From the sequence record OR192075.1: DNA of 64,000 bases; one strand, 5' to 3'. Of this stretch, positions 1-64,000 are shown piece after piece. Below the pieces are notes generated by a model. It was not told the DNA's origin. It searched no databases and saw only the letters and a list, made by a program, of their open reading frames with translations. This DNA is from Escherichia phage MIZ6. The first letter of the stretch is position 1, and each line of letters begins with the position of its first letter. A program made the translations under genes and the position numbers.

Positions 1-1163
1 TTGTTAATGCCCGTGATGGCGTTATTATGGCGTATATTGACACCACAACGGGCGAATTTAAGTCTAAAGGGACTATCGAAGGGACAACCATTAAAGACAC
101 AGGTCAACGCGTCTATAGCCCTGTTAATAAACCAACGAATAATGATTTAGATTTGGTGTCTCGTCGCGGTGATACCCTCACAGGAACATATAATTTAAAC
201 ACCGTCACTGTTAAACTATCGGTTGATTCGAAATTAATTGCAAGGGAACGTGATTTAATTAATTTTGATGCGACTAAGATCTATTATGGTAACGTTCTTG
301 ATACGTTGGTCTTCCGAAGTAAAGATGAGCCTACCATTTTTGTTAATGGCAAAGAAGGTCGTTTTTATCACACCAACAATAAACCAACTAAAGCCGATGT
401 TGGACTAGGCAATGTCACCAATGATGCACAGGTTAAACGTGCTGGTGATATTATGGAAGGTAACTTGCAAGCGCCTAGAATGTTGGCGACAAACGATCCT
501 GCTGGTCCGAATGAATTGGTTCGTTTGAGCTACTTTGAGAGAAAATCAATGGTAGCAAATCCAACCATCATAGGAAACGTTGATTGGAACACTCTTATTA
601 ATCGCGGTATCTATCGTGTGGAAAATGCTGGGTCGGGTACTAATAAACCGTCTGATAGCTATTATAACGGCGTTTTGATGGTATATCGCCCAGAAGATGC
701 GGTCGGTACTCGTCGAATTGTTCAGGTGTATTATCCTGAATCTATTGACCATCCGATGTGCTGGCGTTCTTGTTCTAATGAATCATGGACTGCATGGAAC
801 TATGTAGATCACCGTAAATTAGCCGATATTCGCTATGTTAACGTAACTGGCGATACCATGACAGGACCGTTAACTGTTCCGGCTGCAAACGGTGTTAGAA
901 CGGCTAAAACTAACTATAACGGGGATAACTGTTATGCGGCGTTAAGCGGTGCTGATGGTACTGCTATGATTCACCGCATTAGTGATATTAAAGGGACCGA
1001 AAAGCTGGGGATCACCCACGACTCAAAGGTCGTGTTTTTCCGTTCTAGAAACAATACTCAAACCGTGGACCGCTATCAGCTTTATCATGAAGGTAATAAA
1101 CCTACTCCGGCTGATGTTGGAGCGGTTCCACTTAATGCGGTGATTGATTTTGGTACTTTCTAA
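1..1163 (+). CDS. Tail fiber protein, C-terminal portion (5' end lies upstream of window); possibly gp36-like long tail fiber subunit
   Basis: Track ORF 27..1163 stays open in frame back to base 3 and has no SD before ATG-27; tail-fiber motifs GDTMTG and HEGNKPTxADVG shared with the next gene. Confidence 0.55.
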   Translation, partial: VNARDGVIMAYIDTTTGEFKSKGTIEGTTIKDTGQRVYSPVNKPTNNDLDLVSRRGDTLTGTYNLNTVTVKLSVDSKLIARERDLINFDATKIYYGNVLDTLVFRSKDEPTIFVNGKEGRFYHTNNKPTKADVGLGNVTNDAQVKRAGDIMEGNLQAPRMLATNDPAGPNELVRLSYFERKSMVANPTIIGNVDWNTLINRGIYRVENAGSGTNKPSDSYYNGVLMVYRPEDAVGTRRIVQVYYPESIDHPMCWRSCSNESWTAWNYVDHRKLADIRYVNVTGDTMTGPLTVPAANGVRTAKTNYNGDNCYAALSGADGTAMIHRISDIKGTEKLGITHDSKVVFFRSRNNTQTVDRYQLYHEGNKPTPADVGAVPLNAVIDFGTF

Positions 1164-1167
1164 TTTT

Positions 1168-1193
1168 AGCGGGGATTATCTCCCCGCTTTTCT
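1168..1193 (+). terminator. Intrinsic terminator after first fiber gene
   Basis: GC hairpin agcggggattatctccccgct followed by tttct. Confidence 0.5.
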
Positions 1194-1199
1194 AAATAA
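1192..1199 (+). promoter_or_regulatory. Candidate late promoter element (CTAAATAA, variant of T4 late TATAAATA)
   Basis: Same octamer sits ~35 nt upstream of both the gp37 ATG and the holin ATG. Confidence 0.25.
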
Positions 1200-1233
1200 T
1201 ATTATTCTAATAACCGTTTAAGGATTTTATAAA

Positions 1234-3990
1234 ATGGCAGATTTAAGCAGAATCCAATTTAAACGCACTAGCACTAAAGGTCGTAAACCTGATGCTAGTG
1301 CGATGAATCCGGGGGAATTGGCAATCAACCTTGCGGATCAATATCTTCTTACTAAAAATGATTCCGGTGCTATTATCAATTTAAGTTGTCCTCCGGTGTA
1401 TGACCGACAAGTTAGATTCGCTGGTAAGGTTGACGGTGACAACTATATTTTAGGTAAAACTGCTAACTATATGGATGATTCAACCGCTCGCGACCTTAAC
1501 AAATTTGGTGCGTTTCGAACGAATAATGCTGATGGATGGTCTAACTTGATTCTGAACATTCCTCATTCTAGCGGTAAAGCACACGGTCGCGGGTTTGAAT
1601 TTCAATATGGTTCTAGTTCCTCTCAGGTTAAAACCTATGGCTTTGATCAGGATGGTAACAAGAGATTCAGTTACCGCATGTATCATGAAGGCGATAAACC
1701 TACACCATCGGAATTGAACGTTTACAGCAAACAAGAAGTAGATAGAATGTTTGTTAAAAACGTTAAAATGTCTACTCCTCCCGATGTAAGTCGAGGATAT
1801 TTCAAAATTGCTACCGCCATGATCCCCCAGCAAGGAAAAATGGCATTTATTCGTATCTATGGTGGTAATGGATATAACGTTAACTCTATGGATCAAGTTG
1901 ACTTTGTAGAAATCGTGATTCGTGGTGGGAATGGAAATCCTAAAGGTGTTAGTATTGCAGCATATCGACGAAATGCTTTAAATCAGCTTGAAGTATTTGC
2001 TATTAATACATCTGGTGATAACTATGATATCTATGTAAAATATGGTCGATACACCGATAACGTTATTGTAGAATTTGGAAAAACGGTCGATGTTAATTTA
2101 ACTGTTCATGATGTTCCGGCTTTTTCGGAAGCAAAACCTGCTGGTACTACCTTTGAAGGTCGTGTTATTACGATGTTCAACACCGAAAACAAAGCCGGAA
2201 CGTTGATGTTTGATAATAACTCACAAGCAACCTATGATATTGTGAGCCTTAGCAATGCACCTGATAATAGCCGAAATTATCTGCGTAAATTCCGTAGCAA
2301 AGCGAATGAAACAATATGGCATGAAACTGTTCAAGGTGATGTGTATCGTCTGGCTACTGGTTCCACCGACCAAAAAGAAGTATTAAAAATTGTTGGTAGT
2401 GATGGTTTATTTGTCAATAGACTTCATCTGCAAGGCAATAACGCGATTCGTATGTGGCGTCCTACTGGTTGTAGTAACTATTTTGAATATATGGATCAGC
2501 GAGACGGGGCTAATAAACGTCAAGGCTGGTTTGGTTTTGGTTCTACAGAAACCAACGATTTTCAATGGTATAGTGACGAAGGTAAAAACTTTGTTAAGCT
2601 AGAAGCAAGTGGTCAAGTATCTTTAAGCGCAGGTGCAACCAAAATTGTATACACTAATGGTCAATATGTAGCTGCCAATTCTGATGCATACCGTATGATC
2701 TTTGGTAATTATGGTGCATTCTGGCGTAATGACGGCACTAAAGTTTATCTTCTTTCTACTGCCGAAAATGATCGTTTTGGTGGATGGAATAGCTATCGTC
2801 CATTCATTTATGATTTAACTTCCGGTAACGTTCAATTAGGCGGTGATGGTAACGAAGATGCATTAACGTTAGAATGTGCTTCTCGTGCCGCTCGCTTTAG
2901 TAATGACGTTTACATTAAGAAAGGGCTTTTGACTTTCGACGCTGGGCGATTAAATTCCCGCGATTACTTCCGGTTTAACCATTGGGGCGATAGCAATAAC
3001 GGTCGCGATAACATCCTACAGATTGAAGACAGTCAGGGCGCACATTTTATCACTGAACGTGCTATGGGTACTGGTAACATAACAACACGTTTTAGAGGCT
3101 TTGTACGTGTAGAATCTGGTGAAATTGCATTTGATGCTAACCGTGGTTCTTCTTCGCAATTTAGTCTCCATACATGGGGTAATGAATCACGAAAACAAGT
3201 TTTTGAATGTAAGGATGCAACAAGTTATCATTGGTATACCGAACGTACTGCGGGTGGCACTGGTCCGGTTAAGTTCTCTGTTGCAGGTTCTTTCTATAGC
3301 GGAAGCGATGTTAACGTAGGCGGTAGTCTGAATTTTGGTAATGCTATTCAACGCGGCGCTAGCGTCATTACTATAGATTCTGGTTCTGCGGGTGCTGGTT
3401 CTTTTGCATCTCAACATGATGATAACGTCAAAGCACCTATTTTCCAACGTTTAGACCGTGGTGATGCGTCTATATATGTTCCTTTGATTAAGCAACGTTA
3501 TGTTCAAGGTGCAGTAACATTCTCGTTGGGTATGCTTCTTAACGAAGGTTCATGGCGAGTTCATGTTAAAGGTTCTGGTGTTGAATCTAATACTACCTTC
3601 TATAAAAACGGCGATTTCCAAGCTGGACGCAATGGTAACTTTAACGACGTTTACATTCGCTCTGACTCTCGCCTGAAAATCAACAAGGAAGAGTATAAAG
3701 AGAATGCTACCGATAAAGTAAATAATCTTAAGGTATATTCCTACGATAAGGTTAAATCTTTAACCGACCGTACTGTAATCGCTCATGAAGTTGGTATTAT
3801 TGCTCAGGATCTTGAAAAAGAATTGCCGGAAGCAGTAACAACTTCTAACATCGGCGACCCAGATAACCCAGAAGAGATCTTAACAATTTCTAACTCTGCT
3901 GTCAACGCTCTTTTAATTAAGGCGTTTCAGGAAATGAGCGAAGAATTGAAAGCCGTTAAAGCTGAACTAGCGGAACTTAAAAAGAATTAA
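1234..3990 (+). CDS. 37: Long tail fiber distal subunit gp37-like, with C-terminal intramolecular chaperone (peptidase S74-like) domain
   Basis: N-terminus MADLSRIQFKRTSTKGRKPDASAMNPGELAINL matches T4 gp37 N-terminus; conserved AGAGSFASQ..YVPLIKQRYVQG block; C-terminal ~130 aa resemble the autoproteolytic chaperone domain of T5 pb1 / endosialidase. Confidence 0.8.
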   Translation: MADLSRIQFKRTSTKGRKPDASAMNPGELAINLADQYLLTKNDSGAIINLSCPPVYDRQVRFAGKVDGDNYILGKTANYMDDSTARDLNKFGAFRTNNADGWSNLILNIPHSSGKAHGRGFEFQYGSSSSQVKTYGFDQDGNKRFSYRMYHEGDKPTPSELNVYSKQEVDRMFVKNVKMSTPPDVSRGYFKIATAMIPQQGKMAFIRIYGGNGYNVNSMDQVDFVEIVIRGGNGNPKGVSIAAYRRNALNQLEVFAINTSGDNYDIYVKYGRYTDNVIVEFGKTVDVNLTVHDVPAFSEAKPAGTTFEGRVITMFNTENKAGTLMFDNNSQATYDIVSLSNAPDNSRNYLRKFRSKANETIWHETVQGDVYRLATGSTDQKEVLKIVGSDGLFVNRLHLQGNNAIRMWRPTGCSNYFEYMDQRDGANKRQGWFGFGSTETNDFQWYSDEGKNFVKLEASGQVSLSAGATKIVYTNGQYVAANSDAYRMIFGNYGAFWRNDGTKVYLLSTAENDRFGGWNSYRPFIYDLTSGNVQLGGDGNEDALTLECASRAARFSNDVYIKKGLLTFDAGRLNSRDYFRFNHWGDSNNGRDNILQIEDSQGAHFITERAMGTGNITTRFRGFVRVESGEIAFDANRGSSSQFSLHTWGNESRKQVFECKDATSYHWYTERTAGGTGPVKFSVAGSFYSGSDVNVGGSLNFGNAIQRGASVITIDSGSAGAGSFASQHDDNVKAPIFQRLDRGDASIYVPLIKQRYVQGAVTFSLGMLLNEGSWRVHVKGSGVESNTTFYKNGDFQAGRNGNFNDVYIRSDSRLKINKEEYKENATDKVNNLKVYSYDKVKSLTDRTVIAHEVGIIAQDLEKELPEAVTTSNIGDPDNPEEILTISNSAVNALLIKAFQEMSEELKAVKAELAELKKN

Positions 3991-4030
3991 GGAAACTCCC
4001 AGGGAAGGGAACTACTAAGGAGAAACGGCT

Positions 4031-4270
4031 ATGGTCTATAATATCGTCATTGGCGCTTTGTCTAATTTCGGAATGAAATTATTGTCAAAGTTAATTAGTG
4101 AAAAGATGCTCACTAAAATTTTCTTCTATTGCGCTCGTCGTCTTGCGGCTTATACCAATACGCCAATTGATGATCGTTTTGTGGAAGAACTTTATAAGGA
4201 GTTTAATAAAGATCAGTCAGAAGATAGTAACGAGCAAGATAAATCTAGTGATAGTCAACTACCTAAATAA
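4031..4270 (+). CDS. Hypothetical small protein (79 aa), hydrophobic N-terminus, acidic C-terminus
   Basis: Strong SD AAGGAG 8 nt before ATG; sits between gp37 and holin. Confidence 0.4.
   Translation: MVYNIVIGALSNFGMKLLSKLISEKMLTKIFFYCARRLAAYTNTPIDDRFVEELYKEFNKDQSEDSNEQDKSSDSQLPK
4263..4270 (+). promoter_or_regulatory. Candidate late promoter element (CTAAATAA) upstream of holin
   Basis: Octamer 34 nt upstream of holin ATG, same spacing as upstream of gp37. Confidence 0.25.
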
Positions 4271-4303
4271 GAGTACACTGTCATAGTTATCTTAGGGCAT
4301 TAT

Positions 4304-4960
4304 ATGCAAGTTTCTGAAAAAGGGAAAGACTTTGCTATCTCAAATGTCCTGCGCGCTATTTTCACAACTAAAAGCACGGAGTTGCTCGTACTTCGTGTTT
4401 TTGCTGCCGTCGTGTTGTCCATATTGGCATTTGTCGTTTATAGTAAAAACGAGTTATTTGCGCTTTATAAAGAGACTCGTTATGAGACTTATGCTCACAT
4501 TCTCCAGGTAGAGAAAGACCGCAATTTTGATAATGCAGCACAGGAGCAGTTACAGATAGTTCATGTGTCGGCTGATGCCGATTTTTCTGCTGTTTTTAGT
4601 TTTCGTCCGAAAAACCTAAACTATTTTGTTGATTTGGTGGCATATGAAGGAAAGCTACCACACACAATCGATGAAAAAAATTTAGGCGGATTCCCTATCA
4701 ATAAAACGAGTGAAGAATATCGTAGGCATCTTTTAGGTAAATCATATTTTACCGATAAAGATTTCCAGTATATTCCATCAAGAGAAAAGAAATTAGAGAA
4801 TATCGATATAGGTTTCATGTATTCTTGTCCTATATTCAATCTCGATAATGTCTATTCTGGTAGTATCGCCATTTCATGGAAGAATAAACCGGATATTGAC
4901 ATTGAGAATTTAGATACTCTTTGCAATCAATCTGCCAGAATCCTCGGAAGGATTAGATAA
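4304..4960 (+). CDS. t: Holin T
   Basis: 218 aa; strong similarity to T4 holin t (YETY, QLQIVH, FSAVFSFRPKNLNYFVD, ARILGR motifs); ATG start. Confidence 0.9.
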   Translation: MQVSEKGKDFAISNVLRAIFTTKSTELLVLRVFAAVVLSILAFVVYSKNELFALYKETRYETYAHILQVEKDRNFDNAAQEQLQIVHVSADADFSAVFSFRPKNLNYFVDLVAYEGKLPHTIDEKNLGGFPINKTSEEYRRHLLGKSYFTDKDFQYIPSREKKLENIDIGFMYSCPIFNLDNVYSGSIAISWKNKPDIDIENLDTLCNQSARILGRIR

Positions 4961-4963
4961 CTT

Positions 4964-4998
4964 AAAGGGGAAGCCTTTCGGCCTCCCCTTCTTTTTAT
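4964..4998 (+). terminator. Intrinsic terminator after holin
   Basis: Hairpin aggggaagcctttcggcctcccct followed by tctttttatt. Confidence 0.5.
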
Positions 4999-5243
4999 TG
5001 GCGCATAGACGCGCCTGAATCGCATTTTGACGCTGTATGATGAAAACAGGTAGCGTACCAGTCATCGGCTTGTTTGTCTTCGTCAGAAAACGCGTAATTT
5101 CGTTGTACGCCGTTTTCTACTTTGACCAGTGCGATAGCTGTTTCTGGAAGATCAATCAATCGGACAAAATCACCATCTTCCCACTCTACACGAGCAATAT
5201 CATAGCCCATCTCAAAGTATACAATCGCTTGTTCTAATTTCAT
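4995..5243 (-). CDS. Hypothetical protein (82 aa)
   Basis: ATG overlaps stop of upstream gene (ATGA coupling). Confidence 0.4.
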   Translation of the reverse strand: MKLEQAIVYFEMGYDIARVEWEDGDFVRLIDLPETAIALVKVENGVQRNYAFSDEDKQADDWYATCFHHTASKCDSGASMRQ

Positions 5244-5569
5244 TCTGGAAACTTCCCGTAAACATTCTCTGCCAGCTTACGTGCGTCTTTTACAATATCT
5301 TTCATGTAATGACTATAATTTTTAGCTAGATCAATGATGCAATCAACAAAGAAGTAATAGCGTCGCAGTGCTACCATCTCAACATCTTCAAGATGACCAT
5401 TTTCTCCAATCTCTGAAATATGTTTAAATTCCTTTCGGATCGCGTCCATCGCGACATTAACTTCTTTTATAATATCTTTCGTATTATATGCACCTCGACT
5501 AATCAAAATTTTGGTTATGTCCTCTGCTTTTTCGTGAAAGTTGTCAATTTCAAACTCGATCATAATCAC
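5240..5569 (-). CDS. Hypothetical protein (109 aa)
   Basis: Track ORF; shares C-terminal pattern with ORF 5678..6010 (possible paralogs). Confidence 0.45.
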   Translation of the reverse strand: MIMIEFEIDNFHEKAEDITKILISRGAYNTKDIIKEVNVAMDAIRKEFKHISEIGENGHLEDVEMVALRRYYFFVDCIIDLAKNYSHYMKDIVKDARKLAENVYGKFPE

Positions 5570-5677
5570 CTCTCATAATTTCACGCTGTTGTGTCAACAT
5601 TTTTTCGTGGTTTGCTAATTCTATACCTTGTAATAGCATAACCAGTGCAATTTTCAATGATTCATCATCTTTCATAA

Positions 5678-6010
5678 TCAAAATTTATCGAAAATATTCT
5701 CTGTCATAATTCTTGCTTCGTCGATTATTTTCGTCATGTTCATGGTGTAGTTATGATCATTTAGTGCTTTAATGACAACGAGCAAGGAATCTAAAAACAC
5801 TCGATACCGGGTATATTCTACGCTATTTGTGAATACCGATGTTTTCTCTACTTTATCGATCAGATAGCCTAAAACCGATAGCGCCTCGTTTACTTCCCTT
5901 GTTACTTTATCGGCGCTAAACAACACCGGATAAAGACGCGGTGTGATTAACCGCGCTGCCTCTTTCAATTCGGTCGCTTTCCAGGATTCATATTTGTCAT
6001 AGTTAAACAT
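5678..6010 (-). CDS. Hypothetical protein (110 aa)
   Basis: Track ORF; possible paralog of 5240..5569. Confidence 0.45.
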   Translation of the reverse strand: MFNYDKYESWKATELKEAARLITPRLYPVLFSADKVTREVNEALSVLGYLIDKVEKTSVFTNSVEYTRYRVFLDSLLVVIKALNDHNYTMNMTKIIDEARIMTENIFDKF

Positions 6011-6022
6011 TGTATAATCTCC

Positions 6023-6355
6023 TTACAGATGAAAACCTGTTACGATCACCGCATCGATCGTACCGCTAGGAATAAACGGTTCGCCCTCTTTTATTTCAAC
6101 TTTGAATTGATGCCATTTCGCTAATACTTCTTCCGGTACACCCAGCGATTCGGCGTCTGCTTTAGTTTCATCCATAATCCAACTAGGCTGCATGAGAGCA
6201 TAGTTTACATAGTCCATTTCTGGGGTCATGTCATCAATGTTAATATATTTGCAGTTGACGCGTTTCAGAATTTCAAATTCTTTATTGTCAACCTGTACCA
6301 TGTATAATTCAGTAGTTTCTGGAATCAGTTCCCAAACAATCAGTACATTTTTCAT
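6023..6355 (-). CDS. Hypothetical protein (110 aa)
   Basis: Track ORF in minus-strand early gene array. Confidence 0.45.
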   Translation of the reverse strand: MKNVLIVWELIPETTELYMVQVDNKEFEILKRVNCKYINIDDMTPEMDYVNYALMQPSWIMDETKADAESLGVPEEVLAKWHQFKVEIKEGEPFIPSGTIDAVIVTGFHL

Positions 6356-6363
6356 AGTTCACC

Positions 6364-6732
6364 TCACTTAACAAAGATTTTCTTTAATGCTTTCAGGATC
6401 GTTGCTTCCGGCGCTTCTTCCGGTGGAGGAAGCAATTCTACCACTTCCTCTTCCAACTCGATATAGTCTACCAGATATTCTACATAGAATGCAAGTGCTT
6501 CCATGAAATTAGATGCTACATCCGATTCACCACACGCACCTACATGCATTGTATAAACACCACTGCGATCAAGTTTGTGGATGCTTCCCAGATAGTTCCG
6601 GTTATACCAGACTTCCCACACTTTCAGCTTTCCAGTTTTTGTTGCTGTTTTATAATCGGTTTCGTAATGATGCAATTGACGTTGCAAATCATTGATAATA
6701 ACACATTTTTCGTAATTGTTTTGAATTTCCAT
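6364..6732 (-). CDS. Hypothetical protein (122 aa)
   Basis: Track ORF, tightly packed with neighbours. Confidence 0.45.
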   Translation of the reverse strand: MEIQNNYEKCVIINDLQRQLHHYETDYKTATKTGKLKVWEVWYNRNYLGSIHKLDRSGVYTMHVGACGESDVASNFMEALAFYVEYLVDYIELEEEVVELLPPPEEAPEATILKALKKIFVK

Positions 6733-6742
6733 GATGTAATCC

Positions 6743-6934
6743 TCACTTATCGTTAAGAAGTTCTAAAACTTTCTGTCGTACTTTGTCAATATTGGTTGAT
6801 TCAAAAACTGTACGGTATCCCCAGCTTTGACCGTATGAGCGCGAGCAATCCCCATAACCCCATTGTTCAACCTGATAATATTCAAGGAATGGGTGCTGCC
6901 GAACTATGATACCATCGCGATTAAAAATTACCAT
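6743..6934 (-). CDS. Hypothetical protein (63 aa)
   Basis: ATG preceded by conserved GAGGATTATATT initiation region. Confidence 0.4.
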   Translation of the reverse strand: MVIFNRDGIIVRQHPFLEYYQVEQWGYGDCSRSYGQSWGYRTVFESTNIDKVRQKVLELLNDK

Positions 6935-6957
6935 AATATAATCCTCACGTCAACAAC

Positions 6958-7236
6958 TTATTTTCGGTTGTACTTCTGCCACTTTCGGTAATACTGCTTG
7001 TAATATTGTTTAATGTTTGGTGGTTCGTCACTATACATGTTATCAACCATCATGTCAATAAGACCTTCCGGTGTTTGATAGTTACCCGCTCGAATGAGTT
7101 CCTTAATCAAAAGATCTTGTGTCGCTTTATACTTGACAATAACAACTGTCTTTTCTGCCTTTCCAATTCCGATCCGGTCGTTAGCTCTCATAGCATCCCA
7201 CCAATCTTTTTTAAACTTCATGTTGTTAAATTTCAT
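6958..7236 (-). CDS. Hypothetical basic protein (92 aa)
   Basis: Track ORF. Confidence 0.4.
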   Translation of the reverse strand: MKFNNMKFKKDWWDAMRANDRIGIGKAEKTVVIVKYKATQDLLIKELIRAGNYQTPEGLIDMMVDNMYSDEPPNIKQYYKQYYRKWQKYNRK

Positions 7237-7239
7237 AAT

Positions 7240-8040
7240 TTAACCCTTCTTATATTCGCAAACATATTGAGTACCATAATCATAGCTAATGCGACCTTTC
7301 TCGATGACTTCAAAGCGGATTTCATCGTTTTCCCCTACCCACATTTTGTACTCGTTGAAGTATCCTGCTACATCCGGTTTGCTCATACCAACAACCATAT
7401 TTTTATATTGTTTGCTGCGTGTCAGATTTGATTTAAACACTTCGCGCTCATCAACATATACGAAAGAAGACAATTCACCTTCGGTCATGGTCATTTTCAG
7501 CTTGCCGCCCTTGTTGCCATAAGTAGAGTTGCCATACAATGGATCTTTGCGGCTGTCTGTTTCAATACCATCAATGATTTTCCATGTAAATTTTGCAATG
7601 CACTGATAAGTGATAGATCCAGAGATTTTCTCTTCTTTCTTCTGTTCTTCCACCACTTTTTCTTCCTGTTTCGGTTGTTCTTCTTCAACCTTCGCAGAAG
7701 TCTCTGAATCGCTTTCTGACTCGGTTTCTTCTTTAGGTAATACATTCATCAAGTTTTGGATTTGAGCGTTGTATACAGCCTCCAGTGGCTGGATCTGTCC
7801 GATATTGATCATTGTATCACGAACAGTTTTATTCCAGTTGCGTTGCTCTTGTTTCAGAGACGGATCAATCTTAACAGCCTTAACATACACCTCATGAAGT
7901 TTCGAATCCAGTGCGGAGATTGACTCATTAGCACAAATAAACTTCTCTGATTTGGTAGTGGCTTTAGCGCAATCAAAGGACGCAGCATTAGCACCGAAAG
8001 CAGTAGCGGAAAGAACGATCGCAGCGATAATGTTTTTCAT
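7240..8040 (-). CDS. Secreted protein with DUF1311 / LprI-like (lysozyme-inhibitor family) N-terminal domain
   Basis: Signal peptide MKNIIAAIVLSATAFGANA; FDCAKATT..EKFIC..LDSKLHEVY motif typical of DUF1311; acidic linker; SD GAGGAA; own promoter. Confidence 0.6.
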   Translation of the reverse strand: MKNIIAAIVLSATAFGANAASFDCAKATTKSEKFICANESISALDSKLHEVYVKAVKIDPSLKQEQRNWNKTVRDTMINIGQIQPLEAVYNAQIQNLMNVLPKEETESESDSETSAKVEEEQPKQEEKVVEEQKKEEKISGSITYQCIAKFTWKIIDGIETDSRKDPLYGNSTYGNKGGKLKMTMTEGELSSFVYVDEREVFKSNLTRSKQYKNMVVGMSKPDVAGYFNEYKMWVGENDEIRFEVIEKGRISYDYGTQYVCEYKKG

Positions 8041-8074
8041 AATATATTCCTCAATGTTTTGTCTTGATGGGAGT

Positions 8075-8103
8075 ATCTTACTACTCCCTTAATCCGGTGT
8101 CAA
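8075..8103 (-). promoter_or_regulatory. sigma70-like early promoter (TTGACA-17-TAAGAT) embedded in GGGAGTA..TACTCCC palindrome
   Basis: Minus-strand reading of tgtcaa (8098-8103) and atctta (8075-8080); palindrome 8069-8088. Confidence 0.4.
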
Positions 8104-8114
8104 CTACTTTTAAA

Positions 8115-8414
8115 TTATTTTCGCCATTCACCGGAAACAATAAAGTTTGTAAAGTGATCGTGGTCCGTGATAACGTCATTAAGTACCATATGTGGATACA
8201 CTTTAGTGATAATTTTACTAAGTACCATATGCGGATATGCTTTAGTGTAATCACGTTTACGATCAGTCATCCAGCCAACGAAAGTTGGTGCAAAGTACGG
8301 TACACCGTCAGACGATGCCATATTAAACCCTTTATCAACCATAAATGCAGCCGCCCTAAGATTTTTAATTGAAGTAGTGCGACTAATTTCAAAAACTTTA
8401 TCGGTAAAATTCAT
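8115..8414 (-). CDS. Hypothetical protein with internal tandem repeat
   Basis: Start moved to internal ATG (MNFTDK); contains KAYPHMVL / KVYPHMVL duplicated segment. Confidence 0.4.
   Translation of the reverse strand: MNFTDKVFEISRTTSIKNLRAAAFMVDKGFNMASSDGVPYFAPTFVGWMTDRKRDYTKAYPHMVLSKIITKVYPHMVLNDVITDHDHFTNFIVSGEWRK
8181..8251. repeat. Direct tandem repeat (~33 bp units, ~39 bp period) inside ORF 8115..8414
   Basis: aagtaccatatgtggatacactttagtgataat repeated as aagtaccatatgcggatatgctttagtgtaat. Confidence 0.5.
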
Positions 8415-8415
8415 T

Positions 8416-8625
8416 TTAAGCCCCCGCTCGTGCATTAATACGCATTTTCTGCATAGCCATGATCTGGTTTACTGCTTCTTCTTTACGTTCTTGCGTGATA
8501 ACGTGACCAGATTCCGCAAACTCTCCCGCAACTTCTTCTACGATCTCGCGAACTTGAGAACGTCCAAAGATGCGGTTTCCTTCGTAGCTCATAAACTCGG
8601 TTACTACTTGCTCGATAGATTTCAT
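8416..8625 (-). CDS. Hypothetical protein (69 aa)
   Basis: SD AAGGAG; own promoter upstream. Confidence 0.45.
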   Translation of the reverse strand: MKSIEQVVTEFMSYEGNRIFGRSQVREIVEEVAGEFAESGHVITQERKEEAVNQIMAMQKMRINARAGA

Positions 8626-8655
8626 GTGATTCTCCTTTCGTTTCGGTGTGGGAGT

Positions 8656-8684
8656 ATGTTAATACTCCCATTTCTTTACGTCAA
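8656..8684 (-). promoter_or_regulatory. sigma70-like promoter (TTGACG-17-TAACAT) with GGGAGTA..TACTCCC palindrome
   Basis: Palindrome gggagtatgttaatactccc at 8650-8669 overlaps -10. Confidence 0.35.
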
Positions 8685-8691
8685 CCAGTTT

Positions 8692-8934
8692 TTAGAAATT
8701 TTTCGCTTCTTCTTCGGTCATCATCACCGCGCATTCGTGCATAACTTTGAAAACCGGGTCAATCATATCGAATGCTTCGCTGGACAGTTTACGAGAAGCG
8801 ATTTTGATTGCTTCAACGTCTTCTACTACAGGAACAAAAACAGTTTTCAGTTCGTCGAGCACGGCAGCTTCTTTTTCATTCAGGAAGATCCCAGCGTCGT
8901 ACAGTGCAACTTCGATAACATTAACTTTAACCAT
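8692..8934 (-). CDS. Hypothetical acidic protein (80 aa)
   Basis: SD GGAGGA; own promoter upstream. Confidence 0.45.
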   Translation of the reverse strand: MVKVNVIEVALYDAGIFLNEKEAAVLDELKTVFVPVVEDVEAIKIASRKLSSEAFDMIDPVFKVMHECAVMMTEEEAKNF

Positions 8935-8967
8935 TTTATTTCCTCCAGTTCGTTTCGGTATGGGAGT

Positions 8968-8996
8968 ATAATACTACCGATGACCTTTGGCGTCAA
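8968..8996 (-). promoter_or_regulatory. sigma70-like promoter (TTGACG-17-TATTAT)
   Basis: Minus-strand reading of cgtcaa and ataata; degenerate GGGAGTA palindrome. Confidence 0.35.
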
Positions 8997-9198
8997 CTGC
9001 TTTTTTATTATTTTCGTGAAAATTTTTCGTCGCCTCATGTGCTTTTCGCTGGGCTTCTTGTTGTGCTTGCTGGCGTGCTGCCTCTTGTGAAGCCATAACG
9101 GAAGCATTTGCAGCAGTTACAGCCGCTACCATCGCTGCGGTATTAGCATTTACAGTACATGCACTAGCCAGCAAAGCAATTGCAATCATTTTCTTCAT
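8974..9198 (-). CDS. Small secreted or lipoprotein-like protein (74 aa)
   Basis: N-terminal signal peptide MKKMIAIALLASAC with Cys; Ala/Gln-rich mature part. Confidence 0.4.
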   Translation of the reverse strand: MKKMIAIALLASACTVNANTAAMVAAVTAANASVMASQEAARQQAQQEAQRKAHEATKNFHENNKKAVDAKGHR

Positions 9199-9365
9199 AG
9201 TTTCCCCTTTAGGTTATCTTCGACCTTCACCCATTCCGCGTATTCTTGCGCGGCTACTTTCGGATTTAGTCCGTCTTCGTACATTGCTTCAAGTAATTCT
9301 TCGTCGGTGGGCTTATACCCTAGATAAGCCTCCACCTGATTTTTCCAAATTTTATACCAGTTCAT
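9195..9365 (-). CDS. Hypothetical protein (56 aa)
   Basis: Start moved to internal ATG (MNWYKIW) to remove overlap with upstream gene. Confidence 0.3.
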   Translation of the reverse strand: MNWYKIWKNQVEAYLGYKPTDEELLEAMYEDGLNPKVAAQEYAEWVKVEDNLKGKL

Positions 9366-9369
9366 ATTA

Positions 9370-9642
9370 TCACCAGTCAAGAGCGCGTGTCTCTGCGTCT
9401 TCCCATGCTTGATCCATAACAGCCTTGAAAACATATTCTAAAGTATCATCTTTAGAGAATCCGAAGACCTTAGACGGAATATCTTCAATTGCTACTCCCG
9501 CGACTTCTGCATTACGCGCTTGGCAATAATGCAACTCTAAGTTATCGAGATAGCGACCGCCTAATTTCTCCATATCATCCCAGCATTTCCAGTAACCTAC
9601 TTTATTTGCAATCGCTAACACCTTGCTGTTTTCGTTGTTCAT
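9370..9642 (-). CDS. Hypothetical protein (90 aa)
   Basis: Start moved to ATG (MNNENSK) with SD AAGGAG; promoter and terminator upstream. Confidence 0.4.
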   Translation of the reverse strand: MNNENSKVLAIANKVGYWKCWDDMEKLGGRYLDNLELHYCQARNAEVAGVAIEDIPSKVFGFSKDDTLEYVFKAVMDQAWEDAETRALDW

Positions 9643-9673
9643 CTTTGATTCTCCTTTTGTTTGGTATGTGTGT

Positions 9674-9702
9674 ATTATGCAATGATGGATTTGTGAAGTC
9701 AA
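9674..9702 (-). promoter_or_regulatory. sigma70-like promoter (TTGACT-17-CATAAT)
   Basis: Minus-strand reading of agtcaa and attatg. Confidence 0.35.
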
Positions 9703-9715
9703 CAACTTTTTAAAA

Positions 9716-9742
9716 TAAAAAAGCCGACCACACGGATCGGCT
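9716..9742 (-). terminator. Intrinsic terminator
   Basis: Hairpin agccgaccacacggatcggct; minus-strand RNA followed by U-run. Confidence 0.45.
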
Positions 9743-9752
9743 TAATAATCAG

Positions 9753-10145
9753 TTACTTACTAAATTTCTTTTTGGCTTCGTCTACCGCATGAGATGCCAG
9801 TACCGCAGCCGCATGTGCACTTTTATCTGTGTTGCAGAGAACACCCAGATAAACATCACGCCAAAGTTTAATCATCTCGTAGATCATATCAATATCATTT
9901 TCTTGTTTGTTGGCGATGCTATTCGTCGTTATCTGGTAAGGTAACGGCTTAATCTGTACTGGTTCCGCCATCGGGCTAAACGGTTTCGGATCAGTCATCG
10001 GATTAATTGATGGCGATGTTTTCCATACGTCATTATTCCACGGTTTAACGGTTGTACCGTATATTTTATAAGGATTTTTGTCTGGATCAACCATCCATGC
10101 ATGATGGATACCTAAACCATTTGAAGTGATGCGTCGTTCAGTCAT
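9753..10145 (-). CDS. Hypothetical protein (130 aa)
   Basis: ATG with SD GAGGGGG. Confidence 0.45.
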   Translation of the reverse strand: MTERRITSNGLGIHHAWMVDPDKNPYKIYGTTVKPWNNDVWKTSPSINPMTDPKPFSPMAEPVQIKPLPYQITTNSIANKQENDIDMIYEMIKLWRDVYLGVLCNTDKSAHAAAVLASHAVDEAKKKFSK

Positions 10146-10344
10146 GTTTTACCCCCTCTGATAATTCTTTCATCAAGCTGTCGATCTTTGCTCTGTGTTC
10201 TGGCGTGTTTGTCATCTCTGCTAATTTGCTCAGAGATTCACTGGTGATCCGGTTGGATTCTTCCAGTGTTTCAACGACAATTGGCACAATCTTTTTATTG
10301 TTGTACAGAAATGCAATATAACCGCCTTCTGGATATTCTTTCAT
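10138..10344 (-). CDS. Hypothetical protein (~68 aa)
   Basis: Track start is TTG; moved to ATG (MKEYPEGG). Confidence 0.4.
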   Translation of the reverse strand: MKEYPEGGYIAFLYNNKKIVPIVVETLEESNRITSESLSKLAEMTNTPEHRAKIDSLMKELSEGVKHD

Positions 10345-10346
10345 AA

Positions 10347-11711
10347 TCAACCCTTCTTAAGTTCTTTAAGATCTTTCTTATATTCCTTCATTGCGGTCGT
10401 CTTTGTCCAATACTCATATTCACTATGATGTTTCTCGGCATCTTTGACCAGTCGATCATACTCTTCTTGAGTAACGCTATACAATGGCATAGAAACTAGC
10501 TTATCGGCGTATGGACGCAGTTTTTCATGTCCATTGATGGATTGCATTACATCGGCCTTTTTCTTTCCCTGTAGCTCGATTTCGCCATTAATTACGAGAT
10601 CGATAAATTCGGCTTTAGCCATTGCATAATTGTATGCTTCCAGCGTTTCCGCTTGCATCAATTCAATGCGTTTATCGACATACCCTAATCGGATTTCGAC
10701 GAATCGACGGATCAGATCGCTCGCTTTCTCGAATACTTCTACTAAACCACGTTCATTAACCACTACGATATTCTGGGCTACTAACTGTGTTAGTTTAAAA
10801 TCCTTCATGATTTGCTCATGTCGAGCGGATTCATCTTCGCTTTTGAAATAATCGCGTTTCAGTGTTACTTCAAATCTGAATCCATCCTTAGAGCAACGGT
10901 CATTATATGAGACAATCAGATCTTTTTCTTCCAGTGCATCCAGTACCGCTACATATTCTTCACGGTCGAACTTATAAGGGACTTCTGATATTGTCAGCTT
11001 AGTCTTGCCGTTTAGTTCATATGTACCCTCAAGAATCACACCATCGCGATCATCTCGCGGGATAACTTTACCCGTGAATTTCGGGAATTGAACACTAGGT
11101 TCTTTATCCAGTTTTCCGGCAAGTGCTAGCTCTGTGCATTCAATGAGGCTTTCCAGTGAATGCGGTAAAATGTCAGTTTTATACCCTGTAGCAATACCAC
11201 TAATACCATTAGCCAATACCATTGGCACAACTGGCAAGTAGAACGCTGGCGGGATGTGTTCCAGATCTTCGTGCTTAGGTGCGCAATTCATATCTTTATA
11301 GATTTTAAAGAAGTTTTCATGCACGCGAGCAAAGATATAACGTGCCGCACCTGCTTTCTGGACTAAACGCGATCCGAAGTTACCTTGACCGTCAAGCAGT
11401 GGAGTATTATTGCTCCATGTATTCGCCATAAGTGATCCGGCTTCTACGGCATTAGTTTCCCCGTGGTGATAACCCAACTCGGCAACACCAGATCCAATAT
11501 CTGCCATCTTACGGAATTTCTTACGGTCGCCTTTACTCTTTTGCAAAGCACATTCCATAACAAAGCGTTGCACTGGTTTAAGCCCATCCACTAATTGAGG
11601 AATCCCGCGTTCCTCGGCAGAATAGATCGCATATTCCTTAGCTTCATTATGTACAATGCTTTCAAGGCTGCGGTAAGTAAATGTGTTTACAATTTGACTA
11701 ATTTTATCCAT
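10347..11711 (-). CDS. 52: DNA topoisomerase II medium subunit (GyrA-like)
   Basis: Strong similarity to T4 gp52 (DGLKPVQRFV, GYHHGE, LLDGQGNFGSR); track GTG start replaced by ATG (MDKIS) with SD GAGGTG. Confidence 0.9.
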   Translation of the reverse strand: MDKISQIVNTFTYRSLESIVHNEAKEYAIYSAEERGIPQLVDGLKPVQRFVMECALQKSKGDRKKFRKMADIGSGVAELGYHHGETNAVEAGSLMANTWSNNTPLLDGQGNFGSRLVQKAGAARYIFARVHENFFKIYKDMNCAPKHEDLEHIPPAFYLPVVPMVLANGISGIATGYKTDILPHSLESLIECTELALAGKLDKEPSVQFPKFTGKVIPRDDRDGVILEGTYELNGKTKLTISEVPYKFDREEYVAVLDALEEKDLIVSYNDRCSKDGFRFEVTLKRDYFKSEDESARHEQIMKDFKLTQLVAQNIVVVNERGLVEVFEKASDLIRRFVEIRLGYVDKRIELMQAETLEAYNYAMAKAEFIDLVINGEIELQGKKKADVMQSINGHEKLRPYADKLVSMPLYSVTQEEYDRLVKDAEKHHSEYEYWTKTTAMKEYKKDLKELKKG

Positions 11712-11718
11712 CTTCACC

Positions 11719-12081
11719 TCATACACGCTTACAAATCACATTCTTTACTTTATCAGATTTATCAGCCCAATCCAATAGCCATTTTAACGGAAGGATTGAC
11801 ACAATAAACGGGGCAGCAATCAAAGCAAACATGATACACCTGATAATCAGGAAAACGCAAGTGACAAAACTAGCGATAGTGATCCCGACAAAACAAAATA
11901 CCATAGAAAACAGAGTAATGATATAGAAAGGCCAGAATACCCACTCCCGCATCTTAACGCCTTTGTATTCTCTGAATTGCTTAAAATCTACAAACAACTC
12001 TCGGATAGACGCGTACAGGACCGAAAAATCATCTTTCATTGCTCTGAATGAGCAATCTTCTATTTTAGAATGACCTAGCAT
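11719..12081 (-). CDS. Hypothetical membrane protein (120 aa)
   Basis: Two or three hydrophobic helices; ATG start. Confidence 0.4.
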   Translation of the reverse strand: MLGHSKIEDCSFRAMKDDFSVLYASIRELFVDFKQFREYKGVKMREWVFWPFYIITLFSMVFCFVGITIASFVTCVFLIIRCIMFALIAAPFIVSILPLKWLLDWADKSDKVKNVICKRV

Positions 12082-12083
12082 TA

Positions 12084-12377
12084 TTAACCGCCTTTCATCA
12101 TTGATACTGGAATTGTTTTCTGATTTGTGTATAACTGGCCTACTTCAATTTTTTCTTGAATCACCACGACGTTACAATATCCACTGTCTTTAAGTTTTCT
12201 GATAATAACTCGCTTTTGTTCGTCGGTGATAGGATTGACTGTTCTCACCAATTCACCGCAAATAATAGCACCATCTTTACAATTACCAGTAACTTTCATG
12301 CTACGACCGTGAACAACAACCACATCACCGTAAATCACATTTTCGTCGTCGTATTTGGTAATAACCGTGACCGTCAT
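12084..12377 (-). CDS. Hypothetical protein (97 aa)
   Basis: ATG with SD AGAGGGAA. Confidence 0.4.
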   Translation of the reverse strand: MTVTVITKYDDENVIYGDVVVVHGRSMKVTGNCKDGAIICGELVRTVNPITDEQKRVIIRKLKDSGYCNVVVIQEKIEVGQLYTNQKTIPVSMMKGG

Positions 12378-12387
12378 AATGTATTCC

Positions 12388-12415
12388 CTCTAAGAAAGGC
12401 CGCGCAAAGCGGCCT
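12388..12415 (-). terminator. Putative terminator or leader hairpin
   Basis: Hairpin aggccgcgcaaagcggcct with U-rich tail on minus strand, overlapping downstream SD. Confidence 0.35.
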
Positions 12416-12422
12416 ATGTTGA

Positions 12423-12749
12423 TTATTGTTCTACAGTATAGCCGTTGTTTTCAAGCCATGCAATAACAATCTTTTCGCCAATTTCATCGAGCATTTCATC
12501 AGCGCCATATTCTTTAATGAAAGTCGATGGATCATTATTGCTTACTACGTGCTGGATCACAACATGTTCAGGAATTGCGTCTAGCAGTTCGCTATGATCA
12601 TACTCATTAACGATATCTTCAACACTAACATTATTAACCAAATCAACATCATCCATAGTCACAGTAACGCGACCGGACGGACGCAATGAATATTGGCTAC
12701 TTTCAACTTCAACATGTGCACTTTCGCAAGTAACTTTCATATCAACCAT
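12423..12749 (-). CDS. Hypothetical acidic protein (108 aa)
   Basis: ATG with SD GAGGAA. Confidence 0.4.
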   Translation of the reverse strand: MVDMKVTCESAHVEVESSQYSLRPSGRVTVTMDDVDLVNNVSVEDIVNEYDHSELLDAIPEHVVIQHVVSNNDPSTFIKEYGADEMLDEIGEKIVIAWLENNGYTVEQ

Positions 12750-12763
12750 AATTAATTCCTCTG

Positions 12764-13765
12764 TTAGTAATGGCTAAAACCTTCGGTTACATCTTCAACC
12801 ACATAGTAACGATGACAGCGCATTTTGGCATTCGCATAATCTTTCGGGATACTTACAACGTGACGCGGATCAACTTTACATTTAATGATTCGGCCTCGTC
12901 CACCGCCATAGTGCGGAATATAGTGTTTCGCTGCAACGTGGAGTCCATTAGAGCAAGTGCGATCATCATCTGGGTCCACGTCTTTACGCTTCATTTTAAC
13001 CGTGCGCCCTGGGCTATTATCAAACGTATGCGTAAAGAAATCTTTATAATCAACATCAACACGTTTCCATGCATAGAAACAACCATCTTCCCCGATCTCA
13101 ATGTCGTTGTGCTCTAAGAAGTCAAATAGACGATCTACCGCCTTACGGCTAGGGTTTTTCTTGCACTTCTCAAAGAAGTTCAGATAGTGCGTATATGGCT
13201 TATTCTCTTTAATCGACTCCACAACTCGACGAGTCAGATTATTATCAAGAACAATATTATGATAATACACAATACCATTTTCGATACGGAAAGCGCCGTG
13301 ATAATATACTTCAACCGCTTTCTTAATGTCAATCAGCGTAATAGCTTTGATGAAATCATTATGTTTAATCGCTTCCAGTGCTTCATTAAAGTTAACATGC
13401 GACGGATCAGCAGTATAAACAATGTCACCACATGTAATAGTAATAAACTTAGTTGAGGCTATTGCTACGATTTTTGAGGAAGTAGTCACGGGCTTTTTTG
13501 CGCGTTCACCTCCTTTTCCTTTACTGGTTTTACGGCGTGCTTTACGTTTTTCTAGTGCCTTGCGACCTTCCGCTACTGCGTCTTTCTGAATCAGTAATAC
13601 ACGGGAAGCAGTACGACGAGATACCCCAAATGCTGCCGCAAGTGCTTCGCGGGTAGTAAACTTACCTTCGCCCCACTGTTTAGCCAGTTTGATTTGTTTT
13701 TCAGAATCCAGGCATTGAACGTTACGGTCAGAGACGGTGATTTTTGCTTTAGTCATAGTATTCAT
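12764..13765 (-). CDS. rIIB: rIIB protein
   Basis: 333 aa; strong similarity to T4 rIIB (SRLFDFL..NDIEI.EDG.FYAWK, TFDNSPG, MRCHRYYVVEDVTE). Confidence 0.9.
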   Translation of the reverse strand: MNTMTKAKITVSDRNVQCLDSEKQIKLAKQWGEGKFTTREALAAAFGVSRRTASRVLLIQKDAVAEGRKALEKRKARRKTSKGKGGERAKKPVTTSSKIVAIASTKFITITCGDIVYTADPSHVNFNEALEAIKHNDFIKAITLIDIKKAVEVYYHGAFRIENGIVYYHNIVLDNNLTRRVVESIKENKPYTHYLNFFEKCKKNPSRKAVDRLFDFLEHNDIEIGEDGCFYAWKRVDVDYKDFFTHTFDNSPGRTVKMKRKDVDPDDDRTCSNGLHVAAKHYIPHYGGGRGRIIKCKVDPRHVVSIPKDYANAKMRCHRYYVVEDVTEGFSHY

Positions 13766-13818
13766 TCCTCTATTAGTTGGGCGACTATCGCCGCCCGATT
13801 CACATCATTATACCAGAA

Positions 13819-13950
13819 TTATTTTGCTTCTACAACCTTGCGGATTGTGCGGTCTGATACATTATAGATTCGTGCCAGTTCGCCTTTAGTCAAGCCGCGA
13901 GCGTATTGTTTACGGATGGTTTCTTTCTGGATAGCGGTCAGTTTAGTCAT
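13819..13950 (-). CDS. Small helix-turn-helix protein (43 aa) between rIIB and rIIA
   Basis: Hand-translated MTKLTAIQKETIRKQYARGLTKGELARIYNVSDRTIRKVVEAK; SD GAGGTG 5 nt before ATG; below 60-aa track cutoff. Confidence 0.4.
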   Translation of the reverse strand: MTKLTAIQKETIRKQYARGLTKGELARIYNVSDRTIRKVVEAK

Positions 13951-13961
13951 AATATCACCTC

Positions 13962-16070
13962 TTAAAATTTAACATTCTTAACCAGTTTCATAAAGTCTTG
14001 TGCGCGTTTGTCGTTATGCAGAATACGATACCAGTTATCTACAATATCATACAGTAACGGGCTATTCTCTTTAAACTTAGCACAAACTGCTTTAATTCGT
14101 TCGTTTGCTGCCGTGAATTTTTCATCACAGATCTTTTTAGTTTCTTCGTCCATAATCCAACGAGTACGAAGGAGTAACTTGGAAACCTCTTTATTATAAT
14201 GACGACCGTACAGTCTGTCAATAAATTCTGGAACACAGCGTTCTAATTCATCGTCATGATACAACATAGTGATCACACCCAGATATTCGCCATACCCCAG
14301 ATGATTGGTCTTAACCTTCTTAGCCAGACCAGCCAGCTTACCGCGAACAAATTCTAGCGCACATTCCAATTGTTCGTCAACGAGATATTTTTGTGTCTCG
14401 TTTCGAGTAATAATATACTTTGTTACCCCGAAGTAGTCAAGCGCCGTGTGTAATGTATTTTCATTATAGATCGATTGACGGCTACGGCTTTCGAATGCAT
14501 CACCTACGCGGAACATGTGCAAGCCTGATAACTCGCGAATCTCTGCCGCTTTCATGTGATGGCTGGTTTTATGCCAACTGTCACCAATCTTTTCCATGAT
14601 ATACACGTTAGGCAGCTTGGGAGTAGCTTCACGTTGTGTACGCTCGGTCTTCTCCGGCTTAACTGCTTTAGCACGCAGATCATCGGCCTCTGATACCTTA
14701 ATCACGGTCATTTCAGATTCATCATAATACTGTTTGATGTACTCGAAAGTCTCCATATGTTTTTCGTTGCGCTGACGGAACACCAGTACCTTTTTATTAA
14801 TGCCGTATTCCTGGACCATGCCGTTAAGAGTCAGTGCACGCAGTTTCGGTTTATCGGTATCATCAATAAGACACGTAATATCTTCTTTATGCATCCATAC
14901 AAAATGCGTAATATTGTATTGACTGCTAACGAAAGCAGGTCGCAATTTGCTGATTGTGTGTCGATGATGATACAGAGTATACACCTGACCTTCTACGTCA
15001 TTAGGCGAATCTTTACCCGCATTCACAAACTTATTATAGATTGCTACCGGATCATCCCACTGTCCGATCTTACCCATCTTGCTAATAATATTGCGTTGCG
15101 TCGATGAATACTCGCTCATAAATTGCGCAAGTTTACGCTCTGTTTTAATGTTGGCGATCTTCTCTTTAACCTTTTCCAACATCATTTCATTGATTTCTGC
15201 AATGCGTTTTTCGATGTTCGCTTTAGTCTCAATTGACAAGTGAACTTCTTCACGCGATGGCATCAGGTCCAAATCACCCAACTCAAAATTAATGTAAATG
15301 GTCTGGTGCTGGCGGTTTACAGCTTCTAACCATGTTCCGCGAACATATTCATACGGGATCGGATACTGGATCTTACCCATGATTGCATATACTACATAGG
15401 AATCGTTATCACGCCCATTACAAACATAATAATTATCAAAGCTAGGGAAATAATTAATTTCGATTGCATTGATATTAGGTTTGTGTTCACCAAAATGACG
15501 CAGTACAAACTGTGCTTCTCGATGCCATGTCTGAATGTCTTTTTCTTTCACCGGAATAGTGATTTTCAGACCATTGTCTTCATAGGTCGGTTCGTCGAAA
15601 ATCTGCACCATTTTCGGCATAGAGTTTTGCACAAATGCCGTAAAGCCATAAGCGCGACCATTGTAGTAGTTTACGATTGTAAAGGTGTCGGTGTAGCTAT
15701 AAGCAGATTTCGCACCCAAACCAAAAGATCCGATATAATCATTAGTTTGGTCTTTTGTTGATTCAAAGTAAACCGTAAACAGTTGTTCTAATTCTTTCTT
15801 AGACGGAATACCAGTACCATAATCACGCACAGAAAAATACGGTTCGATTGCAGTTGGTAAATGAATATCAAACGGACGATCTAAGGTTCCGGCTTCTTTG
15901 TGAGTGTCGGTAGCATTGCACGAATACTCACGGACACAAGCACGTTCACAATATTGATAAGTGTTCTTAGAAAGCACCATAAAAGCCTTGCTACTTGCTT
16001 TCAGTGAAAAATCAACCGCACCGCTCAAGTCACTGCCAAATACTTCTTCATTATCAATATGCATTTTCAT
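13962..16070 (-). CDS. rIIA: rIIA protein
   Basis: 702 aa, adjacent to rIIB as in T4; size close to T4 rIIA (725 aa); ATG with conserved GAGGATTATATT initiation region. Confidence 0.85.
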   Translation of the reverse strand: MKMHIDNEEVFGSDLSGAVDFSLKASSKAFMVLSKNTYQYCERACVREYSCNATDTHKEAGTLDRPFDIHLPTAIEPYFSVRDYGTGIPSKKELEQLFTVYFESTKDQTNDYIGSFGLGAKSAYSYTDTFTIVNYYNGRAYGFTAFVQNSMPKMVQIFDEPTYEDNGLKITIPVKEKDIQTWHREAQFVLRHFGEHKPNINAIEINYFPSFDNYYVCNGRDNDSYVVYAIMGKIQYPIPYEYVRGTWLEAVNRQHQTIYINFELGDLDLMPSREEVHLSIETKANIEKRIAEINEMMLEKVKEKIANIKTERKLAQFMSEYSSTQRNIISKMGKIGQWDDPVAIYNKFVNAGKDSPNDVEGQVYTLYHHRHTISKLRPAFVSSQYNITHFVWMHKEDITCLIDDTDKPKLRALTLNGMVQEYGINKKVLVFRQRNEKHMETFEYIKQYYDESEMTVIKVSEADDLRAKAVKPEKTERTQREATPKLPNVYIMEKIGDSWHKTSHHMKAAEIRELSGLHMFRVGDAFESRSRQSIYNENTLHTALDYFGVTKYIITRNETQKYLVDEQLECALEFVRGKLAGLAKKVKTNHLGYGEYLGVITMLYHDDELERCVPEFIDRLYGRHYNKEVSKLLLRTRWIMDEETKKICDEKFTAANERIKAVCAKFKENSPLLYDIVDNWYRILHNDKRAQDFMKLVKNVKF

Positions 16071-16084
16071 AATATAATCCTCAC

Positions 16085-16342
16085 TTAATTAAAATCTTCT
16101 TTGTCCATCTCTGCGTAGATTACATCCCACGCCCATAAATCAATAAACGCATTATATGTCACGGTGCAATCGTTGTCAATCACTTCTTTCGCATATTTCT
16201 TGATGTTTTCGTAGGAAACTTGCGGGTCAATTTTGTGTTTACGAAGGTGCGCATATTCATATCTCAGACATTTCATAAATAGGTCCATCGATTTCTTTTC
16301 TCGATGACACTTGGCGATCATAAAATCAAAACTTCGACTCAT
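16085..16342 (-). CDS. Hypothetical protein (85 aa)
   Basis: Track ORF. Confidence 0.4.
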   Translation of the reverse strand: MSRSFDFMIAKCHREKKSMDLFMKCLRYEYAHLRKHKIDPQVSYENIKKYAKEVIDNDCTVTYNAFIDLWAWDVIYAEMDKEDFN

Positions 16343-16353
16343 TTTTCTACTCC

Positions 16354-16548
16354 TTATACATTTTCAATTACCCATTGCAGATGGGCTTCTGCGTCAACCA
16401 GTTCAGCGCGGCTTTTCTCTAAGCACTTGCTGTATTCTTTACGTTCCCACTCGGCAATTTCGTTTTTCAGGACTTCTTCATAGTAAGCAATTACGCCTTT
16501 CAGGTCTGAAACTTTACGGCTTGCCAATTCGATGTAATGGTTACGCAT
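16354..16548 (-). CDS. Hypothetical protein (64 aa)
   Basis: Track ORF. Confidence 0.35.
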   Translation of the reverse strand: MRNHYIELASRKVSDLKGVIAYYEEVLKNEIAEWERKEYSKCLEKSRAELVDAEAHLQWVIENV

Positions 16549-16735
16549 TTTGATTCTCCTTTGTTACTAGATAACGAATTTGGTCTTGCATTGCGATCAG
16601 TTCCCAGCGTGCTACTTTCATCATGGAAACTGACTCTTTGAACATAATATTAGCTTTTTCCTTCTCCCCTGTCAAGTAGATTTCTGCAATTTTTTCACAA
16701 AATTTTTGAGTTTCTTCATTCTTAAACGGTTTCAT
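16541..16735 (-). CDS. Hypothetical protein (64 aa)
   Basis: Track TTG start replaced by ATG (MKPFKNEE). Confidence 0.4.
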   Translation of the reverse strand: MKPFKNEETQKFCEKIAEIYLTGEKEKANIMFKESVSMMKVARWELIAMQDQIRYLVTKENQNA

Positions 16736-16765
16736 ATAAGTCAACCTTTTGTTTTCGATGGGGAC

Positions 16766-16794
16766 ATTATGATATATCCCCGATCCAGTGTCAA
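16766..16794 (-). promoter_or_regulatory. sigma70-like promoter (TTGACA-17-CATAAT) with GGGGA..TCCCC palindrome and one GATC in spacer
   Basis: Minus-strand reading of tgtcaa (16789-16794) and attatg (16766-16771). Confidence 0.35.
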
Positions 16795-16801
16795 CAGATT
16801 T

Positions 16802-17101
16802 TTAATCTTTTTTCAGTGCATCCATTACTCGCTCTGCGATCAGTTCTCGTAAGCACTGATAACCATGATATTTGATGGCAATGTCACGCAGATCATTAAC
16901 CAGTTCCCGTACTTCATGGTCTTTCAGATCGTCTCTGTATTTCGATTTAACCGTGTCTTTAGGTGGATTGCGGATAACCTGAAAACCTTGTTCTGCAATC
17001 ACTGCGGCTTCGCGCTGGCGTTCATGTTGTACTGTATTTTTGATCAGGTCTGCTTCCATGAACTTTGCCATACTCATCATCATGTTATTCTTTTTGCTCA
17101 T
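16802..17101 (-). CDS. Hypothetical protein (~99 aa)
   Basis: Start moved to ATG (MSKKNN) with SD GAGGA; longer track ORF would swallow the promoter. Confidence 0.4.
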   Translation of the reverse strand: MSKKNNMMMSMAKFMEADLIKNTVQHERQREAAVIAEQGFQVIRNPPKDTVKSKYRDDLKDHEVRELVNDLRDIAIKYHGYQCLRELIAERVMDALKKD

Positions 17102-17135
17102 TATTAAATCCTCATAAAAGAAAAGGGAGACTCCC

Positions 17136-17163
17136 ATTATAGAGAATCTCCCTTGTATGTCAA
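17136..17163 (-). promoter_or_regulatory. sigma70-like promoter (TTGACA-16-TATAAT) followed by GGGAGtCTCCC hairpin plus U-run
   Basis: Sits directly after the gp39 stop codon. Confidence 0.4.
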
Positions 17164-17166
17164 GTG

Positions 17167-18990
17167 TTATGATTGCATCCAAATTTTGCGCTGATCTGCA
17201 TCTTCACTATAGAGCAAATCGAATAGCTCTTTATAGTTTTCCGGTAACGTGATGATCTCCATGACAGGATCGTTGATCACGCGATGATAGTCTGATTCTG
17301 TGAGCGATGCTAAACCTTTGATATATCGAATGTTGTAACCTTTGATATTATCTCGGTCGTTCTCGAAATCTTCTAGGTCATAATACCATCGAACATCATC
17401 ACCTTTCTTTGGTTCAGCAATGATAATAGGTGTTTTGATAAACCGGATTCGTCCATCTTCGAACAATTCAGGCCAACGTGCAAAGAAAGAGATCAGACTA
17501 GGTTTAATAGACCCGATCCCGTCAGTATCAGCGTCTGTCATAATCGCAATATTTTTGTATTGCATAACTTCCAATGCATCAACACCAAATTGCAAGCCAG
17601 TGATCGCCATGATGTTAAAAATTTCGGCGTTCTTAACGATCTTTGCCTCCGGTTGTTCCCACGTTGTAAGAGTTTTGCCTCGCAACGGGAAACCTCCATG
17701 TAAATCTTGATCGCGTACAGAGATCAGATAGTTGATCGCGGAATCACCTTCCGTCAAAAACAGGGTAGTTTCTGCGTCAGTTCCAATAAGGTTAGCTTTA
17801 ACGTGTTTTGCCACCTTAGCCCGTTTCGCTGCCTTTGCTGCCTTAGTCGCTGCCGCTTTATCTGCTGCCTCTTTGCGTGCCAGGACTACAGCAATAATAG
17901 GCATGATAATGTTTTCTTTCTTAGCAATGACTTTAGCCAGCTTTTTAAAATCAAGATCAATATGACGCTTGATATCACCAGTTGGATTAGTCAATCGTTC
18001 TTTTGTCTGTGAATCAAAACGAAGGTTAGGCAATTCACGAACAATAAGAATACAGGTCAATCCAGACTTAACCGCAGCTTTAGTAACATCAACCTTATAT
18101 TCTTTCTTGATTCGTTTTACAATCTCTTCACAAAGATCATCTGTCACATAATCAACGTGTGTTCCCCCGTTTTTGGTAAACAGACCATTAGCAAAGGATA
18201 CTGATTTAAAACCTTCTCCCTCGACCGCAGGAACTAGGGCAAGTGAAAAGTTTTTATCTTCAATGACAAACGGATCATCATTGTATAGTTTAGCATAATC
18301 CTTGAACTTGCTGGTTATCTTTTTGCCATTAAACTTAAACGTGATCTTAGGAAAGATTACACTCAATGAATACATTCGATCGCAAATCACATCTGAAATT
18401 TCTTGTGACATGATCATACCTTCAAAATGATCGAAATCGGGGCAGAACGTAACCTTAGTTCCTTTCAGTTTTGACGGCTTAGATGACCAGCTAATATTTT
18501 CTGCACCATTGGTACATTGAACGGTCAGTTCATTCTCTCCGTCACACGTCACACCAGTAAACCAGGACGAGAAAAATGATGTGAGCGCGCTTCCGATCCC
18601 ATTCATACCCATAGTAACACGATTTGTATCATCAAAGTTAGACCCTGCTTTAGCTCGTGTCCATGCAGCAACTGGTTGTGGAATCTGTTTCCCTTCTGGC
18701 GTCGTAACAATATGTTGCGGAATACCGCGACCATTATCTGTTACTGACACAATGTTATCTTTTATATCCACACTAATAACATTAGCGTACTCAAAATTAG
18801 TGCGGATCGCCTCGTCTACAGAATTGTCGATAATTTCATCAATAATTTTAACTAGACCGGGAACGTATGAAACTTTGGTCCATTTTCCAAATAGGAAACG
18901 ATTGTGTGATTCATAAGTCGTTGACCCGATGTACATTGAAGGCCTCTTAAGACAGTGAGCGCGATCATCCAACAGCAAAAATTCAGACAT
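17167..18990 (-). CDS. 39: DNA topoisomerase II large subunit (GyrB-like), gp39 with gp60 region fused
   Basis: 607 aa continuous ORF; N-terminal ATPase domain plus TOPRIM-like region; T4 splits this as 39 + 60. Confidence 0.9.
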   Translation of the reverse strand: MSEFLLLDDRAHCLKRPSMYIGSTTYESHNRFLFGKWTKVSYVPGLVKIIDEIIDNSVDEAIRTNFEYANVISVDIKDNIVSVTDNGRGIPQHIVTTPEGKQIPQPVAAWTRAKAGSNFDDTNRVTMGMNGIGSALTSFFSSWFTGVTCDGENELTVQCTNGAENISWSSKPSKLKGTKVTFCPDFDHFEGMIMSQEISDVICDRMYSLSVIFPKITFKFNGKKITSKFKDYAKLYNDDPFVIEDKNFSLALVPAVEGEGFKSVSFANGLFTKNGGTHVDYVTDDLCEEIVKRIKKEYKVDVTKAAVKSGLTCILIVRELPNLRFDSQTKERLTNPTGDIKRHIDLDFKKLAKVIAKKENIIMPIIAVVLARKEAADKAAATKAAKAAKRAKVAKHVKANLIGTDAETTLFLTEGDSAINYLISVRDQDLHGGFPLRGKTLTTWEQPEAKIVKNAEIFNIMAITGLQFGVDALEVMQYKNIAIMTDADTDGIGSIKPSLISFFARWPELFEDGRIRFIKTPIIIAEPKKGDDVRWYYDLEDFENDRDNIKGYNIRYIKGLASLTESDYHRVINDPVMEIITLPENYKELFDLLYSEDADQRKIWMQS

Positions 18991-18996
18991 ATTATA

Positions 18997-19725
18997 TCAT
19001 TCTCCGTCAGTTCGTTTCAGGTATTCCAATGCCGCATATAATCTTTGAGGATCGTCTTTGAACATCCCTAATCCGGCATTACATTTTCCACAAAGAACAC
19101 CTCTTATCTTACCAGTCTTATGATTATGGTCAAGATGTTTCCACTTTTGGCGTTTTCTCACGCCGCATCGTTCATTTATGAATTTTACACCGCATATCTC
19201 GCAATTGTCAACTCTTCCTAAAATTTCTAACGCTTCTCTTTTTGATATTTTTATACCATTTTCGGCATGATGATATGGCCTATCTAGTTCTCGCTCTCGC
19301 TTCTCAAACAATCGACACTCATCAGAACAATACTTTTGAGATACGTTTATTGCAACAAATGGTTTACCACATTTAGCGCATTCTCGTTCAATCTTTATGT
19401 TTTGTGCCTGGTCCAACGATGCGCAACGAGAACAGCAAAATTTATGATAGCCTTTAGAGTATGTATGATAATTTACAGGATTTGGGCATCTTGCACATTT
19501 AACTATTCCTGTTATTCCGTGGCGCAATCTATAAACAGCCTCGTTATATGGTTGTTGATTTCTGAGACCTCCATTACAGAACTTAAACTCATTCCTTATA
19601 ATCTGAAATTCCGCAGGATACAATTTTTCCATTTCAGGAATTTTATTTTCTTTAAAAAGATTTGAGTTTAGTCTATTTCCGCTTTTCGCCTCCAGAACAT
19701 CAACAATAAACTTTTTGATGTTCAC
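18997..19725 (-). CDS. Putative homing endonuclease with zinc-ribbon repeats and C-terminal endonuclease VII-type (HNH-like) domain
   Basis: C-terminal CEICG..HLDHNHKTGKIRGVLCGKCN matches Endonuclease_7 signature; several CxxC pairs; likely GTG start with SD GGAGAG. Confidence 0.6.
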   Translation of the reverse strand: MNIKKFIVDVLEAKSGNRLNSNLFKENKIPEMEKLYPAEFQIIRNEFKFCNGGLRNQQPYNEAVYRLRHGITGIVKCARCPNPVNYHTYSKGYHKFCCSRCASLDQAQNIKIERECAKCGKPFVAINVSQKYCSDECRLFEKRERELDRPYHHAENGIKISKREALEILGRVDNCEICGVKFINERCGVRKRQKWKHLDHNHKTGKIRGVLCGKCNAGLGMFKDDPQRLYAALEYLKRTDGE

Positions 19726-19791
19726 TTTTTCTCTCTCCAATTCATAACATAACCATAACTTACTGCAACCGCCACAAAGACGGCTGCAACA

Positions 19792-19819
19792 ATCATATTA
19801 AAAATTGAGTGATTGTCAA
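19792..19819 (-). promoter_or_regulatory. sigma70-like promoter (TTGACA-16-TATGAT)
   Basis: Minus-strand reading of tgtcaa (19814-19819) and atcata (19792-19797). Confidence 0.4.
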
Positions 19820-19828
19820 GTATATGAC

Positions 19829-20002
19829 TCATGACACGCGCACATTTTTATCGTAATACCCGCCATTAATCCCGCGCGGGGCAGTTAATCCCTGTTTGCA
19901 TTCTTTACCACATTCAGGGCATTCTGCCTTTTCACGCTCGGAAATTTTGCGGATTTTCTGAAATTGACCGTGTTCTTCACAAGAATAATCATATAATGGC
20001 AT
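19829..20002 (-). CDS. FmdB-family zinc-ribbon protein (~57 aa)
   Basis: MPLYDYSCEEHGQF...CPECG motif; start moved to internal ATG. Confidence 0.4.
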   Translation of the reverse strand: MPLYDYSCEEHGQFQKIRKISEREKAECPECGKECKQGLTAPRGINGGYYDKNVRVS

Positions 20003-20003
20003 A

Positions 20004-20672
20004 TTATCCCCTTTGTTTCTTAACTGAATTTGGATCTGGATTTTCTGGCAAGTCTTCCAGACCCATAGCATAACGTTGTGCATAGATTAGCATAAGAATA
20101 TCGCGAGCGCAATCATGAATTGCATCATGTGCGATAAAACCATCTAGCGTACCCATTGGTAACGGACACTCACACATCCCGCGATGCATCAATGTACGCT
20201 CAATGGCGGTGCGAACATCTCGGATGTTCCAGAATCGCACAGGTTCAAGATTGAACGTCTCTCGTGTATTGTGTGCACGGCGGATCATATCAACTAGTAA
20301 CGGAATATCAAACGCATTACCGCGTGACCACATTACGGATTTAACCGGATCTACTCCTACGGCTTCACAGAATGCGTTAAAACGCGCTAAACCTTCTTTA
20401 GTTGATACTTCCGTACCATTTGTGATTAATTGCTTTCTCATGCCTTCTGAGGCGGTATTCTTCCACCATTCAACCACACCATGATCAAACACCCTTACAC
20501 CTTTCTGGGAAGGAATATCAAATTTTACCAGAAAGGAATTGTCAACCAGTTCTTTAAATGTAGGTGGATTGTGCGGATCTTCTTTAAATCCGATTGCCGC
20601 CATATTGATAACCGCCCCATCAGGCGGATAACCTAAACTTTCAAAGTCAATCATTAAATCCACTGGAAGCAT
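20004..20672 (-). CDS. dexA: 3'-5' exonuclease (DnaQ-like DEDDh), DexA-like
   Basis: Exo motifs DFES, GNAFD, H-x4-D; start moved to ATG (MLPVDL) with SD GGAGGA; syntenic with T4 dexA. Confidence 0.7.
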   Translation of the reverse strand: MLPVDLMIDFESLGYPPDGAVINMAAIGFKEDPHNPPTFKELVDNSFLVKFDIPSQKGVRVFDHGVVEWWKNTASEGMRKQLITNGTEVSTKEGLARFNAFCEAVGVDPVKSVMWSRGNAFDIPLLVDMIRRAHNTRETFNLEPVRFWNIRDVRTAIERTLMHRGMCECPLPMGTLDGFIAHDAIHDCARDILMLIYAQRYAMGLEDLPENPDPNSVKKQRG

Positions 20673-20673
20673 T

Positions 20674-20916
20674 TTAAATATCCTCCGCGATATGCCGGAA
20701 CAACTCCAGATCGTTTTTATCCAGAATGAAACCGCTACAATCAATAATCCCGTTACCGTAATTATCGGTTAACAGTCGTTCCGTTGCCATGTATGCGCGT
20801 ACTTTGTTGTTAAAATTCATTACATGTTGTGCATAGTCACAATGAATCTTTTGACGGTTCCACGCGACAATTGATTGTAGATGTATTACATTAGCCACAT
20901 TATTAATAACAACCAT
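20674..20916 (-). CDS. Hypothetical protein (80 aa)
   Basis: Track ORF, ATG start. Confidence 0.4.
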   Translation of the reverse strand: MVVINNVANVIHLQSIVAWNRQKIHCDYAQHVMNFNNKVRAYMATERLLTDNYGNGIIDCSGFILDKNDLELFRHIAEDI

Positions 20917-20917
20917 A

Positions 20918-21085
20918 TCAAAACCCTCGCTTAGTGAAATATTCGATCATTTTATTGATACATTCAGCTTCACTGTCGCCGGATACGTTCCATCCATAAT
21001 GACCCCAACTAAAACACATGGTAACAGTTCCATTGTGACGGCGTACCGTCACATCATCAAATTCTGGGATACTTCGCATAATCAT
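20918..21085 (-). CDS. Hypothetical small protein (55 aa)
   Basis: Hand-translated MIMRSIPEFDDVTVRRHNG...; SD GAGGAA; fills gap between dda and next gene. Confidence 0.35.
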   Translation of the reverse strand: MIMRSIPEFDDVTVRRHNGTVTMCFSWGHYGWNVSGDSEAECINKMIEYFTKRGF

Positions 21086-21095
21086 AATAATTTCC

Positions 21096-22487
21096 TCAAA
21101 TATAGTCTACTCGATACCGCGCACGGGTAACACCCACATATAATAACTGCATTGCCAATTCAAAGTCAACATTGTCTGTACACATGCAAGGAGTATACAG
21201 GAACACGCGGTCTACGCTGATCCCTTGTGACTTATGAATGGTGCAAGCTGGTAATGCTTTTACATTCAAGAACATACGCTTCATCGTCCAGAATGAATCC
21301 CAATCTGGTTTAAATTTTGGATTCTCTTTCTTCATTTCGCGATATTGTCCGGCGACCGTATTCAGATAGATAGAGAAAATGTTCTTCTGACGTTGTTCTG
21401 TCAGAATGTTGATTTCTACTAAATCTGGTTTATCTGTAGTGATTCCGACTGCATCTAAACCTACTTTCTGATTTAGGATTTCTTTGTCTTCGTCATCATC
21501 GACGCTTTCCACTTTCAGAGTATATCCTAAAACTGGTTGCGGATCTACCCCCGTGCAACGTAATGTAAATTCACGCGGGATGACCTCTTTAACTCGGATC
21601 ATCTCACCATTGTTAAAAATAACATTGGGAATCTTCTTCCCGCGTTCATCTCGCAGATATTCGATCAATGGTTCCTGAGTAACCAGAATTTCATCTACAA
21701 TCACTGGTTCATCGGTGTTATAAACGCGCTTACGTACAATTTCATTGAGTTTTTCGACGCTCTTGTTAGTGTAGGCCAGAATACGGTTTTCTAGAAGGTC
21801 TTCCGGCGTTTTAACGGTTTCGAAATAATGTTTCATAAACTCCGGCAGAGTTGAGCTATGGAATACACCCTCGTTACCGCACTGTTTTTCGAATACCCAT
21901 TTACCGTTACGGACAGCGGTCGCCACATCAATGATCGGTGCATTAGATCGTTTAATTTCTGTCAACTCCACGTTTTGAAAATTTTCATCCGTGAAGAAAG
22001 GAGAAATTGACGTTGCACCGCTCGGATCAACTGGTCGTAACTGGTGCGGATCGCCAACTGCAATAACAACAATTCGACCGTTGATACTCTTCATGAGAAT
22101 ATCAAATAGTTTCTTATCGACCATACTCGCTTCATCAACAATGATGATCTGAACATCATCTAGTTTAGGAGTATCTTTTTGTTCAAATACTTGAGTATCT
22201 TCATAGTTGGTCGGGTTAAGACGCAATAAAGCATGTAAAGTAAATGCTTGACGACCTACCGCCTTACTCAAAACTTTTTTAGCCTGATGGGTAGGCGTTG
22301 CCAAAACCACACCAGTTACACCACGGCGGACCATTTCCTGAACAATGAATTTCATCATTGCGGTTTTACCAGTACCCGCCGCACCACGGACAGTTGTATG
22401 CTTCTTTTGTTCAATGCGTTTCATTAGAACATCAAAAGCATGTTTTTGTCCGTCTGTTAACATATCGAAAGTTAATACTCTGCTCAT
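21096..22487 (-). CDS. dda: Dda DNA helicase (SF1)
   Basis: 463 aa; Walker A GAAGTGKT, helicase motifs; syntenic with T4 dda. Confidence 0.85.
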   Translation of the reverse strand: MSRVLTFDMLTDGQKHAFDVLMKRIEQKKHTTVRGAAGTGKTAMMKFIVQEMVRRGVTGVVLATPTHQAKKVLSKAVGRQAFTLHALLRLNPTNYEDTQVFEQKDTPKLDDVQIIIVDEASMVDKKLFDILMKSINGRIVVIAVGDPHQLRPVDPSGATSISPFFTDENFQNVELTEIKRSNAPIIDVATAVRNGKWVFEKQCGNEGVFHSSTLPEFMKHYFETVKTPEDLLENRILAYTNKSVEKLNEIVRKRVYNTDEPVIVDEILVTQEPLIEYLRDERGKKIPNVIFNNGEMIRVKEVIPREFTLRCTGVDPQPVLGYTLKVESVDDDEDKEILNQKVGLDAVGITTDKPDLVEINILTEQRQKNIFSIYLNTVAGQYREMKKENPKFKPDWDSFWTMKRMFLNVKALPACTIHKSQGISVDRVFLYTPCMCTDNVDFELAMQLLYVGVTRARYRVDYI

Positions 22488-22801
22488 TATCCTAAAATCC
22501 TCACCTTGCGAACACAGATAGTATTGAGTTCTCGCCGTACCCGTTCTTTTTCATATTCAGGAATTTTATATTCGATACCATCCCGAACAATTTCAGAAGA
22601 CCGGATTATACCAAATTTTCTTTTAGGCACAACCTTGTATTTCGGTTCACCTGCCAATAGACTCTCACAATAATCTATCTGATCACACATTGACGCTAAC
22701 GCAGCATCATGTGTTTCGCAAGTTAGGACGCGACCCTTCGCGTCCACTGAGTATTGAAAGAATCCGTCTTTATCACGATAACATACAGCAAATACATGCA
22801 T
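22487..22801 (-). CDS. Hypothetical protein (104 aa)
   Basis: Track ORF with start overlapping upstream stop. Confidence 0.4.
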   Translation of the reverse strand: MHVFAVCYRDKDGFFQYSVDAKGRVLTCETHDAALASMCDQIDYCESLLAGEPKYKVVPKRKFGIIRSSEIVRDGIEYKIPEYEKERVRRELNTICVRKVRILG

Positions 22802-23556
22802 TATAAACCTACCTTAGCTTTCATCAATTCAATCCACGACGCATCAATCGGAAGCCCGTATTTCACGCGTTCTTTTTGTGCTGGCGTTAAGTTCTCATAC
22901 TTAGAAAGAGATTCAATCAAAACGCTGGTATATTTTAGCACGATTTCGGCATTGTTTGCAATAGCCTTAAGTTTTTCTTCTTTCTTGTTGATTTCGCTAA
23001 GTGCTTGCTTGAGATCTGCAATTTTCTGATAACGTTCTTCCATACGGAAGAGAGTATTTTTAATCGCTCGCTCTGCTGCCTCTGCTTTCTCCGGTTCGTT
23101 GTGCTTTTTGTGGCGCTCGATTGCTAATTTCTTTTCTTCAATTGCCATTTCCTGATTTTTGATGCGATTCTCGTTAAGTTCGATCCACTCGATGTACTTC
23201 GCACGTAGGGCAATTTCATCATCAGAAAGTTTACCGTTAGTTCCTAGTTCCTGGATCTCTTTAAGAGATTCGATAGTGTGATTGCCACGGAAAGAATTAT
23301 ATTTCAGTTTAACCGGAATTACATTGCCATCAACATATCCCAGATTGCAATCAATGCGCTCTAAGGAGAGTCCGTCATCACCTTCACCGAAAGCCTCACC
23401 TGAATAGGCGCAATGAGTCTGACGGTAAATGTTACGCACTGTGACTAAGCTCATAGAGAAGTCTTTGTTGCGACGTGAAGCGCCAGCCATGATAGAGTTC
23501 AGACGGAAAACAACCAGTGCCAATTCTTCGTTAGATTTAAAAGCAAACAGTTTCAT
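22801..23556 (-). CDS. Hypothetical protein with N-terminal Cys/His region and long coiled-coil
   Basis: HCAYSGEAFG...SLERIDCNLGY region loosely HNH-like; charged helical C-terminus; SD AGGAGA. Confidence 0.45.
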   Translation of the reverse strand: MKLFAFKSNEELALVVFRLNSIMAGASRRNKDFSMSLVTVRNIYRQTHCAYSGEAFGEGDDGLSLERIDCNLGYVDGNVIPVKLKYNSFRGNHTIESLKEIQELGTNGKLSDDEIALRAKYIEWIELNENRIKNQEMAIEEKKLAIERHKKHNEPEKAEAAERAIKNTLFRMEERYQKIADLKQALSEINKKEEKLKAIANNAEIVLKYTSVLIESLSKYENLTPAQKERVKYGLPIDASWIELMKAKVGL

Positions 23557-23584
23557 AATTGATTCTCCTTAGTTGGTATGTGTG

Positions 23585-23615
23585 TATTATTGTCTATCTT
23601 GGTTTGTGATGTCAA
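23585..23615 (-). promoter_or_regulatory. sigma70-like promoter (TTGACA-17/18-AATAAT)
   Basis: Minus-strand reading of tgtcaa (23610-23615) and attatt. Confidence 0.3.
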
Positions 23616-23618
23616 CAC

Positions 23619-24122
23619 TTAAATTAAAGAAAATTTGTAAATCTCTATCAGATCGCCGTTACACGCGTAAACTTCCTCGATCTCATCAAGGATCATGGTC
23701 GTTCCTGTCTTGTATATGCACTCGCGCTCGTCTGCCAACATAGCATACAAAGACAGTCGAGTAGTCGGATTGTCATACTCTTTAGACACCACTCGGTCAA
23801 TAGCATGTTCGTAATAATTCATGCAAGGCTTGGTTGGTTTTATCGCAATAATCTTTCCTGTTGCATAAACATCGGTTGCAAAGTCCTCTGCTGTTGATTG
23901 CAGCGGTGTAAAGCTCATAGGACGCTCTACAACGAAAGAATCACCTACAATTAAGGTATCCAACTTACGGCCTTCTCTTTTGCTCACACCGCGATACAAG
24001 GCTTCATGATGCACTAACCGTTCAGTCTTTTCGATCAATCCATTAAGGATCGACATATCGATATTTTCTTTAGAGTTCATCACTTCATCAATGATGTTAA
24101 GTTCTTCTGGTGTAAATTGCAT
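23619..24122 (-). CDS. Putative ADP-ribosyltransferase (ModA/ModB-like)
   Basis: Possible R-S-E signature (LYRGV .. STAEDF .. ADERE); position between dda and gene 56 matches T4 modA/modB. Confidence 0.4.
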   Translation of the reverse strand: MQFTPEELNIIDEVMNSKENIDMSILNGLIEKTERLVHHEALYRGVSKREGRKLDTLIVGDSFVVERPMSFTPLQSTAEDFATDVYATGKIIAIKPTKPCMNYYEHAIDRVVSKEYDNPTTRLSLYAMLADERECIYKTGTTMILDEIEEVYACNGDLIEIYKFSLI

Positions 24123-24123
24123 A

Positions 24124-24155
24124 ATAAAAAAGCCTCCAATCTTTCGACGGGAGGC
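24124..24155 (-). terminator. Intrinsic terminator whose 3' arm contains the downstream SD
   Basis: Hairpin gcctcc..ggaggc then U6 on minus-strand RNA, immediately before ATG at 24122. Confidence 0.4.
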
Positions 24156-24184
24156 ATAATAAAACCATTATAGAGTAGTGTCAA
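24156..24184 (-). promoter_or_regulatory. sigma70-like promoter (TTGACA-17-TATTAT)
   Basis: Minus-strand reading of tgtcaa (24179-24184) and ataata (24156-24161). Confidence 0.35.
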
Positions 24185-24191
24185 CTAATTT

Positions 24192-24710
24192 TTAGTAGCC
24201 GCGTTCTTGACGGGCGAAGTTTTCAGCATTTTTCAGATAGTACAGCTTGAAGATATCCTTAGCGGTTAAACCTAAGCCCAGCATTTTAATCAGCACAAAA
24301 TGCCAGATATCGATCAATTCCATCGCAATTTCGGTTTTATCGTCATCTGACAGATCAGCAAATTTACGCGCTCGTGCTTCGCCGTGGTTCTTCTTCCACA
24401 CTTTAGTAATTGCGCTTGCATCTTTGCCATTTGACATGCCACCCAGGGCAACATAAAGTTCTCGTGTCTCGTCGTCGATTGCGTCATCCCACAACTTCAT
24501 CCAGTCAAGGATCTCCCCGCAAGTTTCCAGCTTATCAGGATGCGGCACCCACTCAAATTTATCAGCTAGTGCGACCTGTAAGCCTTTTTGCATATCTAAC
24601 ATTACTTGCAGCGGGTCTTTGCCGCTAGTGATTGCCTCGGAATACGCAATACCAGCTTTAGACATAGTTTCGTCGCTAACCAGACCAGCACAAGAATTAA
24701 ATTCTGACAT
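24192..24710 (-). CDS. 56: dCTP pyrophosphatase (dCTPase/dUTPase family)
   Basis: Strong similarity to T4 gp56 (DPLQVMLDMQ, HPDKLET, IFKLYYLKNAENFARQERGY); track GTG start replaced by ATG. Confidence 0.8.
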   Translation of the reverse strand: MSEFNSCAGLVSDETMSKAGIAYSEAITSGKDPLQVMLDMQKGLQVALADKFEWVPHPDKLETCGEILDWMKLWDDAIDDETRELYVALGGMSNGKDASAITKVWKKNHGEARARKFADLSDDDKTEIAMELIDIWHFVLIKMLGLGLTAKDIFKLYYLKNAENFARQERGY

Positions 24711-24724
24711 ATTCACCTCATTAA

Positions 24725-25753
24725 TTAAAATTTACAATATTTCATAAACCGCATTTTAGCCATCAGACCTTGTACGGTGTTCTCTTTGATATATTCCATG
24801 ATCTGGTCGCGTGTAGCGCCCTCGTCCTGAATCATGGCGTTAACGTCTTTAGAATGCCACGGGCAACGGTCCCACAATACAATCTTTTCCCCTGCATTGA
24901 TAAACTTTTCCAGTCGGTGCATTGTATCGGCAGACCGTGGTTCCGCATCAAGTACAAACACTCGCTGGTCTGGGAAAGGTATTTCATCTAATCCCAAAGT
25001 ACCGCCAGTAATTGCACACCCGTTATCAATAAACAATGAATCGATCGGACCTTCTAAGAAATACACTGGTTTACTCGGATCGGCGCGTTCAAGACCATAG
25101 ACCTTACTCGCTAACTCATGAGTTTTAATCGTCATATATTTGGTCTTTCCGTAATCCTTTCTCAATGCTCGCCCCTGAATGGATTCTATCTTGTTCTCGC
25201 GGTTAAAGATAGGAATCACTAAACGCGGTTCAGGTTGTGGATTCTTGAAAGTATCAGCCTTAATGTGATTTGCTACCTTTTGCCATTCTCTCGTGAAATA
25301 CAGAAGATCCCATTTATCGTGGGGAATGCAACGATCACTGACATACTTTATTATAGGATGATTAGCCGGGAGAGTATCTAACCTCTCACAGAAAGGCAAT
25401 GTTTGCACTTTCTTAATCTCCGGCTTTTCTACCTTTTTCAGTGGCTTGAACGTGGTGTTCTTGTGGTCGCCTTGTTCCTTCCGTCGTTCAATAAGCCATT
25501 CCCTGAATAGGTCCGGCTTATATTGTTTGAGAAATTCACCTAACGGCTGATTGTAGTTACAGTTGAAACAACCGCATCGCAAACTATCCTTATAGGTATA
25601 GATACGGAATCGCGCTTGAGTATGATTTTTCTTTGAGTCACCGCAGATCGGACAACTACAGACCAGCGTAAATGAGCTAGTATGCAACCGTTTAAAATTT
25701 CGTTCGCCGTATATGGCTTTTTCCGCTATTTCATAATCTGCGTAGTAAATCAT
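24725..25753 (-). CDS. 61: DNA primase
   Basis: 342 aa; N-terminal zinc ribbon CSCPICGD...CFNC and TOPRIM core; same length as T4 gp61. Confidence 0.85.
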   Translation of the reverse strand: MIYYADYEIAEKAIYGERNFKRLHTSSFTLVCSCPICGDSKKNHTQARFRIYTYKDSLRCGCFNCNYNQPLGEFLKQYKPDLFREWLIERRKEQGDHKNTTFKPLKKVEKPEIKKVQTLPFCERLDTLPANHPIIKYVSDRCIPHDKWDLLYFTREWQKVANHIKADTFKNPQPEPRLVIPIFNRENKIESIQGRALRKDYGKTKYMTIKTHELASKVYGLERADPSKPVYFLEGPIDSLFIDNGCAITGGTLGLDEIPFPDQRVFVLDAEPRSADTMHRLEKFINAGEKIVLWDRCPWHSKDVNAMIQDEGATRDQIMEYIKENTVQGLMAKMRFMKYCKF

Positions 25754-25762
25754 AATAACCTC

Positions 25763-25966
25763 TTATAGCTCAAATTTCATGAAAGTTCCTACACTTTCAT
25801 TTTCATTCTCTCCGTTCTCATCTAAGCCAAATTTGTAGACACTACCATCTGGCGCTGTGTAAGAGAATACACGAAAACGGCCTACCGGATCAAGTTCTGT
25901 AAATTCATATTCTTTTCCGGCTTCAAACAGTGCATATGTGCTCTTAAGACATTTCATCGTAATCAT
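25763..25966 (-). CDS. Hypothetical protein (67 aa)
   Basis: Track ORF, ATG start. Confidence 0.4.
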   Translation of the reverse strand: MITMKCLKSTYALFEAGKEYEFTELDPVGRFRVFSYTAPDGSVYKFGLDENGENENESVGTFMKFEL

Positions 25967-26106
25967 TTAAGCGCCACCGACAACAGAATTAGAACTACAC
26001 CAACATACATTGTGATCTCGGATAACTTTTCTGTTTTTGTTTTGTGTCCAGATAATCCGAAAACAACAACACCGATAATAGCGGACAGCAAGCCAACGAT
26101 AAACAT
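25963..26106 (-). CDS. Putative small membrane protein (47 aa)
   Basis: Hand-translated MFIVGLLSAIIGVVVFGLSGHKTKTEKLSEITMYVGVVLILLSVALK; two hydrophobic helices; no clear SD. Confidence 0.2.
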   Translation of the reverse strand: MFIVGLLSAIIGVVVFGLSGHKTKTEKLSEITMYVGVVLILLSVALK

Positions 26107-26113
26107 GATGATA

Positions 26114-26290
26114 CTAAGCACCGTCTTTCTCCTTTTTGCGTTTTTCTTTACCCGCTACACTAGGTCCACGATTGGTAATAGATCCGCTCGTTTCACCTGC
26201 TGCGATCTTCTCAGGATTGCCGCCAGCATCACCAGCGGTCATATCTTCTTTGAGTTTATTTTCTTCAACAAACTGTTTAAATCCAATCAT
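26114..26290 (-). CDS. Hypothetical small protein (58 aa)
   Basis: Hand-translated MIGFKQFVEENKLKEDMTAGDAGGNPEK...; ATG overlaps upstream stop. Confidence 0.3.
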   Translation of the reverse strand: MIGFKQFVEENKLKEDMTAGDAGGNPEKIAAGETSGSITNRGPSVAGKEKRKKEKDGA

Positions 26291-26664
26291 AGAATAATCT
26301 CTTTCAGTAAGTCAACAATCTGGTCTTTCGTCAGTTTATCCTGATTCTCTACAATCTTGATAACACAAGCGTTAACATCTTTTCGAGTCACGCGGGAGAT
26401 CGTTTTAATCCGGTTAAATGGTTCGTAGAAATATACTGCTTCATTATAGAGAGCGGATACTTTACGACGCATTTGATCTTTATCTGACAAGAAAACAAGT
26501 GCTGTTTTATGACCTTCTACACCCGCCACGTTATATAGTTCAGCAACACCCCAGCGACCTTCCGGTTCAATCATTCCGGCGTGTTTACCGTCGATAAAAA
26601 TCAGAATATCTCCGTTGAATGCGGTTTTGAATGCTACATCTTCCGGCGTAATCATATTTTTCAT
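26287..26664 (-). CDS. Hypothetical protein (125 aa)
   Basis: Track ORF, ATG start. Confidence 0.45.
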   Translation of the reverse strand: MKNMITPEDVAFKTAFNGDILIFIDGKHAGMIEPEGRWGVAELYNVAGVEGHKTALVFLSDKDQMRRKVSALYNEAVYFYEPFNRIKTISRVTRKDVNACVIKIVENQDKLTKDQIVDLLKEIIL

Positions 26665-26694
26665 GATATAGTCTCCTTAGAGTTTCATTATAAA

Positions 26695-27330
26695 TTAATC
26701 TAATGTAGAAAGCAAATGTTTTGTTTCTTTCAGTTGTCGTTCAAGATTTTTGCGTTTCTCTTTAAGTTGCATTTTAGCATTATTTCGCTCTCTTGTAACC
26801 TCTTTATCAATGCTCTTATTCCAGTTATCAATATCAGAATAAGTTGGCATACCCAATTCTAGACCTAATGCGGTTGGATGCAGGGTAACAGTCCATAAAC
26901 CGCTAATCTTCTTAAACAGGTCGGGGTGTAGTGTACTATCTACATCTTCCGGTGTCAACTCTTTTTCTTCTTTCAGTGGTGGGATCTCGTCATATGGTTC
27001 CAGTGCATTTACTTTAATATCAGATACCTCATCAAAGAATCCGCGTACATCCGCAGGAAATACACAAGCAATTTCCCAACCGTGATCACGCAGAGAAGTA
27101 ATATTTTTCACTCCCCCACCATGTGTGATGATTGATGTGACATTGCCATCAAGGTCCACCGAATTTACGAGAAATGGCTTATCGTCTGTCAGATCATTAT
27201 AAAACTGTGCTTCGGCTGTAGTCATCTCCAGAAACAGATCTCGGATCGGACGACCATCAGGTGCGTTACCTTCCTTGAGAGTATAAAAGCGACTTACGAT
27301 CCATTTTGGCGGTAAAGAATTAGCGATCAT
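26695..27330 (-). CDS. Hypothetical protein (211 aa)
   Basis: Track ORF between helicase and primase genes. Confidence 0.45.
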   Translation of the reverse strand: MIANSLPPKWIVSRFYTLKEGNAPDGRPIRDLFLEMTTAEAQFYNDLTDDKPFLVNSVDLDGNVTSIITHGGGVKNITSLRDHGWEIACVFPADVRGFFDEVSDIKVNALEPYDEIPPLKEEKELTPEDVDSTLHPDLFKKISGLWTVTLHPTALGLELGMPTYSDIDNWNKSIDKEVTRERNNAKMQLKEKRKNLERQLKETKHLLSTLD

Positions 27331-27380
27331 GTTATATCTCCTATCAAATCATTCACCAGCGCCCCGCAGGGCGCATTTTA

Positions 27381-28793
27381 TTAGAAAGTCATGTTATTTG
27401 CTAGCTCGTCGAGTTTTTCTCGTTTCTCGGCTTGCTGTGCGCTTTGTGGTTTAACTTGTGCATTCTCCTGATCTGCGATCTGGTTTGGTACTTCATACCA
27501 ACGCTGATTTCCTTTTTTCACACCAACGTTAAACCGTGAATAATAGTTCTTGTCACCGTAACGAGACTTGATCTGCTTCATGAGTTGAACGCCCATTTTA
27601 GCCAGGTCTTCGGTTTCGATAACACCCAACATAAAATCGGCTGTAGCCGGAAGACCTGCTGATTCAGCGGTATCACTCATGTTAAGGTCGGAAGCATCCC
27701 AACCCGCGCGGGTAGTCTGTGCCGCAGTCCAACCAACAACATCCCACTTAACAAAAAATCCTCGCAGTTCTTCCGCAATCGCCTTAACTAGTGTGTAACT
27801 ATTTTCAGAGTATACACGCAAGCGAGACGATGCGCAAATCCCCAGATAGTCAACAATCACAACATCAGGTTTAAACTGTTTCTTGAGTCGCAATTCATTC
27901 ATTAACGCCTCAAAGTGATTGGAGTTTGCGCCACCAGTCGGATACTGCTTGATCATCAATTTTCCAACCGGACGATCTCCGATCTTCTTATTCTTAACAC
28001 GCTTCATACGTGCGGAATATTCCGCAAAAGAAACATTACCATTATCCAATTCATCTAATGTAATGTCAAGCAAGTTTGCGTCGATACGTTTGGCTACGAC
28101 ATGCTCTGCCATCTCCATTGAGATATACAATACATCATAACCACATTCCATATAATCCGCAGCAAGAGAACACAAGCCAAGCGATTTACCAACGTTTACA
28201 CCAGCAAGCAACACATTTAGCGTTTTTCTTTCCGCCCCTCCTTTCGTGATTTTATTCAACATCGGCAGCTTAAACGGGATCTTATTCGCCTTAGTCTGAT
28301 ATAGCAAGAATCGTTTTTCAAAGTCATTAAACCAGTCATGACCTACATCAGAATCAAACGTAATGGATAGTGCTTCCTGCATAATTTCAGGAATAGCGCC
28401 CTCACTAGGCAATTTCTTATTCTGTTTCTCTTTTGGTAGTTGTGCGTTCGCCTGAATCTCTAGCGCCCGTGACATTGCATTATACATGGCACGGTCACGA
28501 ATAAATTTTTCGGTTTCCTTCATTAACCAATCAAGGTCTTCCGGTGTATTCTCCAGCGAATCGAGAAGAGTTTTAGCCCCTTCATATGTTGTCTGATTGC
28601 CTCTCTCCTTGTCCAAAGCAATCTGTAATGCAGTTGGCGTAGGAATATTGGAATATTCGTCTACGTGCTTTTTAATCAGCTTATAAATCAGTTTTTCTTC
28701 GTCTTCGGTGAAGTAGTCCGCTTTAAGGTGAGGCCATACATTCGTAAAGAATGCGCCATTGTAAATCAACTGTGAAAAGATAGTTTTAATCAT
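27381..28793 (-). CDS. 41: Replicative DNA helicase (DnaB-like)
   Basis: 470 aa; strong similarity to T4 gp41 (LNVLLAGVNVGKS, YISMEMAE, IKQYPTGGA). Confidence 0.9.
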   Translation of the reverse strand: MIKTIFSQLIYNGAFFTNVWPHLKADYFTEDEEKLIYKLIKKHVDEYSNIPTPTALQIALDKERGNQTTYEGAKTLLDSLENTPEDLDWLMKETEKFIRDRAMYNAMSRALEIQANAQLPKEKQNKKLPSEGAIPEIMQEALSITFDSDVGHDWFNDFEKRFLLYQTKANKIPFKLPMLNKITKGGAERKTLNVLLAGVNVGKSLGLCSLAADYMECGYDVLYISMEMAEHVVAKRIDANLLDITLDELDNGNVSFAEYSARMKRVKNKKIGDRPVGKLMIKQYPTGGANSNHFEALMNELRLKKQFKPDVVIVDYLGICASSRLRVYSENSYTLVKAIAEELRGFFVKWDVVGWTAAQTTRAGWDASDLNMSDTAESAGLPATADFMLGVIETEDLAKMGVQLMKQIKSRYGDKNYYSRFNVGVKKGNQRWYEVPNQIADQENAQVKPQSAQQAEKREKLDELANNMTF

Positions 28794-29107
28794 ACATAGC
28801 CCCCAACTACACGCATAACAAAGGTCTTGAGTTTATACCAGAAAGTTTCTTTTTTCAACTTTTCTTCTGCTTCTTTGATCTGCGCGGTTAACGCCTTAAT
28901 GACGTGTGGATATACCACATCACGATCTGACGGCGTGGAGTAGTCGACCACAATACCTTTAGTGTCTGGATCGTATTCAACATTATGAATATAGACAATA
29001 TGATGTTCTCCCTCTTCATCAACAATTATCAGTTCCTGGATAACTGTCTTCATTGCTTCTTGAATCAAGCCGTGTGCTTCTTCTAAACTTGTTGGCTTCT
29101 TATCCAT
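28790..29107 (-). CDS. Hypothetical protein (105 aa), position of T4 gene 40
   Basis: Lies between uvsX and gene 41; conserved GAGGATTATATT initiation region. Confidence 0.45.
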   Translation of the reverse strand: MDKKPTSLEEAHGLIQEAMKTVIQELIIVDEEGEHHIVYIHNVEYDPDTKGIVVDYSTPSDRDVVYPHVIKALTAQIKEAEEKLKKETFWYKLKTFVMRVVGGYV

Positions 29108-29162
29108 AATATAATCCTCTCTAGATATGAAAAAGGGGCACGTAGCCCCTTTACTACCATTG

Positions 29163-30233
29163 TTATGCTAACATATCTTCGATTTCTTTGTCAACTGCTT
29201 CGTCGCTGATCACTTGCCCCAGCTTATAATGATCGTTGATTGCTTCGTTAAACTTATCGTTTGTCAGAAGTGGTTTCCAGAACTCAATGCTATTGGTTTC
29301 TTTAGCACGGAACTTGCGTTCTTCGGTTTCCATCTCTCCGGTCTCGGTATTTAGGATTGAACGAGAATACCAGCCGTTTGACGGTTTCACTACCCAGCCT
29401 AACTCTACAGCCAATTCCAGCAAGCCGGAATAAGGATCGATGCCACCGCTAAATGTTACGCTAATCGGGAACTTCGATTTTTCTTTAACGGTTCGCGATT
29501 TTTCCGCATTCAGGATAAAATCATAACCAGTAATTTCGGTTCCTTCTTTCTGCTGACGACGACCAATAATGAAAACTTCATTGGCTGAATACATCGCGCC
29601 CGTACCGCCGGACATAACGGTTTTACTAAACATTTCTTGCGTTTCGTAAGTGTGGTTAATAGCGATGCACGGGATATCATTCATAGTCAGATACGGCGTA
29701 ACCATACGGAACAAGCCTTTAAGTGCTTTAGCTCGCGTCATATCCTGTGCGGATTTCTCATTAATCGCGTCTTCAACTTCTTTTTTACTTGCTAAGTTAC
29801 CGATTGAGTCAATAAAGATGATCACTTTATCTTCACGGGTAATTTGCTCAAGCTGGTTCATGATTTCAAATTTAAGTTCTTCGATGTTCTTGATCGGAAC
29901 ATGCACCACGCGATCAGGATCTACACCCATAGATTCAAGATAAGCGGATGTAATACCGAACTCAGAATCAAAGAACAAACACGCCGCATCAGGATTCTGT
30001 TTCATGTATGCACTAACGCAAGTTAATCCCATGTTTGATTTAAAGTGCTTAGACGGACCAGCAAAGAAAATCAGACCAGATTGAAAGCCTTTTTTAAGAT
30101 CACCTGAAAACGCAATATTCAGCATCGGGATCTTAGTGCGAGTATTTGTTTTTTCGTTAAAGAAGCTGGATTTAGACAGTACCGCAGTAGTTTTCAGGGT
30201 AGAGTTCTTTTTCAGTTTTTCCAGTACAGACAT
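29163..30233 (-). CDS. uvsX: UvsX recombinase (RecA-like)
   Basis: 356 aa; strong similarity to T4 UvsX (TKIPMLNIA, AGPSK.FKSN, CIAINHTYETQEMFSKTVM). Confidence 0.9.
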   Translation of the reverse strand: MSVLEKLKKNSTLKTTAVLSKSSFFNEKTNTRTKIPMLNIAFSGDLKKGFQSGLIFFAGPSKHFKSNMGLTCVSAYMKQNPDAACLFFDSEFGITSAYLESMGVDPDRVVHVPIKNIEELKFEIMNQLEQITREDKVIIFIDSIGNLASKKEVEDAINEKSAQDMTRAKALKGLFRMVTPYLTMNDIPCIAINHTYETQEMFSKTVMSGGTGAMYSANEVFIIGRRQQKEGTEITGYDFILNAEKSRTVKEKSKFPISVTFSGGIDPYSGLLELAVELGWVVKPSNGWYSRSILNTETGEMETEERKFRAKETNSIEFWKPLLTNDKFNEAINDHYKLGQVISDEAVDKEIEDMLA

Positions 30234-30244
30234 TATTAATACCT

Positions 30245-30433
30245 CTATTCAGTTAATCCGTAATACTTTAATTGCTTCATTGTTATTCGATCTTTGTAGT
30301 GCTCTTGAATTAACTTTTTCATCGCATCAACATCGATCGTCACAAATACTTCGTTGCTGTGATTTCCGTGAACTTTCTTGAAATGCTCTATGCCTTCCTC
30401 ACGTTCACGTTTAATCTTTTCAATGTCTCTCAT
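30245..30433 (-). CDS. Hypothetical small protein (~62 aa)
   Basis: Only ORF between uvsX and polymerase; track GTG start moved to ATG. Confidence 0.35.
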   Translation of the reverse strand: MRDIEKIKREREEGIEHFKKVHGNHSNEVFVTIDVDAMKKLIQEHYKDRITMKQLKYYGLTE

Positions 30434-30494
30434 AATATATTTCTCACGTTGGCGGGTATCGTCACCCAACACCCGCCATTATACACACTTTATC

Positions 30495-33173
30495 TTAAAT
30501 GTCAAACAGGTCCGTAAGCGATGCCACCTTTTCATATTGCAGCTTTGCAGCCGTGGTAATGTTCTCCAGTGGTTTGACGAAAGTCTTATTAAACAACAAA
30601 GGCCAGTCTAACCACTTCAACACTTCTGATTCAATTTCTGGCGGAATACGAGTACCAGACAACCAACCAAAACAGATTTCTCCAAACGGATTTCGATCTT
30701 TAAGCGGTACAATCATAACCTTCTCGCCTTCACGAATCGGATCTAGTCCGAATTTTCGAGCATTACGATTATAACACAATACACTCTTAACCGCATACGG
30801 ACAACCCTTAATCGGATACCCGTTTGAATCGCTGTATTTCTGTAGGTTGTTTGCCGATGATACCGCAGCAACCTCAAGATAGTCAAGTTTTCTAAACTCT
30901 TGCTCAAAAATACCGTAGTATTCCTGCAATGACTCTTCCCCTTCCTGCAACATACGGCGAATACATTCTTTCAGTGATTTCTGACATGCTTTAGGGGTAG
31001 AGCTACGTTGCGTTTCCAATCCCATGATTTTTAGCTTAGGTTCAGCAAAGCGCGTTCCTTCCATATCCCAAACATTAAGAGCATAACGCTTTTTACCAGT
31101 CCAGAATCCACCGATACCCGCAGATTTCAACGGAGGACCAGCAATTGCCTCACGGTCCATAAACATCAAGTGCTCATAGTTATTCATGTACTCGCATAAC
31201 TCGCGATATCCCTTGTCGATAATAGGTTCCATTCGATGTTTACCGAAATTATCAAGGAAGTCAACAAGTTTTTCGGTATCGTCGAAACGGTCTTCCCCGC
31301 CAACCTTATCAATAACATTGTTAACCAGCACATAAACGGAGTCAGTATCACAATAACGAACATATGCAAAATCGGTTGTTCCGCAAAGCTCGTTTAAGTA
31401 TTCGTTAATCTTACGCTCAATCCACTGAATTGCAAGCTGACCAAACAAGGTGATCGCACTAGCGTTACGGAGATCATAAAAACGGAATTTAGGATTCCCC
31501 AACGCACCATAAAGGGAGTTGATCAAAACTTTACGAGAAAGCTGGTTTGTATTGCACAAGATCGACTCGTCTTTACATTCTTCCAGCAATTTCTCTAAGG
31601 CATCTTTACTTAATTCAGAAAGCATCGATTTAAACGCTTCATCAAAGTCGTGACGCACTTCAACGCTATAGCTAATGGTTCCCCCATAAACATGATTTTC
31701 ATCGTGTAGAATCGCTTTACATAGTTCAGCATTGCGATCACATGCCAACATCATGTTTTTGTACTGCTTGCGCTGGTCGAATACCTTTTTAATCTCAATC
31801 GGTACGATACCATGAATATCTTTTCGATACATCCACCCGTTAGGCGAGCAAGAATACTCATCACTCGGACGTGGTGCAGTTTTATTGATATACTCGTGCA
31901 TCGGTGCAGCATCAAAAGATCCAGCGATTGTTTCAGGCGAAATATTAACCTGTCGAATAATAGATGGATACAGACTTGTCAAGTCAAAGCTCATCATCCA
32001 ACGGTAAGCATTCGGCACAGGTTCTTTTACGAATGCGCCAGGATAAGTCTGCTTAGGCTGTATCTTGTTCTCTGGTACTACTTTACCCTCAGCTTTCAGA
32101 GATCCGAAGATAATAGCATCCCATACTTTCATCGGGTTATAAACATGGTTAAATTTAATCTTTGCATAGAAACATAGGCTATATACCAGATCGATAAATC
32201 CGCGCTTTTTATCAATCGCCAGCACACGGTCAACGTCGCCGATGTTATAATCTATGTAAAGTTGATGGTTATCATCACGCAATTTCTTTAACGGACCATC
32301 ATAATCAACCTTACCGATTCCTGTCTCATATTCAGCAACATAATCTAATGCATATGTTGGTTGAGTAGTAAAGCTAAATTTCTTGTACAGGTCAATATAA
32401 TCAAGGCTTTCGATCCCCATGATCGTAAATGCTTCACGCTCGTTGCCAAAATCATCCTGTGAGATTCTGGATTTAATCTTACCGCACGGGCTTAGACGGT
32501 TAGCGGTTCTACTTCCGAACTTATTACTGATACGTTTAATGATATATGGAATATCGAATGTTTCTGTGTTCCAGCCAGTGAAACCAACGGGTCGGTTTTC
32601 CTCAAAGAATCGGATGTATTCTAATAGCAATTCATCTTCTGTGTCATAGACGTTATAAACAACGCGCTCTACAATATCAGGTCGAAGAATAGACTTGCTT
32701 GCTTCCCAGATTTCACCGTTTTTTCCTTTCAAATCAAATACAAAGAAACGATCATGTACGGAATCATAATGCGTAATTGCATCGATAGGATATTTCGCTT
32801 CTTCTGGTTTAGGAAATTCCGGTGCAGTGACCTCGATATCAACCCATGCTACACGGATTTTATTTCGGTCATATCGAATCTCGCCTTTATATGTATCGGA
32901 CAGATAGGAGATGATAAAATCATCCATCCCTAGTGCCTCCTGCCCCATTTCTCCCATCTTTTTACGCCATTTGTTGGCCTCGTTCATAGATGGGAATTTT
33001 TTAGCAATGCAAGGCTTGCCATAGATATCTTTATAATTCGTAACCATACCAGGAGCGGCATGATGAAATAAAGTTGGCGTATATTCAACGTAACGCTCTT
33101 GTTCTTGTCCAGCATCATCAATATAACGCTCGTAGATCTTATCACCCACTCGCTCACATGACAGAAAATACAT
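30495..33173 (-). CDS. 43: DNA polymerase (family B) with 3'-5' exonuclease
   Basis: Strong similarity to T4 gp43 across length (SFDLTSLYPSIIRQVNISPET, YCDTDS, INSLYGALGN); track GTG start replaced by ATG with SD AAGGAG 8 nt upstream. Confidence 0.9.
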   Translation of the reverse strand: MYFLSCERVGDKIYERYIDDAGQEQERYVEYTPTLFHHAAPGMVTNYKDIYGKPCIAKKFPSMNEANKWRKKMGEMGQEALGMDDFIISYLSDTYKGEIRYDRNKIRVAWVDIEVTAPEFPKPEEAKYPIDAITHYDSVHDRFFVFDLKGKNGEIWEASKSILRPDIVERVVYNVYDTEDELLLEYIRFFEENRPVGFTGWNTETFDIPYIIKRISNKFGSRTANRLSPCGKIKSRISQDDFGNEREAFTIMGIESLDYIDLYKKFSFTTQPTYALDYVAEYETGIGKVDYDGPLKKLRDDNHQLYIDYNIGDVDRVLAIDKKRGFIDLVYSLCFYAKIKFNHVYNPMKVWDAIIFGSLKAEGKVVPENKIQPKQTYPGAFVKEPVPNAYRWMMSFDLTSLYPSIIRQVNISPETIAGSFDAAPMHEYINKTAPRPSDEYSCSPNGWMYRKDIHGIVPIEIKKVFDQRKQYKNMMLACDRNAELCKAILHDENHVYGGTISYSVEVRHDFDEAFKSMLSELSKDALEKLLEECKDESILCNTNQLSRKVLINSLYGALGNPKFRFYDLRNASAITLFGQLAIQWIERKINEYLNELCGTTDFAYVRYCDTDSVYVLVNNVIDKVGGEDRFDDTEKLVDFLDNFGKHRMEPIIDKGYRELCEYMNNYEHLMFMDREAIAGPPLKSAGIGGFWTGKKRYALNVWDMEGTRFAEPKLKIMGLETQRSSTPKACQKSLKECIRRMLQEGEESLQEYYGIFEQEFRKLDYLEVAAVSSANNLQKYSDSNGYPIKGCPYAVKSVLCYNRNARKFGLDPIREGEKVMIVPLKDRNPFGEICFGWLSGTRIPPEIESEVLKWLDWPLLFNKTFVKPLENITTAAKLQYEKVASLTDLFDI

Positions 33174-33205
33174 AATATAAACTCCTTCACTTACGAAAGA
33201 CACTC

Positions 33206-33234
33206 ATTATAGGGGAATCGACCTAGTTTGTCAA
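33206..33234 (-). promoter_or_regulatory. sigma70-like promoter (TTGACA-17-TATAAT) upstream of polymerase gene, flanked by ATAGGGG / CCCCTAT inverted repeat
   Basis: Minus-strand reading of tgtcaa (33229-33234) and attata (33206-33211). Confidence 0.4.
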
Positions 33235-33255
33235 TACCCCTATCCCATCAGTATC

Positions 33256-33618
33256 TTAGCGTCCGATCTGATATTTCTCGATCAGCGTCCACTCTTCTTT
33301 CTGTTTGAAAGACAGTACACGGAAATTATTAACTTCGGTAGTTTCAAAATCACTATCAATCAGGGTACACAGATTCCACTGCGCCAGAAGTTTTGCAATG
33401 TTATTACGGCGTAATTCATCTTCCCACGTCATTTTAACACTACGACCATCTAATTTCAACAACTCCTTGAAATGAACGATGTAATAGCGCCCTTTCTTCT
33501 GGAGAATATGACAGGACTGATACAGCGTCTTGTCTCGATTGTTGGCAATGCCGCAGCGGGTTAAAGTTTCCTTAATTTTAAGGAAGTTTTCAGGACTAAT
33601 CAAATTAATTTCAATCAT
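33256..33618 (-). CDS. regA: RegA translational repressor
   Basis: 120 aa; strong similarity to T4 RegA (LYQSCHILQKKG.YYIVHFKE, NNFRV.SFKQK). Confidence 0.85.
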   Translation of the reverse strand: MIEINLISPENFLKIKETLTRCGIANNRDKTLYQSCHILQKKGRYYIVHFKELLKLDGRSVKMTWEDELRRNNIAKLLAQWNLCTLIDSDFETTEVNNFRVLSFKQKEEWTLIEKYQIGR

Positions 33619-33619
33619 T

Positions 33620-34198
33620 TTACCACCTTTCTATAATCTTTTTAAGTCGTTTCCTTTCTGTCTGATTCTTAGTAACACCCGCCAAAAGTTCATCGGTCGC
33701 ATACGGTTTAATGTGCTTCAATAACTTGTCCATATATCCCTTTTCATTAGCCAAATCGAGATAAAACCGGGCGTCATCCATATTTACACAATATGCTTTC
33801 GCCACTGCCATTAAAACCAATTTTTGGTCCAATTCTTCTGTTAGTTTAGCCCATTTACCGTATCGTTTCCCCTTAGAAATACTCTGTAAGAGATAATCAA
33901 AATGCATTTGATCTGGGAGGCCATGACCGATTAAATTCATCACATACGCGCTATATAGACAATCTGCGTGCTGGGAAAGAGCGGTGTTAATCCATCTCTG
34001 GTTATATGCAGAATTGTTTCCCACATTAACGCGCTGTTTATCTAAGGTGATATGATCCATCAGAGCAAATAATGCATTGTCGGTTTTCTCGGTGAATGTG
34101 TCCGCTAGTTCAGACACTTTTTCCCAATCACGAGAGCGCCATGCAATTTCATGCTCGTTTAATTGTGTATCATCTTCACCGAAAAATTGACCTAACAT
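33620..34198 (-). CDS. 62: Clamp loader small subunit
   Basis: 192 aa; similarity to T4 gp62 (LNEH..AW, YAMNLIG.GL, GKRYGKWAKL). Confidence 0.85.
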   Translation of the reverse strand: MLGQFFGEDDTQLNEHEIAWRSRDWEKVSELADTFTEKTDNALFALMDHITLDKQRVNVGNNSAYNQRWINTALSQHADCLYSAYVMNLIGHGLPDQMHFDYLLQSISKGKRYGKWAKLTEELDQKLVLMAVAKAYCVNMDDARFYLDLANEKGYMDKLLKHIKPYATDELLAGVTKNQTERKRLKKIIERW

Positions 34199-35172
34199 TA
34201 TACGAACTCCAATTCAACCATTAATTGCATTAACAAAAAGACAATGTGAATCTCTTTATCAGCCGCGTGCGCAAACATCTGATTATTTTCACCGATAATC
34301 TCAGTGAGACGAATAATAGAAGCTGGCTTAACTTGAGTATACAACTCATTATAAAGTTTCTTGACAAATTGAGCGTATGTATTGGTATATCGCGGTGCAA
34401 GTTTACGTACATTAGCAAACTGTTTAGTTTTAAGTGCTTCCACCACATCGGTTACTTCGGTATTGCTACTTTCGATAACCATGCTCAATACGCCAGCATC
34501 AATTTTACCATGTTTAGCGTAGCGGTCCAAAAGTTTCATTACGCGTCGGAAGTCTGGGAAGTTCTGCTTAACCAGTTCCGCTAATACGCGCATTTCTTCT
34601 ACTGGCACACCTTCTTTATCAAGAATTGCTTTACACCGGACGATCATTTCTTTCATCATGCGAAGCTGATCATCTTTAGTCGGAGATCCAAACGTGATGG
34701 GATCAAATCGAGATCGTAACGCTGGGATAATACCTTCTAGATCGTTTGCTGTGATAATGAATGTCACGTTGTTTGAGTATGCCTCAGAGAAACTACGCAA
34801 GTGTCTTTGAGCGTCAGCCAACCCCGCTCGGTCATACTCATCGATAATAACAACTTTGCCTTTTTCTCGTTTTTCTTCATCGAGTGATACACTCTGCGCA
34901 AAGCGTGTAATCTCATCGCGGATAAAATCAATCTTACAATCTGCGCCGTTAACAAACAGATAATCAACACCCACATCTTCGCAAAGCGCCTTAGCAACGG
35001 TTGTTTTACCAGTACCAGGCGATGGGCTATGCAGGATCATAGAAGGGATTCGGCCTTGCTTAACAATCTGCGCGAAGATCTTTTTATCTGCTTCCGGCAG
35101 AATACATTCAGAAATTGATTTCGGACGGTATTTCTGTTCCCACTGAAACTCATTTTCATTAACACTCAGCAT
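34198..35172 (-). CDS. 44: Clamp loader large subunit (AAA+)
   Basis: Similarity to T4 gp44 (EQKYRP, ILHSPSPGTGKTTVAKALC, VIIDE.DR); track GTG start replaced by ATG with SD GAGGTG. Confidence 0.85.
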   Translation of the reverse strand: MLSVNENEFQWEQKYRPKSISECILPEADKKIFAQIVKQGRIPSMILHSPSPGTGKTTVAKALCEDVGVDYLFVNGADCKIDFIRDEITRFAQSVSLDEEKREKGKVVIIDEYDRAGLADAQRHLRSFSEAYSNNVTFIITANDLEGIIPALRSRFDPITFGSPTKDDQLRMMKEMIVRCKAILDKEGVPVEEMRVLAELVKQNFPDFRRVMKLLDRYAKHGKIDAGVLSMVIESSNTEVTDVVEALKTKQFANVRKLAPRYTNTYAQFVKKLYNELYTQVKPASIIRLTEIIGENNQMFAHAADKEIHIVFLLMQLMVELEFV

Positions 35173-35237
35173 ATAATCACCTCTCACAAATTACATCATT
35201 AAAACGGGGAGTATTTACACTCCCCACAAACATTATA

Positions 35238-35924
35238 TTAGTCGGTGTAGCTGGAGTCAAGGTCACACGCGATCATATAAGATACGGTTTCACTTGCCAG
35301 CCATACAGCCTTACGGCGAGTGAAGCTCAGTTTGTAATCGCCGAAGTCAGTAGCAACCAGTTTCATGTTATCTTTACGAATAAAGAAATGGAAGTCTGCG
35401 GTTCCGGTATATTCGCCCATATCAAGACAAAACATCTCATTAGGATTATTTTTGTCAATCTCTTCCCAGCCTTTGATCATCAGACGACCATCAATCGGAA
35501 GAAATTCAAGGCGATCCACTTTAAGCTGATTGCTCATTTTCATAAGCTGTTTCAGATCGTCGTTGCTCAGTTCGTAATCTACATCGCTTGCAGGTGGAGT
35601 AACTCGGCCTTTCGGTGATACGATAGCGGCAGCACTAGCACCAGGATAATTAATTTTCAGACGATCATTAGACACACGAATGTTTCCGGTTCGGTCATCA
35701 ACCGTAATATCTGCTTCATCGCCTACCAGATTCAGAATACCCAGGAAAGAGTTAAGATCATAGATCCCAATTTCGTGTTCCAGTTCTTGATTCAGAGTCG
35801 CTTCACCATATACAACGTTTGTCATGTTTTTGGTGATCAGGACGTTTCCTTTTTTCAGGATGATACCTGGGTTAATCGCGGAAAAGTTTTTCAGGGTAGC
35901 AATGGTTTCTTTAGTCAGTTTCAT
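35238..35924 (-). CDS. 45: Sliding clamp
   Basis: 228 aa from ATG; similarity to T4 gp45 N-terminus (ATLKNF..IN.GI.LK) and matching length. Confidence 0.85.
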   Translation of the reverse strand: MKLTKETIATLKNFSAINPGIILKKGNVLITKNMTNVVYGEATLNQELEHEIGIYDLNSFLGILNLVGDEADITVDDRTGNIRVSNDRLKINYPGASAAAIVSPKGRVTPPASDVDYELSNDDLKQLMKMSNQLKVDRLEFLPIDGRLMIKGWEEIDKNNPNEMFCLDMGEYTGTADFHFFIRKDNMKLVATDFGDYKLSFTRRKAVWLASETVSYMIACDLDSSYTD

Positions 35925-35954
35925 CAAATCACCTTTATCATGTTAATCAATTAA

Positions 35955-36347
35955 TTACGGGTTTACTTCGTGCTCATTTTGAATCTTTAGCATTCTTTCG
36001 ATAAATTTTTTCTCGGCTTCCTTGTCGGATGAGTGAGTATACTTCAATCCAATGTAAGCTGTCAAGTATTGTTGCAGAGCATAGACAGTAACAGGATTCT
36101 TTGCGGTCTTTTTGCCATCGAGATATACCAGATCACCACGAACATCAAACGCAAGTTTACGACGAATCACATCATCAACAAATTTATCTAGGACAAAATA
36201 CCACTCAATACACTCTATCCCGTGACGGTAGTTCATTACATCATTATCTTTGATATAGTCAAACGGAATATGGCATAATTTACTATTTTGTAGGATGAAT
36301 AGCATTTGTTCTTTTAAGCTCATACGTTTCATTCTATCACTTCCCAT
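35955..36347 (-). CDS. Hypothetical protein (T4 rpbA/46.x position)
   Basis: Track ORF; start codon uncertain (several in-frame ATGs). Confidence 0.35.
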   Translation of the reverse strand: MGSDRMKRMSLKEQMLFILQNSKLCHIPFDYIKDNDVMNYRHGIECIEWYFVLDKFVDDVIRRKLAFDVRGDLVYLDGKKTAKNPVTVYALQQYLTAYIGLKYTHSSDKEAEKKFIERMLKIQNEHEVNP

Positions 36348-36714
36348 CAGCAATTGCGATCAGACGAGTTACTACTACGCCAGCGGCTTCAATCAGCAAT
36401 TCATCAGTGTCAATCTGATAACCCTTTTCGAGAATATCTTTACCTCGAATAGTTTTAGCGCCTTTAGCAATTGAATCTTCGTAATACTTGCGCATTGCCG
36501 CGATCCATTCTTTTTGCACCATATCATCAATATGAGCATACAGTTCAAAACGTGCTTGCTGCGGGATAACCTTCATTTTAGCTTTCTCGCTTTCCGGCAT
36601 TTGTAGTACCCACGCTTTACGGATCTTGTTCATTGCTCGGTCAAATTCGAGGCTGGTTTTCTTGTTCTGAATGTCTGCTACAGTAATTTTAGCCAGGTTT
36701 GCGGAAGTCGTCAT
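36337..36714 (-). CDS. Hypothetical protein (~125 aa)
   Basis: Start moved to ATG (MTTSANLAK). Confidence 0.4.
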   Translation of the reverse strand: MTTSANLAKITVADIQNKKTSLEFDRAMNKIRKAWVLQMPESEKAKMKVIPQQARFELYAHIDDMVQKEWIAAMRKYYEDSIAKGAKTIRGKDILEKGYQIDTDELLIEAAGVVVTRLIAIADGK

Positions 36715-36745
36715 AATATTAATCTCCAAAAATAAAATCAGTATA

Positions 36746-36976
36746 TCACGTTCTAAAGTTTGTTGCAACCCCAGCATCAGGGTAATCAAGTTTATCTAAG
36801 TTGGGGACCAGCATAAACTCATGATGACGACAAGACAACATTTTTGTTATGTCTTCATCGCTGTATATGCTGTTTTTCATATCCCCCATACTAACTACAT
36901 ATTCTTCACCGGAATATAGATTGATTAAGGTATACAATTCTAACTCCGGCTGCGTTACTCTGTCAAATGTTAACAT
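36746..36976 (-). CDS. Hypothetical protein (76 aa)
   Basis: Track ORF, overlaps end of gene 46. Confidence 0.35.
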   Translation of the reverse strand: MLTFDRVTQPELELYTLINLYSGEEYVVSMGDMKNSIYSDEDITKMLSCRHHEFMLVPNLDKLDYPDAGVATNFRT

Positions 36977-38645
36977 TCATTTCAGTGAATCGCCCACGTT
37001 TAACCATCTTGAGATGACGGCTAAAATCATCAGGGTTATGGTCACGATGGCTGATAATATACACGTTATCATCTAACTTGTCAATGATGGAATCAAGTGC
37101 TTTTACGCCTTGAACGTCCGTAGCCCCATCATAAATTTCGTCGAGTACCAACAAAGAAATATTAGTACCAGATACCTTACCAGCAACATCACGCCATGTA
37201 AAGAGCATCGCAAGATCAATACGTGCTTTTTCGCCTTGACTGAATGATGTATACGAAAACGATTCACGCCCCCGTGATTTGATTGTTTCGTTAAACTCTT
37301 CATCTAGCGTAAAGATATAATCCGCTTCCATGATATCAAGATAATATGCAATCCGATCATTGAAATATGGAATATATTTCTTGACGATAGACGCCTTAAC
37401 ACCGGAATCCTTCAACATTTCTGTTACAAATCCACGGTGATATTTTTCAAGAACTAGCTTTGATTTTTCATTAGTAATCTCTACCAGTTCGTGTTCCAGT
37501 TTAGCAAGTTCTTCGGAATTGTCAACCCTTTCTTTTTGTAATTCCTGAATTGCTTTCTGGATCTGCTTAGCACGACCTACAGATGCCGTTAAATTCGCTC
37601 TCTGTGACTCTATAGCGCGTTTAATTTCCAAGACCTTAGTTTGTGCTGTCTGGAAAGAATTGGCCTTCTCTGCGTACTCTACGCGTTTCTCGTCAATCAG
37701 AGACAGTTTATGTTCTGCTTGTGCTTTTTGTTCTCGTACAGCTTGATCATTACCCTGAATGATCGGTTGTGTGCACGTAGGACAGATCCCGCCTTTCTCA
37801 TGCATATGAATAACACGGTCAAAGTTCTGGATCTGTGCACCAATCTGTGCGATAGCCGTATTAATTTTAGCCAATGCCGCGCTAGGATCTTCCGGCATAA
37901 CAACAGCCAATAGCTCATCGGTCAAGCGCGTTTCTTCGGCTTTAAATGCTTTAGCAGATTCTACCTCTTTATCATACATATTCTGTAAACGCTGGAGATT
38001 CTCGGCACTCGCCTTGCTAGCGTCTTCTATGTACTTTTTATGAGTGTTGATTTGTTGCTGAACGTGATTAGCTTTCATTTCCTGCATTTGGATATTCTGG
38101 GTAATCTCGCGCACATACGCTTTATTCAGTTTATCCATTTCGCCTAGTGTAGCAATATCAAGCAAATCCTCGACCAGTTTACGGCGACCCGCTGCCGGAA
38201 GACTCATAAACGGAACATAACCAGCAGTGCCTAAAACAACGATCTGTTTAAAGCTGGCTAGGTTCATGCCTATGATACCTTCAAAATATTCCTGAAAGTC
38301 TTTGGTGCTTGCGCTCTCGTCGATCTTTTGACCGTCTCGATGCACTTCGAATACTTCCGGCTTTTGTCCACGTTTAATATAAAATTCTTTCCCGTCCAGT
38401 TCAAACCAGACTTCGACTAACAGTTTCTTTTTGTTGACGCTGTTAATCAATTGGCCTTTCTTGATACTACGAAACGGTTTACCGAACAACACAAAGCAAA
38501 GCGCCTCAATCATGGTCGATTTACCAGCACCGTTAACACCAGTGATTAGTGTCTTTTTGAATCCGTCTAGCTGAATCTCTACAGGTTCAGCACCCACGCT
38601 CATTATATTTTGATAGCGCAAGGTTTTAAAATTTAACTTTGCCAT
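36963..38645 (-). CDS. 46: Recombination endonuclease subunit (Rad50/SbcC-like ATPase)
   Basis: 560 aa from ATG, same as T4 gp46; strong similarity (KTLITG.NG.GKSTM.EA, KYIPYFN, IMEADY.FTLDEEFNETIKSRGRE); track TTG start replaced. Confidence 0.85.
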   Translation of the reverse strand: MAKLNFKTLRYQNIMSVGAEPVEIQLDGFKKTLITGVNGAGKSTMIEALCFVLFGKPFRSIKKGQLINSVNKKKLLVEVWFELDGKEFYIKRGQKPEVFEVHRDGQKIDESASTKDFQEYFEGIIGMNLASFKQIVVLGTAGYVPFMSLPAAGRRKLVEDLLDIATLGEMDKLNKAYVREITQNIQMQEMKANHVQQQINTHKKYIEDASKASAENLQRLQNMYDKEVESAKAFKAEETRLTDELLAVVMPEDPSAALAKINTAIAQIGAQIQNFDRVIHMHEKGGICPTCTQPIIQGNDQAVREQKAQAEHKLSLIDEKRVEYAEKANSFQTAQTKVLEIKRAIESQRANLTASVGRAKQIQKAIQELQKERVDNSEELAKLEHELVEITNEKSKLVLEKYHRGFVTEMLKDSGVKASIVKKYIPYFNDRIAYYLDIMEADYIFTLDEEFNETIKSRGRESFSYTSFSQGEKARIDLAMLFTWRDVAGKVSGTNISLLVLDEIYDGATDVQGVKALDSIIDKLDDNVYIISHRDHNPDDFSRHLKMVKRGRFTEMNVNI

Positions 38646-38889
38646 TAATCCACTCCGCAATCACACATTCCATAATATTAAATGCTAACACATCTTCATC
38701 AATGTTGTAAACACTTGCCGCCTTCACTTTAACTAATGTGTCTCTGCGATCTGGCAACATGATCACATAATCCAGTGTCGCAGGATCATATGTCATAAAG
38801 GGATCAACATAAATCCCTTTATTCAATGCCAGATATTCGCGAAGACCTTCTATAACCCTGTGTCTAAGGTAGGTCATCGATAGAATCAT
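38626..38889 (-). CDS. Hypothetical protein (87 aa)
   Basis: Track ORF in segment between genes 47 and 46. Confidence 0.4.
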   Translation of the reverse strand: MILSMTYLRHRVIEGLREYLALNKGIYVDPFMTYDPATLDYVIMLPDRRDTLVKVKAASVYNIDEDVLAFNIMECVIAEWINGKVKF

Positions 38890-39482
38890 TTTAGTTTATG
38901 TTCCTCTAAAAATTCTTCAATTTCACCTTGCAGGTCTTCCGCTTGCTGTTCCAGAATATCGCGAAATTCACCTACAGTCAAGCGGTAATCACATTTCACC
39001 AGTCGATGCGGGAGAATATACCCTTTATACATTGTCTCTGACGCTTCCAGGAATACCCCACTATGCATGACAGAGATCCAACCTGTTAACGTCAATGGAG
39101 TATTCGGAAAATAATACTTGCTGGATTGTTTCCACTGTACGAAAGCACCATATACAATAGGATTATATTCACCAACCACACTCTTAATAATGGATTCTAC
39201 TTTGTCTTTTACAAAGTCGCCAATGTCCATAGTTATCATCAACTCTTTTGGATGAATAATTTTAAGGTAACGACGATAGCCATCATCATAATACAGCTTA
39301 ACTACTGGTTCACCCCACATAGACGAAATATTCGCTTTCAGATATCCATAAATCGGATTCTTATCATATGATTGTTTTAGCGTGTAGGTATGCAACAGCG
39401 TAATAAAATGTCGCATTACCAGTTTATCTGGATCAGCCGCGACCATAGTCGTATTCATAATATGTTCCTCGTTCAATTTCAT
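38886..39482 (-). CDS. Hypothetical protein (198 aa)
   Basis: Track ORF in segment between genes 47 and 46. Confidence 0.45.
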   Translation of the reverse strand: MKLNEEHIMNTTMVAADPDKLVMRHFITLLHTYTLKQSYDKNPIYGYLKANISSMWGEPVVKLYYDDGYRRYLKIIHPKELMITMDIGDFVKDKVESIIKSVVGEYNPIVYGAFVQWKQSSKYYFPNTPLTLTGWISVMHSGVFLEASETMYKGYILPHRLVKCDYRLTVGEFRDILEQQAEDLQGEIEEFLEEHKLK

Positions 39483-39750
39483 ATTGTTTCAGGTCTTCTA
39501 AAAGTTCATCCACTGCTTGTTTCAGCACATGACGCAGCGTAAAGTAATAGCTTTCATCAAATTCTATTTCCGCGCGAGGAATAGAGCGAAACTTACACTT
39601 AACGGTAGTATCAGTGAGTCGCTTTTCGACCATCATCCGAACTTCTTCATGCTCTTTGGAATACCATACATCAACGGAGATCCCCTTACGTCGAGCAAAC
39701 ATAGGCAATGCCGCATTAAATTCCATGACCTTTTGTGCAAGTGTTTTCAT
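39433..39750 (-). CDS. Hypothetical protein (105 aa)
   Basis: Track ORF; start may be further downstream. Confidence 0.4.
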   Translation of the reverse strand: MKTLAQKVMEFNAALPMFARRKGISVDVWYSKEHEEVRMMVEKRLTDTTVKCKFRSIPRAEIEFDESYYFTLRHVLKQAVDELLEDLKQYEIERGTYYEYDYGRG

Positions 39751-39998
39751 CGTACAGACCCCATAGATCCACGCGCAATAACATTCTGAGTAATATCAGC
39801 AACCTTACGGGATACGATGTTTGTTAGCCCCTCTTTGGTGATATGTTCACGATCAAATGGGATTTCGTCATGAGTCCATAAACCATAGTTAGACCGAAAT
39901 GATAGCATATACTGACCATCTCGCACAACCTCAAATACATGGATCTTAGTGAATTTCGATAAACCTTCGTTGATTTCTTTCAGTGCATTAGTAATCAT
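39747..39998 (-). CDS. Hypothetical protein (83 aa)
   Basis: Track TTG start replaced by ATG with SD GGAGG. Confidence 0.4.
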   Translation of the reverse strand: MITNALKEINEGLSKFTKIHVFEVVRDGQYMLSFRSNYGLWTHDEIPFDREHITKEGLTNIVSRKVADITQNVIARGSMGSVR

Positions 39999-40023
39999 AA
40001 CAACCTCCAATCAATTTTTAGAG

Positions 40024-40052
40024 AGTATAACGGGGATTTCTCCCCGCGTCAA
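40024..40052 (-). promoter_or_regulatory. sigma70-like promoter (TTGACG-17-TATACT) with CGGGGA..TCCCCG palindrome in spacer
   Basis: Directly after gene 47 stop; drives the 47-46 intervening ORFs. Confidence 0.35.
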
Positions 40053-41078
40053 CTAACTTTTTGCGCTATTTACTTCGGCTAAAAGTTCATCAGAAATACG
40101 CTTGACCGCCGCAAGTTCTTCCGGTTCTAGGTTTTGTTCTTCCAGATATTCATAGACCATCTGAATAGTGCTTTTAACTTCAATAACACCTGTTTCCTGT
40201 GATGCGCTACTCTCCAGCTTATGGACCACTTTTAGCTTGTGTACAACGGCCTCTAACGCGCTTTCTAACTTACTTAACCCATTATCAGCAACCGTTGCGA
40301 TAAGACGCACACTAAGCCCCTTAAAGCGTTCTACATCGATTTTATCATCTGACGGGTAAGTGATACGCACATGATAAGTTTTATCATTCTGGATAAACTC
40401 TTTTTTGTGTGTATCGGTATCGAATACCCAAAAACCACGCGGATCGTTTTCGTCACCAGCCGTTAGTGTGTATGGTGTACCAATATACGTTACGTTACCG
40501 CCATCACTGATAGTATGAAAGTGACCAGAAAACACTTCACGGTATTTCTTGAGGAAGTCCGCGCTATAACCTTCTGATTTTAGCCCTTTATAGAAATAGT
40601 AACCGGACAATTCCCAATGGCCTACACAATATTCGCTGAATGAGTTTTGAATAAACTCTAAAATCTCTGATTTATTGTCATCACAAAACCACGGGAACAG
40701 ATCAAATGATACACCATCAAAGGTGACTGTTTCCGGCTTATCGATAACTTTAATACAATCATACTGGCTTAACACTTCACGCGGTGCGTTAGGCTGGATC
40801 TTGTTTCGTTTAAACATATCATGGTTCCCGACCGTGATATAACAAGTAATACCAGCCTCTTCCAGTAACGGGATGACCTTAGTGCGGTTAAATTTCATGG
40901 TTTCATGGGTAATTGCTTTTCGGCAATCAAACCAATCCCCTGTTTGAATCCATGTCTTAATATTATGCTCTTTGGAGTATTCAACCGCCTTCTTGATGGT
41001 ATCAAGAATATACTCATGCACCCACGGATCATCGCCACCGATACCAGTATGCAGATCACCTAAAAGCAAAATTTTCAT
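40053..41078 (-). CDS. 47: Recombination endonuclease subunit (Mre11/SbcD-like nuclease)
   Basis: 341 aa; calcineurin-like phosphoesterase motifs (LLLGDLH, GNHD, GHFH); matches T4 gp47 size. Confidence 0.85.
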   Translation of the reverse strand: MKILLLGDLHTGIGGDDPWVHEYILDTIKKAVEYSKEHNIKTWIQTGDWFDCRKAITHETMKFNRTKVIPLLEEAGITCYITVGNHDMFKRNKIQPNAPREVLSQYDCIKVIDKPETVTFDGVSFDLFPWFCDDNKSEILEFIQNSFSEYCVGHWELSGYYFYKGLKSEGYSADFLKKYREVFSGHFHTISDGGNVTYIGTPYTLTAGDENDPRGFWVFDTDTHKKEFIQNDKTYHVRITYPSDDKIDVERFKGLSVRLIATVADNGLSKLESALEAVVHKLKVVHKLESSASQETGVIEVKSTIQMVYEYLEEQNLEPEELAAVKRISDELLAEVNSAKS

Positions 41079-41120
41079 AGTCTCTTCCTCTCTTCGTTTT
41101 CGATGCTCTCACTATATCAC

Positions 41121-41146
41121 AGAAAAATAAAAAGGGAAACCCCTTT
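41121..41146 (-). terminator. Intrinsic terminator
   Basis: Hairpin aaagggaaaccccttt with U-run on minus-strand RNA. Confidence 0.4.
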
Positions 41147-41168
41147 CAGAGTCTCCCTTATAAAGCCA

Positions 41169-41456
41169 TTACAGCATACTTAATACAGTTTGCCGTGTAC
41201 TAATCCACATAGCAGAAAGCAGTTCTGGCGTGTGTGGCTGTTTGTAGATATCACGTAACTTTCCGATAGCGTAGATATACGCATCGCGGTTATCATCGAT
41301 GATAGCTTGTTCAGCCCACCGCTTAAGGCGTGCAATCTCTCGCGAGTTCTTACGCAAGATCTTTTCCGCTTTCTTAGCGGCTTTAGCCTCTAGTTCTGCT
41401 TGTACTTTGTCTACTTCATTCACTGCAATCTGGTCATGCTGTTCATTGCAAGTCAT
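41169..41456 (-). CDS. Hypothetical protein (95 aa)
   Basis: Track ORF. Confidence 0.4.
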   Translation of the reverse strand: MTCNEQHDQIAVNEVDKVQAELEAKAAKKAEKILRKNSREIARLKRWAEQAIIDDNRDAYIYAIGKLRDIYKQPHTPELLSAMWISTRQTVLSML

Positions 41457-41457
41457 A

Positions 41458-41691
41458 TTATTTTACCTCTGGGATATAATCAATTATTAAAGAAAATTCA
41501 TCTTCTGATACATTATAGCTATGTGAGATTGTACCCGTAAAGACCTCAAGATCCGGTGATTTGATATTGCACGGATCGATAATCACCGGAACGCCGCAAT
41601 CTCTCAAAAATAATTTGGCGAAATACGGCACGAGGTCAGTTTCAAACTCTGCTTCTTCCAGCAAACGGGAAATGTTAATTTTCAATCTCAT
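41458..41691 (-). CDS. Hypothetical protein (77 aa)
   Basis: Track ORF. Confidence 0.4.
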
Positions 41692-42208
41692 AAAATTGGT
41701 CCAAGCTAGGCAATTCCTCGGTCAATACATCTTCAACCTTTGGCGCTTTCGGTTTATTGACCGATTCCTCGTAGTTGTTGATTTTATCGTAAATGTCCTG
41801 TATGAATGCCTCATCAGCAATCTGGCACATATCAGCGTCGCGTTCGTCATATACATGATGCACAAAATATTTGTATTTTGCGGCTGTCGCTGTTCTTTCT
41901 TTTTTAATGCGCTGTACAAAAGCATTAAAGCACGCTTGCGTGATGTAAGCATGAGGATTTTTATACTTTGTCTCGTCAAAATTAATCAAACCCTTGACCG
42001 CCGCTTCGATTCCGTCGTCGATCATTTCTTCGCGCCATGTTTGACTATAACCAGAAAAGTTAAAACGACGTGATAGATTTTTAGAGATTTGCATAATTGC
42101 TAGGCCGATTTGATCGCTCATTGGAACTTGCCGACCTTCTGCTGCAATTTGTTGTTTCCAACGGCAAATTTCTTCGTAAAGCTCTTTATTGTTTACATAA
42201 TCAGACAC
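41675..42208 (-). CDS. 55: Late sigma factor
   Basis: Strong similarity to T4 gp55 ([38 protein letters not shown]); GTG start with SD GAGGGTG. Confidence 0.85.
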
Positions 42209-42248
42209 TTCGCACCCTCGCTATTATTTAGGAAATAACCCTTTCGGG

Positions 42249-43718
42249 CTATTCCCCATTACCATTATACTTTCTTTGCTTAGTTATCCACACTCTAACC
42301 ATCTCTACGGATTCACCGTCAGACGGATCAAGAGTTTTTCCTTTTTTCTTCATGCGGTACTTAAATCCGTTAAATCTTGCATTCTCTTGCTCGTTAAAGT
42401 CGAACATCTTTTTAAATGATTTTCGCCCTTTACGCTCACCGCATTCTAGCGGAATCATTCGGTCTGTTATTACATTGGCATTAGGCAGAAACGTTTTTAG
42501 ATAATCCACCAACGCCCAATCAGGAACATATAGATTAACATTCTCCTTGCTCTCGTTGTCTCTCAGGTTACAACGCAAACATAATTGAAATGCTGGTTCC
42601 AGATAATCAGACACATGACGCGCTTTCAAAAACTCGTTTGTTGGGAGATCACAACTATTAGCAAGACCTTTTAAAATATCAATCTCCCATCGTTGAGGGT
42701 TAAAGCTGAACATCACAGCAACATTTTTATGATGAATGTAAGAGTTAAGACCATAAGATCCGTAAGGTATCCGCTCACCAATACCATTTGTGCACGCTTC
42801 ACGGTCCCGATTCACGGTATAAATGAAGTCATCACCACATTCATTTTTAACCATATCAACAAGACGTTCAAAGGTATTGTTTGTTTCTGACTGGTGACGC
42901 GACCATCGTTCGGAGTCCGTCATAAGGATGATGTTAACTCTATCTGTATTTTTATACTCTTTGAAATATAGTCTGGATTCTAGCGCACTCGGAACAAAAT
43001 CGCAATTTGCATAGTATCGTAGATACTTCCCACTATATGTATCAAAGAGATTTGCACATGCTATCGTAACCTTTTTAAAGTCTCCCCACGTACCGTGTTT
43101 GTTATCGTTCAAGAAAACAATTTTCGACCCATTCTTCCGGTGTCCTTCGTTATGTTTTACCATAACGTTGATTTTCTTCTCTAATAACGCCTCATAAAGC
43201 CCTCTAAGAGAAGAATCGATCATATCAGTACCATCCTTTGCACTTTCTATCTTTTCTTTGATAGCGGCCTTCTCAGAGTCTTTTAGAACTAAGTTCTGTA
43301 GGCATTCCGATTCGTCGGCGATTGGTTCGCAATGCTTCGTGATAAGTTCAAGATTAGACTTAAACGGATACTCATTAAATTCAACCAGTTGAGGAACTTC
43401 ATCAATGTAAAGAGCATATTCACCAAACATTTTTGAACGTTCCATATTAGATAACGCTGTATGTGTAATGAATATCACATCAGCACCATCTTTAACTGAT
43501 TGCATTATAGACGCTTGCACTGTCTTAAGGCTTCTTAGTCTTGTGCTATCAATCAAGACAGCACGACCGCCCATTCTTTTAAACTTATTGTAAGATTGTT
43601 CACTTAAAACACGAGATGGCGAAGCAATAACCGCTTTTTCTTTTGTCTCTAGGACGTGGGAAAGTATAGCATCAGTTTTCCCCGCCGCTGGCAATGCGAT
43701 TAATGTTTCAATCTTCAT
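42249..43718 (-). CDS. P-loop NTPase, SF2 helicase-like N-terminal domain, function unknown
   Basis: Walker A PAAGKT, motif Ia-like SPSRVLSEQ, Walker B YIDEVPQ; 489 aa; no T4 counterpart I can recall. Confidence 0.5.
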   Translation of the reverse strand: MKIETLIALPAAGKTDAILSHVLETKEKAVIASPSRVLSEQSYNKFKRMGGRAVLIDSTRLRSLKTVQASIMQSVKDGADVIFITHTALSNMERSKMFGEYALYIDEVPQLVEFNEYPFKSNLELITKHCEPIADESECLQNLVLKDSEKAAIKEKIESAKDGTDMIDSSLRGLYEALLEKKINVMVKHNEGHRKNGSKIVFLNDNKHGTWGDFKKVTIACANLFDTYSGKYLRYYANCDFVPSALESRLYFKEYKNTDRVNIILMTDSERWSRHQSETNNTFERLVDMVKNECGDDFIYTVNRDREACTNGIGERIPYGSYGLNSYIHHKNVAVMFSFNPQRWEIDILKGLANSCDLPTNEFLKARHVSDYLEPAFQLCLRCNLRDNESKENVNLYVPDWALVDYLKTFLPNANVITDRMIPLECGERKGRKSFKKMFDFNEQENARFNGFKYRMKKKGKTLDPSDGESVEMVRVWITKQRKYNGNGE

Positions 43719-44005
43719 TAGAAACCCTTACGTCGTGCTTTCTGGCATTTCTTGATCATTTTATCAGAAATTTCGCGCTTAGGTGCAATCTCTTTCACAC
43801 CGAAAGCACTAATGCCAAATTCAGAGAGAATATATTCAACTAACAATTCACGCACACGCGCTTTACCGATATTCACGCCGTTATTTTTCAGATATGTCTG
43901 GCCTTCGACTTGCATCAGATCTAAATCAGCGTCGGTAATATTGATTTCTTCCATGCGCCCAAATCGAGAGTAAACCATGTGTGCGATTGTATTGTGTACT
44001 AACAT
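43718..44005 (-). CDS. Hypothetical protein (95 aa)
   Basis: Track TTG start replaced by ATG (MLVHNT) with SD GAGGAA. Confidence 0.4.
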   Translation of the reverse strand: MLVHNTIAHMVYSRFGRMEEINITDADLDLMQVEGQTYLKNNGVNIGKARVRELLVEYILSEFGISAFGVKEIAPKREISDKMIKKCQKARRKGF

Positions 44006-44026
44006 AATATATTCCTCACTCAAGAA

Positions 44027-44185
44027 TTACTTAATGATACTTACTTTACCAGATCCGTGACAATGAGCGCAACACCCATCACCACGCAATCCTGTTCCGT
44101 TACAGTGTTTACACTTCTTCAACGGTAAAGCCATTATAACAAATAAAGCAATAATGAACACCGAAACTAAATTCTCAATAATCAT
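44027..44185 (-). CDS. Membrane-anchored miniprotein with two DnaJ-type CxxCxGxG zinc-finger motifs (52 aa)
   Basis: Hand-translated MIIENLVSVFIIALFVIMALPLKKCKHCNGTGLRGDGCCAHCHGSGKVSIIK; SD GAGGG. Confidence 0.35.
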   Translation of the reverse strand: MIIENLVSVFIIALFVIMALPLKKCKHCNGTGLRGDGCCAHCHGSGKVSIIK

Positions 44186-44444
44186 AAATCGCCCTCAGTT
44201 CTTTATAGCCTCCAATGTGCTCGTTGTTAATGAATATCTGGGGGTATACAAACCGGAGGCTCTTTGAGTTCAGCCTCCCCGCCAGTTCTTCAATCATATC
44301 ACGGTCGGGAATAATGTCAACCCCGACCTGCTTGAATACTGGTTTAAGTGTATACGGAATACCCAGATCATCCAGTAGCTTCATTGCACTAATACAACCA
44401 TAACAATGATAAGCCTCTTTCGGTATGCCGTATATCTCGATCAT
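44175..44444 (-). CDS. Glutaredoxin/NrdH-like redoxin
   Basis: 89 aa; CYGC active-site motif and C-terminal IGGYKEL pattern. Confidence 0.6.
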   Translation of the reverse strand: MIEIYGIPKEAYHCYGCISAMKLLDDLGIPYTLKPVFKQVGVDIIPDRDMIEELAGRLNSKSLRFVYPQIFINNEHIGGYKELRAIYDY

Positions 44445-44917
44445 TTCTCAGCCTTTAATCTTTCTAGTTCTTCTTCCAGTTCCTTGATCCGTTGGTCACG
44501 TTCAAAGTCACGTTGTAGCTTAGTGGCAAATACCCGCTTAAACTGATTGTAATCATCGATTTTAAACACTTCTTCTTCGCCATAGCGACGTACAGAAACT
44601 TCGTAGTTATTGAAGAATTGTTGCATCATTGCTTCGGATGATAGTTCTGCTGATACTACTTTAAAATATTGATCTTCTGTAGGCGAAAACCAATTACAAG
44701 CATAAAGATAAACCTTTTCATTGTCTGGGCACTGGTAAGCCTTACCATCGATTTCAATCACAGAAACATATTCAGGTATAGTAGATGAATCAATAGCTAA
44801 GACTTTAAACTGACGGTCCCCGATAAACTCAGAGATCACACGATTCGCATCACTGGTTGCAAAGGCTTTACGCGCTTGTTCGCTTTTCCACTGATAGGTC
44901 ATACCAACAACAAACAT
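44441..44917 (-). CDS. Family-A paralog (novel ~90-aa domain plus coiled-coil tail)
   Basis: TYQWKSEQARKAF...IEIDGKAY...QYFKVV core; C-terminal KELEEELERLKAEK; track TTG start moved to ATG. Confidence 0.5.
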   Translation of the reverse strand: MFVVGMTYQWKSEQARKAFATSDANRVISEFIGDRQFKVLAIDSSTIPEYVSVIEIDGKAYQCPDNEKVYLYACNWFSPTEDQYFKVVSAELSSEAMMQQFFNNYEVSVRRYGEEEVFKIDDYNQFKRVFATKLQRDFERDQRIKELEEELERLKAEK

Positions 44918-44918
44918 A

Positions 44919-45743
44919 TTACCAACCTCGCTCTTTACCAATCAAAAATTCAACTTCACGACGTTTAATGTCTTCTTGAAGGTCTTTAATCTTCTGGCGA
45001 TCTTGCATGATTTCGTCCATTTTGTCAAGTGCTGCAATAAAATCATCGAAACGTTCAAAGGTTTTACCTTCATTTGCTTCGCCAAATTTAACCATAGTCA
45101 GACCGTAACGACTACTAAACAGACGTTTCAACTGTCCAACGATCTTAGAATCAGTGGTTATAACTTCCAATTCTTCTACTTCTTGAAAGAATTTTCTATC
45201 AGAATCAATAAACCAGCTAGTTCCTTTATGGTTGCTATCTTCGGTTGCACTCATTAGAGTATGGTCTTTACCATCAATTTCAATTACATCAATTTGCCCA
45301 CATGGACGAACATTTTTAACAGTAAAAGGTCTATAATTTATTGCTCGTGCAATAACATAATTAAGGTTAGATACGTTTTCAGCATAATGGCAGAAGTCGG
45401 TCATAGCATTCGCATCTTTCCAAGTATAAGTTTTACCAACTTCCCATTTCTGGGGAACTTCTTCAACTTCACGAAAGAATTTTCTATCGAATGGACTAAA
45501 GAAATATGTTGCCGTCCAAATGTCTTTTCCTGTAGCAGTTTTCGCCGTATGATAAACACCGTCTAGCTCTATTGCATTAATCCAACCATTACCCTCGATC
45601 TCGATGATGGTAAATGGCTTGTCACCAATAGCTGCACTAATATCGCTATTAAGTGGAGAAAGAACACCTTCTCCGTTAGTAATAAACTCAGTTTTAGCGT
45701 TTACATCTTTCCAGGTGTAAGTTTTACCAATTTCCCATTTCAT
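44919..45743 (-). CDS. Family-A paralog with two tandem copies of the domain
   Basis: MKWEIGKTYTWKD...RKFFREVEE then QKWEVGKTYTWKD...RKFFQEVEE; helical C-terminus. Confidence 0.5.
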   Translation of the reverse strand: MKWEIGKTYTWKDVNAKTEFITNGEGVLSPLNSDISAAIGDKPFTIIEIEGNGWINAIELDGVYHTAKTATGKDIWTATYFFSPFDRKFFREVEEVPQKWEVGKTYTWKDANAMTDFCHYAENVSNLNYVIARAINYRPFTVKNVRPCGQIDVIEIDGKDHTLMSATEDSNHKGTSWFIDSDRKFFQEVEELEVITTDSKIVGQLKRLFSSRYGLTMVKFGEANEGKTFERFDDFIAALDKMDEIMQDRQKIKDLQEDIKRREVEFLIGKERGW

Positions 45744-45755
45744 AATATATTCCCC

Positions 45756-46256
45756 TTAACCGATTTTATCAAGTTCGTTTAATGCTTTCTCTGCTTCCTG
45801 TATAGCTTGCACCCTTTCCGGCATTTTGTCAAGAAAATCTTTCAACTCTTCAAAACTGGAGATATGACGCAAGGCATTAGCACCGATAGCCGCATGTGAT
45901 TTGCATTCAAAGCGAATTTTATAATTATCCATAGCCAATTTGAGAAGATCAATTAGATCATATTCACGACCAGGCAATAAAACTTCTTTGAAGCACGCTC
46001 GGTCGCCATCGGAAAACCATATATTATCGCCAACATCGATAGAACTAATATAATCCCCTTCGTGATTATAGATTGAACGTACATTACCCCAACGGTCTAC
46101 AGTAGCGACAGTAAATGGTTTATCTAGATATGTAAACACACCATCAATATTAGGTTTTTGTTCGTAACGCCAACAATCACGCAAAATACGCTTTTCGTAC
46201 TCACCAACCAACTTATATGTCTTCCCTTCTTCCCATTTCATAATATCATCTCTCAT
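45756..46256 (-). CDS. Family-A paralog
   Basis: MKWEEGKTYKL...RACFKEV; conserved C-terminal F.ELKDFLDKMP module. Confidence 0.5.
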   Translation of the reverse strand: MRDDIMKWEEGKTYKLVGEYEKRILRDCWRYEQKPNIDGVFTYLDKPFTVATVDRWGNVRSIYNHEGDYISSIDVGDNIWFSDGDRACFKEVLLPGREYDLIDLLKLAMDNYKIRFECKSHAAIGANALRHISSFEELKDFLDKMPERVQAIQEAEKALNELDKIG

Positions 46257-46782
46257 TTTTGATATGTGATTCTAATTGGATCATACGGTCGCGCGTTTGC
46301 TTATATTCTCGGATAGCACCGATCCGGCTAGGCATACCATCCAGTACGCTCTTAATCCCTTCTAGGGTAGTGATTTTAGCAATACTATTATGCAATCCCA
46401 TCTTATCGATTAACTGAATGTCGTAGGCTTCCATAAGCAGACCCAGACGTTCTAAAGTTAGGTCTTCTTCTTTTTCTTCCGATTCTGGAATCTTAGGTTC
46501 AATAGTAACTTCGGTAAAGAAACGACGCTCGCCCGACCAAAACCACACACCGGAACAGCCAATAGGGGATTCTTTTAACGTCATAGAGTCGTAACCGCTG
46601 CCGATAATAGTAATTTCTCTAACATCACCATCATCGTCAATGTCTTCTACCCTAAACGGGCGACCAGCCAACAAGTCAACAATACATCTGTTAATAGACG
46701 ACGAAAATTTAGTCAGTTCGGCTTTCGACGCTTCGCATTCAATCTTGTAAGTTTTACCAACTTCCCATTCCATAATAATCAC
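46246..46782 (-). CDS. Family-A paralog
   Basis: MEWEVGKTYKI...RRFFTEV; C-terminal LEGIKSVLDGMP module. Confidence 0.5.
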   Translation of the reverse strand: MIIMEWEVGKTYKIECEASKAELTKFSSSINRCIVDLLAGRPFRVEDIDDDGDVREITIIGSGYDSMTLKESPIGCSGVWFWSGERRFFTEVTIEPKIPESEEKEEDLTLERLGLLMEAYDIQLIDKMGLHNSIAKITTLEGIKSVLDGMPSRIGAIREYKQTRDRMIQLESHIKNER

Positions 46783-46783
46783 C

Positions 46784-47287
46784 TCAAATAATTTTCACTG
46801 GAATACTATTAACAATCTTGTATTGTACTTGATTGTCAGACCCCCGCCACGGCTTCTTCGTTGGCATATCTTTAATATAACGACCATCGATGAACATGTC
46901 AACTGATTCTACAATTTTTCTTTGCTCATCATTCAATTGGTCAAGGGTATAACCAGACCATAGCCAAATATCTTTATTTGGCATCCATGATTTTACTTCA
47001 TCGATGATCCGCTGTACACCCTTTAAATTGCGTTTATACAGTGGATCGCCACCTAAGAATGTTAGCCCCTGAATAAAATCAGGTCTAAGCAGATCCAGAA
47101 TCAATCCCATTGTATCATCGGTGAATGGTTCCCCGTTCTTAGGATTGAGTATACTGGAATTAAAGCAACCATCACATGCGTGTGAACATCCGGTAACGTA
47201 AAGGGAGACTCTCACTCCCTCACCGTTAACCATATCACAATCTTTAATATCGGCATAGCGTAGTTTGCCGTATGTATCAGAACTCAT
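46784..47287 (-). CDS. nrdG: Anaerobic ribonucleotide reductase activating protein (radical SAM)
   Basis: CSHACDGC radical-SAM cluster motif, similarity to T4 NrdG (DIWLW.GY, PTKK.WRGSDNQ); track TTG start replaced by ATG. Confidence 0.85.
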   Translation of the reverse strand: MSSDTYGKLRYADIKDCDMVNGEGVRVSLYVTGCSHACDGCFNSSILNPKNGEPFTDDTMGLILDLLRPDFIQGLTFLGGDPLYKRNLKGVQRIIDEVKSWMPNKDIWLWSGYTLDQLNDEQRKIVESVDMFIDGRYIKDMPTKKPWRGSDNQVQYKIVNSIPVKII

Positions 47288-47429
47288 ATTCAATTACCCC
47301 GAACTCGTTTACAATCTGCGCTTTATAGTAACCACCGCGAGATGCTAATAGATAAGCTGGGCTTAGGTATTCGTATTCACGGATTTCTACTTGTGCGTTT
47401 TCAGTTTCCCAAATCAGTAAAGTCCACAT
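47277..47429 (-). CDS. Hypothetical small protein (~50 aa)
   Basis: Start moved to ATG (MWTLLIW) with SD AGGAGA; promoter upstream. Confidence 0.3.
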   Translation of the reverse strand: MWTLLIWETENAQVEIREYEYLSPAYLLASRGGYYKAQIVNEFGVIEYEF

Positions 47430-47471
47430 ATTTGATTCTCCTGTAAAGTTGTATCTCGTCTTGATGAATAT

Positions 47472-47500
47472 AGTATAGGGGATCTCGCGATCCCCGTCAA
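47472..47500 (-). promoter_or_regulatory. sigma70-like promoter (TTGACG-17-TATACT) with GGGGATC..GATCCCC palindrome (two GATC) filling the spacer
   Basis: Minus-strand reading of cgtcaa (47495-47500) and agtata (47472-47477). Confidence 0.35.
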
Positions 47501-47504
47501 GCAT

Positions 47505-48053
47505 TTATTTTAAATTTTTTCGAATGTATTCAGACCATTCCTTCCCTGTCATTTCGGACCCGTTCTGGAAACTGAAATATTCATACGGCATCGAGTCAAG
47601 ATAAAACAGGATCATACATCGCGCCATATAATACCAATCACGATTAAAGTAAACTACGTTATCACCAGTACCATCAACCCCTTTATCATAACCATCGCGG
47701 GTACGGGCGACCCATTGAATAGTATCATTTTTCTCGCGGATCGTAACAGGTTCCCAATATCCAGCACATCCAGCATGACCACACGAACAAGTCAGGAAAT
47801 ATTGACCTTTTGCTTTGTTGTCATCCCATTCACGATGGATTGGTTCGATCTCGTGAAACAGTGCTAAGCAATCATGATTATGCAACACTGGCTTACCATC
47901 AATCAATGCATGGAATGTATACAAACGACCAGTAGACAAATAGCTATCCTCACGCTCAACCAGTTCAATAGCAATCTTTTTAGCTCGTTCTTTGTGTCGT
48001 TGTGCTTTACGCTTACGGTTTAATGATTTCATATTCACCTCACACATTATCAA
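47505..48053 (-). CDS. Hypothetical Cys-containing protein (182 aa)
   Basis: Track ORF; CSCGHAGCAGYW motif. Confidence 0.45.
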   Translation of the reverse strand: MIMCEVNMKSLNRKRKAQRHKERAKKIAIELVEREDSYLSTGRLYTFHALIDGKPVLHNHDCLALFHEIEPIHREWDDNKAKGQYFLTCSCGHAGCAGYWEPVTIREKNDTIQWVARTRDGYDKGVDGTGDNVVYFNRDWYYMARCMILFYLDSMPYEYFSFQNGSEMTGKEWSEYIRKNLK

Positions 48054-48460
48054 AGGTCGCGATATAGTACATTATGAAAATGAGAACTTGCATTACCAAT
48101 ATTGTAGATAATAAATTCTTCATCCGGCGCTTGCGCTACAAATTGAGTATGAGCAACCGCCACAACCTTAAAAATACGATCCGTGATCTTGTGTTTAATT
48201 TCTGCTCCTACTTCCATAGGAACATATTCATGTGTTTCTGTTTCAGTCGCAAAACAGCCATCTTCTTCATAAGCACGAACAAATCGATCGCAATCAGTAC
48301 GCTTAACAAATTCAAGAGTATATAATTCTCGTGAATTGTCGGTATAGACCAACACAGAATTATTCTGATAGCGAATCACATACAGGTTATTATCATCGTC
48401 AATTACGCAAAAGCTACGGATTTGTGTTCCTTCGCCTTTACTCCAGCAGATATTAACCAC
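48050..48460 (-). CDS. Hypothetical protein (start uncertain)
   Basis: Track ORF begins with GTG and overlaps the upstream gene by ~58 nt. Confidence 0.35.
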   Translation of the reverse strand: MVNICWSKGEGTQIRSFCVIDDDNNLYVIRYQNNSVLVYTDNSRELYTLEFVKRTDCDRFVRAYEEDGCFATETETHEYVPMEVGAEIKHKITDRIFKVVAVAHTQFVAQAPDEEFIIYNIGNASSHFHNVLYRDL

Positions 48461-48594
48461 CGTTCCTCTAATAAAAAACTTTCCTTTAAATTAAAACTAG
48501 ACAATGTGCTAGCGTGCATTTTCACAACAACACCATCGCCAATTTCCAGTTTACGAAGTTTAACTTCTTTGCTCAGTACACAAAACATCATCAT
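48403..48594 (-). CDS. Hypothetical protein (63 aa)
   Basis: ATG with SD GAGGA and promoter upstream. Confidence 0.4.
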   Translation of the reverse strand: MMMFCVLSKEVKLRKLEIGDGVVVKMHASTLSSFNLKESFLLEERWLISAGVKAKEHKSVAFA

Positions 48595-48623
48595 GTTGTC
48601 CTCTCGTTGTTTTCGATGTGAGC

Positions 48624-48651
48624 ATTATACATTAGCTAATCATGTTGTCAA
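48624..48651 (-). promoter_or_regulatory. sigma70-like promoter (TTGACA-16-TATAAT)
   Basis: Minus-strand reading of tgtcaa (48646-48651) and attata (48624-48629). Confidence 0.4.
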
Positions 48652-48660
48652 CACCCCAAA

Positions 48661-48689
48661 ACGAAAAAGCCGACCCTTTCGGATCGGCT
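48661..48689 (-). terminator. Intrinsic terminator after nrdD
   Basis: Hairpin agccgaccctttcggatcggct with flanking A/T runs. Confidence 0.5.
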
Positions 48690-48694
48690 GAAAA

Positions 48695-50557
48695 TTACAT
48701 GTGCTTAACGCGGTTTACCATCTCGGAGTGTTTCCCGTGGTTGAATGGACGCAGATCAACAGATCCAAGATATCCACTAACGCGACGGATAACATTCATC
48801 TTTTCCAGATTGTCATTGCCGCAATCAGGGCAAACAAAACCAGACTCGGTCGCTCTCATTTCCTTAGTAGATCCGCATACATGACATACATCAGAAGGAG
48901 TATTAACACCGAAGTAGTGCAATTTATCCATTGCATAGTCTACTACAGTTTCAAGACCTTTCAGGTTGTTTTTCATGTCTGGGAACTCAACATAAGAGAT
49001 CATGCCCCCGGACGCCAGCCAGTGATAATCTTTCTCAAAGTCGATTTTCTCAAATGGAGTGACTTTCCGGTCTACGTCAAGGTGGAATGAGTTGGTGTAC
49101 CAGTCTTTATCGGTAGCACCCTTAACAATACCAAATTGCTCTCGGTCCAGTCGATTAAATCGATAGCAAAGGCTCTCGGCTGGCGTACCGTAAAGACTAA
49201 ACCCAAGTCCAGTTTCGTCCTTCCATTTTTCAGTATAATGACGCAAGATCTTAAGAATATGTTTACCGTATCGCTGCGCAACTTCCGAATCAAACGGATG
49301 AACACCAAACAGGACGCTCAATACCTCATGTAAACCAATATATCCAAGAGAGATACTAGCGCGACCATCTTTCAGAACTTCCAAAATTTCATCGTTTTGA
49401 TGAATACGGAAAAATGCACCTTCGGTATACAGTACAGGAGCAACATTGGCTTTAGCCCCTTTTAAAGCGTCTACGCGACTCATGAGCGCATCAAAGCAAA
49501 TAGGCATACGATTAGCTAGCTCTTGTTCGAATAGCTCAATTCTGCGCATTACAGACTCTTTACCAGCACGACGAGCGGCAATAAGGGCAATACGCGGAAG
49601 ATTCAGAGTCACAACACCTAAGTTATTACGTCCGTCTAATACTTCCTCGCCTTTCTCATTATGCCACACACCCAGGAAGCTACGACAACCCATCGGGCTA
49701 ACCGGAACACTAGATCCGGTGATACTACGGTTATTCTTTGCAGAGATATAATCAGGGTAAAGACGCTTACTAGAACATTCCAATGCAAGTTGCTTAATGT
49801 CGTAGTTCGGATCTTCCGGTTTAAGGTTTAATCCTTCTTCTAAGAACATCACCAGCTTAGGAAACACCGGAGTGATACCATCTTTACCTAAACCTTTAGT
49901 TCGAACTTTCAGGATCGCTTTCTGAATCAGTTTTTCTTCCCAGCTAGTACCCATACCAAATGTTAAAGTCACAAAAGGTGTTTGACCGTTGGTGGAGAAC
50001 AAAGTGTTGATTTCATATTCCAACGCTTGATACCCGTCTAGCGTTTCTTTTTCTGTCTTCTCTTGTGCATAGAGAGTATCAGCTTTGATTCCGTAGGTTT
50101 CGGCATCAGCAAGGTGTTTATAATATGTTTTCTCAACGTATGGAGCTAACACCTGATCGATGTTTGCAATTGTGGTCCCGCCATATTGATGACTTGCCAC
50201 CTGTGCGATAATTTGAGCGGTTACAGCACAAGCAACACCGATCGATTTAGGACTTTCGATTTGTGCGCTACCCAATTTAAAACCATTCTCTAGCATGTCT
50301 TTTAGATTAACAAGACAGCAGTTAGTAAACGGCATAGCGGGTGCATAATCCATATCATGATAATGAATATCACCGTCTACATGCGCTTTATAGATGTGCT
50401 CAGGTAACACGGTTTTAGCAATCTGTTTAGACACAGCGCCAGCAATCAGATCTCGACGTGTCGGGAATGTTCGCGCGTCTTTGTTCGCGTTCTCTTTGCT
50501 TACTTCGTTTTCTTTACCCGTTGCGATCTCTGTAATGTCTTTGATTAGTTTTTCCAT
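48695..50557 (-). CDS. nrdD: Anaerobic ribonucleoside-triphosphate reductase (class III, glycyl radical)
   Basis: 620 aa; strong similarity to T4 NrdD; C-terminal zinc site CHVCG..CPDCG and glycyl-radical motif RRVSGYLG; uninterrupted (no intron). Confidence 0.9.
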   Translation of the reverse strand: MEKLIKDITEIATGKENEVSKENANKDARTFPTRRDLIAGAVSKQIAKTVLPEHIYKAHVDGDIHYHDMDYAPAMPFTNCCLVNLKDMLENGFKLGSAQIESPKSIGVACAVTAQIIAQVASHQYGGTTIANIDQVLAPYVEKTYYKHLADAETYGIKADTLYAQEKTEKETLDGYQALEYEINTLFSTNGQTPFVTLTFGMGTSWEEKLIQKAILKVRTKGLGKDGITPVFPKLVMFLEEGLNLKPEDPNYDIKQLALECSSKRLYPDYISAKNNRSITGSSVPVSPMGCRSFLGVWHNEKGEEVLDGRNNLGVVTLNLPRIALIAARRAGKESVMRRIELFEQELANRMPICFDALMSRVDALKGAKANVAPVLYTEGAFFRIHQNDEILEVLKDGRASISLGYIGLHEVLSVLFGVHPFDSEVAQRYGKHILKILRHYTEKWKDETGLGFSLYGTPAESLCYRFNRLDREQFGIVKGATDKDWYTNSFHLDVDRKVTPFEKIDFEKDYHWLASGGMISYVEFPDMKNNLKGLETVVDYAMDKLHYFGVNTPSDVCHVCGSTKEMRATESGFVCPDCGNDNLEKMNVIRRVSGYLGSVDLRPFNHGKHSEMVNRVKHM

Positions 50558-50602
50558 TGTATCACCTATGAAAAAGCGGGATTTTCTCCCGCTCGTTGAT
50601 AG

Positions 50603-51097
50603 TTATTTTACCAGTTCTGCTAATTCTTTTTCTTTAGCTTCCAGTTCAGCCTTAAGCTGTTTAATCTCTTGTCGCTTCTTATTAGCGGCTTCTTGCTTAC
50701 TATTTCGGATAACCTGATCTAGATACAACTCCCAATCCTGAATATTTTTGATAATATAACCGTCAACATTAATTGGTCGGATATTTAGTACAGCTTCCAG
50801 TTTAGTCGCAAAAACTTTAATTGCTGGGGTGAAGTATTCATATTCGTTATCTTCAAACCAATAACCTAGACTTGCATTATCAATACGAAGACGAAGTTCA
50901 AGATCAAGGTCTTTATCTTCGGTGTAAAGATCTTTCACCTGACCCAGCGAACTAACAACAACTTTAAAACGAATTTTATCTACACCACCAAACACATCAG
51001 TAAGTATACCAGCAATTGAGCTATTAGCGCAAGATTGGTCGCTGAATGCGTCAAGGTTTTCTTTAGTTACAGTATACCAAACATCTTGTACCCACAT
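50603..51097 (-). CDS. Family-A related protein (shares FATKL module and coiled-coil tail)
   Basis: KVFATKLEAV segment matches family-A gene 44441..44917 C-terminal module; KQLKAELEAKEKELAELVK tail. Confidence 0.45.
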   Translation of the reverse strand: MWVQDVWYTVTKENLDAFSDQSCANSSIAGILTDVFGGVDKIRFKVVVSSLGQVKDLYTEDKDLDLELRLRIDNASLGYWFEDNEYEYFTPAIKVFATKLEAVLNIRPINVDGYIIKNIQDWELYLDQVIRNSKQEAANKKRQEIKQLKAELEAKEKELAELVK

Positions 51098-51118
51098 AAT
51101 ATAATCCTCTCGTTGTTA

Positions 51119-51146
51119 AGTGGGAGTATTATAGCATACTCCCTTC
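51119..51146 (-). promoter_or_regulatory. sigma70-like promoter (TTGACA-16-TATAAT) inside GGGAGTA-N8-TACTCCC palindrome
   Basis: Palindrome 51113-51134 overlaps -10. Confidence 0.4.
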
Positions 51147-51151
51147 GCATG

Positions 51152-52330
51152 TCAAGCACTAACTTTTTTCTTTATTGCTTTCACCTTCTGGCGAATTGCT
51201 CGAATCTCTTCGATCTCTTTTTCAGTATCTTTAACAATTTCTTTGCGATTCTGAATATCTTTATCGAGATTATCATCAAGTTTAGGCAGCATGTCAATCA
51301 AGAACTTTTTAAGGTCTTTCAGGTTGCGAATAACAGTACCTTCACCCATTACCGCCACGCCTACACCATCCGGCAGATCACCAAACAGCTTAACCAGTTC
51401 AGACAGATGATCATGATCTTCTAGTGCTTCTTCTGATTCAGATGGCAGTTCAACAAAGTTATAACGTTCATCATTGCTGATCAGGTGATACCAGCAAAGC
51501 CCAAAAGATTTAGGAGTATATTCTACACCACCAACTTCAACTGCGTCAACACTTCCGAAAGAATCTACTTTAGTTACCTTAAATCCATGTTCCAGCGTTT
51601 TAATAATTTCAATAACATGACTGGATACGGTTTCAGTATTAAACCAATGAGGCAAATTATGTGGATTTGGCTTGTATCGTTCGCCTACTTTAAATCTCTG
51701 ACCACGCTCTTGCATACGGACATATTCAACTCGCGTGATTTCCGCGAAGTATTCAAATTCGCTACCGTCAAACAAGCAATTCCATTGATCACAAAAACGA
51801 TCCGCCTTGACGGTTTCACCTTTCGCGGTGATCATGGTAGCTGATCCGTGCAATTCTTCTTCAACCAAAAAGCCATATTCGACAAAATCAACAAGTTTCA
51901 TGGCTTCTTTGTGCTCTGGGTCATGCTCTCCCCAGAATCGCTTAAATTCTTGCAAACCTTCTGGTGTAAACGAATAACATTTACCTTTTTCAAAGTAAGT
52001 CGGCATTGCATCCTCTTTCTTGTTCATCGCTTCGTATGCCTCTTTTGAGATGCGTTTAAAGTATTTACGCTCATCGTGCATAATCATAGTAGCCCAATAA
52101 TAAACGATATCCTCAGCGGAATAAACTACATCTCCAGCTTCAATAGTAATAACATGACCGTTGTCATCTTTTTCTAATACTTTAAAGCCCTTTTCGACGA
52201 TTTCAGCAACCCGAATATGACCACGGCGCGAAGCATCGGTCAGAATAATTGAATAGCGAGAAAAGTCTAGAAACTCATCTTTACCACCTTCACGGAATGC
52301 ATAGTAATGACCTTCAAAGAATTTAGCCAT
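51152..52330 (-). CDS. Family-A paralog with about four tandem domain copies
   Basis: 392 aa; repeated ...F.V.....G.....IE.G.V.Y......YF..I blocks incl. ERKYFKRI; helical C-terminus. Confidence 0.5.
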   Translation of the reverse strand: MAKFFEGHYYAFREGGKDEFLDFSRYSIILTDASRRGHIRVAEIVEKGFKVLEKDDNGHVITIEAGDVVYSAEDIVYYWATMIMHDERKYFKRISKEAYEAMNKKEDAMPTYFEKGKCYSFTPEGLQEFKRFWGEHDPEHKEAMKLVDFVEYGFLVEEELHGSATMITAKGETVKADRFCDQWNCLFDGSEFEYFAEITRVEYVRMQERGQRFKVGERYKPNPHNLPHWFNTETVSSHVIEIIKTLEHGFKVTKVDSFGSVDAVEVGGVEYTPKSFGLCWYHLISNDERYNFVELPSESEEALEDHDHLSELVKLFGDLPDGVGVAVMGEGTVIRNLKDLKKFLIDMLPKLDDNLDKDIQNRKEIVKDTEKEIEEIRAIRQKVKAIKKKVSA

Positions 52331-52361
52331 AATATAATCCTCTAGTTGTTTAAATGGGAGT

Positions 52362-52390
52362 ATCTTACTACTCCCGTTTCATCATGTCAA
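52362..52390 (-). promoter_or_regulatory. sigma70-like promoter (TTGACA-17-TAAGAT) inside GGGAGTATCTTACTACTCCC palindrome
   Basis: 20-bp palindrome identical to the one at 8069-8088. Confidence 0.4.
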
Positions 52391-52393
52391 GCG

Positions 52394-52954
52394 TTAAAGT
52401 GACTTTTGGATCTCTTTCAGTTCAGCTACTTTATCGGCGCTGAATTTAGCGTAGGTATCATGTCGAATAATTTCACTTTCAAGAAAGGTTTCCAGCCGAG
52501 ATCTATTTTCAATAAGGAACTCTTTCAGGTCTTCCGCGTTCTTGATAAAGATTTTATTGTCAGTAATGTCATCTTCAATCGCAAAGGAGATAGAGCGAAC
52601 TTTACCAAACAAGTTAATCAGATCTTCCAGCGATTCTTCTTTCTTAACTGGTTTCATTTCTTCAAACTGCTTTTTAGTGATGCGTTTAAAGTATTTGCGC
52701 TCGTTTGCAGCAATCAGAACAGATGCACCTTCATACCCATGAGTTTCTACCAGATACACACGCCCCATCGCATCAACAGTGAGAACTTTAAAGCCGTTAC
52801 AAAGCACGTCATACAAGAACTTATTATGTTGCGGACATCGTTTGATAAATTCTGCGGCTGTTTCTGCACTACGGAAAGTATAGTAACGACCTCGTTCAAA
52901 AACAGCATCATTTGAAGACTTAGCCGGATACAATTTATACGTTTTCTGTACCAT
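52394..52954 (-). CDS. Family-A paralog
   Basis: YKLYPAKSS...ERKYFKRI; start moved to ATG (MVQKTYK) after GAGGATTATATT. Confidence 0.5.
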   Translation of the reverse strand: MVQKTYKLYPAKSSNDAVFERGRYYTFRSAETAAEFIKRCPQHNKFLYDVLCNGFKVLTVDAMGRVYLVETHGYEGASVLIAANERKYFKRITKKQFEEMKPVKKEESLEDLINLFGKVRSISFAIEDDITDNKIFIKNAEDLKEFLIENRSRLETFLESEIIRHDTYAKFSADKVAELKEIQKSL

Positions 52955-52968
52955 AATATAATCCTCTA

Positions 52969-53241
52969 TCATTTCACTAATTGAACAGCACGAAACAGAA
53001 TGCGGTCACACGGAAGAAGCATAAATTCCCAACGCGGATCAAAGTCTTTAGCGGTATATGTTTTCCCATCAACCGAGATTTCACTTACATAACCAATAGG
53101 TGACACTTTAAGAACAGTAAACCCATTCTTGATGACTTCGTAGGTATCTTTCAATCCTTCGTAGTCATCCTCTAGGAAGTCTTTACGTGCTTGCTCAGAT
53201 TTAAAAACATAGGCAACACCGGATTTAAACATCTTACGCAT
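52969..53241 (-). CDS. Family-A paralog, single domain (~90 aa)
   Basis: YVFKSEQARKDF...SVDGKTYT...ILFRAV; start moved to ATG (MRKMFKSG) with SD AAGGAG. Confidence 0.5.
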   Translation of the reverse strand: MRKMFKSGVAYVFKSEQARKDFLEDDYEGLKDTYEVIKNGFTVLKVSPIGYVSEISVDGKTYTAKDFDPRWEFMLLPCDRILFRAVQLVK

Positions 53242-53272
53242 TGTTGATTCTCCTTCTTGATTAGATGGGAGT

Positions 53273-53301
53273 ATTTTACTACTCCCATTTCTTATTGTCA
53301 A
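53273..53301 (-). promoter_or_regulatory. sigma70-like promoter (TTGACA-17-TAAAAT) inside GGGAGTATTTTACTACTCCC palindrome
   Basis: Minus-strand reading of tgtcaa (53296-53301) and atttta (53273-53278). Confidence 0.4.
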
Positions 53302-53304
53302 CTA

Positions 53305-53778
53305 CTATCTTAATCTTTGTATAAATTGTTTCTTATACTTCTTCGTGATCTCTTCTCGTGTATCAGCGTCGCAGTAATCGAAACCTTCTGCGTCCATAAT
53401 AGCAACCATCTCCGCGCGTGTCAAGCGTGAAAATCGTTTTACTTTATCAACAGCATATTGAGGATGTAAATGATTGTTGGTGTAGTCTCCTTTGATGTAA
53501 TTAACATAGTTTGTAGCCCAAACAACGAAATCAGCACCTAAAGCACCAACACCAAACCGTTTAAAGTCTCCGGTCAACGATCCTTCTAGGCGGTTGCAAC
53601 ACGAATGAAGCAATCCCCTTACGCGGCCTTGCCCTTTACCATCTAGATCGTGGTCGTGGTCAAGATGGTTTTTGCTCATATCCTCAAAAAGTGGCAATTG
53701 ACAAAGGGGGCAAATGCCCCCCTGTTTTTCGAATAGTTCTTGTTTGTACTCTTTAGCACTCTTAGCAGTCAGTAACAT
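53305..53778 (-). CDS. 49: Endonuclease VII (Holliday-junction resolvase)
   Basis: 157 aa from ATG, same as T4; CPLCQ...NHLDHDHDL..G.VRGLL motif; SD GGAGGGTG. Confidence 0.8.
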   Translation of the reverse strand: MLLTAKSAKEYKQELFEKQGGICPLCQLPLFEDMSKNHLDHDHDLDGKGQGRVRGLLHSCCNRLEGSLTGDFKRFGVGALGADFVVWATNYVNYIKGDYTNNHLHPQYAVDKVKRFSRLTRAEMVAIMDAEGFDYCDADTREEITKKYKKQFIQRLR

Positions 53779-53802
53779 AAATTCACCCTCCAAAGAAGGT
53801 AT

Positions 53803-54084
53803 TTAACCATTAATCTTGTTTTTGACTACAAAGGATCGGAACTCATCAAAGCCACCGATATAATCACCATCATAGAAAATCTGCGGCATGGTGGCAATAA
53901 CTTCTACCCCTGCGCGATCCTGAATGTCGGCAATGATAGAATCAATCTTTACCGGACGACCGTTTTCGTCCACACCATCATTGACAGGAATATAGATGTA
54001 AGGGATCTTACGCGATTCACAAAGGCGCTTTGCATTCTGGCAATACTTACAGTTGTAACCTTCAAAACCAAAAATTTCTACCAT
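53803..54084 (-). CDS. nrdC: Thioredoxin/glutaredoxin (NrdC-like)
   Basis: CKYCQNAKRL active site close to T4 NrdC CVYCDNAKRLL; C-terminal IGGFDEF; track TTG start replaced by ATG. Confidence 0.7.
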   Translation of the reverse strand: MVEIFGFEGYNCKYCQNAKRLCESRKIPYIYIPVNDGVDENGRPVKIDSIIADIQDRAGVEVIATMPQIFYDGDYIGGFDEFRSFVVKNKING

Positions 54085-54092
54085 GTTGTACC

Positions 54093-54905
54093 TCAATCTA
54101 CGTTAGTTACATAAACTTCTTGTGTATCAGAAGACTTACCACCTGAACGATCTAGGCAATAGGTCTTATTCAACAGGACGCAGTTTAAATCATTCCGCTT
54201 GATAAAGTCAAGAAGATGATCATTTACCTTTCCCTTATGATGTGTGACATTACTGATACCAAACTGAAAACCACGCGCCATAATAGATTCTACCCACTGA
54301 TAGAATTTAATCTCTTCCTCGTCACTCCAGAACTTATTATATTCCGCAGAAGTGATAAGGTACGGCGGGTCCAAATAAACGAAATCACCTGGCAAGATCT
54401 CGATCTCGTCATAACGACCAGACGTAAAACTGATTCGACCGTCTTTGTTTTCTTCCTTAAAATTCAGGACACGCTCTACCGCGTTTTCGTTAAAAGTCCG
54501 GCGACCAAAATTAGCATTAAATTCGCCCTTCCGGTTATGGCGGTTAAGGTTGCTAAAACTGTGCTGAATCAACACAAACAGCGATAGCGGATCTGGATTC
54601 TCGTTATACTTCTTACGGAATGCCATGTAAGCATCTTTATCATCGCGAGACAAACCATTTTCGGCAATAATCCGCTTGATCGTAGAAACCGGATCAGGAC
54701 ACTCGTCAATGGCCTTGTAAGCATCAATTAAGCGGTGATCATAGTCATTAGCCAGAACATCCCCTTCGACGTACAGAGACACGCTCAAACCGCCACAAAA
54801 GGCATCGACAAAGCGGTTATAGTGCTTAGGGAAATATTTACTAACACCGGGCAATAACTTTTCCTTATTGCCCGTATAGGGAATTAAACCTAATGCTTTC
54901 TTCAT
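54093..54905 (-). CDS. dam: DNA adenine methyltransferase (Dam, GATC-specific family)
   Basis: Strong similarity to T4 Dam (YTGNK..LLP, RFVD.FCGGLSVSL, GDFVY.DPPYLIT.A.YNKFWS.). Confidence 0.85.
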   Translation of the reverse strand: MKKALGLIPYTGNKEKLLPGVSKYFPKHYNRFVDAFCGGLSVSLYVEGDVLANDYDHRLIDAYKAIDECPDPVSTIKRIIAENGLSRDDKDAYMAFRKKYNENPDPLSLFVLIQHSFSNLNRHNRKGEFNANFGRRTFNENAVERVLNFKEENKDGRISFTSGRYDEIEILPGDFVYLDPPYLITSAEYNKFWSDEEEIKFYQWVESIMARGFQFGISNVTHHKGKVNDHLLDFIKRNDLNCVLLNKTYCLDRSGGKSSDTQEVYVTNVD

Positions 54906-55336
54906 TATCCCTTCCTCAAATAAGTTCGTTCAATCTCTACCAGTTCGAAAAATTCTTGCCAATCACACGGAAAGTTACAGTTTCCAAAATGGTCTTCGTT
55001 ATAGAGTTCTTTACCGGATGGCAACTTAATATCTGTTACAGTATACCAACCGCAACAATCGCAATCACCCTCAGCAACAGAAACCTTCGTAGGAATTTGC
55101 ATCATTGCCAGATAGGTTGGCACGTCAGACTGTTCAAAGATCATGTAACCTTCATGGTCAAACGAGACAAAATTGTCATCACCCAAAAAAGGAATGTAAT
55201 GGTCATAATCGGTTACATGTTGACCGTGTAATTCCCATTCTACAATTTTAACATTACCACTAAACTTTATACCCATAATTTCAACAAGAAAATGAGTATC
55301 GTCAATGTAAATCTTACTAGGGGTTGGATAAACCAT
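54905..55336 (-). CDS. Hypothetical protein (143 aa)
   Basis: Track ORF; Cys cluster DCDCCGW. Confidence 0.4.
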   Translation of the reverse strand: MVYPTPSKIYIDDTHFLVEIMGIKFSGNVKIVEWELHGQHVTDYDHYIPFLGDDNFVSFDHEGYMIFEQSDVPTYLAMMQIPTKVSVAEGDCDCCGWYTVTDIKLPSGKELYNEDHFGNCNFPCDWQEFFELVEIERTYLRKG

Positions 55337-55346
55337 TATATAATCC

Positions 55347-55643
55347 TCATATCTCAGAGAATAGAATCTCTGTTAGCTTCACTGACTGCTCTCTGAATGT
55401 TAGCGTATACTCGAAAGGAAAGTCAACACCCAACTTCAAAAGAGAATAGCCTACCGCCTCTTTATGCTTATCGGTTATGGCGATCCTAACCAATTCCCGT
55501 TGAATCTCTTTAGGCGGTGAATGGATAGTAACACGGGTATCATGTAATGTCCAATCACCATTTCGAATTAAGATTAACGGTTTATCATCATTGAAGATCA
55601 CCGACCCCTTTCCGGTCGGTGAATGTTTTATATTAATCATCAA
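55347..55643 (-). CDS. Hypothetical protein (98 aa)
   Basis: Track ORF. Confidence 0.4.
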   Translation of the reverse strand: MMINIKHSPTGKGSVIFNDDKPLILIRNGDWTLHDTRVTIHSPPKEIQRELVRIAITDKHKEAVGYSLLKLGVDFPFEYTLTFREQSVKLTEILFSEI

Positions 55644-55854
55644 ATTCTAAGAAATATTCTGGAACGATATAACCGTTAAAGTCATTGCACTTATAAAAAT
55701 GTGGTGCATTTAATGCTGGATGAGCATTAGTAAAGAGTTTACCCTCTAGAAACAGAATGTAATTAATCGGTCTAATACCGACAGAATCAGGATCTAAACC
55801 TTTTTCTTTCAGTTCAGCCAGCGTTAAAACTCGTCCAGATCGTAACTTAGCCAT
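55633..55854 (-). CDS. Hypothetical protein (73 aa)
   Basis: Track ORF. Confidence 0.35.
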   Translation of the reverse strand: MAKLRSGRVLTLAELKEKGLDPDSVGIRPINYILFLEGKLFTNAHPALNAPHFYKCNDFNGYIVPEYFLEFDD

Positions 55855-56140
55855 GATTTACCCCAAATTCATCAAGATTATGTCGCAGCATTTCAGAGTA
55901 TTTTTCTACTTCCTTAATCTTAGTGTGGATCTCCACGATCTCATCTTCACTATCAGAAAGTTTAATGGCAATTGCTAGCGTGCTTTTACCAGCTTTCATA
56001 GTCTCTTTACGTTCAACCAATAGATCCGCGTGTTTCAATAGTAATTCTTCACGTTGAACATAAGCGACGGTCAAAGCATCATCAGCGATTTCTAAAGCAT
56101 TTTCAGCGACACCAACAACCATTTTACGAGTAGACAGCAT
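55847..56140 (-). CDS. Hypothetical protein (97 aa)
   Basis: Track ORF. Confidence 0.4.
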   Translation of the reverse strand: MLSTRKMVVGVAENALEIADDALTVAYVQREELLLKHADLLVERKETMKAGKSTLAIAIKLSDSEDEIVEIHTKIKEVEKYSEMLRHNLDEFGVNHG

Positions 56141-56154
56141 AAATTCACCTCACA

Positions 56155-56463
56155 TTATTTCACGTTAACGCCGTCATCAATCCAGCCGACGCTATTTGGT
56201 TTAACAGTTTTACCATAGGATGCATACTTAATCAAGCATGGTTTAACATCATTATCAAATCTTCCTAAACGTACTCCCAAATCAGGAATATCCATGTATG
56301 CGGCTTTATACCCCCATGTGCCGTATTCAGAATCAATCTCAACCGGACGGCCTTTAAAAGCATACACTACACCGTGACGGTCAACGATAACATAGCGATA
56401 ACCAGCCGGAAGATACACAGTTTCGCCGTAAACTTTAACTGGAGTAGCAGAAGAGATAAACAT
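56155..56463 (-). CDS. Hypothetical protein (~102 aa)
   Basis: Start moved to ATG (MFISSATPV) after GAGGATTATATT. Confidence 0.4.
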   Translation of the reverse strand: MFISSATPVKVYGETVYLPAGYRYVIVDRHGVVYAFKGRPVEIDSEYGTWGYKAAYMDIPDLGVRLGRFDNDVKPCLIKYASYGKTVKPNSVGWIDDGVNVK

Positions 56464-56532
56464 AATATAATCCTCACATCGTTCATTTGATGCGGTCATT
56501 ATATGATAACCGCATTTTCATGTCAACAGTTT

Positions 56533-56907
56533 TTAAAAATCTTCTTCCGGTTTATATCGACCGTCATCGACTGGTTTTGGACTGAATCCGGTATGTTTGC
56601 GCGGCTTCGCTTCCGGTTTCCCCGCGATCGATAGTCCAAGCCATTTAAGAAGTTTGTATGAGTAAGCGATGATCACAACCACCCACGTTAAAGGCCATAC
56701 AATAGAACAAATGGCATATGCTCCGGTATCGACCTCTTTGGTGTCCTTATCGAATCTGGCATACAAGCAAATTATAAGATATGTGATCATTGCACCAGTA
56801 GGCCAAATATAAAGCACATTAACAATATCTTGTGTTGTCACGTTATCCTCCTTACATGTCTTGCAGTGCATAAAAGCATTTTTCTTCGTAGTCATAGAAA
56901 ATGTCAA
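56533..56907 (-). CDS. Hypothetical membrane protein (124 aa)
   Basis: Two hydrophobic helices. Confidence 0.4.
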   Translation of the reverse strand: MTFSMTTKKNAFMHCKTCKEDNVTTQDIVNVLYIWPTGAMITYLIICLYARFDKDTKEVDTGAYAICSIVWPLTWVVVIIAYSYKLLKWLGLSIAGKPEAKPRKHTGFSPKPVDDGRYKPEEDF

Positions 56908-57130
56908 AGTATGCTTTTTCTACATACTCACCATTGATCCAAGCGGCAGTAACAATCAGAGTGGTCCAGTTAGATCCGCTCTCAACGGTAAAGGTTTTAA
57001 TACCCAGCTTCGCTGCCAAGTCACGAGCAAACTGATCGCAACCACGGCAGGAAGTGATATTGGAAGTTTTGATTTTAAAGCCACCGCGAGTTTTAGAAAT
57101 TTCTACTTTAGCGAAAGACAGGTTGCTCAT
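56852..57130 (-). CDS. Hypothetical protein (~92 aa), family-C (shares N-terminal motif with 60162..60383)
   Basis: Start moved to ATG (MSNLSF) with SD AGGAGA; FAKVEISKTRGGFKIK resembles VKIIKSSAGFGFMRGAK. Confidence 0.4.
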   Translation of the reverse strand: MSNLSFAKVEISKTRGGFKIKTSNITSCRGCDQFARDLAAKLGIKTFTVESGSNWTTLIVTAAWINGEYVEKAYFDIFYDYEEKCFYALQDM

Positions 57131-57172
57131 TTTGATTCTCCTTAAGAAAGTGTGTTTCGTTTTGATGTGTGT

Positions 57173-57201
57173 AGTATAGGGGATCACCGATCCCCTGTCA
57201 A
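57173..57201 (-). promoter_or_regulatory. sigma70-like promoter (TTGACA-17-TATACT) with GGGGATCaccGATCCCC palindrome (two GATC) as the spacer
   Basis: Minus-strand reading of tgtcaa (57196-57201) and agtata (57173-57178). Confidence 0.4.
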
Positions 57202-57210
57202 CAACTTTTT

Positions 57211-57420
57211 TTATGATTTTAGTGAATTAACCACTACATCAAAATGATGTACAGAGTACACCTTACGAAACACATACTCATCGTGTTTAGGAATAGCGCC
57301 TAACCGCTTTATTTCGCTCGCTGACACGATAAACCGTTTATCCGGTGCATTTACCTTATATGCTTCAACAACGCACGGAAAACGCGTTTTAGCGAGTTCG
57401 GGATAGTTTTCTGACTCCAT
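57211..57420 (-). CDS. Family-B small protein (start uncertain)
   Basis: ...KRFIVSASEIKRLGAIP motif; start moved to ATG (MESENYP) to avoid overlap. Confidence 0.35.
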   Translation of the reverse strand: MESENYPELAKTRFPCVVEAYKVNAPDKRFIVSASEIKRLGAIPKHDEYVFRKVYSVHHFDVVVNSLKS

Positions 57421-57439
57421 CAGGACAATGAATACCCTG

Positions 57440-57778
57440 TTACATTGATTGTAGAATCCTGTTTTTGATTTCATCAAGTTTTCTTCTCTGTACAATTCGT
57501 GCAATCTTCCTTTCATGATTTCGTTGGTTCTTGTCTTCACAGTTTACCCATTCAACAAGATCTTTACCCAACTCGAAAGCCCATTCTCGGTCTTGCTTTA
57601 CGTTTTGTAGGTATGGACTTTCTGACACTCTACGAAGTGATGTTGTCGTAACAAGAATGATCTCAGGAATGGTCGGATGTTCTTTTCCATATACAATAGG
57701 ACGCGAGTCACTATCAATACCTTGTAAGAAGGTGTATCCTGAATCACTTAGAATCATATACTTTTTCATTTCACACAT
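57440..57778 (-). CDS. Family-B small protein
   Basis: MILSDSGYTF...IILVTTTSLRRVSE; ATG with SD GAGGAA; ATGA overlap with upstream stop. Confidence 0.4.
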   Translation of the reverse strand: MCEMKKYMILSDSGYTFLQGIDSDSRPIVYGKEHPTIPEIILVTTTSLRRVSESPYLQNVKQDREWAFELGKDLVEWVNCEDKNQRNHERKIARIVQRRKLDEIKNRILQSM

Positions 57779-58035
57779 CACAGTTTCCTCAACCAGTTAT
57801 TAAAGCGAGCAAACCATGACGCTTTTCGTGCTTCTTTTACTTTATGTGCACGAAAACCACTGAAACACCATTCATAATCATCACCGAAACATGATTCAAC
57901 AGGAACACCCGCATTTCGTAGTTCTCTGGTCTTTATCATGAATCCTTGACATAAGGGGCGACCTTCAACAATGATAGGAAGTTTAACTTTTTCCATGAAA
58001 GTATACCCAGCACGGTCAATAATTTCAATTTTCAT
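57778..58035 (-). CDS. Family-B small protein
   Basis: MKIEIIDRAGYTF...GFMIKTRELRNAGVP; SD GGAGA. Confidence 0.45.
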   Translation of the reverse strand: MKIEIIDRAGYTFMEKVKLPIIVEGRPLCQGFMIKTRELRNAGVPVESCFGDDYEWCFSGFRAHKVKEARKASWFARFNNWLRKL

Positions 58036-58280
58036 TTTACATTATCTCCATAGATCTTTCCATCAATATCAATTTCACCAGCGCGAACATCTAGGATAAG
58101 ATGCGGTAGGTGTATGCAGTTTTCCCACCCTACGCGCTTCATTTCTGAAACAGTGACGTAAGCCCACCCGTTCGCTGTAATAAAGTCTACTTCAACCTTG
58201 AGAGGAAAGCAAGACTTTTCTATGTCTTCGAATCCGATAATGTGTTTTGTCGTTGAATATGGAATATATCCGATGATCAT
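58032..58280 (-). CDS. Family-B small protein
   Basis: MIIGYIPYSTT...AYVTVSEMKRVGW; SD AAGGAGA. Confidence 0.45.
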   Translation of the reverse strand: MIIGYIPYSTTKHIIGFEDIEKSCFPLKVEVDFITANGWAYVTVSEMKRVGWENCIHLPHLILDVRAGEIDIDGKIYGDNVK

Positions 58281-58711
58281 TTTGTGATCTCCTTATACTC
58301 AACACACCATAAGCGGGTAGCCCATGATAAACGCTCATAACGCTGGCAGAAATCGGACCATAGATATTGTGTACCGTCTTGCATGGTTGAAATATGCGTT
58401 TTCTCACCTACTTTCACGAAAGAAGTATTCGATTTTGTGATCTCGACCGGAGTATATCCGAAAGCGGGTTCCAAGTCAACATCTGAACTAAATGCCAATT
58501 TAACAGAATTTGTTTTTCTGACCGCTGTCCGGTTTCCTTCTGGGTACAACACAGCAGGTTTAGCGCCTAAGCGGATAAACTCAGTATTTTTAATGAACAG
58601 AATATCATGATAACCGTCATATTCCGACACTTCCATAGTAACAGGAAAATTGATATGTGCTAAACCTGGTAGATCTCGCATATCATGAAATGTAGCCATA
58701 ATCTTTTTCAT
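58277..58711 (-). CDS. Family-B protein with C-terminal extension
   Basis: MKKIMATFHD...ILFIKNTEFIRLGAKP; start moved to ATG with SD GAGGAA. Confidence 0.45.
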   Translation of the reverse strand: MKKIMATFHDMRDLPGLAHINFPVTMEVSEYDGYHDILFIKNTEFIRLGAKPAVLYPEGNRTAVRKTNSVKLAFSSDVDLEPAFGYTPVEITKSNTSFVKVGEKTHISTMQDGTQYLWSDFCQRYERLSWATRLWCVEYKEITK

Positions 58712-58721
58712 TCTATATTCC

Positions 58722-58919
58722 TCACTCTTCTGTTTCATTTCTTTTATATGGTACTATAACAGGATTAATACAGCAAGCACCAATTACGTTATGAGCACCA
58801 CAATTTAAACATTTATAGTCATGGAACTTATTAAGGAATCGACCAAACTCATAACCGACTAGCGCCGCATGTACTTGAGTCTCGATCTCATCCATATCAG
58901 CCAATGTTTTAACCTTCAT
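58722..58919 (-). CDS. Hypothetical Cys-containing small protein (65 aa)
   Basis: ATG after GAGGATTATATT; CLNCG..GACC. Confidence 0.4.
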   Translation of the reverse strand: MKVKTLADMDEIETQVHAALVGYEFGRFLNKFHDYKCLNCGAHNVIGACCINPVIVPYKRNETEE

Positions 58920-58929
58920 AATATAATCC

Positions 58930-59220
58930 TCAAATTGTAGTTTTGCGAAGATGGTTATTACATGCTTTTAATGCATCATTCGCGGTGTCATAGCGAGTAT
59001 TATCATAGCACCAATAACCATCTGTCAACCGATAAATTAATCCATCCTTTTTAGCTTCTATGAAAGATAACTCTTTGAAAGTTTCTACTTTCTTTGCTGA
59101 TACTCCACGGTCACGGCGTTTATAGAGTTTAGCTAAAATGCGTTCAGCTTGTTCCTCTTTATCACCTGACAGATCCCAGATGATGTTTCGGATATGCTTG
59201 ATTAATTGTTCAGTGGTCAT
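58930..59220 (-). CDS. Hypothetical protein (96 aa)
   Basis: ATG with SD AAGGAGA; promoter upstream. Confidence 0.4.
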   Translation of the reverse strand: MTTEQLIKHIRNIIWDLSGDKEEQAERILAKLYKRRDRGVSAKKVETFKELSFIEAKKDGLIYRLTDGYWCYDNTRYDTANDALKACNNHLRKTTI

Positions 59221-59249
59221 CTTTGATTCTCCTTAGTTGGTATGCGTGC

Positions 59250-59277
59250 ATTATAGCATTGTGATTATCTTTGTCAA
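59250..59277 (-). promoter_or_regulatory. sigma70-like promoter (TTGACA-16-TATAAT)
   Basis: Minus-strand reading of tgtcaa (59272-59277) and attata (59250-59255). Confidence 0.4.
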
Positions 59278-59321
59278 CACCCAAAAACAAAAAAGGCTAC
59301 CCCGAAGGATAGCCCATAAAA

Positions 59322-60107
59322 TTACACGCGAGCACCGTAGATCGTGCCTACTTTATCCCAGCGAGGGGCATTACCAGTAACAGCTTTACCCGCAGCACCA
59401 CCAGAGTGAACAGTTCCTCCAGTACCACCTTTAATATATGAAGATTTGCCAGCAGCTCCCAAATCTCCACCATCTCCTCCATAATGAACCCCAGAAACAG
59501 TGCCTTTACCTGGGGCAGAAATTGTACCAGCAGATGCTGCCGCTGCGCCGCCTCCTGCCGCACCCGCAGCACCAAATGGACGGCCTCCACCGCCGCCAAA
59601 TTTCATATCCATTTGAGGGAAAGGATTGTATCTAGCACCAGCACCGCCACCACCGCCACCACCAATAATACCATTATTGTTTATTCTTAAACGAGTTCCA
59701 ATTCCGTTATTTATTGCATTTCCTCCTGCTCCACCAGCAGAGTTACTTCCGCCATTTCCTCCACGACCTAATACATGAACACCAGAGTTAATAATGAGTG
59801 TTACATATTCGTTTGTCAGTGAGCTAGGGAAATCAAGACAAGGAACGCCAGTAGATTGGGAAACAATATTACCCGTGATAGTAATTACTACCGGAGTAGA
59901 TCCTTGTGCTTTCATCCAGTTAATAAGAGTGTCTTTATTGTAAGAGTTACTAGCACCAATGCTATAATGAATCTCTTTAGAGCGTCCGACCATTGCCGAC
60001 ATATACGCCGGACGACCTAAGCGAACAGCTTGCATTGCGGCGCTCATCCACCGTTGACCAGTCTCGGACACAGCAGATGATCCTACCCATCCAGAAGATA
60101 TTGCCAT
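59322..60107 (-). CDS. 38: gp38-type tail fiber adhesin homolog (glycine-rich)
   Basis: N-terminus SGWVGSSAVSETGQRWM and NEYV..I...GV...GRGGNGGSNS plus poly-Gly motifs and C-terminal VTGNAPRW..G.IYG.RV match T2/S16-type gp38 as I recall it; SD GAGGAA. Confidence 0.7.
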   Translation of the reverse strand: MAISSGWVGSSAVSETGQRWMSAAMQAVRLGRPAYMSAMVGRSKEIHYSIGASNSYNKDTLINWMKAQGSTPVVITITGNIVSQSTGVPCLDFPSSLTNEYVTLIINSGVHVLGRGGNGGSNSAGGAGGNAINNGIGTRLRINNNGIIGGGGGGGAGARYNPFPQMDMKFGGGGGRPFGAAGAAGGGAAAASAGTISAPGKGTVSGVHYGGDGGDLGAAGKSSYIKGGTGGTVHSGGAAGKAVTGNAPRWDKVGTIYGARV

Positions 60108-60119
60108 AAAATTTCCTCA

Positions 60120-60143
60120 CAAGAAAAGCCCCAATTAAGGGGC
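60120..60143 (-). terminator. Intrinsic terminator
   Basis: Hairpin gccccaattaaggggc followed by U-run on minus-strand RNA, between upstream gene and the gp38-like gene. Confidence 0.45.
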
Positions 60144-60161
60144 ATTGATTGATAATATTAC

Positions 60162-60383
60162 TTAGATGACCTCTGCTTCACCATTCAGGAAGAAAGACCA
60201 TGTTTTGTTAGGATAGCGAAGCGCCCATGATTCAGCGGTTTTAACACCAGATTCGAACAATTGACGGCTGGTTACTTTAGCCATACCATCTTCGATGGCA
60301 ACGTTTTCAATAATCATCGGGTACTTAGCGCCACGCATGAAACCGAAGCCAGCGGAAGATTTGATAATTTTAACCGTTGCCAT
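60162..60383 (-). CDS. Hypothetical protein (73 aa), family-C
   Basis: ATG with SD AGGAGA; N-terminal motif shared with 56852..57130. Confidence 0.4.
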   Translation of the reverse strand: MATVKIIKSSAGFGFMRGAKYPMIIENVAIEDGMAKVTSRQLFESGVKTAESWALRYPNKTWSFFLNGEAEVI

Positions 60384-60424
60384 TTTTGATTCTCCTAGAA
60401 AGTGTATCTCGTTTCGATGTGTGT

Positions 60425-60453
60425 ATTATGCAATAACACCGGAACGCTGTCAA
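60425..60453 (-). promoter_or_regulatory. sigma70-like promoter (TTGACA-17-CATAAT)
   Basis: Minus-strand reading of tgtcaa (60448-60453) and attatg (60425-60430). Confidence 0.4.
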
Positions 60454-60471
60454 CACTTTCTAAGAAAAATT

Positions 60472-60756
60472 TTAAACTAATCGAATGTAGCCCAAAATTT
60501 CAGCATTTTTAGCCAGATCTAAAATTTCCCATTCAAGATCGCCGTAGTCATAATTTGCAACCATCAACTGACCATTTTTCATGCAGCAATCATGAGAGAA
60601 AATTTGCCCCGCATAAACTACGATAGTAATAAACTTTCCTGATTCTGGCGGTGTGGAAGACAAAGCGACCATATGACCATTCAGCTTAGTCACCAGTGAT
60701 GGAACAATAAAATTCGGGCTTACCTGAATACCGTTAAATTCGTTTGTGTCTTTCAT
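60472..60756 (-). CDS. Hypothetical protein (94 aa)
   Basis: Track ORF. Confidence 0.4.
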   Translation of the reverse strand: MKDTNEFNGIQVSPNFIVPSLVTKLNGHMVALSSTPPESGKFITIVVYAGQIFSHDCCMKNGQLMVANYDYGDLEWEILDLAKNAEILGYIRLV

Positions 60757-61103
60757 GCCAGACCTCGCAAAACACTAATAGCATAATCATGCTGGTTATT
60801 CATAATATCAATTGCATTGTGATAACGAGCTAAACCATCAAGGATAAATTCTTGTTTATCCTGTTTCAGTTTGGTATCACGCGCAGCCATAAGAGCATCA
60901 AGAACAGGTCCAAAGTGATTATCTAATTCATCTTCGGTTGCAATGTTTCCTATTGCCTCGTCGATCCGTGATTCTAATGCTTGCTTTTCGTTGATCACTT
61001 GCTGGGTATATTCCAACACATCAAGAATATCGCGGGTAACGTCGCCATGATAAGGTATCCCCGCATGAAGATGATCGATTAATCGCTGAATATCAATGTT
61101 CAT
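60753..61103 (-). CDS. Hypothetical protein (116 aa)
   Basis: Track ORF. Confidence 0.4.
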   Translation of the reverse strand: MNIDIQRLIDHLHAGIPYHGDVTRDILDVLEYTQQVINEKQALESRIDEAIGNIATEDELDNHFGPVLDALMAARDTKLKQDKQEFILDGLARYHNAIDIMNNQHDYAISVLRGLA

Positions 61104-61438
61104 TTGTAACCCTCCTCTGAAAGCACATCCCAGATCGTTGCGTCAAGATGCATTAAATTCCACATAATAGAGTCATAACTACCGAAGCCAGAAGTAAAAA
61201 TTACATCACACTGGCGATATGTCTTATGAAAATCGGTGGCTGTCTCTGCATCAATCGGCATATCGTCACCGGAAAGCACCAGACATTTAAGAATCATAAC
61301 TCTGTTAGCCGTTGGCGCTTGCTTAGTCTTTTCAGCATATTTTTCGATGATCCGTTTTGCCTTTTCTTCTTTGATACGTCCAGACCAAATCCGGTTTCGG
61401 TATTGATTCATAATAATTTCAATCACATCATTTTGCAT
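61100..61438 (-). CDS. Hypothetical protein (112 aa)
   Basis: Track ORF. Confidence 0.4.
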   Translation of the reverse strand: MQNDVIEIIMNQYRNRIWSGRIKEEKAKRIIEKYAEKTKQAPTANRVMILKCLVLSGDDMPIDAETATDFHKTYRQCDVIFTSGFGSYDSIMWNLMHLDATIWDVLSEEGYK

Positions 61439-61637
61439 TCTTCACGGTCTCCATAATTGTTTTGTAAGCCAGTTTAAGATGATCACCGAAAAACTTTGCG
61501 GTGTTACCCTTCGGATCGCGGAGCATGGTTTCTACGATCTCATCGGTAGTAACAATTTCTCCTTTCTTTGCTGCATGTTCTACCATATACTTCAAAGTTT
61601 CTTCGGAAGCAAGTGCTGCCGCTACTGGATTAATCAT
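61428..61637 (-). CDS. Hypothetical protein (69 aa)
   Basis: ATG with SD AAGGAGA; promoter upstream. Confidence 0.4.
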   Translation of the reverse strand: MINPVAAALASEETLKYMVEHAAKKGEIVTTDEIVETMLRDPKGNTAKFFGDHLKLAYKTIMETVKNAK

Positions 61638-61666
61638 TTTGATTCTCCTTTGTTGTCGATGTGTGC

Positions 61667-61695
61667 ATTATGCTATACCCTATTCCGGTTGTCAA
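61667..61695 (-). promoter_or_regulatory. sigma70-like promoter (TTGACA-17-CATAAT)
   Basis: Minus-strand reading of tgtcaa (61690-61695) and attatg (61667-61672). Confidence 0.4.
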
Positions 61696-61700
61696 CACCT

Positions 61701-61736
61701 AAAAACGAAAAAGCCACCCTTTCGGATGGCTTTTTG
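61701..61736. terminator. Bidirectional intrinsic terminator
   Basis: Hairpin agccaccctttcggatggct flanked by A5 and T5. Confidence 0.5.
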
Positions 61737-61965
61737 ATTATATTTTATTCACGTCCATTTGTATAGTAGTGTTTGAATCGACCTTTGCTAAACTAGTTAA
61801 ACATAGTAACCAATTCACCATCCCTTTCCAATGATAACACTTCCTCGTCTTAGACGGGTCTTCTGATTCGGCAGTAATTGAACACGCGAAAGTATGAGGA
61901 AGCCAAATAGTTGTGTTGATGCTAGTATTCTTTTACTTCTGGTATGTATCCCAATGTGACTAACA

Positions 61966-62364
61966 TTAAGCCAATCGAGTGAGTTTATAAATTGTTTTAA
62001 AGCATAGAGCTTTGATATCGTCTAAAACGCTCTGTAACGAGCTATCAACATCATTATAAATCTCACTAGCCATTTGCGTTAACTCTTGCAAATAGGCAAT
62101 TTCGCTCATCTCCTTGCGGACGACCAACGTTGGCCGATAACGACCAGTGATCCCAATATTGGTTTCAGTGAAATCATCAACCAATTCTTGCATTTCAAGA
62201 TAGAACTCTTCTAGAGCCTTATGTTTTGCATAAGATCCAGGACCAGTTACCCCAAAATGCGCAGAATGCATATAAGTAACACTCATCAGACATTCACCGA
62301 TAAAGCGGTCAACTTTATTATCTTTTCCATCTTCGGACGTCTTTCGAAAATCACTGAATTTCAT
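61966..62364 (-). CDS. Putative ferritin-like / Dps-like protein (~132 aa)
   Basis: Start moved to ATG (MKFSDF) with SD GGAGA; H..H..V.G......H..LEE......D..TE pattern loosely resembles a Dps ferroxidase helix pair. Confidence 0.3.
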   Translation of the reverse strand: MKFSDFRKTSEDGKDNKVDRFIGECLMSVTYMHSAHFGVTGPGSYAKHKALEEFYLEMQELVDDFTETNIGITGRYRPTLVVRKEMSEIAYLQELTQMASEIYNDVDSSLQSVLDDIKALCFKTIYKLTRLA

Positions 62365-62653
62365 GTTCTCGATTCTCCATATTATGCAACATAACAAACT
62401 GTTGTGCGGCATATTCCCCCATAATAAAACACTGCTTAGAATCCATACATTTACTACGAGCATACATCTTCATAATATGGGCATGAAATTTCTGGCTGGT
62501 TTCAATGGAAGGAGATATTTTGTTTACATATACTATCATTGCACCGTCGAAATAATCAGTAAAGTCACCAGTTGGATCATATTGATCAGCACTGACACTT
62601 CCGACCGCAGTCAAGCATATTGCCGCTGTTAGAGTTTTACGAATAAATGACAT
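62351..62653 (-). CDS. Small secreted protein (100 aa)
   Basis: Signal peptide MSFIRKTLTAAICLTAVGSVSA; SD GGGGGA lies in the 3' arm of an upstream hairpin. Confidence 0.4.
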   Translation of the reverse strand: MSFIRKTLTAAICLTAVGSVSADQYDPTGDFTDYFDGAMIVYVNKISPSIETSQKFHAHIMKMYARSKCMDSKQCFIMGEYAAQQFVMLHNMENREHEIQ

Positions 62654-62721
62654 AAGTCATTCCCCCAGATTAAAAATATTCAGTTATATTTATAATCTGG
62701 GGCTTTATTTATGATTAACTC

Positions 62722-63318
62722 TTATTTGGTAGTACCGTCAATAAAATGTTTACGGCACACAGAGACATATTTATCCTCTGCACCAACTTCTATTTGAGCA
62801 CCATCGCGAATAACATTACCCTCTTTATCTACACGAAGGACCATTGTTGCTTTCTTGCCACAATGACAAATACCCTTCATTTCGACCAGTTTATCAGCAA
62901 ATGCCATTAATGCCGCAGATCCTTCAAATAGATTGCCCTGAAAGTCGGTGCGAAGGCCATAGCACAGTACAGGGATATTTGCATCATCGACAAGCGCACA
63001 CAAGCCTAAAACATGCTCTTTAGTCATAAATTGGGCTTCATCTACAAATACAGCATCAGGACGCCATCGATCCGGTCTACGCTTACCTAACGATTCACGA
63101 TAAACCAAATCGAAAAGATCATCCGATTCAGTGAAGGTGATCGCTGGAGCACTTAGGCCAATTCGGGAAACAACTTCACTTTCTGAATCTCGATTATCAA
63201 TCGCTGGCTTAAGAATTAATACTCGCATATCACGTTCGGTATAGTTATAAGCACTTTGTAACAGAGAAGTTGATTTGCCAGCGTTCATAGATGCATAGTA
63301 GAAATATAGTTGCGCCAT
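62722..63318 (-). CDS. tk: Thymidine kinase
   Basis: Strong similarity to bacterial/T4 Tdk (MAQLYFYYASMNAGKST, VLCYGLRTDF, YVSVCRKH). Confidence 0.9.
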   Translation of the reverse strand: MAQLYFYYASMNAGKSTSLLQSAYNYTERDMRVLILKPAIDNRDSESEVVSRIGLSAPAITFTESDDLFDLVYRESLGKRRPDRWRPDAVFVDEAQFMTKEHVLGLCALVDDANIPVLCYGLRTDFQGNLFEGSAALMAFADKLVEMKGICHCGKKATMVLRVDKEGNVIRDGAQIEVGAEDKYVSVCRKHFIDGTTK

Positions 63319-63611
63319 TAATTAATCTCCAAAAATCCAGCAAGACCTAAACCGATATAAGTCCAGATACAAAGGAAAAAGAAGCAAACACCCATAGCAA
63401 AGATAAATCCGCGTAGTGTCTTTGGATAACCTACCCAATATTCCCGACCATCTTCTAACCGGATCAGCTTATTTCCTTGAGAGTCCATATCAATTACAAC
63501 ATGTTTATTTCTGGATTGTAACAGATATTGCTTGACAATCTCAATACCCGCCATAATAACAATAACGAAATTGAAAGTCCACATAACAAGGTTAATGGTA
63601 GTCTCAAGCAT
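63318..63611 (-). CDS. Hypothetical membrane protein (97 aa)
   Basis: Two hydrophobic helices. Confidence 0.4.
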   Translation of the reverse strand: MLETTINLVMWTFNFVIVIMAGIEIVKQYLLQSRNKHVVIDMDSQGNKLIRLEDGREYWVGYPKTLRGFIFAMGVCFFFLCIWTYIGLGLAGFLEIN

Positions 63612-63846
63612 TTTCTATAACCTCCACCCAATCAGGTGTTTCCTGAAAGACTCCTTCGCCTTCATGATGGTCGCAACCTTTATTGCTGCAATACATCCAC
63701 CAATCCCACATTCCCCACGGTAAACGCTGCATATCGTCGTTACAGCAAGTGAAGATGATAGGCCAACCACATCTAACACATCGGCAGTTTTCTTTCATGT
63801 GAGCGGTATTAGGCTTCTTCATAGATGACTCCAATATAATCGACAT
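63604..63846 (-). CDS. Hypothetical Cys/Trp-rich protein (80 aa)
   Basis: CRCVRCGW...CCNDD...CSNKGCDHHEG. Confidence 0.4.
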   Translation of the reverse strand: MSIILESSMKKPNTAHMKENCRCVRCGWPIIFTCCNDDMQRLPWGMWDWWMYCSNKGCDHHEGEGVFQETPDWVEVIENA

Positions 63847-64000
63847 TTACATTTAGGGCAATGCGGTTCTTTAATATAATACCCGTCTGTCTTTGGAACA
63901 CTAACAGGAGCGGTTTTTATATTGTATTCGGTGAAACAACGAAAACAAGTTACGTTTTCTACAGACTGACGTTTCACCCAATCACCGGAATATAGATCAT
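63829..64000 (-). CDS. Hypothetical Cys-rich protein, 3' portion (5' end beyond window)
   Basis: Open frame from window edge to TGA at ~63829 (..CFRCF..HCPKCKC..). Confidence 0.3.

Follow-up and report, generated by a model that had tools for sequence, protein, structure and literature searches.

The displaced gene 38 tail-fibre adhesin of a Krischvirus genome: a genus-typical early-region site, its cassette borders and a recombinant allele

How does the gene for a long-tail-fibre tip adhesin come to lie among early genes, tens of kilobases from the fibre genes and on the opposite strand, and does it serve the virion from there? The question is raised by an open reading frame at 59322..60107 (-) of Escherichia phage MIZ6 (OR192075.1), analysed here as a window of 64,000 nucleotides. 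In most T-even-like phages host range is determined mainly by gp38, which is also an engineering target for therapeutic phages, and the distance of its gene from the fibre operon in RB49-like phages matters for annotation as well as for receptor-prediction pipelines that search only beside gene 37 (g37). An initial annotation, made from the letters of this DNA, had described the frame as an orphan gp38-type adhesin gene and had offered two readings, a relocated receptor-binding protein or an adhesin reused early, for example in receptor masking or superinfection exclusion. We conclude, at a probability of roughly 0.93, that the frame is Krischvirus gene 38 (g38), encoding the monomeric adhesin at the tip of each long tail fibre, and that it stands at a displaced site as a hairpin-g38-hairpin cassette.

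The reading frame is intact, starts with ATG, is preceded by a Shine-Dalgarno GAGG 8 nt before the start codon, and encodes 261 amino acids with full-length similarity to gp38 adhesins. The product covers the whole of Pfam GP38 (PF05268; 1.1e-70, 238.3 bits against a cut-off of 25, profile 1-218/218) and matches PHROG 2056, 'tail fiber protein; host specificity' (7.8e-100), while the conserved N-terminal gp37-attachment region named in the initial annotation corresponds to Gp38_N (PF21721; 3.9e-18, 65.6 bits, 1-40/40). Its best match among solved structures is the receptor recognition protein of phage S16 (PDB 6F45_D), aligned over residues 1-259/261 at 8.6e-49, and this alignment, which had been proposed as a check, agrees with the original assignment to the T2/S16-type gp38 adhesins. 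The glycine-rich motifs on which that assignment had also drawn all align in the 6F45_D match, and GRGGNGG, GGGGGG, GGGGGRPFGA, GG.GG and GGAAGKAV are invariant among nine alleles, with variable segments between them. At the protein level gp38 is 97% identical to that of Brandy49 and 81-85% identical to those of RB49, Phi1, JSE and GEC-3S. The full-length alignment to 6F45_D further suggests a polyglycine-II sandwich fold; a single-sequence AlphaFold2 model of gp38 returned a mean pLDDT of 34 and a pTM of 0.25.

The product names in public records point elsewhere, as AY343333, EU863408 and HE978309 (the RB49, JSE and GEC-3S records) call the protein 'distal long tail fiber assembly catalyst', which would make it a tail-fibre assembly chaperone of T4 type and not a structural adhesin. 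We regard this as highly improbable: the name was carried over from the unrelated T4 gp38 (Trojet 2011, PMC3157838), Pfam at E<=1 returns GP38 and Gp38_N only and no tail-assembly-chaperone family, and the protein aligns along its full length with the S16 adhesin, which stays fibre-bound in 6F45. Several records name g38 either 'hypothetical protein' or, wrongly, a T4-style 'assembly catalyst'.

The binding partner of the adhesin is the distal half-fibre protein encoded by g37 at 1234..3990 (+), and the chaperone domain that the initial annotation had placed at the C terminus of this gp37-like product is a self-cleaving Peptidase_S74 at aa 810-869 that stands in place of a T4-type needle tip, with a cleavage-site region, VYIRSD.RLK, that aligns with gp37 of the Tequatrovirus Kha5h. 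In the working that we propose, the S74 chaperone would cleave itself off, the N-terminal domain of gp38 would then dock on the tip of the gp37 trimer, and the glycine-rich C-terminal sandwich of gp38 would, by analogy, present hypervariable loops for outer-membrane receptor binding and so determine host range. The gp37 tip gave no match to the S16 gp37 fragment of 6F45 even at E<=10, and only gp34-type trimerisation repeats were matched; the gp37-gp38 docking interface is thus assumed from the conserved gp38 N-domain only.

In T2-like phages g38 directly follows g37, as the initial annotation had stated, and this classical order, g37-g38-t-asiA, is found in Tequatrovirus Kha5h and in Salmonella phage F13076. 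The slot that g38 fills in other T-even phages is taken in the window by a 79-aa ORF (ORF79) at 4031..4270 (+), a member of phrog_402 (unknown function) with no similarity to gp38, followed by holin t at 4304..4960 (+) (Pfam Phage_holin_T, 4.5e-61). A candidate role for ORF79 as a remnant of g38 was rejected on that lack of similarity and on its membership of phrog_402; RB49 likewise has a 79-aa ORF in the g38 slot (Trojet 2011, PMC3157838). From the end of g37 to the start of g38 the distance is 56.1 kb, on opposite strands, close to the ~55 kb, minus strand, first estimated.

The site of g38 is shared across the genus. The 1.9-kb g38 region is 100% identical to MIZ2 and MIZ3 and 88-99% identical to many Krischvirus genomes, FL37 and FL38 being 98.1-98.6% identical to the window across the g38 locus. 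The gene occupies the identical site in all five genomes inspected, RB49, Phi1 (where it is annotated '38'), JSE, GEC-3S and Brandy49, a normal gene order for the genus and a finding that the initial annotation had named as contrary to its idea of an anomaly. On the early strand the order in five Krischviruses is tk, rI, rI.-1, four small ORFs, a 73-aa ORF, g38 and a 96-aa ORF. A junction-specific search found the boundary between the 73-aa ORF and g38 spanned in 43 records, and a second junction search found the g37/ORF79/t boundary without g38 spanned in 43 records. The displacement that prompted the label of orphan is therefore real, but it is genus-typical and not unusual.

It is also the usual, published arrangement in RB49-like phages, and the observation as such was already known: the displaced g38 of these phages is reported by Trojet 2011 (PMC3157838), citing Desplats 2002, appears again in Lutz 2025 (PMC12032242), and is placed "~55 kb downstream of gp37" in a 2026 preprint (bioRxiv 10.64898/2026.04.02.716166). 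The same preprint, which includes Brandy49 among the phages studied, assigns RB49 gp38 to OmpA and reports that gp38 swaps redirect receptor use; FL37 and FL38 are absent from the phages given a receptor in PMC12032242. In spontaneous host-range mutants of RB49 the sole changes are in gp38, either E230K or E230K+Y231S (Golomidova 2022, PMC9569957). With host-range mutations mapping to the RB49 orthologue and a displaced site typical of the genus, the first of the two initial readings, that of a relocated receptor-binding protein, stands.

The allele itself is of mixed origin. Sliding-window nucleotide identity over nt 1-300 of the gene is 98-100% to RB49, Phi1, JSE and GEC-3S and 57-82% to Kha5h, and over nt 330-750 the relation is reversed, at 90-98% to Kha5h and 42-77% to RB49, Phi1 and JSE. 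The latter segment (gene nt ~330-750, window 59358..59778 (-)) is the receptor-binding part, made up of the glycine-rich motifs and the hypervariable segments, and its receptor-binding type is common to Brandy49, FL37/38, kaaroe and W115. As judged from these identity profiles, the window's g38 is a recombinant allele in which a Krischvirus-type 5' third is joined to a Tequatrovirus-like receptor-binding two-thirds. Such a mosaic implies that the glycine-rich motifs are points at which the displaced gene still swaps its receptor-binding part with genes at the canonical locus in another genus; exchange of g38 at these motifs is the mechanism described by Tetart 1998 and Trojet 2011.

The same comparison bears on whether g38 could be a decaying or silent relic left by a rearrangement, as its unusual location and the presence of a hairpin between it and its promoter might suggest. 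We give this next to no probability, since the frame is uninterrupted and has a good Shine-Dalgarno sequence, the genome has no other g38, the N-terminal third is 98-100% conserved in the genus, and the receptor-binding part was recently exchanged in frame with a Tequatrovirus allele. Conservation of the N-terminal third together with an in-frame swap of the receptor-binding part is the signature of selection for host range, and the RB49 genetics (PMC9569957) contradict a relic directly. The copy number was read from MIZ3, an identical genome record, in which g38 occurs in one place.

Can a virion gene be expressed from this position? The transcription unit begins at a sigma70-type early promoter at 60425..60453 (-) (TTGACA-17-CATAAT, 11/12 matches), which lies 320 nt upstream of g38, is kept in five Krischviruses and is an annotated promoter in GEC-3S. 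Its first gene is the 73-aa ORF at 60162..60383 (-) (phrog_7345, unknown function), and between this ORF and the g38 Shine-Dalgarno sequence stands a GC hairpin at 60128..60143 (-), GCCCC-TTAATT-GGGGC followed by TTTTCTT, with a folding energy of -11.2 kcal/mol. The sigma70-like promoter, the small gene and the terminator-like hairpin with its T-run had all been located correctly in the initial annotation. One loop base of this hairpin varies among five Krischviruses and the remainder is invariant, and it is probably a weak terminator or attenuator. Directly 3' of g38 lies a strong terminator hairpin at 59294..59315 (-), with 9 bp, a UUCG loop and a T-run (-14.7 kcal/mol, z -4.1), which is an annotated terminator in GEC-3S; together with the perfect sigma70 promoter of the next gene at 59250..59277 (-) (TTGACA-16-TATAAT with TG) it forms an element of the promoter-early stem-loop (PeSL) type. 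The 390 nt 5' of g38, which take in promoter, 73-aa ORF, hairpin and Shine-Dalgarno sequence, are 97% identical in five Krischviruses and more conserved than g38 itself.

In T4 gene e the ribosome-binding site is hidden by RNA structure. A comparable concealment of the g38 ribosome-binding site was considered and rejected, as the fold of 60060..60175 (-) has a z of -0.47 against shuffles and leaves the Shine-Dalgarno sequence open. Neither tRNA genes nor Rfam matches were found.

The late promoters were searched at several levels of stringency. An exact match to the T4 late box, TATAAATA, is present a single time in the 64-kb window against 5.7 expected. It lies at 62687..62694 (-), upstream of rI, and precedes g38 on that strand by 2.58 kb; as the nearest canonical box, it leaves standing the initial observation that no late-promoter motif lies near the gene. 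This rI late promoter is kept in the same position in GEC-3S, Phi1, JSE and RB49 (4/4 checked) and corresponds to RB49 Pl:48756, which Nolan 2006 (PMC1524935) predicted as the sole late promoter in this region, with none predicted for RB49 g38. The relaxed RB49 late-promoter form WATAAATA, from the same study, adds one site only, inside g38. One-mismatch variants of the late box number 82, below the 129 expected by chance, and none lies between the 73-aa ORF and g38. Finally, the rI late promoter is separated from g38 by a strong terminator, a stem-loop of -17.8 kcal/mol at 61735..61708.

Two candidate routes of expression follow from this layout. g38 could be transcribed from the sigma70-type promoter 320 nt upstream by partial read-through of the weak hairpin, or late transcripts begun at the rI promoter could read through into it, and both routes may operate. 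One gp38 caps each of the six fibres, so that six gp38 are needed per virion, and modest expression would therefore suffice. A literature search found no published Krischvirus transcriptome, and with no canonical late promoter adjacent to this virion-protein gene the timing of g38 is a matter of reasoning from the arrangement. That no late promoter adjoins the gene is a legitimate puzzle, but one of regulatory detail, and it offers no evidence for a new function.

A new function was the second of the initial readings, in which displaced gp38 would be made early and have an extra or different, non-virion role in receptor masking or superinfection exclusion. The near-consensus sigma70 promoter with its 97% conserved control region, the absence of a late promoter near g38 and the company of early-strand ORFs would all fit such a role. 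Even so, we consider it very unlikely and do not retain it. gp38 has no signal peptide and no membrane or hydrophobic segment (N-terminus MAISSGWVGSSAVSETGQRW..., read from the sequence), and from the cytoplasm it could have no access to receptors in the outer membrane; the sole g38 in the genome, to which the RB49 host-range mutations map, must serve the virion; and no match to defence or exclusion models was obtained with PADLOC. Viable Krischviruses moreover exist, sister phages of the present one among them, in which the early site is empty and g38 stands under the g37 late operon, so that a function tied to the early locus is not indispensable.

Comparison with these empty sites shows what the filled ones contain in addition. 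Alignment of filled and empty sites delimits a g38 cassette of ~885 nt at 59278..60161 (-), consisting of hairpin, Shine-Dalgarno sequence, g38 and terminator hairpin, and bordered on one side by the stop of the 73-aa ORF and on the other by the TTGACA -35 box of the next promoter. The site is filled in MIZ2 and RB49 and empty in KMB43 and MIZ4. In KMB43 a gap of 61 nt separates the 73-aa ORF from the 96-aa ORF and g38 lies between g37 and ORF79, and MIZ4 and MIZ5, both sister isolates of the window's phage, share this configuration of an empty site with g38 in the canonical slot. Of ~57 Krischvirus records in all, approximately 14 match the g38 junction in the 73-aa ORF alone and the fibre locus in ORF79 and t alone; this group, to which FL04, FL15 and FL20 also belong, has a Tequatrovirus-like g37-g38 module in the canonical slot. 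The 73-aa ORF is retained where the g38 site is empty and is thus not part of the cassette. A role for it as a g38-specific partner was likewise rejected, given its presence in empty-site genomes and a paralogue at 57778..58035.

The borders of the cassette resemble PeSL elements, as defined in PMC2839356 and PMC4122927. At the downstream border the PeSL arrangement is complete, with the hairpin 59315..59294 followed by TTGACA-16-TATAAT at 59277..59250; at the upstream border promoter (60453) and hairpin (60143) are set apart by the 73-aa ORF. The promoter of the empty site carries a spacer hairpin, CGGGGAGAAATCCCCG, and the same hairpin is found in a window promoter at 40031..40046. Perfect TTGACA-N15-19-TATAAT promoters number nine in the window, where 0.14 would be expected, and every one is on the minus strand. 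The g38 cassette sits downstream of tk-rI in the PeSL-rich hyperplastic region described by Arbiol 2010 (PMC2839356), and most likely the gene reached its position through recombination at such regulatory repeats, to which it would still be subject.

At the fibre locus, comparison of MIZ2 with KMB43 suggests how the canonical slot came to be occupied in the empty-site phages. The two are 84% identical over g36 and the initial 128 nt of g37, the rest of g37 is essentially unrelated, and an identity of 98.3% resumes at window position 3978, 13 nt before the stop of MIZ2 g37. From the point of resumption it follows that KMB43 keeps the last codons of an RB49-type g37, now non-coding, downstream of its g38. 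The g37-g38 module of KMB43 itself shows 85-92% DNA identity to the modules of Pinarejo, RB5 and other Tequatroviruses. We infer a secondary origin for the canonical-slot Krischviruses, in which an ancestor of RB49 type imported a Tequatrovirus g37 body with g38 and lost the displaced copy, an order of events that we judge some three times as probable as the reverse.

Whether the cassette as a whole is mobile is a more tentative matter. Conceivably, g38 is a mobile PeSL-type cassette, an essential virion gene in an early-promoter/stem-loop unit that lacks its own late promoter and toggles between the hyperplastic-region site and a canonical slot re-filled by Tequatrovirus g37-g38 import; taken in full, we find this doubtful. 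PeSL recombination, with excised mini-circles, has been described for non-essential ORFs in a study that does not discuss g38 (Arbiol 2010, PMC2839356). If g38 did move in this manner, T4-like phages of different genera that infect the same cell could pass host-range determinants to one another as encapsidated mini-circles.

What the present analysis adds to the published arrangement is modest: the borders of the cassette, the direction of the g37-g38 module import, the Tequatrovirus-derived receptor-binding segment and the promoter question. Two small points of interest follow, namely the timing of a virion gene without its own late promoter, and whether the cassette structure helps g38 to move.

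Set against known systems, the g38 of the window shares with T4 gp38, a lambda Tfa-like chaperone that is absent from the virion, the gene number and the historical map position by g37, whereas sequence and function are unrelated. With the gp38 of S16 (6F45_D) and those of T2/T6/K3 type it shares full-length homology, and the window's gp37 bears an S74 chaperone; in S16, T2 and Tequatrovirus, however, g38 lies directly downstream of g37 in the late operon, and in the window it lies 56 kb off, on the other strand and in an early-type unit. Within the genus, the genes of RB49, Phi1, JSE, GEC-3S and Brandy49 occupy the same site behind a promoter-hairpin-Shine-Dalgarno region that is 97% identical, while relative to g38 of RB49, Phi1 and JSE the receptor-binding two-thirds is of another type, closest to Tequatrovirus alleles. 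The PeSL cassettes of RB49 and Phi1 hold non-essential ORFans (Arbiol 2010, PMC2839356); unlike them, the g38 cassette holds an essential virion gene, and its upstream hairpin has no promoter of its own. Like them, it lies in a hyperplastic region with stem-loops and near-perfect sigma70 promoters on either side, and it is polymorphic for presence and absence, the variable stretch running from an ORF stop to a -35 box.

Product names for g38, the displaced long-tail-fibre adhesin gene (59322..60107, minus strand), are inconsistent among the public records of relatives. The RB49, JSE and GEC-3S records call it 'distal long tail fiber assembly catalyst', which is the T4 name and denotes the wrong function, while JEP8 and PHB13 carry 'tail assembly protein', and Brandy, Whisky and KFS-EC have 'hypothetical protein'. 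At the fibre locus itself, MIZ2 was compared with KMB43, a Krischvirus that holds a probably imported g37-g38 module in the canonical slot. Identity is only 84% across g36 and the opening ~128 nt of g37 (window 1..1361 against the KMB43 fibre locus, L009), whereas the genes downstream of the fibre module are 98% identical. As a result, the left border of this module may be situated 5' of g37, or else g36 may have undergone an exchange of its own.

Around g38, two small ORFs of the hyperplastic region, the PeSL-rich early-strand stretch downstream of tk-rI, are paralogues because both belong to phrog_7345, a family of unknown function: a 73-aa ORF at 60162..60383 (minus strand; 1e-33) and an 85-aa ORF at 57778..58035 (minus strand; 1e-38). 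By eye, a similar motif seems common to several nearby small ORFs. The corresponding Brandy49 locus features an additional 715-aa gene (L010:446-2593, equivalent to MZ504876 47245..49392, minus strand) between rI.-1 and four small ORFs upstream of g38, at a position occupied in MIZ2 by a ~230-nt non-coding gap (window 61738..61965). Its product has Ig_3 as sole Pfam match, below threshold, and no match in PADLOC. As Brandy49 has the broadest host range among the RB49-like set (PMC9569957), we consider this protein a candidate second surface-binding protein that is worth checking.

Over the full 64 kb, the late-promoter octamer is strongly under-represented, with one copy of TATAAATA found against 5.7 expected and two of the relaxed RB49-style box WATAAATA against 13.5. 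Perfect sigma70 promoters are far more numerous than the 0.14 expected and keep to one strand: all nine lie on the minus strand. One promoter type carries a hairpin, CGGGGAGAAATCCCCG, in the spacer between its -35 and -10 elements, and is found in the window at 40025..40053 (minus strand; TTGACG-hairpin-TTATACT) and in KMB43 at its empty g38 site (L008:2975-3000; TTGACA-hairpin-TATAAT). The RB49-style late-box variant AATAAATA occurs once in the window, inside g38 (59708..59715, minus strand), where it falls within codons of the conserved A-I-N-N motif and is probably a coincidence. Any transcript from it would run into the terminator at 59315.

A hairpin, CCCCAGAT ... ATCTGGGG (region 62653..62720), encloses the late promoter box of rI, TATAAATA (62694..62687, minus strand). 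The 3' arm of the hairpin overlaps the rI Shine-Dalgarno sequence (GGGGGA) immediately 5' of the ATG at 62653 (minus strand); two late-box near-matches, CATAAATA (62713..62706) and GATAAATA (62775..62768), sit just 5' of the box on the same strand. In T4 genes e and soc, the ribosome-binding site is hidden in read-through early transcripts, and late transcripts begin within the hairpin and are translated. By analogy, the rI control region, with its hairpin and internal late box, looks like this gene e / soc arrangement.
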